A stretch of DNA of 64,000 nt, taken from the NCBI RefSeq assembly GCF_003334765.1, contig NZ_QOWT01000004.1; one strand, written 5' to 3'. Made by a program: the position numbers and the translations under genes. Source of the stretch: Escherichia coli. Its GTDB lineage: Bacteria > Pseudomonadota > Gammaproteobacteria > Enterobacterales > Enterobacteriaceae. Shown here one piece after another: positions 1 to 64,000 of this stretch (position 1 is the stretch's first letter; every line of letters starts with the position of its first letter). The notes under the pieces were generated by a model. The model was not told the origin of the DNA, did no database searches, and worked only from the letters and a program-made list of their open reading frames with translations.

Positions 1-35750: not shown

Positions 35751-35987
35751 ATGAGCACTATCGAAGAACGCGTTAAGAAAATTATCGGCGAACAGCTGGG
35801 CGTTAAGCAGGAAGAAGTTACCAACAATGCTTCTTTCGTTGAAGACCTGGGCGCGGATTCTCTTGACACCGTTGAGCTGGTAATGGCTCTGGAAGAAGAG
35901 TTTGATACTGAGATTCCGGACGAAGAAGCTGAGAAAATCACCACCGTTCAGGCTGCCATTGATTACATCAACGGCCACCAGGCGTAA
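35751..35987 (+). CDS. acpP: Acyl carrier protein, 78 aa
   Basis: ORF-track protein [51 protein letters not shown]... with DSLD phosphopantetheine site. Confidence 0.98.
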
Positions 35988-35997
35988 GTGAACATCT

Positions 35998-36034
35998 CCA
36001 GGCGGTCGTTCGACCGCCTGAGTTTTATCTTTTT
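35998..36034 (+). terminator. Rho-independent terminator downstream of acpP
   Basis: Hairpin CAGGCGGTCG / CGACCGCCTG followed by AGTTTTATCTTTTT. Confidence 0.7.
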
Positions 36035-36044
36035 GTCCCACTAG

Positions 36045-37316
<1,272 letters not shown>

Positions 37317-37337
37317 GTTGTCATTTTCCACCCTTAT

Positions 37338-37364
37338 AAAAGGTCCGCTTGCGGGCCTTTTTTC
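37338..37364 (+). terminator. Rho-independent terminator downstream of fabF
   Basis: Near-palindrome AGGTCCGC-TT-GCGGGCCT followed by TTTTTT. Confidence 0.7.
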
Positions 37365-37435
37365 TTAGCTTTTATTCCGACTTGTTCCGTAGTGAACATG
37401 CTGCCACACTAACAATTCTCTGATAAGGAGCCGGT

Positions 37436-38245
37436 ATGTTCTTAATTAACGGTCATAAGCAGGAATCGCTGGCAGTAAGCGATCGGGCAACGCAGTTTGG
37501 TGATGGTTGTTTTACCACCGCCAGAGTTATCGACGGTAAAGTCAGTTTGTTATCGGCGCATATCCAGCGACTACAGGATGCTTGTCAGCGGTTGATGATT
37601 TCCTGTGACTTCTGGCCTCAGCTTGAACAAGAGATGAAAACGCTGGCAGCAGAACAGCAAAATGGTGTGCTGAAAGTCGTGATCAGTCGCGGTAGTGGCG
37701 GGCGAGGGTACAGCACATTGAACAGCGGACCGGCAACGCGGATTCTCTCCGTTACGGCTTATCCTGCACATTACGACCGTTTGCGTAACGAGGGGATTAC
37801 GTTGGCGCTAAGCCCGGTGCGGCTGGGGCGCAATCCTCATCTTGCAGGTATTAAACATCTCAATCGTCTTGAGCAAGTATTGATTCGCTCTCATCTTGAG
37901 CAGACAAACGCTGATGAGGCGCTGGTCCTTGACAGCGAAGGGTGGGTTACGGAATGCTGTGCGGCTAATTTGTTCTGGCGGAAGGGCAACGTAGTTTATA
38001 CGCCGCGACTGGATCAGGCAGGTGTTAACGGCATTATGCGACAATTCTGTATCCGTTTGCTGGCACAATCCTCTTATCAGCTTGTCGAAGTGCAAGCCTC
38101 TCTGGAAGAGTCGTTGCAGGCAGATGAGATGGTTATTTGTAATGCGTTAATGCCAGTGATGCCCGTATGTGCCTGTGGCGATGTCTCCTTTTCGTCAGCA
38201 ACGTTATATGAATATTTAGCCCCACTTTGTGAGCGCCCGAATTAG
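37436..38245 (+). CDS. pabC: Aminodeoxychorismate lyase PabC, 269 aa
   Basis: ORF-track protein [50 protein letters not shown]... Confidence 0.93.
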
Positions 38246-38247
38246 TC

Positions 38248-39270
38248 ATGAAAAAAGTGTTATTGATAATCTTGTTATTGCTGGTGGTACTGGGTATCGC
38301 CGCTGGTGTGGGCGTCTGGAAGGTTCGCCATCTTGCCGACAGCAAATTGCTTATCAAAGAAGAGACGATATTTACCCTGAAGCCAGGGACCGGACGTCTG
38401 GCGCTCGGTGAACAGCTTTATGCCGATAAGATCATCAATCGTCCACGGGTTTTTCAATGGCTGCTGCGTATCGAACCGGATCTTTCTCACTTTAAAGCCG
38501 GGACTTACCGCTTTACACCGCAGATGACCGTGCGCGAGATGCTGAAATTGCTGGAAAGCGGTAAAGAAGCACAGTTCCCTCTGCGACTGGTAGAAGGGAT
38601 GCGTCTGAGCGATTACCTCAAGCAATTGCGTGAGGCCCCGTATATCAAGCATACGCTGAGCGATGATAAGTACGCCACCGTAGCGCAGGCACTTGAACTG
38701 GAAAACCCGGAGTGGATTGAAGGTTGGTTCTGGCCAGACACCTGGATGTATACCGCCAATACCACCGATGTCGCGTTACTCAAGCGAGCGCACAAGAAAA
38801 TGGTGAAAGCGGTCGATAGCGCCTGGGAAGGGCGTGCGGACGGTCTGCCTTATAAAGATAAAAACCAGTTGGTGACGATGGCATCAATTATCGAAAAAGA
38901 AACCGCCGTTGCCAGTGAACGCGATAAGGTTGCCTCAGTATTTATCAACCGTTTACGCATTGGTATGCGCCTGCAGACCGACCCGACCGTGATTTACGGG
39001 ATGGGAGAGCGTTATAATGGCAAACTTTCTCGTGCAGACCTGGAAACGCCGACAGCGTATAACACCTATACCATTACCGGTCTGCCGCCAGGTGCGATAG
39101 CGACGCCGGGGGCGGATTCGCTGAAGGCTGCTGCGCATCCGGCAAAAACGCCGTATCTCTATTTTGTGGCCGATGGTAAAGGTGGTCACACGTTTAATAC
39201 CAATCTTGCCAGTCATAACAAGTCTGTGCAGGATTATCTGAAAGTGCTTAAGGAAAAAAATGCGCAGTAA
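38248..39270 (+). CDS. mltG: Endolytic murein transglycosylase MltG (YceG), 340 aa
   Basis: ORF-track protein [47 protein letters not shown]... (YceG-like fold, N-terminal TM helix). Confidence 0.93.
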
Positions 39271-39901
39271 GTATATCGTCATTGAGGGGCTGGAAGGCGC
39301 AGGCAAAACTACCGCGCGTAATGTGGTGGTTGAGACGCTCGAGCAACTGGGTATCCGCGACATGGTTTTCACTCGGGAACCTGGCGGTACGCAACTTGCC
39401 GAAAAGTTAAGAAGCCTGGTGCTGGATATCAAATCGGTAGGCGATGAAGTCATTACCGATAAAGCCGAAGTTCTGATGTTTTATGCCGCGCGCGTTCAAC
39501 TGGTAGAAACGGTCATCAAACCAGCTCTGGCTAACGGCACCTGGGTGATTGGCGATCGCCACGATCTCTCCACTCAGGCGTATCAGGGCGGCGGACGTGG
39601 TATTGACCAACATATGCTGGCAACACTGCGTGATGCTGTTCTCGGGGATTTTCGCCCCGACTTAACGCTCTATCTCGATGTTACCCCGGAAGTTGGCTTA
39701 AAACGCGCGCGTGCGCGCGGCGAGCTGGATCGTATTGAGCAAGAATCTTTCGATTTCTTTAATCGCACCCGCGCCCGCTATCTGGAACTGGCAGCACAAG
39801 ATAAAAGCATTCATACCATTGATGCCACCCAGCCGCTGGAGGCCGTGATGGATGCAATCCGCACTACCGTGACCCACTGGGTGAAGGAGTTGGACGCATG
39901 A
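39260..39901 (+). CDS. tmk: Thymidylate kinase, 213 aa
   Basis: ORF-track protein [44 protein letters not shown]... with P-loop; start overlaps mltG 3' end. Confidence 0.96.
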
Positions 39902-40902
39902 GATGGTATCCATGGTTACGACCTGATTTCGAAAAACTGGTAGCCAGCTATCAGGCCGGAAGAGGTCACCATGCGCTACTCATTCAGGCGTTACCGGGCA
40001 TGGGCGATGATGCTTTAATCTACGCCCTGAGCCGTTATTTACTCTGCCAACAACCGCAGGGCCACAAAAGTTGCGGTCACTGTCGTGGATGTCAGTTGAT
40101 GCAGGCTGGCACGCATCCCGATTACTACACCCTGGCTCCCGAAAAAGGAAAAAATACGCTGGGCGTTGATGCGGTACGTGAGGTCACCGAAAAGCTGAAT
40201 GAGCACGCACGCTTAGGTGGTGCGAAAGTCGTTTGGGTAACCGATGCTGCCTTACTAACCGACGCCGCGGCTAACGCATTGCTGAAAACGCTTGAAGAGC
40301 CACCAGCAGAAACCTGGTTTTTCCTGGCTACCCGCGAGCCTGAACGTTTACTGGCAACATTACGTAGTCGTTGTCGGTTACATTACCTTGCGCCGCCGCC
40401 GGAACAGTACGCCGTGACCTGGCTTTCACGCGAAGTGACAATGTCACAGGATGCATTACTTGCCGCATTGCGCTTAAGCGCCGGTTCGCCTGGCGCGGCA
40501 CTGGCGTTGTTTCAGGGAGATAACTGGCAGGCTCGTGAAACATTGTGTCAGGCGTTGGCATATAGCGTGCCATCGGGCGACTGGTATTCGCTGCTAGCGG
40601 CCCTTAATCATGAACAAGCTCCGGCGCGTTTACACTGGCTGGCAACGTTGCTGATGGATGCGCTAAAACGCCATCATGGTGCTGCGCAGGTGACCAATGT
40701 TGATGTGCCGGGCCTGGTCGCCGAACTGGCAAACCATCTTTCTCCCTCGCGCCTGCAGGCTATACTGGGGGATGTTTGCCACATTCGTGAACAGTTAATG
40801 TCTGTTACAGGCATCAACCGCGAGCTTCTCATCACCGATCTTTTACTGCGTATTGAGCATTACCTGCAACCGGGCGTTGTGCTACCGGTTCCTCATCTTT
40901 AA
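39898..40902 (+). CDS. holB: DNA polymerase III delta-prime subunit HolB, 334 aa
   Basis: ORF-track protein [66 protein letters not shown]...; ATGA overlap with tmk stop. Confidence 0.95.
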
Positions 40903-40912
40903 GAGAGACATC

Positions 40913-41710
40913 ATGTTTTTAGTCGACTCACACTGCCATCTCGATGGTCTGGATTATGAATCTTTGCATAAGGACGTGGATGACGTTCTGGCGAAAGCCG
41001 CCGCACGCGATGTGAAATTTTGTCTGGCAGTCGCCACAACATTACCGGGTTATTTACATATGCGGGATCTGGTAGGCGAACGTGACAACGTCGTATTTTC
41101 TTGTGGCGTGCATCCACTCAACCAGAATGATCCCTACGATGTAGAAGATTTACGCCGTCTGGCGGCAGAAGAGGGTGTTGTAGCGCTGGGTGAAACCGGG
41201 CTGGATTATTATTACACGCCGGAAACTAAAGTACGTCAGCAAGAGTCCTTCATCCATCATATCCAGATTGGTCGTGAACTGAACAAGCCGGTTATCGTCC
41301 ATACCCGTGACGCCCGTGCCGATACGCTGGCAATTCTGCGCGAAGAAAAAGTGACGGATTGCGGTGGCGTACTACACTGTTTTACAGAGGACAGAGAAAC
41401 GGCGGGTAAATTACTGGATCTCGGATTTTACATCTCCTTTTCCGGCATTGTGACCTTCCGTAATGCGGAGCAACTGCGCGATGCTGCGCGTTATGTCCCC
41501 CTGGATCGGTTACTGGTGGAAACTGACTCACCTTACCTTGCGCCGGTACCGCATCGAGGAAAAGAGAATCAACCTGCGATGGTTCGTGACGTTGCAGAAT
41601 ACATGGCTGTGTTGAAAGGTGTTGCCGTTGAAGAACTGGCGCAGGTAACCACCGATAACTTCGCCCGTCTGTTTCACATCGACGCTTCCCGCCTTCAATC
41701 CATCCGTTGA
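40913..41710 (+). CDS. ycfH: TatD-family metal-dependent DNase YcfH, 265 aa
   Basis: ORF 40853-41710; recognised start at internal Met [36 protein letters not shown]... Confidence 0.9.
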
Positions 41711-41859
41711 ATGAGTTTTTTTAAAGCTCGTAATTAATGGCTAAAACGAGTAAAGTTCACCGCCGAAAATTGGGCGGTGAATAACCACGTTTGAAATATT
41801 GTGACATATGTTTTGTCAAAATGTGCAACTTCTCCAATGATCTGAAGTTGAAACGTGAT

Positions 41860-42004
41860 AGCCGTCAAACAAATTGGCACTGAATTATTTTACTCTGTGT
41901 AATAAATAAAGGGCGCTTAGATGCCCTGTACACGGCGAGGCTCTCCCCCCTTGCCACGCGTGAGAACGTAAAAAAAGCACCCATACTCAGGAGCACTCTC
42001 AATT
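41860..42004 (+). promoter_or_regulatory. ptsG promoter and 5' leader region (known targets of Mlc, CRP and the sRNA SgrS)
   Basis: Non-coding region immediately upstream of ptsG; the leader GCACCCAUACUCAGGAGCACUCUCAAUU-AUG contains the RBS segment known to pair with SgrS; individual operator sites not resolved by eye. Confidence 0.5.
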
Positions 42005-43438
42005 ATGTTTAAGAATGCATTTGCTAACCTGCAAAAGGTCGGTAAATCGCTGATGCTGCCGGTATCCGTACTGCCTATCGCAGGTATTCTGCTGGGCGTC
42101 GGTTCCGCGAATTTCAGCTGGCTGCCCGCCGTTGTATCGCATGTTATGGCAGAAGCAGGCGGTTCCGTCTTTGCAAACATGCCACTGATTTTTGCGATCG
42201 GTGTCGCCCTCGGCTTTACCAATAACGATGGCGTATCCGCGCTGGCCGCAGTTGTTGCCTATGGCATCATGGTTAAAACCATGGCCGTGGTTGCGCCACT
42301 GGTACTGCATTTACCTGCTGAAGAAATCGCCTCTAAACACCTGGCGGATACTGGCGTACTCGGAGGGATTATCTCCGGTGCGATCGCAGCGTACATGTTT
42401 AACCGTTTCTACCGTATTAAGCTGCCTGAGTATCTTGGCTTCTTTGCCGGTAAACGCTTTGTGCCGATCATTTCTGGCCTGGCTGCCATCTTTACTGGCG
42501 TTGTGCTGTCCTTCATTTGGCCGCCGATTGGTTCTGCAATCCAGACCTTCTCTCAGTGGGCTGCTTACCAGAACCCGGTAGTTGCGTTTGGCATTTACGG
42601 TTTCATCGAACGTTGCCTGGTACCGTTTGGTCTGCACCACATCTGGAACGTACCTTTCCAGATGCAGATTGGTGAATACACCAACGCAGCAGGTCAGGTT
42701 TTCCACGGCGACATTCCGCGTTATATGGCGGGTGACCCGACTGCGGGTAAACTGTCTGGTGGCTTCCTGTTCAAAATGTACGGTCTGCCAGCTGCCGCAA
42801 TTGCTATCTGGCACTCTGCTAAACCAGAAAACCGCGCGAAAGTGGGCGGTATTATGATCTCCGCGGCGCTGACCTCGTTCCTGACCGGTATCACCGAGCC
42901 GATCGAGTTCTCCTTCATGTTCGTTGCGCCGATCCTGTACATCATCCACGCGATTCTGGCAGGCCTGGCATTCCCAATCTGTATTCTTCTGGGGATGCGT
43001 GACGGTACGTCGTTCTCGCACGGTCTGATCGACTTCATCGTTCTGTCTGGTAACAGCAGCAAACTGTGGCTGTTCCCGATCGTCGGTATCGGTTATGCGA
43101 TTGTTTACTACACCATCTTCCGCGTGCTGATTAAAGCACTGGATCTGAAAACGCCGGGTCGTGAAGACGCGACTGAAGATGCAAAAGCGACAGGTACCAG
43201 CGAAATGGCACCGGCTCTGGTTGCTGCATTTGGTGGTAAAGAAAACATTACTAACCTCGACGCATGTATTACCCGTCTGCGCGTCAGCGTTGCTGATGTG
43301 TCTAAAGTGGATCAGGCCGGCCTGAAGAAACTGGGCGCAGCGGGCGTAGTGGTTGCTGGTTCTGGTGTTCAGGCGATTTTCGGTACTAAATCCGATAACC
43401 TGAAAACCGAGATGGATGAGTACATCCGTAACCACTAA
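42005..43438 (+). CDS. ptsG: PTS glucose-specific EIICB component PtsG, 477 aa
   Basis: ORF-track protein [53 protein letters not shown]... Confidence 0.97.
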
Positions 43439-43461
43439 TCCGTAAGACGTTGGGGAGACTA

Positions 43462-43486
43462 AGGCAGCCAGATGGCTGCCTTTTTT
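43462..43486 (+). terminator. Rho-independent terminator of ptsG
   Basis: Hairpin GGCAGCC-AGAT-GGCTGCC followed by TTTTTT. Confidence 0.8.
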
Positions 43487-43497
43487 ACAGGTGTTAT

Positions 43498-45687
43498 TCA
43501 GAATTGATACGTGCCGGTAATGCTGAAATTACGCGGTGTGCCGTAGACGATAGAACCTTCCACGTTGGTATCGTAGGTTTTGTCGAACAGGTTATTGACG
43601 TTCCCCTGTAACGAGAAGTTTTTCGTCACCTGGTAGCGGGTGAAGAGATCCACCAGCGCGTAGCTACCTTGCTCGGCGCGGAAGGTGCCATACGGCGTCA
43701 CGGTGTCGGTATACACGCGATTTTGCCAGTTAACACCACCGCCGACCGTCAACTCTGGCATGACAGGCAACCGATAGCTGGTGAACATTTTAACCGTGGT
43801 GCGTGGCAGATTAGGATTAACGGCGTTTCCTTCGTTATCCTCTGCAATATAGCGCGTTGCGCCAAATGTCAGCTGCCAGTTGTCGGTAATTGCGCCGTTG
43901 AGTTCAAATTCCACCCCTTTACTGACTGTCCCATCCACCGCTTTATAGGCGGTTTCGCCGTTGCTGCCGGGGATAGGTGTACCGGTGGACTGAGCGACAT
44001 TATCCTGCTCAATACGGAAGATGGCTAACGTGGTGGTCAGACGGCTATTCATCCAGTCCGATTTCAGACCCAGCTCGTAGTTGTTACCGGTGATTGGAGC
44101 CAGATATTTGCCTGAACTGTCACGATCATTTTGCGGCTGGAAAATAGAGGTATAGCTGGCGTAGGTCGACCAGTTGTCATTGATGTCAAACACCAGACCA
44201 GCGTAAGGCGTGGTGTGGTTTTTCTCCATGCTGTAAGTCAGCGTATCAACCCGCCAGTTGGTATAACGTGCGCCGAGGATCAGATGCAGCGGATCGGCAA
44301 GGGTGACACGAGTGGCAGCATATAACGATTTCATATGTGTGGTATCGTCCTGCGCCAGGCTCTGTGGTGACCAGTCGGTTTGTGGGAAATTGCCATTAAA
44401 GTTGTAGAAACTGCCAATTTCATCCGGGAAGATGTTGGCCCATGAACTGAAGTAACGATTGTTTTGTTTGCTGTAACTGCCACCAAACATTAGATTGTGC
44501 TGACGACCAAACAATTCATAACTACCGTCAGCGAACAAATCCAGCGCATCAACTTTACGTTTGCCACTGTTCCAACCGGTGCCGCCGACATAATCAAAGC
44601 CAGGTCCATAATTACTGTATGGCCCAACCAGCATACCATCCGCTTTGTTTACATAGGCATCGACATACATCATTTTGCTGTCAAATTCGACTTCAGAGTG
44701 GGTGGCATTCAGTGTCGCTTGCCAGGTATCAGCAAACTGCTGCTTCAGGGTCATAAAGACCTTGTTGATCTCTTTATCGTTGTACGCCCAGTCAGGTGCG
44801 GTACTGCGTGCGCGATCGTAACTGTTGCTGCTGCCATCAGTATTCCAGCGCGGTAAACCGCCCCAGGTAGGGCTATTAACATCAATGCGCTGATATTCGT
44901 AACCGGCTGAAAGCGTCGTAAGATCGCCTAAATCAGCATCGACAATGCCCGAGAAGAAGGTCTTTTCACTGTTGTAGCGGTCCAGCCATGAGTCGTTATT
45001 CTGGTAGCCGCCGACAATTCGCGCGCGGATTTTACCGTCTTCGGTGAGTGGGCTTTGTAAATCCGCCACATACCGTTCTTTGTTCCAGCTACCGTATTCC
45101 GCCGAGACATCGCCTTTAAATTCACGACTGGTCGCGTGTTTTCGAACCATATTAATTGCCGCAGATGGATTACCCGTCCCGGTCATGAGTCCTGTCGCGC
45201 CACGCACTACTTCTACGCGTTCAAAGAGTGCCATATCAGAAAGTGCGTCGCCCAGATTCCAGCGCGATTCAAAATAGGTGGGGATACCATCAACCATATA
45301 GTTATCGATCTGGAATCCGCGGGAATAATAAAGAGCACGATCGGAATCCGCCTGACTTTTGCTGATCCCCAGCGTGTTTTCCATCACTTCGCCCAGCGTT
45401 TGTAACTGCTGATCTTCCATCCGCTGCTGGCTAACAATAGTGACCGACTGAGGAATATCACGTTGAGTCATCTGCATTTTGGTACCCGCAGAGGTAGACG
45501 TTACGCTGTAATCATTTTCGCCATCATCTGGAGCTGTGGCTGAACCCTCAACAATCACCGTTTCTTCAGTGGCTGGTGCAGCAAAAGCGGCAGAAGGTAA
45601 TAGTGCCAGTGCTATGCAACCGGCAAGTAGTGACGGTTTGGTGATGGCTTGATATTGATTATCCCTGTTAAATTGTGTTGAAAGCAT
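43498..45687 (-). CDS. fhuE: TonB-dependent outer-membrane receptor FhuE (ferric coprogen/rhodotorulic acid), 729 aa
   Basis: ORF-track protein MLSTQFNRDNQYQAITKPSLLAGCIALALLPSAAFAAPATEETVIVEGSA...; C-terminus ends in aromatic residue (TGTYQF). Confidence 0.95.
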   Translation of the reverse strand: MLSTQFNRDNQYQAITKPSLLAGCIALALLPSAAFAAPATEETVIVEGSATAPDDGENDYSVTSTSAGTKMQMTQRDIPQSVTIVSQQRMEDQQLQTLGEVMENTLGISKSQADSDRALYYSRGFQIDNYMVDGIPTYFESRWNLGDALSDMALFERVEVVRGATGLMTGTGNPSAAINMVRKHATSREFKGDVSAEYGSWNKERYVADLQSPLTEDGKIRARIVGGYQNNDSWLDRYNSEKTFFSGIVDADLGDLTTLSAGYEYQRIDVNSPTWGGLPRWNTDGSSNSYDRARSTAPDWAYNDKEINKVFMTLKQQFADTWQATLNATHSEVEFDSKMMYVDAYVNKADGMLVGPYSNYGPGFDYVGGTGWNSGKRKVDALDLFADGSYELFGRQHNLMFGGSYSKQNNRYFSSWANIFPDEIGSFYNFNGNFPQTDWSPQSLAQDDTTHMKSLYAATRVTLADPLHLILGARYTNWRVDTLTYSMEKNHTTPYAGLVFDINDNWSTYASYTSIFQPQNDRDSSGKYLAPITGNNYELGLKSDWMNSRLTTTLAIFRIEQDNVAQSTGTPIPGSNGETAYKAVDGTVSKGVEFELNGAITDNWQLTFGATRYIAEDNEGNAVNPNLPRTTVKMFTSYRLPVMPELTVGGGVNWQNRVYTDTVTPYGTFRAEQGSYALVDLFTRYQVTKNFSLQGNVNNLFDKTYDTNVEGSIVYGTPRNFSITGTYQF

Positions 45688-46020
45688 TTGAAATCTCTTG
45701 GTTTATGTTGTCGTCAGGCTCATGCCGGAGGAGGGTGATGAGCGATTATATTTAGTGTGCGAATAATTTTGTTTGTAAATGCAAATGAGAAATATACGCA
45801 TTCATATTTGTCATGTAAACCAAACAGAGAATGTCTTTTCAGCGCATTCGCAGGCAGAAATGGGAATAATGGCGATATATACGGCAGCAAAACGATTTTT
45901 TGCTTAAGAAATCGTGAGTTAAGGTTGAAAGAGCAGGTTTAACTCGACCATACTCTATACTCGCAGTGTGGCGCGGCGTAGCATGGCGCAACGCATGGCT
46001 ATTTGAAAAAGGAAAATGTC

Positions 46021-46380
46021 GTGGCAGAAGAAACTATATTCAGCAAAATTATTCGTCGTGAGATCCCCTCCGATATCGTCTACCAGGATGATCTGGTAAC
46101 GGCGTTTCGCGATATTTCGCCGCAAGCGCCAACGCATATTCTGATCATTCCGAATATCCTCATTCCGACTGTGAACGACGTCTCAGCTGAGCATGAGCAG
46201 GCGCTGGGACGCATGATCACCGTAGCGGCAAAAATTGCTGAGCAAGAAGGTATTGCCGAAGATGGCTATCGTCTGATCATGAATACCAACCGCCATGGCG
46301 GACAAGAGGTTTACCACATCCATATGCACTTGTTGGGTGGCCGTCCGCTGGGACCAATGCTGGCGCATAAAGGTCTGTAA
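46021..46380 (+). CDS. hinT: HIT-family purine nucleoside phosphoramidase HinT, 119 aa, GTG start
   Basis: ORF 46003-46380; recalled protein begins (M)[23 protein letters not shown] at GTG 46021; HIT motif HIHMHLLGG present. Confidence 0.9.
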
Positions 46381-46382
46381 CG

Positions 46383-46760
46383 ATGAGAAAAGGATGCTTT
46401 GGGCTGGTGTCTCTGGTGTTGTTACTGCTGGTGGGCTGTCGTTCACATCCGGAAATTCCGGTGAATGATGAGCAATCGCTGGTGATGGAGTCATCTTTAT
46501 TGGCTGCGGGCATCAGTGCAGAAAAGCCCTTCCTTTCGACGTCTGATATTCAACCTTCAGCATCCTCAACGCTTTATAACGAAAGGCAAGAACCCGTTAC
46601 CGTTCATTATCGTTTTTACTGGTATGACGCCAGAGGGCTGGAGATGCATCCTCTGGAAAGGCCACGCAGCGTTACCATTCCCGCACATTCGGCGGTAACG
46701 CTGTACGGCAGCGCCAATTTTCTGGGGGCGCACAAAGTCAGACTTTATCTATATTTGTAA
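46383..46760 (+). CDS. ycfL: Lipoprotein YcfL (DUF1425), 125 aa
   Basis: ORF-track protein MRKGCFGLVSLVLLLLVGCRSHPEIPVNDEQ... with lipobox LVGC. Confidence 0.88.
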   Translation: MRKGCFGLVSLVLLLLVGCRSHPEIPVNDEQSLVMESSLLAAGISAEKPFLSTSDIQPSASSTLYNERQEPVTVHYRFYWYDARGLEMHPLERPRSVTIPAHSAVTLYGSANFLGAHKVRLYLYL

Positions 46761-46773
46761 GGGGTGAATCTTG

Positions 46774-47395
46774 ATGACAAAAATGAGTCGCTACGCCTTG
46801 ATTACCGCGCTGGCGATGTTTCTCGCCGGGTGTGTGGGGCAACGTGAACCTGCACCGGTAGAAGAAGTGAAACCAGCGCCGGAACAACCAGCCGAGCCAC
46901 AACAGCCTGTCCCCACAGTGCCCTCGGTGCCGACGATCCCGCAGCAGCCAGGCCCAATTGAGCACGAAGATCAAACTGCACCGCCTGCGCCGCATATTCG
47001 CCATTATGACTGGAATGGCGCAATGCAGCCGATGGTCAGTAAGATGCTTGGGGCTGACGGGGTGACTGCGGGTAGCGTCCTGCTGGTTGATAGCGTTAAC
47101 AACCGTACTAACGGTTCGCTGAATGCCGCAGAAGCGACCGAAACGCTGCGAAATGCGCTGGCTAATAACGGGAAATTTACCCTGGTTTCCGCCCAGCAAC
47201 TGTCGATGGCGAAGCAACAGTTAGGTTTGTCGCCGCAGGACAGTTTAGGCACCCGTAGTAAAGCCATAGGCATTGCCCGCAATGTCGGCGCTCATTACGT
47301 GCTGTACTCCAGCGCCTCTGGCAACGTTAACGCTCCGACCCTACAAATGCAGCTGATGCTGGTGCAGACGGGCGAAATTATCTGGTCAGGTAAAG

Positions 47396-47415
<20 letters not shown>
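46774..47415 (+). CDS. lpoB: Outer-membrane lipoprotein LpoB (activator of PBP1B), 213 aa
   Basis: ORF 46771-47415; recognised start ATG 46774, [45 protein letters not shown]...; lipobox LAGC then Pro-rich linker. Confidence 0.9.
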
Positions 47416-49256
<1,841 letters not shown>

Positions 49257-49278
49257 CCCTGGCTTATGTGAGGAAGCG

Positions 49279-49821
49279 ATGATTATCTATTTACACGGTT
49301 TTGACTCTAACAGTCCGGGTAACCACGAGAAAGTCTTACAATTGCAGTTTATTGACCCGGATGTACGCTTGATAAGCTACAGTACGCGGCATCCGAAACA
49401 TGATATGCAGCATCTGCTTAAAGAAGTGGACAAAATGTTGCAACTGAACGTTGACGAGCGTCCGCTAATTTGCGGCGTTGGCTTGGGCGGATACTGGGCG
49501 GAACGGATTGGTTTTCTTTGCGACATCCGCCAGGTGATCTTCAACCCTAATTTGTTCCCTTATGAGAACATGGAAGGCAAGATTGATCGCCCGGAAGAGT
49601 ATGCCGATATTGCCACTAAGTGTGTGACCAACTTCCGTGAGAAGAATCGCGATCGTTGCCTGGTGATTTTGTCGCGTAATGATGAAGCGCTTAACAGCCA
49701 GCGGACATCTGAAGAGTTGCATCATTATTACGAGATTGTCTGGGACGAAGAGCAGACGCACAAATTCAAGAATATCTCCCCGCATTTACAGCGCATTAAA
49801 GCGTTCAAAACCCTCGGGTAA
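49279..49821 (+). CDS. ycfP: UPF0227 alpha/beta-hydrolase-fold protein YcfP, 180 aa
   Basis: ORF 49222-49821; recognised start at internal Met [34 protein letters not shown]... Confidence 0.88.
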
Positions 49822-49822
49822 A

Positions 49823-49950
49823 TGCCCTCGTCGCATCAGGTAACCTTGCCGGTACCTGATGCGCTCCGAATTCTGTGGGTCGGATAAGGCGTCCACGCCG
49901 CATCCGACAGTCGAGCATCAATGCCTGATGCGCTTCTTATCAGGCCTACC
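49823..49950. repeat. REP/BIME cluster downstream of ycfP
   Basis: Hairpin GCATCAGGTAACCTTGCCGGTACCTGATGC, then REP-like GGGTCGGATAAGGCGTCCACGCCGCATCCGACAG and GCCTGATGCGCTTCTTATCAGGCCTAC. Confidence 0.75.
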
Positions 49951-50070
49951 GAACGCCCTGCATACACCCCTCACTCTATATCACTCTCACAAATTCGCTC
50001 AAATAATAAACAATAAACTCTGTTTTTTGATCTCACCCGGTAAAGTCGCCTATCTTTTCAGCAACAAAAC

Positions 50071-50084
50071 TTGATTAACATCAA
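50071..50084. promoter_or_regulatory. FNR binding site in the ndh promoter (perfect TTGAT-N4-ATCAA)
   Basis: TTGATTAACATCAA ~140 nt upstream of the ndh start; ndh is a well-known FNR-repressed gene. Confidence 0.8.
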
Positions 50085-50220
50085 TTTTGGTATGACCAAT
50101 GCACCATTCATGTTATTCTCAATAGCGAAGAACATTTTCATTGCTGTAACCTGTTGTTAATTAAGAGCTATGTTAATAACCATTAATTAACAATTGGTTA
50201 ATAAATTTAAGGGGGTCACG

Positions 50221-51525
50221 TTGACTACGCCATTGAAAAAGATTGTGATTGTCGGCGGCGGTGCTGGTGGGCTGGAAATGGCAACACAGCTGGGGCATAA
50301 GCTGGGACGCAAGAAAAAAGCCAAAATTACGCTGGTCGATCGTAACCACAGCCACCTGTGGAAACCGCTGCTGCACGAAGTGGCGACTGGCTCGCTTGAT
50401 GAAGGCGTCGATGCGTTGAGCTATCTGGCCCATGCGCGCAATCATGGTTTCCAGTTCCAGCTGGGTTCCGTCATTGATATTGATCGTGAAGCGAAAACAA
50501 TCACTATTGCAGAACTGCGCGACGAGAAAGGTGAACTGCTGGTTCCGGAACGTAAAATCGCCTATGACACCCTGGTAATGGCGCTGGGTAGCACCTCTAA
50601 CGATTTCAATACGCCAGGTGTCAAAGAGAACTGCATTTTCCTCGATAACCCGCACCAGGCGCGTCGCTTCCACCAGGAGATGCTGAATTTGTTCCTGAAA
50701 TACTCCGCCAACCTGGGCGCGAATGGCAAAGTGAACATTGCGATTGTCGGCGGCGGCGCGACGGGTGTAGAACTCTCCGCTGAATTGCACAACGCGGTCA
50801 AGCAACTGCACAGCTACGGTTACAAAGGCCTGACCAACGAAGCCCTGAACGTAACGCTGGTAGAAGCGGGAGAACGTATTTTGCCTGCGTTACCGCCACG
50901 TATCTCTGCTGCGGCCCACAACGAGCTAACGAAACTTGGCGTTCGCGTGCTGACGCAAACCATGGTCACCAGTGCTGATGAAGGCGGCCTGCACACTAAA
51001 GATGGCGAATATATTGAGGCTGATCTGATGGTATGGGCAGCCGGGATCAAAGCGCCAGACTTCCTGAAAGATATCGGTGGTCTTGAAACTAACCGTATCA
51101 ACCAGCTGGTGGTGGAACCGACGCTGCAAACCACCCGCGATCCAGACATTTACGCTATTGGCGACTGCGCGTCATGCCCGCGTCCGGAAGGGGGCTTTGT
51201 TCCGCCGCGTGCTCAGGCTGCACACCAGATGGCGACTTGCGCAATGAACAACATTCTGGCGCAGATGAACGGTAAGCCGCTGAAAAATTATCAGTATAAA
51301 GATCATGGTTCGCTGGTATCGCTGTCGAACTTCTCCACCGTCGGTAGCCTGATGGGTAACCTGACGCGCGGCTCAATGATGATTGAAGGACGAATTGCGC
51401 GCTTTGTATATATCTCGCTATACCGAATGCATCAGATTGCGCTGCATGGTTACTTTAAAACCGGATTAATGATGCTGGTGGGGAGTATTAACCGCGTTAT
51501 CCGTCCGCGTTTGAAGTTGCATTAA
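50221..51525 (+). CDS. ndh: Type II NADH:quinone oxidoreductase NDH-2, 434 aa, TTG start
   Basis: ORF 50194-51525; recalled protein begins (M)[53 protein letters not shown] at TTG 50221, preceded by GGGGG; two GxGxxG dinucleotide folds. Confidence 0.93.
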
Positions 51526-51540
51526 TCGACGTACACTGGC

Positions 51541-51572
51541 GGATGTGGCATAAACGCCTCATCCGCCCTTGA
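51541..51572. repeat. Degenerate REP-like palindrome downstream of ndh
   Basis: GGCGGATGTGGCATAAACGCCTCATCCGCC resembles REP consensus GCCGGATGCGGCGTAAACGCCTTATCCGGC. Confidence 0.5.
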
Positions 51573-51734
51573 GGAACAGCGCGATCGGCAGCCGCGTTGT
51601 ATCAGGCATCCTTTCAGACTCCTCCGAATCCTTAAGTATTTCCAGCCATTCCCGCGCTTTTCATCTTCTGTCTGATAGCTGCTTTTCTCCTTCGCTTGCA
51701 TGATTGGCATAACTGCAAAGAAGGAGGTGTTCCC

Positions 51735-52274
51735 GTGAATAAATCAATGTTGGCGGGTATCGGGATTGGTGTCGCAGCTGCGCTGGGCGTAGCGGCAGTG
51801 GCCAGTCTGAACGTGTTTGAACGGGGCCCGCAATACGCTCAGGTTGTTTCTGCAACCCCAATCAAGGAAACGGTTAAAACACCGCGTCAGGAGTGTCGCA
51901 ACGTCACAGTGACCCATCGTCGACCGGTGCAGGATGAAAATCGCATTACCGGGTCGGTGCTCGGCGCTGTTGCTGGCGGCGTGATAGGGCATCAGTTTGG
52001 TGGTGGTCGCGGTAAAGATGTCGCCACTGTTGTGGGGGCGCTGGGTGGTGGATATGCCGGTAACCAGATCCAGGGCTCTCTCCAGGAAAGCGATACTTAC
52101 ACGACTACGCAACAGCGTTGTAAAACGGTGTATGACAAGTCAGAAAAAATGCTCGGTTATGATGTGACCTATAAGATTGGCGATCAGCAGGGCAAAATCC
52201 GCATGGACCGCGATCCGGGTACGCAGATCCCGCTAGATAGCAACGGGCAACTGATTTTGAATAACAAAGTATAA
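51735..52274 (+). CDS. ycfJ: Predicted lipoprotein YcfJ (glycine-zipper), 179 aa, GTG start
   Basis: ORF 51696-52274; recalled protein begins (M)NKSMLAGIGIGVAAALGVAAVASL at GTG 51735, preceded by strong RBS AAGGAGGTG. Confidence 0.85.
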   Translation: MNKSMLAGIGIGVAAALGVAAVASLNVFERGPQYAQVVSATPIKETVKTPRQECRNVTVTHRRPVQDENRITGSVLGAVAGGVIGHQFGGGRGKDVATVVGALGGGYAGNQIQGSLQESDTYTTTQQRCKTVYDKSEKMLGYDVTYKIGDQQGKIRMDRDPGTQIPLDSNGQLILNNKV

Positions 52275-52296
52275 CAAGGCTGTACTCTGCAATTTG

Positions 52297-52330
52297 GCCC
52301 CTCATTCGCTCAGGCTGAGGGGCTTTTTTT
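52297..52330 (+). terminator. Rho-independent terminator of ycfJ
   Basis: Hairpin GCCCCTCA / TGAGGGGC followed by TTTTTTT. Confidence 0.8.
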
Positions 52331-52335
52331 GCGAC

Positions 52336-52968
52336 TTATTTCACCAGTTCGGGCCATAAACGCAAAGTCGTTCCGGCAATCTGCATCAGTTTTTCCAGCG
52401 ATGCACCTTCGCGTGCGCTGATCGACATCCCCTGAATAATACAATTAAGGAATTCTGCCAGATGTGTCACGTCACAGTGGGGCGGGATTTCCCCGCGCGC
52501 TTGTCGTTGACATAAAAACTGCTGCAAAGTGCGCTCTTGCATCGCATGGCGTGATTTCAACGTATTGGCGATATCTCCTGAATCTGGGGAGAGGGTGGTG
52601 CAGTTGTTGATCATGAAGCAGCCTGCCGGGGTGTCTTTGCTGGTAAAGCAGTTGGCGATGGCAGCAAAATAGTCAGCCAGCGCAGACTCCACGCTTTTCT
52701 CTTCACAAAACAGCTGTGCTTCATGCTTAGCGGCAAAACGATCGATATAGCGGTCGAGAACGGCACGAAATAACCCCTCTTTGTTGGTAAATTCCGCGTA
52801 TAGCGTGGGCGCTTTGGCTCCGGTCGCTTCGACGAGGTCCGCAAGAGAAGTCGCTTCATAACCGTGTTGCCAGAACAATTTCATGGCCTTATCAAGCGCG
52901 GCATCCCTGTCGAACACTTTTGGGCGGCCACGGCTTTTTTTTACACATTGTGTTGAGTCAGTTGCCAT
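52336..52968 (-). CDS. comR: TetR-family copper-responsive repressor ComR (YcfQ), 210 aa
   Basis: ORF 52336-53046; recognised start at internal Met MATDSTQCVKKSRGRPKVFDRDAALDKAMKLFWQHGYEATSLADLVEATG... (TetR HTH). Confidence 0.88.
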   Translation of the reverse strand: MATDSTQCVKKSRGRPKVFDRDAALDKAMKLFWQHGYEATSLADLVEATGAKAPTLYAEFTNKEGLFRAVLDRYIDRFAAKHEAQLFCEEKSVESALADYFAAIANCFTSKDTPAGCFMINNCTTLSPDSGDIANTLKSRHAMQERTLQQFLCQRQARGEIPPHCDVTHLAEFLNCIIQGMSISAREGASLEKLMQIAGTTLRLWPELVK

Positions 52969-53123
52969 GATGCCGTTGTACCTGGTGACTGTGAATGAAA
53001 GGTTATTATAAAAATAATCACCTCCGTTCACCAGTCCAGATCCCATAAAAATAATTGCTTTCTATTTAACTGAAATTTAAAGATTTTTAAATTAATTAAT
53101 GATTGTTATAAAAAATATCTTGT

Positions 53124-53141
53124 ATGTGATCCAGATCACAT
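53124..53141. promoter_or_regulatory. 18-bp perfect palindrome (CRP-type core) in the comR-bhsA divergent promoter region; candidate operator
   Basis: ATGTGATC-CA-GATCACAT, 8-bp perfect arms; core TGTGA-N6-TCACA equals the CRP consensus; ~68 nt upstream of bhsA ATG. Confidence 0.55.
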
Positions 53142-53208
53142 CTATCATTTAGTTATCGATCGTTAAGTAATTGCTTGCGACGTCATTCATCTGCATAAGG
53201 CCACTATT

Positions 53209-53466
53209 ATGAAAAACGTAAAAACCCTCATCGCTGCGGCGATTTTAAGCTCCATGTCATTTGCCAGCTTTGCGGCTGTCGAAGTTCAGTCAACGCCAGA
53301 AGGCCAACAAAAAGTCGGTACAATCAGTGCTAACGCGGGGACAAATCTGGGATCGCTGGAAGAGCAGCTGGCGCAAAAAGCGGATGAGATGGGCGCAAAA
53401 TCTTTCCGTATTACTTCTGTAACCGGTCCGAATACCCTCCATGGAACAGCAGTAATTTATAAATAA
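53209..53466 (+). CDS. bhsA: Stress-induced outer-membrane protein BhsA (YcfR/ComC, DUF1471), 85 aa
   Basis: ORF-track protein MKNVKTLIAAAILSSMSFASFAAVEVQSTPEGQQKVGTISANAGTNLGSLEEQLAQKADEMGAKSFRITSVTGPNTLHGTAVIYK. Confidence 0.92.
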   Translation: MKNVKTLIAAAILSSMSFASFAAVEVQSTPEGQQKVGTISANAGTNLGSLEEQLAQKADEMGAKSFRITSVTGPNTLHGTAVIYK

Positions 53467-53505
53467 GCATTAACCCTCATTAATGCCTGCTACTGCTGAT
53501 TTTTT

Positions 53506-53538
53506 CCCCGCGACATGCCGTGTCGCGGGGATTTTTTT
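53506..53538 (+). terminator. Rho-independent terminator of bhsA
   Basis: Hairpin CCCCGCGACA-TGCCG-TGTCGCGGGG followed by ATTTTTTT. Confidence 0.8.
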
Positions 53539-53547
53539 ATCCGGGCT

Positions 53548-54510
53548 TTACAGCGTTTGTGGGCTCACTTGATGACGGCGGACATCCACCGGCATCCCGG
53601 AACGGACATCCATCACATGTTGCATCACTTCAGCGTCAGTTTGTGCTGCATCTTTAAATGATTGCATTGCGCTATTCAGCGTAATTGGCAGCAGCTGCGG
53701 ATCGTCATCAATCTTCTCTGACAGCGGCTGATGTACTTCAACCAGACGCGCACCGTTTGGTTCGGCAGAGACTTTTATCGGAGTGTTGATGATATTCACT
53801 TTGGTGCCTGGGGTGACCTGGCTAAAGAGTGTTTTGATATCGTCATCCCGCAGGCGAATACAGCCAGAACTTACCCGCATGCCAATGCCGAAATCGGCGT
53901 TCGTACCATGAAGCAAATAAACGCCGCCATAGGCCGCCAGACGAATCGCATGATGGCCCATTGGGTTATCCGGTCCAGCCGGCACTACCGCAGGCAACTC
54001 AATTCCCTGTGCTTTATAACGGGCGCGGATGTTTGCCGTTGGCGTCCAGGTTGGGTTTGCACGTTTGTCTGAAACGGTGGTCACCATTGTCGGTGTCAGC
54101 GTGTCACCACCTAACTGACCAATACCTATTGGATACACGGTTACCGAATTTTTACCCGGCGGGTAGTAATAGAGACGCAGCTCCGCAATGTTGATCACAA
54201 TGCCTTCGCGCGGCGCATCTGGAAGTAGGGTTTGCAACGGGATCGTTAACACGCTGCCCGCGCGCGGTACGTAAGGATCAACGCCGGGGTTAGCCTGTAA
54301 CAGAGCGAGAAAGCCGACGTTGTATTTTTTGGCGATGGCTTCCAGAGAACCACCGTCATTTTCCACCACATGAAATTTGTTTTCGCCAACCAGACGACTG
54401 CCCGCTGGCGGCAGCGGCCAGGTGTTGGCTTTTGCCGGTAGCGCCAGCGCCACGGCAGCGGCGAACGTAAAAAACGTTAGCCAGCGAGAAAAACGCGTTT
54501 TGATCATCAC
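53548..54510 (-). CDS. ldtC: L,D-transpeptidase LdtC (YcfS), ~320 aa
   Basis: ORF 53548-54513 (M)VMIKTRFSRWLTFFTFAAAVALALPAKA...; YkuD catalytic region with SSGCIRL; start among adjacent TTG/GTG/ATG codons is uncertain. Confidence 0.88.
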   Translation of the reverse strand: MMIKTRFSRWLTFFTFAAAVALALPAKANTWPLPPAGSRLVGENKFHVVENDGGSLEAIAKKYNVGFLALLQANPGVDPYVPRAGSVLTIPLQTLLPDAPREGIVINIAELRLYYYPPGKNSVTVYPIGIGQLGGDTLTPTMVTTVSDKRANPTWTPTANIRARYKAQGIELPAVVPAGPDNPMGHHAIRLAAYGGVYLLHGTNADFGIGMRVSSGCIRLRDDDIKTLFSQVTPGTKVNIINTPIKVSAEPNGARLVEVHQPLSEKIDDDPQLLPITLNSAMQSFKDAAQTDAEVMQHVMDVRSGMPVDVRRHQVSPQTL

Positions 54511-54653
54511 CAAAAATCCATAATAAATATAAGGTTATTGTAATAAACAGATAAGCCTGAATTATGGATGGTGACAGTGTCGGATAGTGCAGGGAAGTGC
54601 AAAGAATTTGTAAATGTTGCAGATGGGGGCGCAGAAACGCCCCCGATTTACCA

Positions 54654-57600
54654 TTAAGCGATCGCGTTCTCTTCCAGTTCACGCATAAACTGGCGTACCC
54701 ATTCGATACGCGTTTTCCGCTCACTCAAATCCTGAATAAATTTCAGGCGCGTCGGACCATCAAGGCGGTAATGCTGCGGCTGTTTTTGCAGCAAACCAAT
54801 CAACCAGGCCGGATTAACGTGATTCTTCTCGGCAAATTCGATCACCCCGCCTTTCTCATTACCTTCCAGCTTCCTGATCCCCAGTTTCTGCGCTTGCTGG
54901 CGCAGACGGGCAATATCCAGCAGGGTACGCGCCGGATCTGGCAGCAGGCCGAAGCGATCGATAAGCTCGACTTTGATCTCTTCCAGTTCGTTTTCCGTTT
55001 TGGCGCTGGCAATACGTTTGTAGAACGACAGACGCGTGTTCACGTCAGGGATGAAATCATCTGGCAATAGCGACGGCATCCGCAGCTCGACTTCTGTTTG
55101 CTGGCTGGTGAGATCTTCCAGCGACGGCTCGCGTCCGGCTTTCAGTGCATCGACGGCGTTTTCCAGCAACTCCATATACAGCGAGAAACCGATGGTTTCC
55201 ATTGAGCCGCTTTGTTCTTCGCCAAGCAGTTCACCCGCGCCGCGAATCTCCAGATCGTGCGTTGCCAGCGCAAAACCTGCCCCGAGATCTTCCAGCGAGG
55301 CAATTGCTTCAAGACGTTTTTGTGCATCGGTAGTCATCGCTTTTGGATGCGGTGTCAGCAACCATGCATATGCCTGATGATGCGAACGTCCGACGCGACC
55401 GCGTAACTGGTGCAGCTGCGCCAGACCGAAGTGATCCGCGCGTTCAATGATAATAGTGTTGGCTGTCGGGATGTCGATCCCGGTTTCGATAATGGTTGTA
55501 CAAACCAGCACGTTGAAACGTTGATGATGGAAATCATTCATCACCCGTTCCAGTTCGCGCTCGCGCATCTGCCCGTGACCGATGGCGATCCGCGCTTCTG
55601 GCACCAGTTCTGCCAGCCGTTCGGCGGCTTTCTGAATGTTTTCCACATCATTGTAGAGATAATAAACCTGTCCTCCGCGCAAAATTTCACGCAGGATCGC
55701 CTCCCGGACCACCATGCTGTCATACTCACGGACAAAGGTTTTAACTGCCAGACGACGGGCGGGCGGCGTGGCGATAATCGACAGGTCACGCATTCCGCTC
55801 ATTGCCATATTCAGCGTACGTGGGATCGGCGTTGCAGTAAGCGTCAGAATATCCACGTTCGCGCGCATCGCTTTAATGCGCTCTTTATGACGCACCCCGA
55901 AGCGGTGTTCTTCATCGACAATCAGCAGGCCTAAATCTTTAAACTTGACGTCACTTTGCAGCAGTTTGTGCGTACCGATCAGAATATCGATTTTCCCTTC
56001 CGCCACTTCCGCAAGGATTTGCGTCTGCTCTTTGGCGCTGCGGAAACGGGAGATCATTTCGATACGTACCGGCCAGTTGGCGAAACGGTCGCGGAAGTTG
56101 TCGTAATGCTGCTGCGCGAGAAGGGTGGTAGGCACCAGCACCGCCACCTGCTTGTGGTTATCTACTGCCAGGAAAGCTGCGCGCATCGCCACTTCTGTTT
56201 TACCAAAGCCAACATCGCCGCACACCAGACGATCCATTGCCAGCGGCTGACACATGTCGCTAAGTACCGCATTAATGGCCTGCGCCTGATCCGGCGTGGT
56301 TTCAAACGGGAAGCTGTCGCAGAACAACTGATACTGCTCACGATCGTGTTTAAACGCGAAGCCCTCTTTGGCGGCGCGTTGCGCGTAGATATCCAGCAAT
56401 TCCGCCGCCACATCACGCACTTTTTCCGCCGCTTTCTGCCGCGCGCGTGACCACGCATCGCCGCCAAGTTTATGCAGCGGGGCGTTTTCTTCCGCGCCAC
56501 CTGCGTAACGGCTAATCAGATGCAGTGACGACACCGGAACATACAGTTTGGCGTCGTTGGCATAGGTGAGCATCAGATACTCGCCAGTAATGCCACCCGC
56601 TTCCAGCGTGGTCATTCCGGCATAACGACCGACGCCGTGCTCCAGATGGACCACCGGCTGACCAATATGCAGTTCCGCAAGGTTACGGATCAGTGTATCG
56701 GGGTTGATGGTGCGGCGAGAATCCTGACGACGACGGGCAACGCGTTCACCGAGCAGATCGCTTTCGCAAATCAGCGCCAGATTACGCACCGTATCGACAA
56801 AACCATGTTCGGCAGCGCCAATCATCAGATAACGCCCACGGTCGCTGGCTTCATCAAGACGCATAATGCGTTGCGGAGCAATTTTAATTCGTGCGAGCAG
56901 TTCACCCAGCGCTTCACGGCGACCTTCACTTTCTACCGAGAACACCACCGGACCGTCGAAAGTCTCGAGGAACTTACGCAGCGCATCCAGCGGCGCTTTT
57001 TGTTGTGCCTGAACGGCCAGGTCTGGCAGTTTCTGGAAACCTAAATTGGCATTCGCGGCTTTTGTCGGTAAATGTTCAGTTTTTAGCTGCACCCGGGGCC
57101 AGTTTTTCAGCTCTGAGAAGAGCTCGTCCACCCGCAGCCAGAGCGATTGTGGTGGCAACAGCGGGCGCATCGGATCGACGCCGCGATTCTCAAAACGCGC
57201 CAGCGTGTCAGCCTGGAAACGTTCGGCACTGGTTTCCAGATCGCCAGTATTCACGAGCAAGGTATTGGCAGGGAAATAACTGAACAGCGGCGGCAGTGGT
57301 TCGCTGAAGAACAATGGCTGCCAGTACTCGATCCCGGCAGGTAATGTGCCTTTACTCACTTGCTGGTAAATATGTTCTGGATCGCGCTTCACTTCGAAGG
57401 TATCGCGCCACTGGCTGCGGAACAGTTCAATTGCCGCTTTATCGGTCGGAAATTCGTGCGCGGGCAGCAGATTGATCGCTTCTACTTCCTCCAGCGTGCG
57501 CTGGCTGTCGACGTCAAACACCCGCAGGCTGTCGATTTCATCATCAAAGAAATCAAGACGATAAGGCAGCTCACTCCCCATCGGGAAGAGATCCAGCAAC

Positions 57601-58100
57601 GCGCCGCGCGTGGCGTATTCGCCGTGCTCCATCACCTGGTCAACATGGCGATAACCGGCGCTGTCCAGTTGGGTTCGTAATGCATCTCGTGACAGGCGCT
57701 GACCTTTTTTCATCACCAGCGCATGACCGTGGAGAAAACTGTGTGGGCAAACGCGCTGCATAAGCGTATTCACCGGAACAATCAGTACGCCACGCTGCAT
57801 CGTCGGTAGCTGGTAAAGGGTGGAAAGGCGCGAGGAGATAATGTCCTGATGAGGCGAAAAACTGTCGTAGGGAAGAGTTTCCCAGTCCGCCAGATTCATC
57901 ACCATTTGATCGGTAAACTGGCTGATTTCATCATGCAAACGCAGAGCATTTTGCATATCTGGTGCAATGAGTACCACCGGACCGGCGTGACGTTCGGCAA
58001 TTTCCGCTACCAGCGTTGCACAGGCTGCGCCGGTTAACTCGCCCAGCAGACGCTGCTCACCCGCTTTGACGGGCAGCGTATAACGATATTGTTCAGGCAT
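54654..58100 (-). CDS. mfd: Transcription-repair coupling factor Mfd, 1148 aa
   Basis: ORF 54654-58163; recognised start at internal Met MPEQYRYTLPVKAGEQRLLGELTGAACATLVAEIAERHAGPVVLIAPDMQNA...; helicase motifs GDVGFGKTEV and DEEHRFG. Confidence 0.95.
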   Translation of the reverse strand: MPEQYRYTLPVKAGEQRLLGELTGAACATLVAEIAERHAGPVVLIAPDMQNALRLHDEISQFTDQMVMNLADWETLPYDSFSPHQDIISSRLSTLYQLPTMQRGVLIVPVNTLMQRVCPHSFLHGHALVMKKGQRLSRDALRTQLDSAGYRHVDQVMEHGEYATRGALLDLFPMGSELPYRLDFFDDEIDSLRVFDVDSQRTLEEVEAINLLPAHEFPTDKAAIELFRSQWRDTFEVKRDPEHIYQQVSKGTLPAGIEYWQPLFFSEPLPPLFSYFPANTLLVNTGDLETSAERFQADTLARFENRGVDPMRPLLPPQSLWLRVDELFSELKNWPRVQLKTEHLPTKAANANLGFQKLPDLAVQAQQKAPLDALRKFLETFDGPVVFSVESEGRREALGELLARIKIAPQRIMRLDEASDRGRYLMIGAAEHGFVDTVRNLALICESDLLGERVARRRQDSRRTINPDTLIRNLAELHIGQPVVHLEHGVGRYAGMTTLEAGGITGEYLMLTYANDAKLYVPVSSLHLISRYAGGAEENAPLHKLGGDAWSRARQKAAEKVRDVAAELLDIYAQRAAKEGFAFKHDREQYQLFCDSFPFETTPDQAQAINAVLSDMCQPLAMDRLVCGDVGFGKTEVAMRAAFLAVDNHKQVAVLVPTTLLAQQHYDNFRDRFANWPVRIEMISRFRSAKEQTQILAEVAEGKIDILIGTHKLLQSDVKFKDLGLLIVDEEHRFGVRHKERIKAMRANVDILTLTATPIPRTLNMAMSGMRDLSIIATPPARRLAVKTFVREYDSMVVREAILREILRGGQVYYLYNDVENIQKAAERLAELVPEARIAIGHGQMRERELERVMNDFHHQRFNVLVCTTIIETGIDIPTANTIIIERADHFGLAQLHQLRGRVGRSHHQAYAWLLTPHPKAMTTDAQKRLEAIASLEDLGAGFALATHDLEIRGAGELLGEEQSGSMETIGFSLYMELLENAVDALKAGREPSLEDLTSQQTEVELRMPSLLPDDFIPDVNTRLSFYKRIASAKTENELEEIKVELIDRFGLLPDPARTLLDIARLRQQAQKLGIRKLEGNEKGGVIEFAEKNHVNPAWLIGLLQKQPQHYRLDGPTRLKFIQDLSERKTRIEWVRQFMRELEENAIA

Positions 58101-58227
58101 AACGGTTGTCAGATTCTCGTTAGGATATGCCTCAACATATGGGGGCATATCTCTGATAAGCAATGCTGTTCATTATCCGTAATCGACATGGTTTAGCAAA
58201 TTGAATCGCCCCGGCTGGGGCGATGGC

Positions 58228-59301
58228 TTAGCGGGAGTAACTGACGGCAGCGGGCAGTGAAGGCGGGGAGAACAACAGATCGCTGAATGCACGCTGTGAA
58301 AGTTTTCTTACCAGCAAGCCCGCAACAGTACAGATGAACAAACTGACAAAGGGATAAACCAGCAGGAGTGTCAGTTCGACTTGCGGCGACCAGCGTGCTG
58401 CGTTCATTTGCGCAAGCAGAGTTAAGCTGAATATTTCAACCAGAATGCGATGGGTGGTGTAGATAGCAATGGTGTTGGAGCCAATCACATTCAGCAGGCT
58501 GGTGGAGCGCATACCGAATCGTTGCTCGTATTGATAAAACAGCTTCATGATCACCACAATCGATACCAGCGACAACAGCAGCGAGATAGTAAACAACCAG
58601 GCACCGACCGCCAGAACGGTAAGCAAAGAAGCCATCAGCAGATGGCGGCGCAACGGCACCTCTTTAACACAGGTCATTATTGTTGCGCCAAACCATGCGC
58701 CAAGGCTGTAATAAGGCAAATTGCGGATCACACTGTTCATTCCCCACCACGGCGTGGGAACGAAATTAACCGCCACACTCAGCAGTACAAACAAGGCGAA
58801 TAGTGGCAGCGCCAGACGGCTAAAAATTTTACATACCACGAAATAGACAATTAACGCATACAGATACCACAAGCTGGTGCTGGCGGTGATCATCCCGTGC
58901 AGGAACTCACCGGTGGAATCGGCATAAGCGGCATTGGAGGCATTGCTTAAATCGCGCTCAGGTGCCAGCCACTGGTTCAGCGCACTTAACGCCAGCCACT
59001 GCACCACGCCCCAAAGCGCCAGCACCCAGAAGATGTTCCAGATCCGTTTATCGAGACAATTTCCCCACGGTACGCTGTCGATATAGCGGCGAATCAAATA
59101 GCCGGATATAAAGAAAAAAACCGGCATACGAAAGGGGGCAAGGTAAAGATTGAAATAGATCCAGCATTTGCTCAGGACTTCCGATAACGGATGCTGAAAA
59201 GTGGTCAGATGCGGATAAAAGGTAATGACCGAGTGATAAATCACCACCAGACAAATACATAACCCTTTGATCTGGTTAATCCATAGCTCTTTTTGTTTCA
59301 T
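58228..59301 (-). CDS. ycfT: Inner-membrane acyltransferase-3-family protein YcfT, 357 aa
   Basis: ORF-track protein MKQKELWINQIKGLCICLVVIYHSVITFYPHLTTFQHPLSEVLSK...; polytopic. Confidence 0.88.
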   Translation of the reverse strand: MKQKELWINQIKGLCICLVVIYHSVITFYPHLTTFQHPLSEVLSKCWIYFNLYLAPFRMPVFFFISGYLIRRYIDSVPWGNCLDKRIWNIFWVLALWGVVQWLALSALNQWLAPERDLSNASNAAYADSTGEFLHGMITASTSLWYLYALIVYFVVCKIFSRLALPLFALFVLLSVAVNFVPTPWWGMNSVIRNLPYYSLGAWFGATIMTCVKEVPLRRHLLMASLLTVLAVGAWLFTISLLLSLVSIVVIMKLFYQYEQRFGMRSTSLLNVIGSNTIAIYTTHRILVEIFSLTLLAQMNAARWSPQVELTLLLVYPFVSLFICTVAGLLVRKLSQRAFSDLLFSPPSLPAAVSYSR

Positions 59302-59451
59302 CAGGACAACACGCTCTTTTTTAATTTACATGCGGTTGATCCTGCGGGTTATGACCCGAGGTGTAATGGGTATCTGTCTGTATTGGATGATTTTTCAGAT
59401 TAAGATCAGGCGGCAAGATTGATGATAAAACATGGCAATTTAGCCGATTGA

Positions 59452-62700
<3,249 letters not shown>

Positions 62701-62728
62701 AGGCAGTACATTAAAACAAGGAGCGGCA

Positions 62729-64000: not shown

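Follow-up and report, generated by a model that had tools for sequence, protein, structure and literature searches.

Several genes with roles in the cell wall, nucleotide synthesis, and replication are packed so tightly in Escherichia coli that some of their stop and start codons overlap. Does this mean, as the first-pass annotation proposed, that the genes are transcribed together and that their translation is coupled? We studied a 64,000-nucleotide stretch of E. coli DNA (the window; contig NZ_QOWT01000004.1), which is 99.98% identical to K-12 MG1655. The comparison to MG1655 gave a single base change across 10 kb, which is synonymous, and the region is found in 5425 of 5426 complete E. coli genomes. 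We are fairly confident in reading the locus as pabC-mltG-tmk-holB-ycfH (b1096-b1100), a five-gene operon already known from E. coli, with transcription and translation as we propose below. Co-transcription of the five genes is well supported; that their translation is coupled is reasonable to infer, but no more than that. The junctions are real, ordinary, and already known: the distances between the genes (+2, -11, -4, and +10 nt, with overlaps as negative values) and the unit pabCmltGtmkholBycfH were already tabulated (Tables S2 and S3 of Huber et al. 2023).

All five genes are on the + strand, beginning with pabC (aminodeoxychorismate lyase; 37436-38245). Next are mltG or yceG (endolytic murein transglycosylase; 38248-39270, with its TAA stop at 39268-39270), tmk (dTMP kinase; 39260-39901, with TGA at 39899-39901), and holB (DNA polymerase III's delta' subunit; 39898-40902, with TAA at 40900-40902). 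The final gene is ycfH (40913-41710), which encodes a TatD-family metal-dependent hydrolase. The list of open reading frames and the raw sequence bear out the junctions that were described earlier, and the run along one strand after pabC. The ATG of tmk (39260) is 11 nt within mltG, which ends at 39270 (the overlap, 39260-39270, is ATGCGCAGTAA). The start of holB shares ATGA with the stop of tmk (39898-39901), and two bases of holB's second codon (AGA) are common to the TGA stop. The ATG of ycfH (40913) is 10 nt past the end of holB (40902), with the spacer GAGAGACATC between them (40903-40912). The RefSeq annotations for a nearly identical strain and for K-12 MG1655 show this same geometry, and Rfam had no match within 37000-42000. 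We also noticed a fourth tight junction that was absent from the first-pass annotation: pabC and mltG are 2 nt apart (TAG-TC-ATG; 38243-38250).

The start codons of tmk, holB, and ycfH are not open to choice. The ATGs at 39260 and 39898 are each the earliest possible start past an in-frame stop, and the P-loop of Tmk begins 9 codons past its ATG. For ycfH, we considered a longer reading from a TTG at 40853, but PDB 1YIX and homologs align from Met21 of that reading, which is the ATG at 40913.

The claim of co-transcription is well supported too. Because the junctions could not accommodate both a terminator and a promoter, the genes should share a transcript, and the gene order is conserved (see below). 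The unit is limited on the upstream side by the intrinsic terminator of fabF (37338-37366, + strand), which we identified by folding 37317-37435; it has a 10-bp stem (AAAAGGUCCG/CGGGCCUUUU), a CUUG loop, and a U-rich tail. Downstream of ycfH, the region 41711-41830 folds far better than shuffled sequences do (z = -4.05). On the + strand at 41755-41782, there is a G+C-rich 10-bp hairpin (GUUCACCGCC...GGCGGUGAAU) without a clean U-tract; it is probably the 3' boundary of the unit or else a stabilizer of the transcript. A consensus scan gave 7 terminator-like sites, compared to 6.2 ± 2.8 in shuffled sequences, with no internal excess. In published data, the mRNA levels of tmk (119.8) and ycfH (102.6) differ by about 17% at most and are more than 10-fold below those of fabF (2337) and ptsG (1236); the ribosome densities of tmk and ycfH are 110.5 and 134.0 (Burkhardt 2017). 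Table S3 of Huber et al. 2023, which follows EcoCyc, lists the five genes as a polycistronic transcription unit, and the genes of the operon carry a single DOOR operon id in a published table of protein copy numbers. (The operon's genes have no entry in the supplements of the SMRT-Cappable-seq paper, the 3'-end mapping of Adams et al. 2021, or the TetRP start-site paper.) Given the sequence and the published data, we propose that a single mRNA of about 4.4 kb would have its 5' end between the fabF terminator and pabC and would terminate near the hairpin past ycfH.

The genes differ in their Shine-Dalgarno (SD) sequences. The SD of pabC (AAGGAG) is strong, at -8.5 kcal/mol, and we did not find a recognizable SD for mltG (-1.9 kcal/mol). 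Upstream of tmk, an SD-like sequence (UAAGGAA; 39249-39255; -6.1 kcal/mol) lies within the coding sequence of mltG. Similarly, the SD of holB (GAAGGAG; 39883-39889; -8.3 kcal/mol) is within tmk, 8 nt 5' of the ATG. The weak SD-like sequence of ycfH (UAAGAGAGA; 40900-40908; -5.2 kcal/mol) spans the stop codon of holB.

We compared 80 gammaproteobacterial loci, which were collected with an alignment of 10 sequences. (Searching for homologs of Tmk gave only relatives with at least 86% identity, so we used a library of 50% representatives for the distant comparison.) The gene order is conserved across the Gammaproteobacteria. The distance between tmk and holB is at most 12 nt in 70 of the 80 loci, with a median of -4, and the distance between mltG and tmk is at most 12 nt in 56 of 76 loci, with a median of -1. 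These medians agree with the published values of -4 for Tmk@HolB (n = 835) and -1 for MltG@Tmk (n = 352) (Huber et al. 2023). At both junctions the spacing is tight in most loci, and its length varies (-11, -8, -4, -1, or +1); holB/ycfH is tight in the enterics and vibrios only. Across the 80 loci, the SDs at tight junctions were no weaker, but this comparison is circular, as our start picker used the SD as a criterion, and we base no conclusion on it.

Is translation coupled across these junctions? The spacings of pabC/mltG (+2), mltG/tmk (-11), and tmk/holB (-4) are of the reinitiation type, with an overlap or just a few nucleotides. Coupling drops steeply as the distance grows (Huber et al.), and genes in the +10 class, such as holB/ycfH, are probably initiated independently (Huber 2023). 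Among the -4 pairs from E. coli that have been tested, four of five were coupled, with bioBF as the exception (Huber 2019). Because bioBF is a -4 pair and yet uncoupled, geometry alone does not prove coupling, and we found no published coupling tests of the pabC-ycfH operon in the literature that we searched. We consider coupling to be plausible at pabC>mltG and at tmk>holB.

Protein levels set a limit on coupling. The published copies per cell are 71 for YceG, 133 for Tmk, 36 for HolB, and 125 for YcfH; these values come from label-free mass spectrometry in which YceG and HolB were represented by just two peptides apiece, which makes the ratios approximate. If reinitiation were the sole source of initiation, then the output of each gene should not exceed that of the gene upstream. 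Tmk exceeds YceG and YcfH exceeds HolB, and the step from Tmk to HolB is the only one that is compatible with reinitiation as the only source. These copy numbers imply that most initiation at tmk and ycfH is not by ribosomes that have just finished the upstream gene, so for these two genes, coupling is at most partial.

The mix of coupled and de novo initiation that we infer for each junction would be as follows. Initiation at pabC would be de novo, on its strong SD. mltG, which lacks an SD and begins 2 nt past the stop of pabC, would most likely rely on reinitiation by ribosomes that terminate at pabC. For tmk and holB, which have their own SDs within the upstream gene, SD-assisted termination-reinitiation is probably mixed with de novo initiation. 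And ycfH, which begins 10 nt past holB in an open initiation region, would be initiated mainly de novo.

Alternatively, the overlaps might be by-products of the turnover of start and stop codons, so that the operon is compact without functional coupling and every cistron is initiated independently via its own SD. There is a usable SD at each of tmk, holB, and ycfH, the protein levels (71:133:36:125) are neither monotonic nor equal, and the length of the overlaps varies in relatives while the proteins are conserved. Furthermore, bioBF is a native -4 pair without coupling, and E. coli gave a viable strain when a 3-nt stop was inserted before the start of holB, an insertion that shortens the overlap with tmk (Napolitano et al. 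2016, bioRxiv 10.1101/069385). However, independent initiation does not fit with the lack of an SD for mltG just 2 nt beyond the stop of pabC, or with the coupling of four of the five tested -4 pairs from E. coli. Also, tmk and holB stay within 12 nt of each other in 70 of 80 loci, with the identity of Tmk down to 44%. We view compaction without coupling as a possible explanation, if an unlikely one. We also considered that coupling might be mediated by structure, with a hairpin that locks the downstream ribosome binding site until ribosomes translating the upstream gene open it. In the minimum-energy fold, the AUG of holB is indeed paired in a local hairpin. But when we compared the 70-nt initiation regions to 200 dinucleotide shuffles, none of the four folded better (z = +0.15 for holB, +0.40 for tmk, +1.09 for mltG, and +2.24 for ycfH), and the initiation region of ycfH is significantly open. 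So we rejected a masking structure, which seems very improbable.

Internal promoters within the upstream coding sequences (such as a promoter for holB in tmk, or for ycfH in holB) could drive much of the downstream expression, and the tight junctions would then be uninformative about co-regulation. Carter and colleagues are said to have described a consensus-like promoter for holB in 1993, which counts in favor of internal promoters and against a single unit. YcfH is more abundant than HolB (125 vs. 36 copies per cell), and another sheet of the copy-number table, for which the sample is not identified, has YcfH far above Tmk (391 vs. 34). However, a consensus scan (which is blind to weak or non-sigma70 promoters) gave 4 promoter-like sites, compared to 6.5 ± 3.0 in shuffled sequences, and within mltG, tmk, and holB the + strand had just one such site, at 38243-38270. 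Since the similar mRNA levels of tmk and ycfH and the published listing of one polycistronic transcript also argue against internal promoters, we think that they are improbable as a major source of expression, and we favor the single transcript. At the mltG/tmk junction, a run of seven As (GGAAAAAAATG; 39254-39260) comes right after the SD-like UAAGGAA and ends in the ATG of tmk. A +1 shift on this run would enter the frame of tmk precisely at its ATG, which could produce a fusion of MltG and Tmk. But seven As are short for efficient slippage, and because the C terminus of MltG lies in the periplasm, a fusion would put a cytoplasmic kinase in the wrong compartment. Also, the run is broken in Yersinia, Rahnella, and Enterobacter sp. 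Ag1 (AAGGATAAGAATG, AAGAATAAGAATG, AAGGATAAAAATG), which keep the -11 overlap. As the slippery run is not conserved where the overlap persists, we rejected slippage, to which we give almost no credence. Finally, the conserved overlap of tmk and holB might reflect a physical association of dTMP kinase with delta', with co-translational assembly that tethers dTTP synthesis to the replisome, instead of mere compaction. This idea arises from the median distance of -4 over 835 pairs and from a natural fusion of Tmk and HolB in a single open reading frame from a metagenome (P0180, 456 amino acids), which is one mildly interesting lead. HolB is known to partner with the rest of the clamp loader. Subunits of complexes are enriched for short overlaps (Huber 2023), so an association would be predicted, but Tmk and HolB are not known to form a complex, and neither Tmk@HolB nor MltG@Tmk has a complex flag in the published table of COG pairs. 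We regard this association as highly doubtful.

The tight junctions are not beyond chance in any interesting sense. In the window, 19 of 50 same-strand pairs of neighbors are at most 12 nt apart and 6 of 50 overlap; across the E. coli genome, 24% of unidirectional pairs are at -8 to +6 and 7% are at +9 to +12 (Huber 2023). The locus is a textbook case of a compactly built operon, in the bacterial genome with the best annotation, and since the junction distances, the operon membership, and the conservation across species were previously published, they carry little weight as discoveries. They do matter for recoding, as edits at codon 2 of holB or at the 3' end of mltG alter two essential genes at once. 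For instance, changing codon 2 of holB from AGA to CGU converts the stop of tmk to Cys, and the resulting 14-residue extension of Tmk appears to be deleterious (Napolitano et al. 2016). Also, tmk and holB would be subject to polar effects from CRISPRi or insertions in the unit.

The pabC-mltG-tmk-holB-ycfH unit of K-12 in EcoCyc and RegulonDB is the same locus, and nothing of substance differs. Napolitano et al. 2016 edited the same ATGA junction (39898-39901), but theirs was an engineering study and not a measurement of coupling. In Pseudomonas putida, where the gene order is as in E. coli, tmk also overlaps holB, and the pair was treated as translationally coupled and rebuilt as TGATG (Wirth et al. 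2023, PMC10653934). The Pseudomonas loci differ from E. coli in having GTG starts, a tmk/holB overlap of 8 nt, and a small PilZ-like open reading frame between holB and ycfH. The hyfHI, astDB, ydbH-ynbE, and menDH pairs (Huber et al. 2019, 2023) likewise have stop and start codons with a short overlap, and the upstream gene contains an SD whose strength varies from pair to pair. Their coupling was tested with premature-stop reporters; in the operon here, it is predicted. Many of the Huber pairs are subunits of one complex, in contrast to Tmk@HolB, which is not flagged as such, and unlike the coupled pairs, holB/ycfH (+10) is outside the range of efficient reinitiation. Within the window, similar classes of junctions, between different genes, are found in hinT-ycfL-lpoB-thiK-nagZ (+2, +13, -20, and +10), in lolCDE (-8 and -1), in rimJ-yceH-yceM (+10 and +1), and in further compact runs in the flg operons. 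These other compact runs show that the pattern at pabC-mltG-tmk-holB-ycfH is generic operon architecture.

The five genes pabC (37436–38245), mltG (yceG; 38248–39270), tmk (39260–39901), holB (39898–40902), and ycfH (40913–41710) lie on the plus strand, as both the raw sequence and the list of ORFs show. The first-pass annotation had noticed the tight junctions from mltG to ycfH, and its coordinates are exact: tmk starts 11 nt within mltG, the ATGA at 39898–39901 combines the ATG of holB with the TGA of tmk, and 10 nt separate the holB stop from the ycfH start. A fourth tight junction, which it did not mention, is pabC/mltG (38243–38250, TAG-TC-ATG, +2 nt; overlaps are given as negative distances). 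The start codons of tmk and holB are forced: no start-type codon lies between the preceding in-frame stop and ATG 39260 or ATG 39898, and the P-loop of Tmk (dTMP kinase) is 9 codons downstream of its ATG. We also considered a longer ycfH that would begin at an upstream TTG (40853), and rejected it: the structure of YcfH (a TatD-family hydrolase) and three other TatD-family chains begin aligning at Met21 to residue 23 of this longer reading, which corresponds to ATG 40913.

Of 5426 complete E. coli genomes, all but one (5425) match the 4.5 kb around the junctions, with 95–100% identity. Across the 64-kb window, identity to K-12 MG1655 is 99.98% (11 mismatches and one gap), and the sole difference in the 10 kb around the junctions is at position 40314, a synonymous ACC/ACT change in codon 139 of holB. 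(This change falls within a terminator-like hairpin flagged at 40302–40318.) RefSeq annotates fabF, pabC, mltG (yceG), tmk, holB, ycfH, and ptsG, which are b1095–b1101. Elsewhere in the window, the rne 5' UTR element (28528–28864, minus strand), the SraB sRNA (30725–30893, plus strand), and the PyrC leader (6744–6793, minus strand) score above Rfam's gathering threshold, as expected for this region of the E. coli chromosome; an Rfam search of the operon region gave no match.

The tight junctions had also been taken to indicate co-transcription, and this is well supported. A canonical intrinsic terminator (37338–37366) follows fabF. Downstream of ycfH, the first 120 nt of the spacer before ptsG (41711–41830) fold with a z-score of −4.05, and 1 of 200 shuffles folds as well; this spacer includes a 10-bp G+C-rich hairpin (41755–41782) that lacks a clean U-tract, and a second hairpin near 41796–41824. 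tmk and ycfH have similar mRNA abundances (119.8 and 102.6), and the neighbors fabF (2337) and ptsG (1236) have far higher ones (Burkhardt et al. 2017). Furthermore, ycfH, with a distance of 10, is listed as polycistronic in the unit "pabCmltGtmkholBycfH" (Table S3 of Huber et al. 2023), and a proteomics table places yceG, tmk, holB, and ycfH in one DOOR operon. Between the fabF terminator and the post-ycfH hairpin, consensus scanning found no excess of promoter-like hits (4, versus 6.5 ± 3.0 in shuffles) or of terminator-like hits (7, versus 6.2 ± 2.8); a scan of this kind can miss internal promoters. Carter and colleagues, in 1993, reportedly mentioned a consensus-like holB promoter.

Translational coupling, the other reading of these junctions, is plausible in partial form. 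We computed the anti-Shine-Dalgarno pairing energy for all five genes and, for the 70-nt initiation regions of the four genes after pabC, a folding z-score relative to dinucleotide shuffles. Shine-Dalgarno-like sequences precede pabC (AAGGAG, −8.5 kcal/mol), tmk (UAAGGAA, −6.1 kcal/mol, z = +0.40), holB (GAAGGAG, −8.3 kcal/mol, z = +0.15), and ycfH (UAAGAGAGA, −5.2 kcal/mol, z = +2.24). Only mltG has no such sequence (−1.9 kcal/mol, z = +1.09), which makes it the best candidate in the unit for obligatory reinitiation. If coupling worked by unmasking a sequestered ribosome binding site, then these regions should be structured. None of the four (mltG, tmk, holB, ycfH) folds better than its shuffles, so this mechanism is unsupported; the ycfH region is significantly open, as 198 of 200 shuffles fold at least as well.

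By analogy to other genes, termination-reinitiation is plausible at the +2, −11, and −4 junctions. Of five native E. coli pairs at −4, coupling was strict in three, about 60% in a fourth, and absent from the last (Huber et al. 2019); reinitiation declines steeply with distance. Protein levels in BW25113 are 71 copies per cell for YceG, 133 for Tmk, 36 for HolB (DNA polymerase III's delta' subunit), and 125 for YcfH, with rough values for YceG and HolB, which had few peptides each (Zhao et al. 2019). Tmk is thus more abundant than MltG, and YcfH more abundant than HolB, which means that tmk and ycfH must be initiated mostly by ribosomes other than those completing the preceding gene, or from extra transcripts. 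Inefficient reinitiation fits HolB only, at about one-quarter of the Tmk level. Ribosome density is similar for tmk (110.5) and ycfH (134.0) (Burkhardt et al. 2017). Changing codon 2 of holB from AGA to CGU converts the tmk stop to Cys, extends Tmk by 14 residues, and appears deleterious, while a 3-nt stop insertion that shrinks the tmk/holB overlap gave a viable strain (Napolitano et al. 2016). We propose that translation of mltG is probably reinitiation-dependent, that initiation at tmk and holB is probably mixed in origin, and that ycfH would be initiated mainly de novo.

Such junctions are common. Of 50 same-strand neighbor pairs in the window, 19 are at most 12 nt apart and 6 overlap, and similar runs are hinT-ycfL-lpoB-thiK-nagZ (+2, +13, −20, +10), lolCDE (−8, −1), and rimJ-yceH-yceM (+10, +1). 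(No other same-strand overlap in the window is as long as that of lpoB and thiK, at 47396–47415; the annotated start codon of thiK is GTG.) Across the E. coli genome, −4 occurs most often; −8 to +6 accounts for 707 of the 2987 unidirectional pairs and +9 to +12 for 203, and 194 of the 201 pairs in the latter class with characterized transcripts are transcribed polycistronically (Huber et al. 2023). The tightness exceeds chance only insofar as operons are non-random.

To compare the junctions across Gammaproteobacteria, a Tmk alignment was used to search one genome per species and gave 80 loci, in which Tmk identity ranges from 97% (Escherichia albertii) to 44–50% (Legionella, Pseudomonas, and SAR86). 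The five E. coli proteins were mapped to stop-to-stop ORFs, and starts were chosen by alignment position, codon type, and Shine-Dalgarno sequence; in distant loci these automated calls may be a few codons off, especially for mltG. In 76 of the 80 loci mltG precedes tmk; holB is present in all 80 and, with a few exceptions, directly follows tmk. Distances of at most 12 nt were found (with the most frequent values last in each bracket) for tmk/holB in 70 of 80 loci (50 overlapping; median −4; −4 in 15, −8 in 14, +1 in 10, −1 in 7), for mltG/tmk in 56 of 76 (39 overlapping; median −1; −4 in 20, −11 in 13), for pabC/mltG in 49 of 62 (35 overlapping; median −4; −4 in 17, −7 in 7), and for holB/ycfH in 20 of 63 (6 overlapping; median +55; +10 in 6, −10 in 5). 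The −11 form of mltG/tmk (AAGGAnAAnAATGnnnAGTAA) is retained from Escherichia to Yersinia and Rahnella; the run of seven As that ends in the tmk ATG (39254–39260) is not. Tight holB/ycfH junctions are mainly in Enterobacterales and Vibrionaceae, and the gap is 350–500 nt in Pseudomonadales and Alteromonadales. Tightness is conserved, and the exact overlap drifts among standard classes. The medians for tmk/holB and mltG/tmk equal the published ones (−4, quartiles −4 and +3, n = 835; −1, quartiles −4 and 12.5, n = 352; Huber et al. 2023).

In some lineages the operon is broken up: by a small PilZ-like ORF between holB and ycfH in P. fluorescens (L074, 5128–5496; its TIGR02266 match is below the cutoff), by an acetolactate decarboxylase gene that separates tmk from holB in Thiobaca (L063, 4416–5273), and by 0.9–2.2 kb between tmk and holB in two Cellvibrionaceae (L078 and L083).

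Any novelty lies in a single lead, a natural tmk::holB fusion, P0180, in which one ORF of 456 amino acids has a full Thymidylate_kin domain and a DNA_pol3_delta2 domain. Two metagenome contigs that match exactly in nucleotide sequence carry it, one from each of two samples (L085, 3001–4371; L086, 911–2281), and nrdB and a BPL/LplA-family gene lie upstream of it. Its HolB part aligns only from residue 67 of E. coli HolB onward, and its N-terminal region is accordingly either short or divergent. Given this fusion and how widely the overlap is conserved, we allow a small chance that Tmk and delta' physically associate, and we consider it very improbable. Other unusual Tmk matches, a PanB-Tmk chimera (P0003), a Tmk-MurA chimera (P0121), and a protein with internal duplications (P0001), look like database artefacts, assembly errors rather than biology.

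The junction architecture itself is ordinary and already known, with nothing beyond the published record. All four distances are printed in Table S2 of Huber et al. 2023, whose Table S3 takes the operon from EcoCyc, and the tmk/holB overlap has been discussed and edited (Napolitano et al. 2016). A CRISPRi study of essential genes invoked holB-mltG operon effects for the shape phenotype of holB, stating that "holB is upstream of mltG" (PMC8510551). This order is reversed: in the window, mltG is upstream of holB, so the shape effect would need reverse polarity or another cause. The adjacency of mltG, tmk, and holB across Gammaproteobacteria has been noted, and the tmk/holB overlap of Pseudomonas putida was treated as translational coupling (Wirth et al. 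2023).

Follow-up and report, generated by a model that had tools for sequence, protein, structure and literature searches.

The SgrS pairing site of the ptsG leader and its conserved surroundings in Escherichia coli

The ptsG locus and its promoter DNA

The DNA analysed here is a 64-kb stretch from E. coli (the window), in which the surroundings of the ptsG leader read ...AAAAAAAGCACCCATACTCAGGAGCACTCTCAATT ATG TTT AAG.... Positions 41500-42300 match E. coli K-12 MG1655 (NC_000913.3) exactly, window x being genome x - 1,115,864. The MG1655 neighbours of ptsG (b1101) are ycfH upstream and fhuE downstream, and the ORF at 42005-43438 carries the ptsG annotation in MG1655 as well as in 5425 of 5426 complete E. 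coli genomes. A 401 nt intergenic query was likewise found, at a coverage of at least 80%, in 5425/5426 complete genomes, with at least 99% identity in 5416 of those. The first-pass annotation had spoken of a region of about 290 bp upstream of ptsG, and 294 bp separate the ycfH stop (41710) from the ATG of ptsG. It had also placed SgrS outside the window, and the Rfam scan of all 64 kb agrees: gathering-level matches are the rne 5′ UTR element (rne5) at 28528-28864 (minus strand), the sRNA SraB at 30725-30893 (plus strand) and the PyrC leader at 6744-6793 (minus strand), and SgrS is absent. Among complete E. coli assemblies, five ptsG-leader and three sgrS matches are on records that carry a plasmid label; mislabelling of chromosomal replicons, or large integrations, would probably explain them.

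The gene and the elements in front of it are the following:

41716 to 41738, unstranded: putative distal Mlc-type box TTTTTTTAAAGCTCGTAATTAAT, centred on 41727, -175 from the presumed P1 start, with TT at -6,-5, AA at +5,+6 and T/T at +/-11
41854 to 41869, unstranded: putative CRP-type site CGTGATAGCCGTCAAA (CGTGA-N6-TCAAA), centred on 41861.5, -40.5 from the presumed start, class II geometry
41885 to 41907, unstranded: putative proximal Mlc-type operator TTATTTTACTCTGTGTAATAAAT, centred on 41896, overlapping the -10 region and the start, with TT/AA at +/-5,6 and T/T at +/-11
41902 to 42004, plus strand: ptsG 5′ untranslated leader from P1, 103 nt, with a presumed 5′ end
42005 to 43438, plus strand: ptsG coding sequence (EIICB-Glc, 477 aa), from the ORF and the RefSeq annotation of the identical MG1655 sequence

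We infer that transcription from P1 starts at 41902. This start puts the CRP-type site at -40.5, the distal Mlc-type box at -175 and the key cytosines at C85 and C87; we take the cytosine numbering to be that of Kawamoto 2006 and the positions -40.5 and -175 to be those of Plumbridge 1998 and Kimata 1997. An untranslated region of about 103-105 nt puts +1 near 41900-41902, and a '105 nt 5′-UTR' of ptsG is used in PMC7870926. With such a start, 41860-41901 would be promoter DNA, comprising the 3′ half of the CRP-type site, the Mlc-type operator and the -10 region. The span 41860-42004 had been annotated as leader throughout, a description that can be kept for 41902-42004, given the presumed start, and not for 41860-41901.

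Sequence conservation adds to this picture. Two near-invariant blocks, GAAACGTGATAGCCGTCAAACAAA (41850-41873) and (A/T)TTATTTTACTCTGTGTAATAAATAAAGGG (41884-41913), stand out from the variable DNA between them in an intergenic alignment of 27 Enterobacteriaceae species, and both can also be made out in Yersinia, Serratia, Pantoea, Erwinia and others. The CRP-type element GAAACGTGA-N6-TCAAACA is near-invariant in the 27 aligned Enterobacteriaceae and recognisable across the order, and the TTATTTTACTCTGTGTAATAAAT block is almost invariant in the Enterobacteriaceae alignment. The match of the CRP-type site to TGTGA-N6-TCACA (8/10) is by itself not above chance, as the window holds 21 such matches where 27.5 are expected. 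Mlc operators have as their only fixed features TT at -6,-5, AA at +5,+6 and A or T at +/-11 (PMC4288165). Both Mlc-type boxes agree with this rule, which discriminates weakly in AT-rich DNA, and it is their invariance across genera that supports them as putative operators. The region had been introduced as a hub for Mlc and CRP; its Mlc part fits the published rule and the conservation, and its CRP part draws on near-invariance in relatives, the consensus match alone not being above chance.

It is probable, on these data, that most of the span first reported serves control at the level of DNA (41860-41901, with the CRP half-site, the Mlc operator and the -10) and is not RNA leader, a reading that complements the assignment of an SgrS site further downstream. 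The near-invariance across genera of the boxes at 41854-41869 and 41885-41907, the agreement with the published Mlc operator rules and the length of the untranslated region all point this way, whereas the start is an inferred one, the consensus matches are individually weak, and an upstream promoter P2 of ptsG would presumably transcribe 41860-41901 as well. The PTS promoters controlled by Mlc and CRP (ptsG P1, ptsHI P0 and manX) share a CRP site near -40.5 and an Mlc operator over the start, with TT/AA at +/-5,6 and A/T at +/-11; only the 5′ 42 nt of 41860-42004 would belong to this layer, in which the sites described here are putative.

Further elements lie upstream. A sigma-70-like match at 41813-41841 sits in a poorly conserved stretch and was for that reason set aside as a candidate for P2. 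The distal Mlc-type box (TT-N9-AA) is 169 bp upstream of the proximal one, in a block, GCTCGTAATTAAT, that is conserved across Enterobacteriaceae and begins immediately downstream of the ycfH stop codon. Between ycfH and ptsG, at 41757-41781, there is also a conserved GC hairpin, TTCACCGCC-N7-GGCGGTGAA, followed by no T-run on either strand; Enterobacteriaceae retain it, with an altered stem in Cedecea and Shimwellia, and it could be a 3′ structure of ycfH or part of an upstream ptsG transcript.

Pairing of SgrS with the ptsG leader

The sequence of sgrS (227 nt) was taken from MG1655 77,367-77,593, and SgrS nt 165-190 were used for duplex prediction against the ptsG leader. The pairing region and the elements that adjoin or overlap it are:

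41970 to 41976, plus strand: A-tract AAAAAAA, a candidate (ARN)n Hfq distal-face site, predicted unpaired (P = 0.88), directly 5′ of the pairing site
41977 to 41996, plus strand: SgrS pairing region, consisting of GCACC (5 bp), a C mismatch, AUACUCAG (8 bp), a GA internal loop and GCAC (4 bp), at -28 to -9 from the ATG; duplex with MG1655 SgrS nt 168-187, in agreement with PMC2760817, PMC7870926 and PMC2760806
41983 to 41990, plus strand: core 8-bp block pairing with SgrS C174-U181, including C41988:G176 and C41986:G178; 41984-41990 are 96-100% conserved
41989 to 41993, plus strand: Shine-Dalgarno sequence AGGAG, 11 nt before the ATG, 100% conserved in Enterobacterales and Vibrionaceae leaders

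The duplex is built of three blocks, in which ptsG GCACC (41977-41981) pairs with SgrS GGUGU, ptsG AUACUCAG (41983-41990) pairs, after a C/U mismatch, with SgrS CUGAGUAU (nt 174-181), and ptsG GCAC (41993-41996) pairs, after a 2x2 internal loop, with SgrS GUGU. It overlaps the Shine-Dalgarno sequence AGGAG and lies well within the region needed by the 30S subunit. The segment expected to pair with SgrS had been given as the 28-mer GCACCCATACTCAGGAGCACTCTCAATT (41977-42004), immediately 5′ of the ATG at 42005. Pairing around the ribosome-binding site is borne out, as SgrS nt 168-187 lie on 41977-41996 and cover the Shine-Dalgarno sequence; the first 20 nt of the 28-mer take part, and 41997-42004 (TCTCAATT) fall outside the canonical duplex. 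The two G:C pairs found to be essential by published mutation fall on C41988 (SgrS G176) and C41986 (SgrS G178). The same 5-8-4 pattern was described by Horler and Vanderpool (PMC2760817) and also in PMC7870926, where SgrS nt 168-187 are complementary to ptsG, nt 168-181 are sufficient and G176/G178 are critical. With the SgrS mutant G176C,G178C, repression of ptsG'-'lacZ is lost and the mRNA is not fully destabilised (PMC2760806).

The first-pass annotation had left the complementarity itself to be checked. The SgrS-ptsG duplex has an energy of -27.8 kcal/mol (z = -6.1), which is beyond chance: 2000 dinucleotide-preserving shuffles of the target had a mean of -12.4 and an sd of 2.5 kcal/mol, and none of them (0/2000) reached -27.8. 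When the two strands of the 64 kb are scanned in 12,792 windows of 46 nt, the ptsG site ranks first, and the next unrelated site has -25.9 kcal/mol. So narrow a margin is common when targets are predicted from energy alone, and raw duplex energy is a weak discriminator.

The conserved sequence before the ATG might have been shaped by the needs of ribosome binding alone, its complementarity to SgrS being incidental. That other sites in the window form duplexes down to -25.9 kcal/mol would be in keeping with such an origin, whereas the first rank of the ptsG site and the failure of every shuffle to reach its energy are not. Published work already refutes it with compensatory and mutant data, in that mutants lose regulation and SgrS blocks the ptsG toeprint; further evidence on both sides comes from conservation and is given below.

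In the predicted fold of the leader, 41983-41989 are mostly single-stranded, with P(unpaired) of 0.69-0.96, and G41990 is mostly paired, with P(unpaired) of 0.09. The core as a whole is predicted unpaired at 0.70 in E. coli, and at more than 50% in 60 of 66 Enterobacterales leaders. The adjacent A-tract, which yields three ARN triplets with the GC that follows, may be a distal-face site for Hfq; across the 73 Enterobacterales leaders, 41973-41976 are 85-90% conserved and 41970-41972 are 56-67% conserved.

A GGA within the Shine-Dalgarno sequence and an A-tract adjoining the site could also be taken to mean that the segment has another main ligand, be it CsrA at the GGA, Hfq alone or another small RNA. 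Precedent exists, since manX is repressed by Hfq alone (PMC5861419), and effects of CsrA on SgrS-ptsG have been examined (PMC10729762). We regard this as very unlikely. The ptsG toeprint is inhibited by SgrS on its own, which can also repress ptsG'-'lacZ when Hfq is absent (PMC5861419); this analysis identified no other partner, and the pattern of pairing matches the pattern of conservation.

Conservation and regulation of the SgrS site

Leaders were collected by a pattern scan of species-representative genomes with the back-translated PtsG N-terminus (M-F-K-N-x-F-x-x-L-Q-K-V-G-K). The scan gave 120 loci, comprising 73 from Enterobacterales, 28 from Vibrionaceae, 4 from Aeromonadaceae and relatives, 14 from Bacillaceae and 2 from Betaproteobacteria. 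Anchored on the Shine-Dalgarno sequence, TACTCAGGAG is present in 70/73 Enterobacterales ptsG leaders versus 0/27 from Vibrionaceae. Within Enterobacterales, conservation per position is 96-100% at 41984-41993, 82-95% at 41973-41980 (AAAAGCAC) and 42-70% at 41981-41983; it peaks at GCAC and TACTCAGGAG and drops at the internal mismatch. The poorly conserved 41981-41983 correspond to the internal mismatch and the bases next to it, so that conservation along the site follows the pattern of pairing. For duplexes formed with E. coli SgrS, the mean energy is -25.1 kcal/mol in Enterobacterales, -16.7 in Vibrionaceae, -14.4 in the Aeromonas group and -8.9 in Bacillaceae.

SgrS is distributed over Enterobacteriaceae in the broad sense, with divergent copies in Aeromonas, and a conserved ptsG 5′ UTR sequence has been reported only where SgrS occurs (PMC2760817); the conservation of the site fits this distribution. 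The SD-proximal ACTCAGGAGCAC recurs in 7/27 Vibrionaceae leaders, all of them from Photobacterium, whose genomes are not known to carry SgrS, so that part of the conserved block is constrained by the ribosome-binding context too. As an account of the whole block, though, ribosome binding alone is barely credible: conservation 5′ of the Shine-Dalgarno sequence (GCAC, the A-tract and UAC) is confined to Enterobacterales, and in SgrS the seed is an invariant island between diverged flanks.

That island is seen within E. coli. The sgrS gene is present in 5400/5426 complete genomes and falls, relative to K-12, into two allele classes, with 3230 genomes at 99% identity or more and 2158 at 80-90%. 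In an alignment of three sequences (K-12 and two of the divergent class), SgrS nt 162-186, CAUCAUGUGUGACUGAGUAUUGGUG, are invariant and the flanks (about nt 126-161 and 187-213) have strongly diverged. The only change at nt 187 is U to C in HS-02, which turns the G-U pair with G41977 into G-C. A 13-nt SgrS seed is described as conserved in PMC2760817. Between the aligned alleles there are strong differences in the 3′ part of sgrT and in the terminator region, and sgrT is frameshifted in HS-02.

The Rfam SgrS model picks up only the E. coli copy. Beyond E. coli, a Klebsiella-like sgrS has the same seed as E. coli, and the sgrS of a Pantoea sp. MAG has the seed CUGAGUAGGGUGC, which forms 7 + 6 pairs around a one-base bulge with Pantoea-type leaders (GCACUCAUACUCAG). 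Lineage-matched SgrS/ptsG pairs (Pantoea vs Enterobacteriaceae) gain on average about 3-4 kcal/mol in stability over mismatched ones, and these energies offer modest support for co-evolution of SgrS and ptsG. Two further loci are of a different kind. An AT-rich assembly keeps an sgrR fragment and an SgrT ORF, with no CUGAGUA-type pairing seed seen downstream of sgrT, and a locus of Photorhabdus-like synteny has a short SgrS-like RNA without sgrT; together they suggest independent loss of one or other SgrS function.

Position 41983, opposite SgrS U181, is the sole variable base of the 8-bp core. It is A in Enterobacteriaceae (Escherichia, Citrobacter, Enterobacter, Kosakonia, Cedecea), Pantoea and others, and T in Yersinia, Serratia, Pectobacterium, Dickeya, Rahnella, Rouxiella, Brenneria and Edwardsiella. 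The SgrS seed consensus is CUGAGUAuUGGUG, in which the lower-case u (U181) marks the only variable position, and 15-21 contiguous SgrS-ptsG pairs are reported for Yersinia, Serratia and Erwinia carotovora (PMC2760817). Taken with the published variability of U181, the variation at 41983 suggests a candidate compensatory change from A:U to U:A. Searches for sgrS in the T group covered several routes. SgrR homologues led only to Enterobacteriaceae of at least 79% identity, and 50%-identity representatives led to Photorhabdus-like, Aeromonas-like or non-syntenic loci, with no sgrS of Yersinia, Serratia or Pectobacterium among them. Searching with fragments and an SgrT profile led to Klebsiella-like loci, a single Pantoea MAG and one seedless AT-rich locus, and a metagenome pattern scan for the variant seed with the conserved terminator stem gave one chance match on an archaeal-looking contig.

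Five leaders, two from Citrobacter and three from Enterobacter sp. and Pseudocitrobacter, carry an insertion of 75-125 nt between hairpin 3 (described below) and the A-rich stretch with the SgrS site, which is intact in them. The insertion in the Citrobacter youngae leader presumably resembles an ERIC/IRU repeat.

Overall, we put at about 0.96 the probability that 41902-42004 is the 5′ untranslated leader of ptsG, that 41977-41996 is its SgrS site and that 41860-41901 is promoter and operator DNA of P1; no evidence examined here speaks against it. The observation that this leader is an SgrS target is confirmed; it was already known in detail, this being the reference SgrS target site, and its confirmation here brings no new biology, though it does show that the first-pass annotation picked out a genuine regulatory hub. 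The interaction has reportedly been studied by Vanderpool & Gottesman 2004, Kawamoto 2006 and Maki 2010, and a link between efficient silencing of ptsG and membrane-coupled translation is attributed to Kawamoto 2005. As a founding model, the SgrS-ptsG pair illustrates how sRNAs silence mRNAs in bacteria and how sugar-phosphate toxicity is avoided.

Our data are consistent with the established mechanism, in which glucose-phosphate stress would lead SgrR to induce SgrS, whose nt 168-187 would anneal to -28 to -9 of the ptsG leader and cover the Shine-Dalgarno sequence. Its occlusion would block 30S binding and translation initiation, and the untranslated ptsG mRNA would enter decay through the RNase E degradosome. 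At P1 (41860-41901), the class II-type CRP site and the Mlc-type operator would regulate ptsG at the level of transcription. For repression, RNase E decay, the part played by Hfq and the binding of CRP and Mlc, we rely on the literature. Hfq normally assists the repression of ptsG, which is coupled to decay that depends on RNase E (PMC4021124), and ptsG is the highest-priority SgrS target, with a KD of ~0.11 uM (bioRxiv 10.1101/221978).

The closest known system is the SgrS-ptsG pair of E. coli K-12 itself (PMC2760817, PMC7870926), which has the same locus and nucleotides in the 5-8-4 arrangement with nt 168-187; there is no difference, and it is the reference case. Other SgrS targets (manX, asd, purR and yigL) share with ptsG the sRNA and the stress response. 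However, manX is contacted inside its coding region with Hfq as the direct repressor (PMC5861419), whereas ptsG is silenced by direct occlusion of the ribosome-binding site; asd has two SgrS sites and yigL is activated, being protected from RNase E, both unlike ptsG. Canonical Hfq-dependent pairs that repress at the ribosome-binding site, such as RyhB-sodB and MicA-ompA, resemble SgrS-ptsG in their short imperfect pairing at the Shine-Dalgarno sequence or start, in the adjacent A-rich stretch and in the coupled RNase E decay, but differ in the partner RNA and the physiological signal; SgrS is, in addition, the mRNA for SgrT.

Hairpins of the ptsG leader

Upstream of the A-tract, the leader is predicted to fold into three hairpins:

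41910 to 41927, plus strand: hairpin 1, stem 41910-41915 / 41922-41927, loop CUUAGA, from MFE and centroid folds
41934 to 41955, plus strand: hairpin 2, stem 41934-41940 / 41949-41955, with the C-rich apical loop CUCUCCCC (41941-41948), from covariation
41958 to 41969, plus strand: hairpin 3, GCGU-GAGA-ACGU, from the MFE fold and the sequences of relatives

Fifty-four distinct Enterobacterales leaders were aligned over their first 72 nt and folded with RNAalifold. The consensus consists of two hairpins, with compensatory double changes in 11/11 pairs. Its cells are paired in 89.6% of cases versus 68.8% in shuffles (0/500 as high), double-sided changes number 140 versus 50 expected in shuffles, and the covariation score is 0.635 versus at most 0.175 when partners are slid by 1-3 columns. 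Numerous G-U pairs favour an RNA on the plus strand. Hairpin 1 has double-sided changes in 5/5 consensus pairs and 92.7% of cells paired across the 54 leaders. For hairpin 2, all six consensus pairs (6/6) show compensatory changes, one of them occurring as AU in 21, CG in 15, GC in 4 and UA in 2, and the eight-base loop is conserved while the stem varies freely. Hairpin 3, just 5′ of the A-tract, has a GAGA/GAAA-type (GNRA-type) loop in many relatives and longer GC stems in Pantoea and Serratia.

The tetramer CUCC is found in the hairpin 2 loop region of 59/67 leaders, where 0.31 is expected from shuffles, and is missing from Rahnella, Rouxiella, Edwardsiella, Hafnia and two outliers. CUCC is the anti-Shine-Dalgarno tetramer, and the isolated duplex of loop and Shine-Dalgarno sequence has an energy of -7.5 kcal/mol. 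In the nested fold, this pairing has a summed probability of 0.05, which is uninformative, the contact being a pseudoknot that the model cannot represent. As loop and Shine-Dalgarno sequence are both invariant, covariation cannot test the contact either. A second SgrS contact at the C-rich loop was also considered, through the 5′ GGGGG run of K-12 or GGGGAG of Klebsiella, and was rejected, those SgrS segments being unconserved (PMC2760806) and within the sgrT coding sequence.

The ptsG leader has no Rfam match at gathering thresholds, and a permissive scan of 41650-42100 gave only chance-level hits (E = 0.58 and 2.2). A search of full-text literature returned no description of the leader hairpins, which may already be known from probing work in subscription-only sources beyond its scope. 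We tentatively raise the possibility, which we hold to be the less probable outcome, that the hairpins, and especially the loop of hairpin 2, are an undescribed cis-regulatory RNA element, acting either as a Shine-Dalgarno pseudoknot that tunes basal translation and SgrS sensitivity or as a loading site for a protein or Rho. The conserved three-hairpin leader with its C-rich loop is the only potentially useful by-product of this analysis; if functional, it would be an extra layer in a heavily used sRNA-target reporter, including the 105-nt UTR.

In the corresponding position, the ptsG leaders of Vibrionaceae have a different element, for which there is no Rfam match. It is a two-tier stem-loop with an invariant G-rich apical CUACGGGGGU, found about 60-100 nt upstream of the ATG at 26 loci; its outer stem covaries, and the composition of its loop is opposite to that of the C-rich loop of Enterobacterales.

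Follow-up and report, generated by a model that had tools for sequence, protein, structure and literature searches.

The stretch of DNA analysed here (the window, 64 kb in its entirety) was K-12-type E. coli chromosome, and a 901-bp query around the site in question matched 5426 of 5426 complete E. coli genomes with annotated fhuE and hinT. The fhuE coding sequence occupied 43498-45687 on the minus strand (729 aa, ATG at 45687), and hinT started on the plus strand at 46021 with a GTG according to the RefSeq annotation. The spacer between the two genes (45688-46020, 333 bp) was 100% identical to that of MG1655, and window positions were converted to NC_000913.3 by adding 1,115,864. The original prediction had described a divergent, GTG-start hinT sharing this 333-bp region with fhuE, with coordinates and context that proved correct, and had called the fhuE upstream region AT-rich, in agreement with a GC fraction of 0.36 in 45688-45820 versus 0.41 in the entire spacer. 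The predicted hinT promoter (45925-45954, plus strand; TTGAAA, 18 nt, CATACT) stood apart from the fhuE operator at a distance of more than 100 bp, and its -35 region was conserved in orthologs. For fhuE, a consensus scan predicted a minus-strand promoter with a -35 of TTTACA (45814-45819) and a -10 of TATATT (45791-45796) separated by a 17-bp spacer, the two hexamers matching at 10/12 positions. Going by where the predicted -10 lies, the 5' untranslated leader of fhuE would be about 97 nt long (45688-45784, minus strand). The leader contained a stem-loop, GCUCAUCACCCUCCUCCGGCAUGAGC (45718-45743, minus strand), which was not part of the Fur site.

Consensus and matrix searches of the spacer

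The classical Fur consensus GATAATGATAATCATTATC with up to 3 mismatches had 0 matches anywhere in the 64-kb window. Its top match in the spacer was 11/19, reached at 45781, 45787, and 45759, and mononucleotide-shuffled spacers gave a mean best match of 11.4 (P(≥11) = 0.87). The 15-bp form TGANAATNATTCTCA with up to 3 mismatches gave 24 matches versus 16.4 expected; 15-bp consensus forms were discarded as locators, as their match counts were near chance and the fhuE site was not singled out. Since 11/19 was at the level of shuffled sequence and the 15-bp forms were near chance, consensus alignment cannot place the box. The original prediction had reached the same view on the basis of a best alignment of about 9/19. 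This figure was the correct count in the register of the true fhuE site but not the best of the spacer, which was 11/19. Alternative candidates in the spacer were 45759-45777, with 11/19 to the classical consensus, and the positions 45762, 45756, and 45750, with at most 1 bit each; all were rejected because none was conserved in other genera.

The spacers of 17 classic MG1655 Fur targets, fhuE not among them (fhuA, fepA-fes, fepD-entS, fepB-entC, fiu, cirA, exbB, tonB, yncD-yncE, sufA, ydiE, mntH, nrdH, nfeF-nfeR, feoA, ryhB, and fhuF-yjjZ), then served to learn a Fur matrix de novo by palindromic one-site-per-sequence EM with 308 seeds. The top six seeds all converged on AATGATAATCATTATCATT with 16.2-16.4 bits, a motif in the 7-1-7 register that is 3 bp off the classical 19-mer. 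The top match of this matrix in the spacer was 45784-45802 on the minus strand, with 7.8 bits (10.0 on a uniform background) and rank 4 among the 63,982 positions of the window. This core 19-bp box, centred at 45793, read AATGCGTATATTTCTCATT on the fhuE sense strand and AATGAGAAATATACGCATT on the plus strand. It agreed with the learned consensus at 13/19 positions, with TGATAATNATTATCA at 9/14, and with the ChIP-exo motif TGAnAATnATTcTCA at 10/13. Its dyad, AATGCG-TATATTT-CTCATT, lay in the 7-1-7 register (TGATAAT-N-ATTATCA) with the outer G4 and C16 retained. A second, weaker Fur-like register, TATATTTCTCATTTGCATT, was found at an offset of 6 bp (45778-45796, minus strand) with 2.4 bits (5.2 on a uniform background).

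By sequence score alone the fhuE site was marginal. The matrix picked the site but proved nothing on its own, because the leave-one-out median of the training regions was 16.8 bits versus 7.8 bits at fhuE, a score that was also reached by dinucleotide shuffles of the spacer at P = 0.057 and by 4 of 203 window tiles. According to the original prediction, 45688-45820 should hold a Fur box, to be checked by a PSSM scan, comparison with a published site, and Fur ChIP data. The scan did place its top spacer match inside that interval, at the marginal score just given.

Other Fur-like sequences in the window scored higher than the fhuE box. The highest score of the window, 11.5 bits, belonged to AATGATATTTATTTTTATT at 3261-3279, just upstream of a minus-strand ORF (2615-3256), and the MG1655 list has no Fur ChIP-exo peak in its vicinity. 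The matrix is therefore not decisive in either direction, as its strongest match in the window was without a ChIP-exo peak. Another sequence, 50232-50250, had 9.4 bits and 14/19 to the classical box and was located at the start of a long plus-strand ORF (50194-51525), which is probably ndh to judge from the gene order. No ChIP-exo peak is listed for 50232-50250. In published Δfur RNA-seq data, ndh had a log2FC of +0.39 (Gao et al. 2023).

Fur occupancy and Fur-dependent expression of fhuE

Published binding data were mapped to the window. Chen et al. (2007) predicted a Fur site of fhuE with 12.4 bits at 1160880 of U00096.2, which corresponds to window position 45793, the very centre of the box picked by our matrix. 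In Dataset 2 of Gao et al. (2023), the MG1655 Fur ChIP-exo peak P31 (1160863-1160895) is assigned to fhuE, is intergenic and present under iron-replete conditions only, and is marked in the table as also found in the earlier study of Seo et al. This peak mapped to 45776-45808 (33 bp). The W3110 peak P41 of the same study (1163221-1163233 of NC_007779.1; iron-replete, 'R') mapped to 45780-45792 through the annotation of NC_007779.1 itself, the sequences being identical. The offset between U00096.2 and U00096.3 was checked at cirA, mntH, nfeF, and feoA, where peaks of 30-35 bp centred within 1-1.5 bp of boxes of 15-21 bits; the centre of the fhuE peak was 1 bp from its box. The ChIP-exo peaks of two K-12 strains thus covered the box, and the matrix, the published site, and ChIP-exo converged on 45784-45802, within the interval where the box had been expected. 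We define the extended Fur operator as 45776-45808 (no strand assigned), the 33-bp ChIP-exo footprint, which was also the block conserved in orthologs.

A further peak, P32 (46078-46111, inside hinT and assigned to this gene), was considered as an operator and rejected: it was without a motif (-9.8 bits) and was present in both iron conditions. Motif-less satellite peaks of 30-35 bp like P32 also flanked the primary peaks at fhuA, fepA, cirA, mntH, and nrdH, at distances of 100-300 bp. In the MG1655 sheet of Dataset 2 (Gao et al. 2023), the gene labels of P37 and later peaks appeared to be one row off; the label acnA, for instance, stands at the peak at 1309033, which lies upstream of tonB. 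P31 precedes this shift and is labelled correctly.

Expression data agreed with occupancy. In MG1655 Δfur, fhuE had a log2FC of +5.02 (p = 1.8e-113, about 32-fold), and values in the other seven strains for which one is given ranged from +3.0 to +8.4, so that all values were positive in the 8 of 9 strains with a value (Gao et al. 2023). The divergent hinT had a log2FC of -0.17 in MG1655 Δfur, which was not significant. Fur was also found to repress a fhuE promoter-lacZ fusion (Beauchene et al. 2015), and the table of one paper lists Fur as the sole regulator of fhuE. The original prediction had linked the existence of a box to Fur-dependent expression of fhuE, and this dependence was borne out by the Δfur effect of +5.0 log2 units and by the lacZ fusion.

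These data bear on two alternative explanations. According to the first, Fur would control fhuE only indirectly and the spacer would be devoid of a true operator, a proposal in keeping with matrix and consensus scores that were not significant alone. It is contradicted by the ChIP data, with peaks in two strains, as well as by the agreement of three independent lines of evidence in position and by the deep conservation of the block, and we give it next to no credence. The second alternative holds that a site inside fhuE itself, TTTAACAGGGATAATCAATATCAAG (45648-45672, minus strand, fhuE sense strand; codons 6-14), is the functional Fur site or a key auxiliary one, acting as a roadblock or as a cooperative partner. 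With up to 2 mismatches allowed, TGATAATNATTATCA had its sole match of the window here, and at 14/19 the site was also the joint best match to the classical 19-mer in the window; the matrix found two registers in it, offset by 6 bp, with 8.0 and 4.3 bits, and its score had P = 0.034 versus shuffles of the segment from -85 to +60. However, no ChIP-exo peak is listed for it in MG1655 or W3110, by a method that at other genes separates peaks lying 100-300 bp from each other. Nor was it conserved outside K-12-like E. coli: the segment scored at most 1.0 bit in E. whittamii and E. coli E69, carried a substitution in ST131, and read CCAGGGATGG in other genera. A functional role of the intragenic site is thus very unlikely, and the operator is better placed at 45776-45808.

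Conservation of the box and of the leader

The fhuE promoter was further compared across species, with one genome taken per species. The scan yielded 54 fhuE loci whose FhuE identity ranged from 98% down to 55%, and 51 upstream regions were examined. A 19-mer of the degenerate box pattern was present in 51 of 51 ortholog promoters, from Escherichia to Pantoea and Rahnella, and the distance from box centre to ATG was 95-123 nt in 50 of them. The box persisted even where FhuE protein identity dropped to 55-67%. It took the form AATGCGTATATTTCTCATT in 23 orthologs, AATGCGTATATTTCGCATT in 21, AATGAGTATATTTCTCATT in 4, and single variants in 3; in 44 of 51 the 19-mer was AATGCGTATATTTC[T/G]CATT. 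Outer positions G4 and C16 were 98-100% conserved. Rarer variants came nearer to the consensus, with 11.8 bits in Buttiauxella and Pantoea ananatis, 14.1 in Rahnella, and 14.7 in Mangrovibacter, and the variant common in Citrobacter, Enterobacter, and Leclercia had 3.8 bits.

Among 49 distinct ortholog promoters, the mean majority frequency was 0.97 in the 19 box columns versus 0.45-0.67 in the flanks, and it was 0.93 in the six bases past the core box that hold the second register 6 bp downstream. Upstream conservation was otherwise limited to TGTTTACA, which contains the predicted -35 and whose distance from the box was constant, to the Shine-Dalgarno/ATG region, and to the hinT promoter region. 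Within E. coli, at least 4436 of 5426 genomes carried the exact 33-mer 45776-45808. The substitutions that distinguish K-12, ST131, and strain A7 fell in the spacer between -35 and -10 and just downstream of the block, with none inside it. The predicted -10 was invariant in orthologs, and part of the conservation of the block must be due to this hexamer and not to Fur.

Secondary Fur-like sites of 5.5-11.4 bits were also observed downstream of the primary box. They were lineage-specific and occurred at non-homologous positions: -19 in Citrobacter (loci L026, L028, and L029 of the ortholog set), +2 in Leclercia and Lelliottia (L046 and L051), -76 in Superficieibacter (L072), and -8 in Kluyvera cryocrescens (L036). 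Most lineages with a secondary site had the weaker T15G variant in their primary box. The secondary sites reached P < 0.05 versus shuffles in 6 of 25 representatives, taxa that are not independent of each other. It seems that different lineages acquire such sites downstream of the primary box at places that are not homologous to one another.

With its 3' end some 31 nt before the ATG, the leader stem-loop at 45718-45743 was followed by an A/C-rich single-stranded tract. Across the segment from -78 to -22 relative to the ATG (loci L019-L072), a hairpin occurred at the same place in nearly all of 23 representatives with stem sequences that were unrelated. Its local folding had a median z of -1.4, with 16 of 23 representatives below -1, and compensatory changes were seen in within-clade alignments. 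In the Leclercia/Enterobacter clade, 92% of cells paired and 5 of 10 pairs changed on both sides; 0-3 of 500 shuffles reached the observed values, and slid controls were far lower. Folding energy of the whole leader was not unusual (z = 0.37 in E. coli, median about 0 in the 51 orthologs), and a search of the fhuE leader against Rfam gave no match at E ≤ 1. It is conceivable, though we consider it doubtful, that this stem-loop, conserved across Enterobacteriaceae in position and pairing and not in stem sequence, constitutes an undescribed post-transcriptional element of fhuE. If so, it could control how stable the mRNA is or how it is translated, or serve as a dock for a small RNA or Hfq.

Predicted promoter overlap and relation to other Fur operators

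The Fur dyad was centred on the predicted -10 TATATT, which occupied positions 7-12 of the box, and both promoter hexamers were conserved in orthologs. This overlap accounted for part of the mismatch with the learned consensus, from which the box departed at 6 positions. Three of them (7, 10, and 11) turned AAT[C/G]AT into TATATT. C14 was the common 'TTCTCA' variant, as in the strong sites of ryhB, fhuA, exbB, and mntH, and is also part of the published motif TGAnAATnATTcTCA; G6 was the mirror of C14 in the opposite half-site. The outer TG...CA positions were retained. The box looks weak because its central six bases must spell the predicted -10 hexamer, TATATT in place of AAT[C/G]AT.

It could be argued that the block is mainly a core promoter, or the AATGCG-N7-CGCATT site of another dimeric regulator, with Fur being secondary or incidental. 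The non-consensus positions 5, 6, 7, 10, 11, and 14 of the box were indeed conserved as well as the consensus ones, and AATGCGTATATTTCGCATT, the form present in 21 of 51 orthologs (L023-L032, L046-L056, L067, and L072), was a perfect 6-7-6 palindrome yet had 3.8 bits for Fur, below the E. coli form. In an informal comparison by eye, none of the motifs of Zur, CRP, PhoP, ArgR, NrdR, and PurR fitted the block. On the other hand, the predicted -10 accounts for positions 7, 10, and 11, and the variant of strong Fur sites for the symmetric G6/C14 pair. Moreover, the in vivo binding of Fur coincides exactly with this block and occurs in replete iron only, loss of fur alone derepresses fhuE about 32-fold, and no regulator besides Fur appears for the gene in the table mentioned above. 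Given Fur occupancy and the size of the Δfur effect, a second regulator or a pure promoter is not needed, and we regard such an account as very unlikely.

Iron-replete-only occupancy, Fur-dependent expression, deep conservation, and the positional agreement of PSSM, ChIP-exo, and published prediction are shown, and the promoter hexamers, the start site, the number of dimers, and occlusion are inferred. We are highly confident that Fur acts on fhuE through a degenerate box lying on the predicted -10, with its centre at 45793, its core at 45784-45802, and its occupied extent at 45776-45808, where Fe2+-Fur would occlude the promoter. A literature search on the fhuE promoter turned up neither a mapped transcription start nor a footprint or mutational data, and the box sequence did not occur in the paper texts searched. 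Promoter occlusion by Fe-Fur of the ordinary kind is the most likely mechanism. When iron is replete, Fe2+-Fur would bind the block, probably as two dimers on overlapping sites 6 bp apart, and the bound Fur would occlude the -10 and the probable start region at about 45784, turning fhuE off. When iron is scarce, Fur would depart and the predicted sigma-70 core promoter, which is strong and near-consensus, would fire. Clustered Fur sites are reported to be spaced by 6 bp (Chen et al.), and a register with this offset inside the conserved extension, combined with a footprint of 33 bp, suggests two Fur dimers at fhuE.

The biological import of these results is small, since it had already been published that Fur controls fhuE and where its site lies. 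The present analysis adds the overlap with the predicted promoter, a reason for the mismatches, and phylogenetic footprinting of the box. For methods, the lesson is that an operator may be real, repress strongly, and be deeply conserved, and yet escape consensus matching and be marginal for a PSSM, in this case because the centre of the operator doubles as the predicted -10 hexamer. The fhuE site was placed by occupancy data and phylogenetic footprinting, not by motif score.

Compared with canonical E. coli Fur operators that overlap the core promoters of genes for siderophore receptors and transport (cirA, fiu, fhuA, fepA-fes, fepB-entC, mntH, and feoA), the fhuE operator shared the palindromic 19-bp box in the 7-1-7 register, the ChIP-exo footprint of about 33 bp centred on the box, occupancy in replete iron only, and strong derepression in Δfur. 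The length and centring of its footprint (delta 1 bp) matched those of the cirA, mntH, nfeF, and feoA operators, and the position of its box was identical to that of the literature site (Chen et al. 2007; Gao et al. 2023; Seo et al. according to the table of Gao et al.). It differed in its score, with 7.8 bits versus 13-22 bits at canonical operators, in its centre, which was the predicted -10 hexamer instead of AAT[C/G]AT, and in having one strong register only, whereas canonical operators have a multi-site cluster. The fhuE site is an ordinary, already known member of the Fur-operator class with an unusually low score.

Follow-up and report, generated by a model that had tools for sequence, protein, structure and literature searches.

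The FNR operator of the ndh promoter in Escherichia coli and its probable upstream partner

The 64-kb stretch of E. coli DNA analysed here (the window) is of K-12 type, and between ycfP and ndh it holds a densely packed, conserved control region, made up of an FNR site (site I), a probable PdhR operator over the -35 region, an extended -10 element (TGtTATTCT), the transcription start site (TSS) at 50128 and a leader with downstream repressor sites (Table 1). In each of the 5,426 complete E. coli genomes, a match to the 600 bp around the FNR site was found, in many cases at 100%. The start of ndh at window position 50221 corresponds to 1,166,085 in NC_000913.3. Published U00096.2 coordinates were converted into window positions by subtracting 1,115,087, and the conversion was cross-checked with four FNR-like sites from Table S6 of Myers et al. 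(PMC3688515), whose coordinates (1,128,739, 1,128,832, 1,132,253 and 1,165,158) fall exactly on window positions 13652, 13745, 17166 and 50071. For comparison across the family, ndh loci were gathered from 80 Enterobacteriaceae species, and a strict alignment was built from 79 distinct sequences, namely the window and 78 of the 80 species loci. A REP/BIME-type palindromic element is also present between ycfP and the ndh promoter (49878-49946); its two strands matched the Rfam family naRNA4 (RF02564) with 56.5 and 52.5 bits, slightly missing the gathering score of 59.5.

Table 1. Features of the ndh control region and the regulated gene, in window positions
Feature	Position	Strand	Description
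Probable FNR site II	50027..50040	.	TTGATCTCACCCGG; perfect left half-site, degenerate right half; centre -94.5; 44 bp upstream of site I
FNR site I	50071..50084	.	TTGATTAACATCAA; palindrome with the full consensus; centre -50.5 from the ndh TSS; 150 bp ahead of the ndh start
PdhR-type operator	50087..50099	.	TTGGTatgACCAA; perfect inverted repeat TTGGT-atg-ACCAA; overlaps the -35 region; 2 bp downstream of site I
Extended -10 of Pndh	50111..50119	+	TG-t-TATTCT; underlies the 'second degenerate FNR site' of the first-pass annotation
ndh TSS (+1)	50128	+	1,165,992 in U00096.3; 93 nt upstream of the start codon
ndh 5' leader	50128..50220	+	93 nt; region of predicted downstream ArcA sites
ndh coding sequence	50221..51525	+	NADH:quinone oxidoreductase II; 434 aa; TTG start; regulated gene; annotation in ER1709 and MG1655

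The start site of Pndh was placed at 1,165,992 in U00096.3 by in-vitro run-off RNA-seq, with more than 200 read starts, and the same study names TATTCT as its -10 (PMC10301672), which corresponds to window 50114-50119. Pndh has a poor -35 and depends on an extended -10; a generic sigma-70 scan of 49800-50260 found no promoter, and the published TSS was adopted. In the 79 distinct sequences, TG (50111-50112) and TATTCT are kept in at least 97%, the base between them varies, and so do the bases after about 50121. From 50146 to 50220 (+19 to +93), the leader is AT-rich and hardly varies among Enterobacteriaceae. This part contains four copies of GTTAAT, three of them direct (50156, 50172 and 50197) and one inverted (50186-50191), as well as a 25-nt imperfect inverted repeat (50147-50171 and 50176-50200). 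ArcA sites have been predicted at +36 to +68 of ndh, and ArcA-P represses the gene in vitro (Rolfe et al., PMC3411108). An Rfam search with the conserved leader gave no meaningful match, the best being a plant microRNA family at E = 0.98. The fold of the leader RNA is not significant (z-score -1.47), and its stem columns are invariant, so that no covariation signal is possible.

Conservation is also high next to site I, on its downstream side. The block at 50086-50101 (TTTGGTATGACCAATG) is kept in at least 90% of the 79 distinct sequences, with most columns at 97% or more, and it encloses TTGGTatgACCAA, a hyphenated dyad of the form TTGGT-N3-ACCAA that matches the core of AATTGGTaagACCAATT, the pdh operator mapped by footprinting. 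PdhR represses ndh (Rolfe et al., PMC3411108), and this dyad is, judging from its sequence, most likely the PdhR operator of ndh. On the other side of site I, immediately upstream, an A-rich stretch with CAAAAC (50062-50070) is kept in at least 97% of sequences; it may represent the ArcA site predicted at -57 or a contact of the RNA polymerase alpha subunit C-terminal domain (alpha-CTD). The bases that precede site I read ATCAA in 27 of the 80 species (AACAA in E. coli), giving the arrangement ATCAA-AAC-TTGAT.

The first-pass annotation had reported an exact FNR consensus upstream of ndh, and this was confirmed. Read on the + strand, TTGATTAACATCAA agrees with TTGAT-N4-ATCAA at 10 of 10 consensus positions, and it is the sole exact match in the 64-kb window. 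Under dinucleotide shuffling, 0.11 exact matches are expected and 11 of 100 shuffled windows carried at least one, so that to find one exact match within the window is by itself only a mild surprise and amounts to weak evidence. A consensus search allowing 3 mismatches returned 313 matches, with 240 expected, and was too unspecific; we used instead a symmetrised FNR weight matrix, trained on 62 ChIP-bound sites of Myers et al. Table S6 (PMC3688515) from which the ndh site was left out. With this matrix, site I scored 18.97 and ranked 1 of 63,987 window positions. Its centre at 50077.5 lies at -50.5 from the TSS at 50128, the same position as given by Myers et al. (PMC3688515).

The position of site I is fixed among the species compared. 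The best FNR-matrix match upstream of ndh was found at the homologous position in all 80 species; in 79 of them it lies 148-151 bp ahead of the start codon, and in 77 both TTGAT and ATCAA are exact. The spacer, in turn, varies across species (TAAC, GCAC, ACAT, GTAT and others); identity to E. coli among the 79 sequences is about 20% at its first base, below 10% at the second and about 50% at the fourth, the third being invariant. The half-sites are thus fixed, the spacer free and the position constant relative to the promoter, and fixed half-sites around a free spacer are the signature that would be expected of a dimeric operator.

Site I is also occupied in vivo. Myers et al. 2013 (PMC3688515) list the same 14-mer at 1,165,158 of U00096.2 (window 50071), with a PatSer score of 15.88, as the predicted site under an FNR ChIP-seq peak. 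The centre of this peak, at 1,165,151-1,165,156, corresponds to window 50064-50069, and the peak was found by three ChIP-seq algorithms, by ChIP-chip and in an earlier ChIP-chip study (Myers et al., PMC3688515). The ChIP-chip data of Grainger et al. (PMC1802558) give an ndh peak at 1,165,181 (window 50094). Mapped onto the window, these published coordinates place anaerobic FNR occupancy at site I. Published data likewise record an FNR-dependent change in the expression of the adjacent ndh: the gene is classed as directly FNR-repressed, with its site at -50.5, and serves as the example of a repressed promoter, showing an anaerobic, FNR-dependent drop in both expression and sigma-70 occupancy (Myers et al., PMC3688515). 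Rolfe et al. 2012 (PMC3411108) also describe ndh as repressed by FNR, in addition to PdhR and, in vitro, ArcA-P. The connection that had been drawn from sequence between the motif and the anaerobic repression of ndh is therefore borne out by the ChIP peaks and by direct FNR repression from -50.5 (PMC3688515). Site I is the well-characterised FNR operator of the ndh promoter, already known and of textbook standing. The ndh promoter is a classic FNR-repressed promoter that has been footprinted and mutated, and site-directed mutation there reportedly abolishes both FNR binding and regulation.

Other strong FNR-like matches in the window are located at 13652-13665, 13745-13758, 17166-17179 and 53126-53139, in flgN, flgE and ycfQ/bhsA; these four are predicted sites that have no ChIP-seq peak and mostly overlap H-NS, Fis or IHF signal (Myers et al., PMC3688515). 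Many high-scoring FNR sites are unbound in vivo, three of them within the window, in flgN and flgE (Myers et al., PMC3688515), which shows that a match to the consensus is not in itself proof of FNR binding. A separate FNR ChIP peak, labelled 'ycfP' and detected at 1,164,183 by all algorithms and in the earlier ChIP-chip study (Myers et al., PMC3688515), maps to about window 49096, inside nagZ and 183 bp upstream of ycfP. Only weak FNR-like motifs are present there, the best nearby being CTGTCACCGATCAA at 49104 (matrix score 2.7).

The possibility that site I is a chance or silent consensus match, unused by FNR in vivo, is negligible: exact matches do arise in 11 of 100 shuffled windows and strong matches can stay unbound, including those at 13652, 13745 and 17166, but a ChIP peak lies on site I in two independent studies (PMC1802558, PMC3688515), repression of ndh depends on FNR (PMC3688515), and the half-sites are conserved across 80 species around a free spacer. 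The other element proposed in the first-pass annotation, a probable second and degenerate FNR site formed by a half-site pair at about 50111-50125, had to be abandoned. The string concerned, TTATTCTCAATAG, is actually located at 50113-50125; in this register, more than 4 of the 10 consensus positions are mismatched, and its matrix score of about -9 (rank about 3,300 of 63,987) is that of the background. Within 50111-50125 no FNR consensus above background was found, nor conserved half-sites, the conserved bases being those of TG-n-TATTCT, and AATAG, the remainder of TTATTCTCAATAG, is unconserved across the 79 distinct sequences. The best register nearby, 50107-50120 (TTCATGTTATTCTC), has 4 mismatches, a score of -5.1 (rank 1,356) and its centre at -14.5. 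It is identical to the reverse complement of the site I core at 11 of 13 positions, a likeness that is unconserved, and its TTCAT changes among species to TTCGT, GACGT, AACAT or CATGT; a downstream FNR site at 50107-50120 was rejected on its background matrix score and its lack of conservation. The stretch at 50111-50125 is a core promoter element, the -10, and no FNR site. It is accordingly very improbable that FNR represses ndh through site I together with a degenerate downstream site at about 50111-50125, where FNR would cover the -10 and obstruct RNA polymerase directly. FNR sites can overlap the core promoter at FNR-repressed promoters, and the register at 50107-50120 is weakly FNR-like and resembles site I in reverse complement, but scores are at background in both the annotated and the best register (-9 and -5.1), conservation follows the extended -10 and leaves TTCAT and AATAG to vary, TATTCT is the published -10 for the TSS at 50128 (PMC10301672), and Meng et al. 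1997, to go by their title, deal with 'two upstream FNR-binding sites'. The ChIP-seq peak centre at 50064-50069 is, moreover, shifted upstream of site I and not downstream, within peak-calling error. Mapped sites thus lie elsewhere than annotated for the second site only, and site I is unaffected.

The second FNR site of the literature is most likely TTGATCTCACCCGG (50027-50040), upstream of site I. Apart from site I, TTGAT occurs in the ycfP-ndh intergenic region only in this element, and no further TTGAT or ATCAA half-site is present near the promoter. The element is centred at precisely -94.5, counted from the TSS at 50128. FNR footprints at ndh are reportedly centred at -50.5 and -94.5, and we take 50027-50040 to be the latter of the two. 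In its right half, 4 of 5 positions are mismatched, and its matrix score of -6.7 (rank 1,900 of 63,987) is indistinguishable from background. Divergent E. coli lineages as well as E. albertii and E. whittamii retain TTGATCTCA, and a TTGAT at the 44-bp offset was found in 3 of 80 species, all of them Escherichia. Salmonella, Citrobacter, Klebsiella, Enterobacter and others lack site II, and no replacement for it was seen in them. When any offset from 17 to 110 bp upstream of site I was allowed in the 80 species, a second FNR-like site showed no enrichment over a coding-sequence null; in other genera, the median best score of secondary sites was -1.4, compared with -2.7 for the null, and a score of at least 5 was reached by 5%, compared with 7.8%. 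Sequences within E. coli are 96-100% identical, which is too little divergence for a conservation test of site II. The centre of the ChIP-seq peak is located 8-13 bp upstream of that of site I, a shift whose direction fits an upstream partner and whose size is within peak-calling error. Phytobacter is the exception among the other genera: Phytobacter diazotrophicus and P. ursingii, and also Kosakonia sp. S29, carry a fair FNR-like sequence, TTGTTTCATAGCAA, 45 bp upstream of the main FNR site. Its matrix score reaches 8.8 (7-9 in Phytobacter), and its spacing is near that of the E. coli -94.5 element, to which it is unrelated in sequence; it may represent an independent gain of the tandem arrangement.

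An odd allele was observed in E. coli P276M (NZ_CP044293.1), which has a unique and highly divergent patch of about 140 bp in its ndh promoter, seen in 1 of 5,426 complete E. coli genomes. The patch covers 503-640 of its locus, or approximately window 49983-50146, and the flanking ycfP and ndh are normal. In this allele, the right FNR half-site reads GGCAC and the PdhR box is missing; the -10 and the TTGAT left half-sites of both FNR sites are kept. The patch could reflect a natural loss of repression, or else an oddity of assembly or recombination.

These distributions bear on whether only site I matters. The -94.5 element would then be no real FNR site, or a dispensable addition specific to Escherichia, and the functional and conserved module would consist of one dimer at -50.5 that acts next to PdhR and the downstream repressors. 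We consider this unlikely, even though site II has four mismatches with a score of -6.7 and rank of 1,900, Myers et al. (PMC3688515) assign one FNR site to ndh, and TTGAT at the 44-bp offset occurs in just three of the 80 species, all Escherichia, other genera showing no enrichment of secondary sites. Against it, the retention of TTGATCTCA extends to divergent E. coli and to E. albertii and E. whittamii, TTGAT persists even in the otherwise rewritten P276M promoter, and Phytobacter has, independently, an FNR-like site of fair quality (score 7-9) whose offset is 45 bp. The half-site also falls exactly on the reported -94.5. By its title, the work of Meng et al. 1997 holds that repression requires two upstream sites.

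We are highly confident that the motif is FNR site I of the ndh promoter, through which FNR represses ndh from -50.5, probably together with a weaker upstream partner. In the CRP/FNR family, the activating positions are -41.5, -61.5 and so on, and -50.5 falls between them. Without oxygen, dimeric [4Fe-4S]-FNR binds TTGATTAACATCAA, centred at -50.5 and immediately upstream of the -35 region. It would be aided by a second, weaker FNR element, reported some 44 bp beyond site I at -94.5, to which we assign TTGATCTCACCCGG. FNR at -50.5 would cover the DNA on which the alpha-CTDs of RNA polymerase would dock. Recruitment of the polymerase would be weakened, with the -35 and -10 hexamers left uncovered, leading to lower occupancy and to repression of ndh. 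Exclusion of the alpha-CTD is reportedly the mechanism at ndh; we infer it here, as we do the exact identity and footprint of site II, partly from such accounts.

In its locus, 14-mer, coordinate, position at -50.5 and repression, site I is identical to the published E. coli ndh promoter (Green & Guest 1994; Meng, Green & Guest 1997; Myers et al. 2013), and it differs from it in nothing; the second site of the first-pass annotation does differ, the published one being upstream. The E. coli yfiD promoter, with FNR at -40.5 and -93.5, is similar in having tandem FNR sites of which the upstream dimer, near -93/-94, lowers transcription. At yfiD, however, the proximal FNR activates from a class II position, an activation that the upstream dimer only dampens, whereas the proximal position at ndh, -50.5, is non-activating and the net effect is repression. 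Two FNR dimers on one promoter region are also found at nrdDG, where they have been shown physically by SAXS, but nrdDG is activated by FNR and ndh is repressed. A further parallel is CRP acting at a distance (Lee & Busby 2012), where an upstream dimer of the CRP/FNR family represses through the alpha-CTD without occluding the -35 and -10. Those promoters are synthetic or semi-synthetic and CRP traps the alpha-CTD there, whereas the model recounted for ndh is displacement of the alpha-CTD from the DNA.

The main observation of the first-pass annotation is right yet textbook, and its call of a second site is wrong in position; what is new is limited to a small evolutionary refinement and the odd P276M allele. 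For a classic FNR-repressed promoter, seen in two genome-wide ChIP studies, the discovery value is small. The check does show that a real operator can be recognised from sequence alone, and that the weak second site was a core promoter element misread. The refinement of this known system is modest: site I is fixed across 80 species, as is the PdhR box beside it, and the upstream site is found in Escherichia only. It is conceivable, and we put it forward only tentatively as somewhat less probable than its opposite, that the two-site requirement of E. coli K-12 is an elaboration specific to Escherichia, and that in the Enterobacteriaceae the ancestral, widely conserved module consists of one FNR dimer at -50.5, separated by 2 bp from an invariant PdhR operator. 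If this single-site module were correct, the P276M promoter would be a natural de-repressed variant. In most genera, one site would then be enough to repress ndh without oxygen, with PdhR or the conserved leader sites perhaps playing a part, or those genera would repress ndh less tightly.

Follow-up and report, generated by a model that had tools for sequence, protein, structure and literature searches.

ndh encodes the non-proton-pumping NADH dehydrogenase (Ndh-2), and its control sets the respiratory efficiency of E. coli as oxygen changes. Several described elements come closest to the sequence in front of this gene. Multi-repeat binding sites of phosphorylated ArcA (ArcA-P), such as the three-repeat sites of icdA and acs, consist of an 18-bp box with extra repeats (Park 2013). 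The boxes of PhoB and OmpR, members of the same response-regulator family, share with them the tandem direct repeats, the 11-bp spacing and a head-to-tail phosphorylated dimer, while recognition sequence and regulon differ; the PhoB-DNA structure is the model that was used for ArcA (Park 2013). The nearest described opposed arrangement is the dctA promoter, where a primary ArcA site and a weaker site on the opposite strand give a long continuous footprint (Park 2013). At the RNA level, RNase III cuts 5' leader hairpins in rnc, pnp and the set of Gordon 2017, and in rnc and pnp the cut initiates mRNA decay. Park 2013 already includes ndh in Tables S1, S3, S4 and S7, and ndh is one of 11 verified RNase III sites (Gordon 2017). 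Here we propose that the AT-rich repeats preceding its start codon are very probably a cluster of ArcA-P recognition elements situated in the transcribed ndh leader, and we read the leader hairpin as chiefly a by-product of the operator layout.

The window analysed is a 64-kb stretch of E. coli DNA, in which the gene order around the feature is nagZ, ycfP, ndh, ycfJ, comR. Positions 50036-50336 are identical in sequence to NC_000913.3:1165900-1166200 of K-12 MG1655, and the segment 49900-50400 was matched in 5,426 of 5,426 complete E. coli genomes. ndh opens with a TTG preceded by a run of G, as an earlier note on this DNA had stated. The GGGGG of the Shine-Dalgarno sequence is nearly invariant among the aligned leaders; most genera start ndh with TTG, Kluyvera and Shimwellia with ATG, and Raoultella, Yokenella and others with GTG. 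A 443-residue ORF beginning at 50194 was discarded as a mechanical artefact of ORF listing, the annotated ndh start being the TTG at 50221.

Two independent published numberings converge on the same transcription start. A perfect FNR box, TTGATtaacATCAA, occupies 50071-50084, and since its centre lies at 50077.5 and the ndh FNR site was placed at -50.5 (Myers 2013), +1 corresponds to 50128. Independently of the FNR numbering, the ArcA site reported at +46/+77 'relative to mapped TSS' (Park 2013 Table S7) is the segment 50173-50204, which therefore yields the same +1. An extended -10 element is correctly spaced upstream of this position, and the resulting leader is 93 nt long (TSS 50128 to TTG 50221). 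The earlier note had left the place of the repeats relative to promoter and leader to TSS mapping; with +1 at 50128 they lie inside the ndh leader. A consensus scan of 49800-50300 returned no sigma-70-like site; since the real promoter departs from the consensus, this result carries no information. For the ndh TSS, the Kim 2012 supplement contained just 2-3-read signals, inside ycfP, and the Cappable-seq supplement gave no match. The landmarks of the gene start are as follows.

50111-50119, plus strand: extended -10 TGtTATTCT of the ndh promoter, invariant in 81 of 81 aligned sequences
50128, plus strand: ndh transcription start (+1)
50210-50215, plus strand: Shine-Dalgarno sequence AGGGGG, upstream of the ndh TTG
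50221-50223, plus strand: ndh start codon TTG, the annotated start of the coding sequence

Two nested short inverted repeats had been reported at this place. The first (IR1) is present, with GTTAAT at 50172-50177 facing ATTAAC at 50186-50191, one base away from the coordinates originally given, and can be extended to 7-bp arms (TGTTAAT 50171-50177, ATTAACA 50186-50192) with 8 nt between them. The second (IR2) is exactly as claimed (TTAAC 50187-50191, GTTAA 50197-50201) and extends to 6-bp arms (ATTAAC 50186-50191, GTTAAT 50197-50202). Taken singly, each short repeat is at chance level for DNA this AT-rich: a perfect inverted repeat with arms of at least 6 and a loop of 3-12 is present in 41% of dinucleotide-shuffled leaders. 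The joint occurrence of four such inverted repeats has P ~0.025 in dinucleotide shuffles of the leader. IR1 and IR2 are fragments of a larger imperfect palindrome of 54 nt that the earlier note had missed, with arms at 50147-50171 and 50176-50200 around a 4-nt centre. Complementarity of 20 of its 25 opposed bases (80%) was reached by 0 of 2000 shuffled leaders, and the arms include a perfect 11-bp core, TTGTTAATTAA at 50154-50164 opposite TTAATTAACAA at 50183-50193 (P ~0.002, shuffled leaders).

50147-50200, plus strand: imperfect palindrome, equivalent to the leader RNA hairpin (+20 to +73), located by repeat finding, with its loop at 50172-50175

Conservation was assessed over 89 ndh loci, namely the 80 closest from Enterobacteriaceae and nine more distant ones (Erwinia, Pantoea, Mixta, Winslowiella, [Pantoea] beijingensis, Shimwellia, Buttiauxella, Tenebrionibacter and an endosymbiont); the protein relatives listed have at least 84% identity, and this sampling stops short of Yersiniaceae, Pectobacteriaceae and Morganellaceae. 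Across the 89 enterobacterial ndh leaders the sequence forms a near-invariant block, GTAACyTGTTGTTAATTAArrGyTAT-nnnn-ATAACyTTTAATTAACAATTGGTTAAT, and positions +1 to +18 and the four central bases are free to vary. Among the 77 distinct sequences, 13 of the 25 opposed positions are without any variation. Invariant sequence combined with little covariation indicates that the constraint acts mostly on sequence, pointing to a protein that recognises the DNA. IR2 (TTAACAATTGGTTAAT) shows no change in 81 of 81 aligned Enterobacteriaceae sequences. The left arm of IR1 (50172-50177) falls into the sole variable stretch of the block, which elsewhere reads GCCTAT, TTTTAT, ATTCAT and others; IR1 is therefore specific to Escherichia, and one of the two palindromes originally reported is not conserved beyond that genus.

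An ArcA matrix derived from 114 published boxes, none of them that of ndh, was used to scan 127,966 positions of the window; the published boxes themselves reach a median of 15.9 bits on this matrix, the lowest scoring 9.5 bits. Its matches in the ndh leader include the single best position of the scan.

50143-50153, plus strand: TGTAA-type repeat of GCTGTAACCTG, flanking the plus-strand box in 11-bp register
50154-50171, plus strand: ArcA box TTGTTAATTAAGAGCTAT in the left arm, 11.5 bits, 7th best in the window
50173-50204, minus strand: ArcA site of three direct repeats, TTATTAACCAA, TTGTTAATTAA and TGGTTATTAA in succession (+46 to +77), identical to the published string
50176-50193, minus strand: strongest ArcA box, TTGTTAATTAATGGTTAT, 18.8 bits, best of 127,966 positions

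The segment 50173-50204 holds every arm of both reported inverted repeats, and an overlapping minus-strand box at 50187-50204, shifted by 11 bp from 50176-50193, scores 12.9 bits. On the plus strand, GCTGTAACCTG, TTGTTAATTAA and GAGCTATGTTA follow each other in 11-bp register. Judged by its sequence, the leader is thus best described as two putative triple-repeat ArcA sites that converge, one per strand. Instead of the two nested short palindromes taken as units in the earlier note, the candidate units are TGTTA-type direct repeats phased at 11 bp on the minus strand, together with a second set that converges with them from the plus strand. The classical ArcA box consensus WGTTAATTAW occurs three times in the window, twice in the ndh leader (once at 50155-50164), and 5 of the 15 best matrix matches of the 64 kb are in or just upstream of this leader. 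Matches above 5 bits are centred at +35.5, +51.5, +57.5, +65.5 and +68.5 and reproduce +36, +52, +57, +66 and +68 of the published list of predicted ArcA sites in ndh, which also gives -57 (cited in Rolfe 2012). The boxes were also scored in the orthologous leaders of Enterobacteriaceae, Erwiniaceae, Shimwellia and Buttiauxella. A minus-strand box of at least 11.9 bits is found in 88 of 89 of these leaders (median 19.4 bits), at a nearly constant distance (-39 to -48) from the start codon in the 17 loci with listed positions, and a plus-strand box of at least 9.5 bits in 86 of 89 (median 12.8 bits). In the control, 1 kb of ndh coding sequence, the best ArcA box reaches a median of just 3.3 bits.

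Published data place ArcA at the same position. ArcA peaks at ndh were detected by ChIP-chip (11.9-fold) and ChIP-seq (11-fold) (Park 2013), the best ndh box being ttgttaattaatggttat on the minus strand with 18.7 bits (Park 2013 Table S3). A three-direct-repeat site, TTATTAACCAATTGTTAATTAATGGTTATTAA, was assigned to 1165260-1165291, with repeats of 3.6, 12.5 and 8.0 bits (Park 2013 Table S4); the reverse complement of 50173-50204 is exactly this string. The ChIP peak centres map to 50140 and 50152, that is 25-50 bp upstream of the best box, which is within the resolution of the method, and closer to the left-arm box. In vitro, ndh transcription was repressed by ArcA-P and not by dephosphorylated ArcA (Rolfe 2012). 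IPOD-HR gave six factors with overlapping sites at the ndh promoter, including IHF, PdhR, NsrR and ArcA. No ArcA-P DNase I footprint on ndh was found, and the entry for 'previous ArcA DNA binding' in Park 2013 Table S7 is blank. An ArcA-dependent change of ndh expression was absent under the growth conditions of Park 2013, and earlier profiling had suggested activation of ndh by ArcA, in contrast to the in vitro repression; the sign and size of the ArcA effect in vivo are condition-dependent. Of the two classes of function that the earlier note had considered, that of a regulator site is borne out by the ArcA ChIP-seq peak, the three-repeat site and ArcA-P repression in vitro. ArcA was among the candidates named there for inspection of footprint data, and it has a published ChIP peak and three-repeat site at this position.

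These observations suggest how the operator could work. When oxygen is scarce, ArcB phosphorylates ArcA, and ArcA-P dimers would bind cooperatively to the repeats just downstream of the TSS, bringing about repression of ndh. The proposed contacts are, on the minus strand, three TGTTA-type direct repeats phased at 11 bp (50173-50204, +46 to +77) and, on the plus strand, the set that converges with them (about 50143-50175, +16 to +48). The ndh promoter itself is the target of FNR and PdhR, alongside which ArcA-P would repress. From the positions of the sites, repression may operate through blocked promoter escape or elongation. Convergence of the repeat sets, together with the palindrome TTAATTAA inside each core, TGTTAATTAA, gives rise to the 54-nt DNA palindrome; as a consequence, the transcript folds into a long AU-rich hairpin, which is cut by RNase III.

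The hairpin is well supported by prediction. It has a minimum free energy of -17.2 kcal/mol (z -4.26, with 0 of 200 shuffles as stable) and pairs 21 of 25 opposed positions in E. coli, and RNAalifold independently predicts it from the aligned leaders. Over the 77 distinct sequences 91.1% of cells are paired, compared with 24-55% for slid controls. The fold of the whole leader reaches a z of just -1.36, the signal being confined to the hairpin. A cleavage site of RNase III is recorded at NC_000913.3:1166043, annotated 'Intergenic (ycfP-ndh)', with 108 reads in the rnc deletion versus 0 in the wild type (Gordon 2017). In the same study a long duplex was predicted, purified RNase III cut the ndh hairpin, and 5' RACE revealed several cuts (Gordon 2017).

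50179, plus strand: RNase III cleavage coordinate, mapped from 1166043 by exact sequence identity, within the 3' arm and close to the hairpin top

Accordingly, the other class considered in the earlier note, a leader RNA structure, is also borne out, as a hairpin in the leader that RNase III cuts (Gordon 2017). Its further suggestion that such a structure influences initiation at the weak TTG is unsupported. The hairpin ends 9 nt upstream of the Shine-Dalgarno sequence, and the ribosome-binding site is predicted to be equally accessible in the presence and absence of the hairpin (0.45 versus 0.42-0.44), so that masking of the RBS or the TTG by the hairpin was rejected. The element is moreover kept in several genera whose ndh starts with ATG or GTG, and RNase III cleavage is without reported effect on the transcript, being described as having 'no impact on transcript stability (upstream of ndh)' (Gordon 2017). 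In a second RNase III dataset, ndh goes unmentioned in the main text (Altuvia 2018), and an Rfam search of the leader gave just sub-threshold miRNA-like or sRNA matches, with 15-18 bits versus gathering scores of 79-97.

A conserved unit that is primarily RNA, in which the hairpin is selected for RNase III or another RNA-binding factor and sets ndh translation or mRNA fate while the resemblance to ArcA boxes is secondary, would agree with the stable fold (z -4.26), its RNAalifold prediction and 91% pairing across species, and with RNase III cutting the ndh hairpin in vivo and in vitro (Gordon 2017). We consider it improbable. Pairing alone does not demand invariance, yet 13 pairs are invariant in sequence, and the covariation score of 0.066 does not stand out from that of shuffles (0.068). 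Double changes occur in 1 of 25 pairs, 50161/50186, which goes from U-A to U.G and C-G (5 C-G, 8 U.G, 12 broken); the 5 doubly changed cells compare with 1.7 in shuffles, 4 of 500 shuffles reaching 5. Of 71 distinct sequences, 58 fold more stably as the plus strand than as its complement, with a mean difference of 3.15 kcal/mol, because the mismatched positions are G.U and not C x A, but this strand test lacks phylogenetic independence and depends on about four columns. In E. coli it is the minus strand that folds better (-18.9 versus -17.2 kcal/mol), and 49 of 77 sequences leave C50168 x A50179 unpaired. Shimwellia has exchanged TTAT..ATAA for TTGT..ACAA with its 19-bp stem kept, and Pantoea and Mixta retain the fold with asymmetrically altered cores; however, the changed bases in these relatives still make acceptable ArcA boxes. 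The unchanged transcript stability after cleavage (Gordon 2017), the unchanged predicted RBS accessibility and the lack of an Rfam family at the leader likewise speak against an RNA element. Together, the strand asymmetry and the compensatory changes in Shimwellia hint at some RNA-level constraint as well, and they are suggestive only. That the same 54 nt serve both as ArcA-P operator in the DNA and as a selected hairpin in the mRNA is conceivable, and we regard this dual use as doubtful. If it were true, the converging boxes and the G.U-tolerant drift of the arms would be kept for post-transcriptional tuning of Ndh-2 synthesis, through RNase III processing or another RNA event, for example an altered 5' end of the TTG-initiated message.

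Proteins that bend or coat AT-rich DNA offer another account, in which the repeats are mainly sites of IHF and Fis, possibly also of H-NS, that repress ndh from the leader. The IHF consensus WATCAANNNNTTR is matched at 12 of 13 positions at 50147-50159 on the minus strand (+26), 50188-50200 on the plus strand and 50191-50203 on the minus strand (+67 and +70), three one-mismatch matches where 0.13 are expected, and IPOD-HR assigns IHF occupancy at the ndh promoter. Fis is said to bind at +51 and IHF at +26 in ndh, in work attributed to Green et al. in 1996 and 1997 and to Jackson et al. in 2004. Binding of HU and IHF to the ndh promoter is also cited from Green 1997, and the main text of Prieto 2012, an IHF ChIP-seq study, does not mention ndh. 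The IHF matches overlap the ArcA repeats and may simply follow from them. IHF and Fis sites are degenerate, and near-invariant 11-bp cores across genera are not usual for them, whereas the core conserved here is identical with the ArcA consensus and outscores all other positions in 64 kb. We treat IHF and Fis as putative co-occupants; as an account of why the core is invariant they appear highly improbable. MqsA (TAACCT...AGGTTA), a PdhR half-site (AATTGGT), operators of DeoR, LacI-family and TetR/ComR regulators and Dan/H-NS motifs were dropped for the reason that the ArcA matrix explains the invariant core. Functionless chance products of low-complexity AT-rich intergenic DNA would fit the 41% of shuffled leaders that contain a single 6-bp inverted repeat and the missing conservation of IR1 outside Escherichia. 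They do not fit the 11-bp core (P ~0.002) or arms whose complementarity of 20 of 25 appears in 0 of 2000 shuffles, nor a block nearly invariant in 89 loci within a variable leader and at the centre of published ChIP and RNase III data; the chance reading is already refuted by the conservation and the published occupancy data.

The reading of the repeats as an ArcA-P operator concerns a feature that is real, strongly conserved and already described twice, once as a multi-repeat site of ArcA and once as a substrate of RNase III. It adds no new regulator, the AT-rich repeats very likely being the ArcA operator already present in the ChIP-seq tables. What may be new is that ArcA operator and RNase III hairpin are the same sequence, the separately reported hairpin being the transcript of the operator; this link has perhaps gone unstated before, and we did not find the coupling of the two sites stated in the accessible literature. 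For the scanning of genomes the locus implies that converging response-regulator boxes in a leader will resemble RNA structure, and that sequence invariance combined with very little covariation is the signature by which an operator is told from an RNA structure.

In comparison with the multi-repeat ArcA-P sites (Park 2013), ndh has the same TGTTA-type repeats with 11-bp centre spacing, likewise three consecutive repeats, a score of 18.8 bits that equals the best published boxes, and an ArcA ChIP peak. It differs from them in that its site is wholly downstream of the TSS, occupying +46/+77 and preceded by additional boxes from about +16, in that a second, converging set on the opposite strand creates the 54-nt palindrome, and in that expression did not change under the Park 2013 growth conditions. 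At dctA the opposed sites are 24 bp apart and without repeats, whereas the opposed sets of ndh abut and overlap and the transcript can fold back. With the RNase III-cut leader hairpins of rnc, pnp and the Gordon 2017 set, ndh shares a duplex of at least about 22 bp and rnc-dependent cleavage. Unlike in rnc and pnp, however, message stability is unchanged by the cut, and the ndh duplex is almost all A-U, its sequence apparently fixed by a DNA-binding motif.

The layout of the promoter upstream of ndh could be read straight from the sequence and comprises two FNR boxes and a PdhR-type palindrome, which are listed here together with a REP-type element in the ycfP-ndh intergenic region:

49878-49946, palindromic element of REP type, separating the ycfP and ndh genes, similar to Rfam naRNA4 (RF02564) on both strands
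50027-50040, second, weaker FNR-type box, TTGATctcaCCCGG
50071-50084, FNR box, perfect match TTGATtaacATCAA, centred at -50.5
50087-50099, PdhR-type palindrome TTGGTATGACCAA, covering the -35 region of ndh

The weaker FNR box lies at the published position, -94.5. The PdhR-type palindrome is kept in nearly all ndh orthologs compared. The ArcA matrix scored an ArcA-like box on the minus strand (50064-81, 10.3 bits), sharing bases with the perfect FNR box. This box is the counterpart of the ArcA site predicted at '-57' of ndh, as cited in Rolfe 2012. The runner-up ArcA-box score of the window, 15.9 bits, fell to TTGTTATTTTTGTGTTGC (3239-3256, minus strand), which is the yceJ box of Park et al. 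2013 Table S3 and therefore belonged to the matrix training set.

Similarity of the REP-type element to naRNA4 reached 56.5 and 52.5 bits on the two strands, slightly missing the Rfam gathering score of 59.5. The sole terminator-like stem of the scan (49915-49931) lies within this element.

The ndh start codon, mostly TTG (50221-50223 in the window), varies among genera, being ATG in Kluyvera and Shimwellia and GTG in, among others, Raoultella, Yokenella and Klebsiella michiganensis (for differences see orthologous loci L025-L037, L046, L070-L073, L081 and L085), and a switch is frequently paired with a 1-nt change in the distance to the invariant GGGGG. The ORF listing gave ndh as 443 residues (50194-51525) starting from TTG 50194, a codon within the ArcA site; this start was set aside, the annotated protein having 434 residues from 50221.

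A minor, weak stem predicted at 50214-50226 (GGUCA / UGACU, 3-nt loop) links the final two G of the Shine-Dalgarno sequence with the TTG start codon. Its conservation is little informative because the 3' half is coding sequence. In minimum-energy folds of Erwiniaceae leaders (L083, L084, L088-L091), CCUUCAGAU, located right after the -10 and about 85-95 nt ahead of the ndh start, pairs with AUUUGAGGGGG, the Shine-Dalgarno sequence about 10-20 nt ahead of it. Provided that CCUUCAGAU is transcribed, this putative pairing could possibly act as an anti-SD clamp. The E. coli ndh leader differs in lacking this candidate clamp predicted for its Erwiniaceae counterparts.

Follow-up and report, generated by a model that had tools for sequence, protein, structure and literature searches.

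The window analysed here, a stretch of 64,000 nucleotides, represents an Escherichia coli K-12-type chromosome around ndh-ycfJ-comR-bhsA-ldtC, and genome coordinates in MG1655 are obtained by adding 1115864 to the window position. Between the divergently transcribed comR and bhsA lies a spacer of 240 bp that is identical to that of MG1655 and, with ~27% GC, is as AT-rich as an earlier note on this DNA had described it. The genes and elements considered are the following, in window coordinates:

52336-52968, minus strand: comR (ycfQ), encoding a TetR-family repressor of 210 aa
53005-53010, minus strand: invariant TATAAT in the block CATTATAAAAATAAT, ~125 bp from the CRP box, probably the comR -10
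53074-53093: inverted repeat AATTTAAA-GATT-TTTAAATT, perfect (8+4+8), in the same spacer
53096-53109, no strand: candidate auxiliary ComR operator TTAATGATTGTTAT, a degenerate copy upstream of the bhsA -35
53108-53116, plus strand: A-tract ATAAAAAAT, conserved, directly upstream of the -35, with high information content in the 74-species alignment
53119-53125, plus strand: bhsA promoter -35, TTGTAT (53120-53125) in Escherichia, the aligned column reading TTGACG in most other genera
53122-53143, no strand: 22-bp cAMP-CRP binding site centred at 53132.5, assigned from consensus match and published binding
53124-53141, no strand: palindrome ATGTGATC-CA-GATCACAT (as a whole, ATGTGATCCAGATCACAT), two perfect 8-nt arms around a 2-nt centre
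53128-53131 and 53134-53137: two Dam GATC sites within the CRP box, read from the sequence
53143-53148, plus strand: bhsA promoter -10, TATCAT, assigned from column conservation, with a predicted start at ~53155
53153-53166, no strand: candidate main ComR operator, core TTATCGATCGTTAA, within a 28-bp imperfect palindrome at 53146-53173
53209-53466, plus strand: bhsA (ycfR/comC), encoding a DUF1471 outer-membrane stress protein

Upstream of the annotated comR start (52968), a longer reading frame of 236 aa begins at 53046 and overruns the invariant non-coding block that contains the TATAAT, which indicates that the annotated 210-aa start is the real one. On the other side of the spacer, the MG1655 annotation places the small RNA BhsB at 53439-53538, overlapping the 3′ end of bhsA and the terminator (stem at 53508-53528); Rfam matches in the BhsB region are sub-threshold only.

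The earlier note had singled out 53124-53141 as an unusually perfect 18-bp palindrome and as the only inverted repeat of the spacer. Its position and the perfection of its 8-nt arms stand, since an inverted-repeat search returned arms that are 100% complementary, but the central CA is not self-complementary and 16 of the 18 bases are therefore symmetric. Repeats of this quality are not rare either: 26 with perfect 8-nt arms occur in the window, mostly as terminator stems, against ~8 in simulated sequence. Nor is the palindrome alone in the spacer, which also holds the perfect repeat at 53074-53093 and the 28-bp imperfect one at 53146-53173. Other genera do not conserve the 53074-53093 repeat, which probably arose by chance from the base composition. 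What makes the 53124-53141 palindrome significant is thus its match to the CRP consensus together with its conservation, and not the rarity of repeats with 8-nt arms.

The match itself is as close as had been claimed. The core, TGTGA-TCCAGA-TCACA at 53125-53140, contains both ideal half-sites exactly, separated by six bases, and it is the single exact occurrence of TGTGA-N6-TCACA in the 64-kb window, where 0.06 would be expected by chance. Over 22 bp (53122-53143), 18 positions agree with the CRP consensus AAATGTGATCTAGATCACATTT, the top match of the window. The second-best consensus match (57368-57389, 16/22) was set aside as a chance match, lying inside mfd and without both half-sites.

Published binding data coincide with this site. 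CRP-3xFLAG ChIP-seq in ETEC H10407 grown in M9 fructose gave a high-confidence ycfQ/bhsA peak (Haycocks et al. 2015, PMC4287617, Table 1), and the site extracted from it by MEME, TGTGATCTGGATCACA, is the reverse complement of window positions 53125-53140. Purified CRP likewise binds between ycfQ and bhsA in a K-12 genomic SELEX-chip experiment, at the resolution of the spacer as a whole (Shimada et al. 2011, PMC3105977). Comparison with curated regulation, one of the checks that had been suggested for this locus, agrees as well, as the EcoCyc-annotated Table S2 of PMC5155068 gives CRP-cAMP as the bhsA regulator. In the supplement of a CRP ChIP-exo study (Latif 2018), ycfQ is mentioned solely in a table of RNA polymerase profile clusters. 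It is almost certain, in our assessment, that the palindrome is a CRP site, at which a CRP dimer recognises TGTGA and TCACA as half-sites with six bases between them. ChIP-seq, SELEX and curated databases had already recorded CRP binding at comR/bhsA, and finding the site leaves current understanding unchanged.

For the comparative analysis, 80 loci were fetched with ComR orthologues of 68-97% identity, ranging from Escherichia to Buttiauxella, Cedecea and Siccibacter, and 74 distinct comR-bhsA spacers from 74 species, that of the window included, were aligned. GTGA (53126-53129) and GATCACA (53134-53140) are essentially invariant, TCACA being retained in 69 of the 74 species and GTGA in 72-74. 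More variation is seen at the base that opens the left half-site (46 species with T, 15 with C, 10 with A), and the six bases between the half-sites occur in 25 variants, all ending in GA, so that four central bases drift. Toward the edges, the outer A (53124) is kept in only five of the 74 species and the outer A/T pair is not conserved outside Escherichia; toward the centre, T and C at 53130-53131 vary while their mirror images, G and A, are invariant. Salmonella and Klebsiella spacers follow the same half-site pattern. Because the half-sites are invariant while the outer pair and the centre drift, the conserved unit is a pair of CRP-type half-sites, and the perfect 18-bp palindrome is specific to Escherichia; conservation across Enterobacteriaceae, which the earlier note had recommended examining, extends to GTGA and GATCACA and not to the palindrome as such. 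This is the behaviour of a cAMP-CRP site, whose half-sites persist in orthologous promoters as the centre drifts, and the two arms of 53124-53141 are not conserved as the unit that a ComR operator would form. One feature exceeds this pattern: contacts with CRP would not by themselves account for the degree to which GA, left of TCACA, is conserved. Among 5426 complete E. coli genomes, 5424 contain the 91-bp control region, with an identity of 99% or more in 5023.

The alignment also revises the placement of the palindrome, which had been put near the bhsA -35 and in fact lies between a conserved -35 and a conserved -10. TTGAC stands directly to the left of the box in 67 of the 74 species, with the Escherichia TTGTAT one base further on. 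To the right, at a distance of 1-2 bases, the columns read T (73 of 74), A (74), T (70), any base, A (72) and T (74), that is, TATNAT with a free fourth position. A promoter scan recovered TTGACG-18-TATGAT with 10/12 in Citrobacter and Buttiauxella, and the -35, box and -10 follow the same arrangement in Salmonella enterica and Klebsiella; the E. coli version, TTGTAT-17-TATCAT, scores 8/12 and falls under the scan threshold. Taking the conserved hexamers as the reference, the box sits between elements 17-18 bp apart and, since TTGACG and TATNAT flank it, takes up the stretch between the -35 and the -10 of a strong sigma-70 promoter. Should transcription start near 53155, as predicted, the box would be centred near -22.5. 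The A-tract at 53108-53116 may act as a proximal UP element of this promoter.

The box belongs to bhsA rather than to comR. Four species (L058, L062, L072 and L073) have lost bhsA with its whole promoter, both palindromes included, so that comR abuts ldtC and is left without its known target. The comR-proximal TATAAT block is the only spacer element that these species retain, and from the loss of the box alongside the persistence of the TATAAT we conclude that the CRP box is part of the bhsA module and dispensable for comR expression. As a means of discriminating between the palindromes the same loci proved uninformative, both elements having been lost together.

Occupying almost the whole 17-18 bp spacer, CRP bound at the box would overlap the RNA polymerase footprint and would exclude the polymerase, with less bhsA transcription at high cAMP, on poor carbon sources. 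With a CRP centre at about -22.5, inside that footprint, occlusion and repression are the likeliest effect, and on promoter geometry we lean toward CRP acting on bhsA in this way. A precedent exists in Klebsiella, where the DUF1471 paralogue KP1_4563 is repressed ~6-fold directly by CRP, with a DNase I footprint from -49 to -85 relative to the ATG (PMC5521740); the bhsA box extends from -68 to -85 on the same scale. Promoter activity measurements point, likewise indirectly, in the same direction. Knock-down of comR raises bhsA promoter activity by log2 3.39 in glucose, 1.91 in LB and 1.51 in glycerol, the last not significant (PMC10505187, Data 7), and a derepression that is strongest in glucose and least in glycerol is what would be expected of a second, cAMP-dependent brake. 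The PPTP-seq supplements have no crp-bhsA entry.

Two further DUF1471 genes of E. coli, ybiJ and yahO, have CRP ChIP-seq sites. The ybiJ box occupies -65 to -50 relative to the ATG, which is a class II-like position of the activating kind, and the yahO box -124 to -109. Control by CRP seems to be widespread in the DUF1471 family, with differing architectures; an architecture shared among the paralogues was considered and rejected, the ybiJ box being class II-like and that of yahO far upstream. Analogy with the paralogues points both ways, since the ybiJ box is class II-like while KP1_4563 is repressed by CRP.

For ComR, the comparative data offer candidate binding sites elsewhere. Conservation within the spacer is highest at TATCGATCGTTAA (53154-53166), which 71 of the 74 species share without change. 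It forms the core of a palindrome, TTATCGA/TCGTTAA, directly downstream of the -10, and the candidate main operator defined on it (53153-53166) spans roughly -2 to +12 relative to the predicted bhsA start. The degenerate upstream copy at 53096-53109 reads ATAACGATCGTTAT or TAATGATCATTA in other genera. The CRP box is almost midway between these two ComR-type palindromes, whose centres are 30 bp and 27 bp away. RNA structure in the putative 5′UTR was rejected as an explanation for the invariant downstream block, RNAalifold returning 4 pairs at -0.73 kcal/mol and no compensatory changes, and Rfam gave no above-threshold match in the comR/bhsA spacer.

Distant relatives of ComR carry palindromes of the same kind. 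One of them (L089, 52% identity) is encoded divergently from four tandem genes of 85 aa each (positions 30-1798 of that locus), three of which are DUF1471/BhsA-like. Here TTATCGANCGTTAA, allowing up to two mismatches, has 8 matches at 7 sites where 0.06 would be expected: three of the four promoters have a copy immediately after the -10, and every -35 is preceded by one. An exact CRP core is found only once in this locus, upstream of a promoter and outside the spacers, and a decayed relic of the CRP box, ATGTGATCCAGgTCtaA, is found in one promoter spacer. The other relative (L090, 49% identity; 1715-2000) is divergent from a small AraC-type gene, not a DUF1471 gene, and its promoter consists, in order, of a palindrome, TTGACC, 18 nt, TAGTAT and TTAATGAACGTTAA, with the CRP box absent; the motif has one hit in this locus. 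Judging from these two loci, CGAnCG palindromes go along with ComR-type regulators irrespective of the target gene; the CRP box, unlike what would be expected of a ComR operator, does not accompany the regulator to distant lineages or other targets.

A further indication comes from a review that cites Mermod 2012 and places the ComR site ~60 bp upstream of comC; the left edge of the 28-bp palindrome, at -60 to -63, fits that distance better than does the CRP box at -68 to -85. The asymmetric, CRP-like conservation of the box, the different palindrome family found at ComR relatives and the distance given in the review together leave the earlier note's suggestion of a ComR operator at 53124-53141 unsupported, in the same region where its suggestion of a CRP site is borne out by ChIP-seq and genomic SELEX. 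On comparative sequence grounds, the ComR operators are likely to be the flanking palindromes and not the CRP box. ComR would then bind palindromes of the type TTAYCGAnCGTTAA, mainly that from about -2 to +12 and more weakly that ahead of the -35, and its copper/stress control would be an input separate from CRP. Taken as a whole, the arrangement we consider probable is that of a high-affinity cAMP-CRP site at the palindrome, repressing by occlusion, with ComR bound at the palindromes on either side.

The same CRP site could instead activate, whether in a class II-type position for a bhsA start near 53174, which would place the box centre at -41.5, or as an upstream activator of the comR promoter. 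CRP ChIP-seq sites do lie mostly near -40.5 or -92.5 (PMC4287617), and the box of the ybiJ paralogue is ~40 bp upstream of its likely start. Salmonella RNA-seq, in which ycfR is down 14-fold alongside cyaA and three CRP-activated entries (cdd, udp and deo), would also fit activation; in the same data the Cpx/heat-shock genes cpxP, yebE and rpoH are down as well, and the drop in ycfR could be explained by stress relief. The promoter sequence speaks against activation, however. No acceptable -10 is found at 53161-53169, where GTTAAG, TTAAGT and TAAGTA are without the key A2 or T6 and the stretch is part of the invariant operator-like block, whereas the box has a strong, conserved -35 on one side and a -10 of the same kind on the other. 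For comR a single conserved -10 is seen, ~125 bp away, and it persists in species that have lost the box; in Klebsiella, moreover, CRP represses the paralogue whose box stands equally far from the ATG. Activation is accordingly an unlikely alternative to repression, if one with some claim to attention.

Direct participation of ComR at the palindrome is harder to sustain. In one version ComR would bind there too, competing or cooperating with CRP, and a single stretch of 18 bp would integrate copper and carbon signals. In size, the 8+2+8 layout could plausibly accommodate a TetR-family dimer, the palindrome is inside the promoter that ComR represses, and the invariance of GA beside TCACA goes beyond the needs of CRP; yet neither the outer positions of the arms nor TC on the inner left is conserved, the extended palindrome occurs only in Escherichia, distant ComR-type loci keep CGAnCG palindromes with no CRP-type box in the promoter spacer, and the review puts the ComR site nearer the gene, all of which makes shared use improbable. 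A palindrome that serves ComR only, with a coincidental resemblance to a CRP site, would account for the symmetry and for the position adjoining comR. It is effectively refuted by the ChIP-seq site assignment, CRP occupying the site in vivo and binding the spacer in vitro, and the conservation pattern is that of CRP half-sites while relatives of ComR manage without the box, so that we give this version very little credence. Least credible is a palindrome without function that arose by chance in AT-rich DNA. Perfect repeats with 8-nt arms are no rarity in the window, and the second one of the spacer, at 53074-53093, is not conserved, but an exact CRP core is expected only 0.06 times per window, the half-sites are invariant in 74 species from Escherichia to Buttiauxella and Cedecea, a ChIP-seq peak lies on the site, and the region is present in nearly all complete E. 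coli genomes (5424 of 5426); chance is refuted on these grounds.

Of the two GATC sites within the CRP box, the right-hand one (53134-53137) is invariant in all 74 species. Another GATC, at 53158-53161 in the candidate ComR operator, is also essentially invariant across them. The CRP box and both ComR-type palindromes each carry a conserved GATC, and the spacer has four in all. According to Table S2 of Westphal 2016 (PMC5155068), one bhsA non-coding-region GATC, out of the four in the spacer, changes its methylation with growth phase; it is among 66 time-varying sites and is listed beside mtlA. Calibration of ZK126 to MG1655 coordinates through the yccS site placed no GATC at any predicted position, and an indel between the two strains must therefore lie between the yccS and bhsA sites. 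We may speculate, with little expectation of being right, that a CRP-induced bend helps two ComR dimers to close over the core promoter, or that competition between Dam and CRP/ComR produces heritable cell-to-cell differences in bhsA expression.

What the present analysis adds to the known CRP binding is its promoter context: a CRP box that fills the promoter spacer implies separate, adjacent sites of action for carbon status and the copper/stress signal. Comparative genomics moreover proposes sequences for the ComR operators, which may be of use where stress or copper is sensed with the bhsA/comC promoter, and TTAYCGANCGTTAA can serve as the pattern for a whole-genome scan for further ComR targets.

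Several known systems resemble parts of this arrangement. The promoters cyaA P2 and gal P2 are further examples repressed by CRP through a site overlapping the core promoter, and the bhsA box shares with such promoters its location within the RNA polymerase footprint; the difference is that for bhsA we infer CRP repression from the conserved hexamers. In KP1_4563, the CRP-repressed member of the BhsA family, the CRP footprint takes in the stretch, counted from the ATG, that the bhsA box occupies. At mtlA, a GATC inside a CRP box escapes or changes Dam methylation; the bhsA box likewise contains GATC, two of them, although the scored bhsA-region GATC may be any of the four in the spacer, that of the candidate ComR operator included. 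ComR, itself of the TetR family, has CifR as its best PDB match (E = 5e-32). CifR has a two-site operator arrangement. The operators of TetR-family regulators such as tetO and those of CifR are palindromes of similar size overlapping a divergent promoter, as at comR/bhsA, but it is the TTAYCGAnCGTTAA palindromes and not the 53124-53141 box that follow ComR-type genes across lineages. The closest counterpart of the box itself is the ICAP/consensus CRP site, with which it shares the twofold symmetry, the exact TGTGA-N6-TCACA half-sites, 15 of 16 core positions and 18 of 22 overall, as well as published CRP binding in vivo and in vitro. The two differ in that the bhsA box has C for T at one central base and flanks other than AAA/TTT, and in that its right half is extended, with GATCACA invariant while the mirror-image positions on the left drift.
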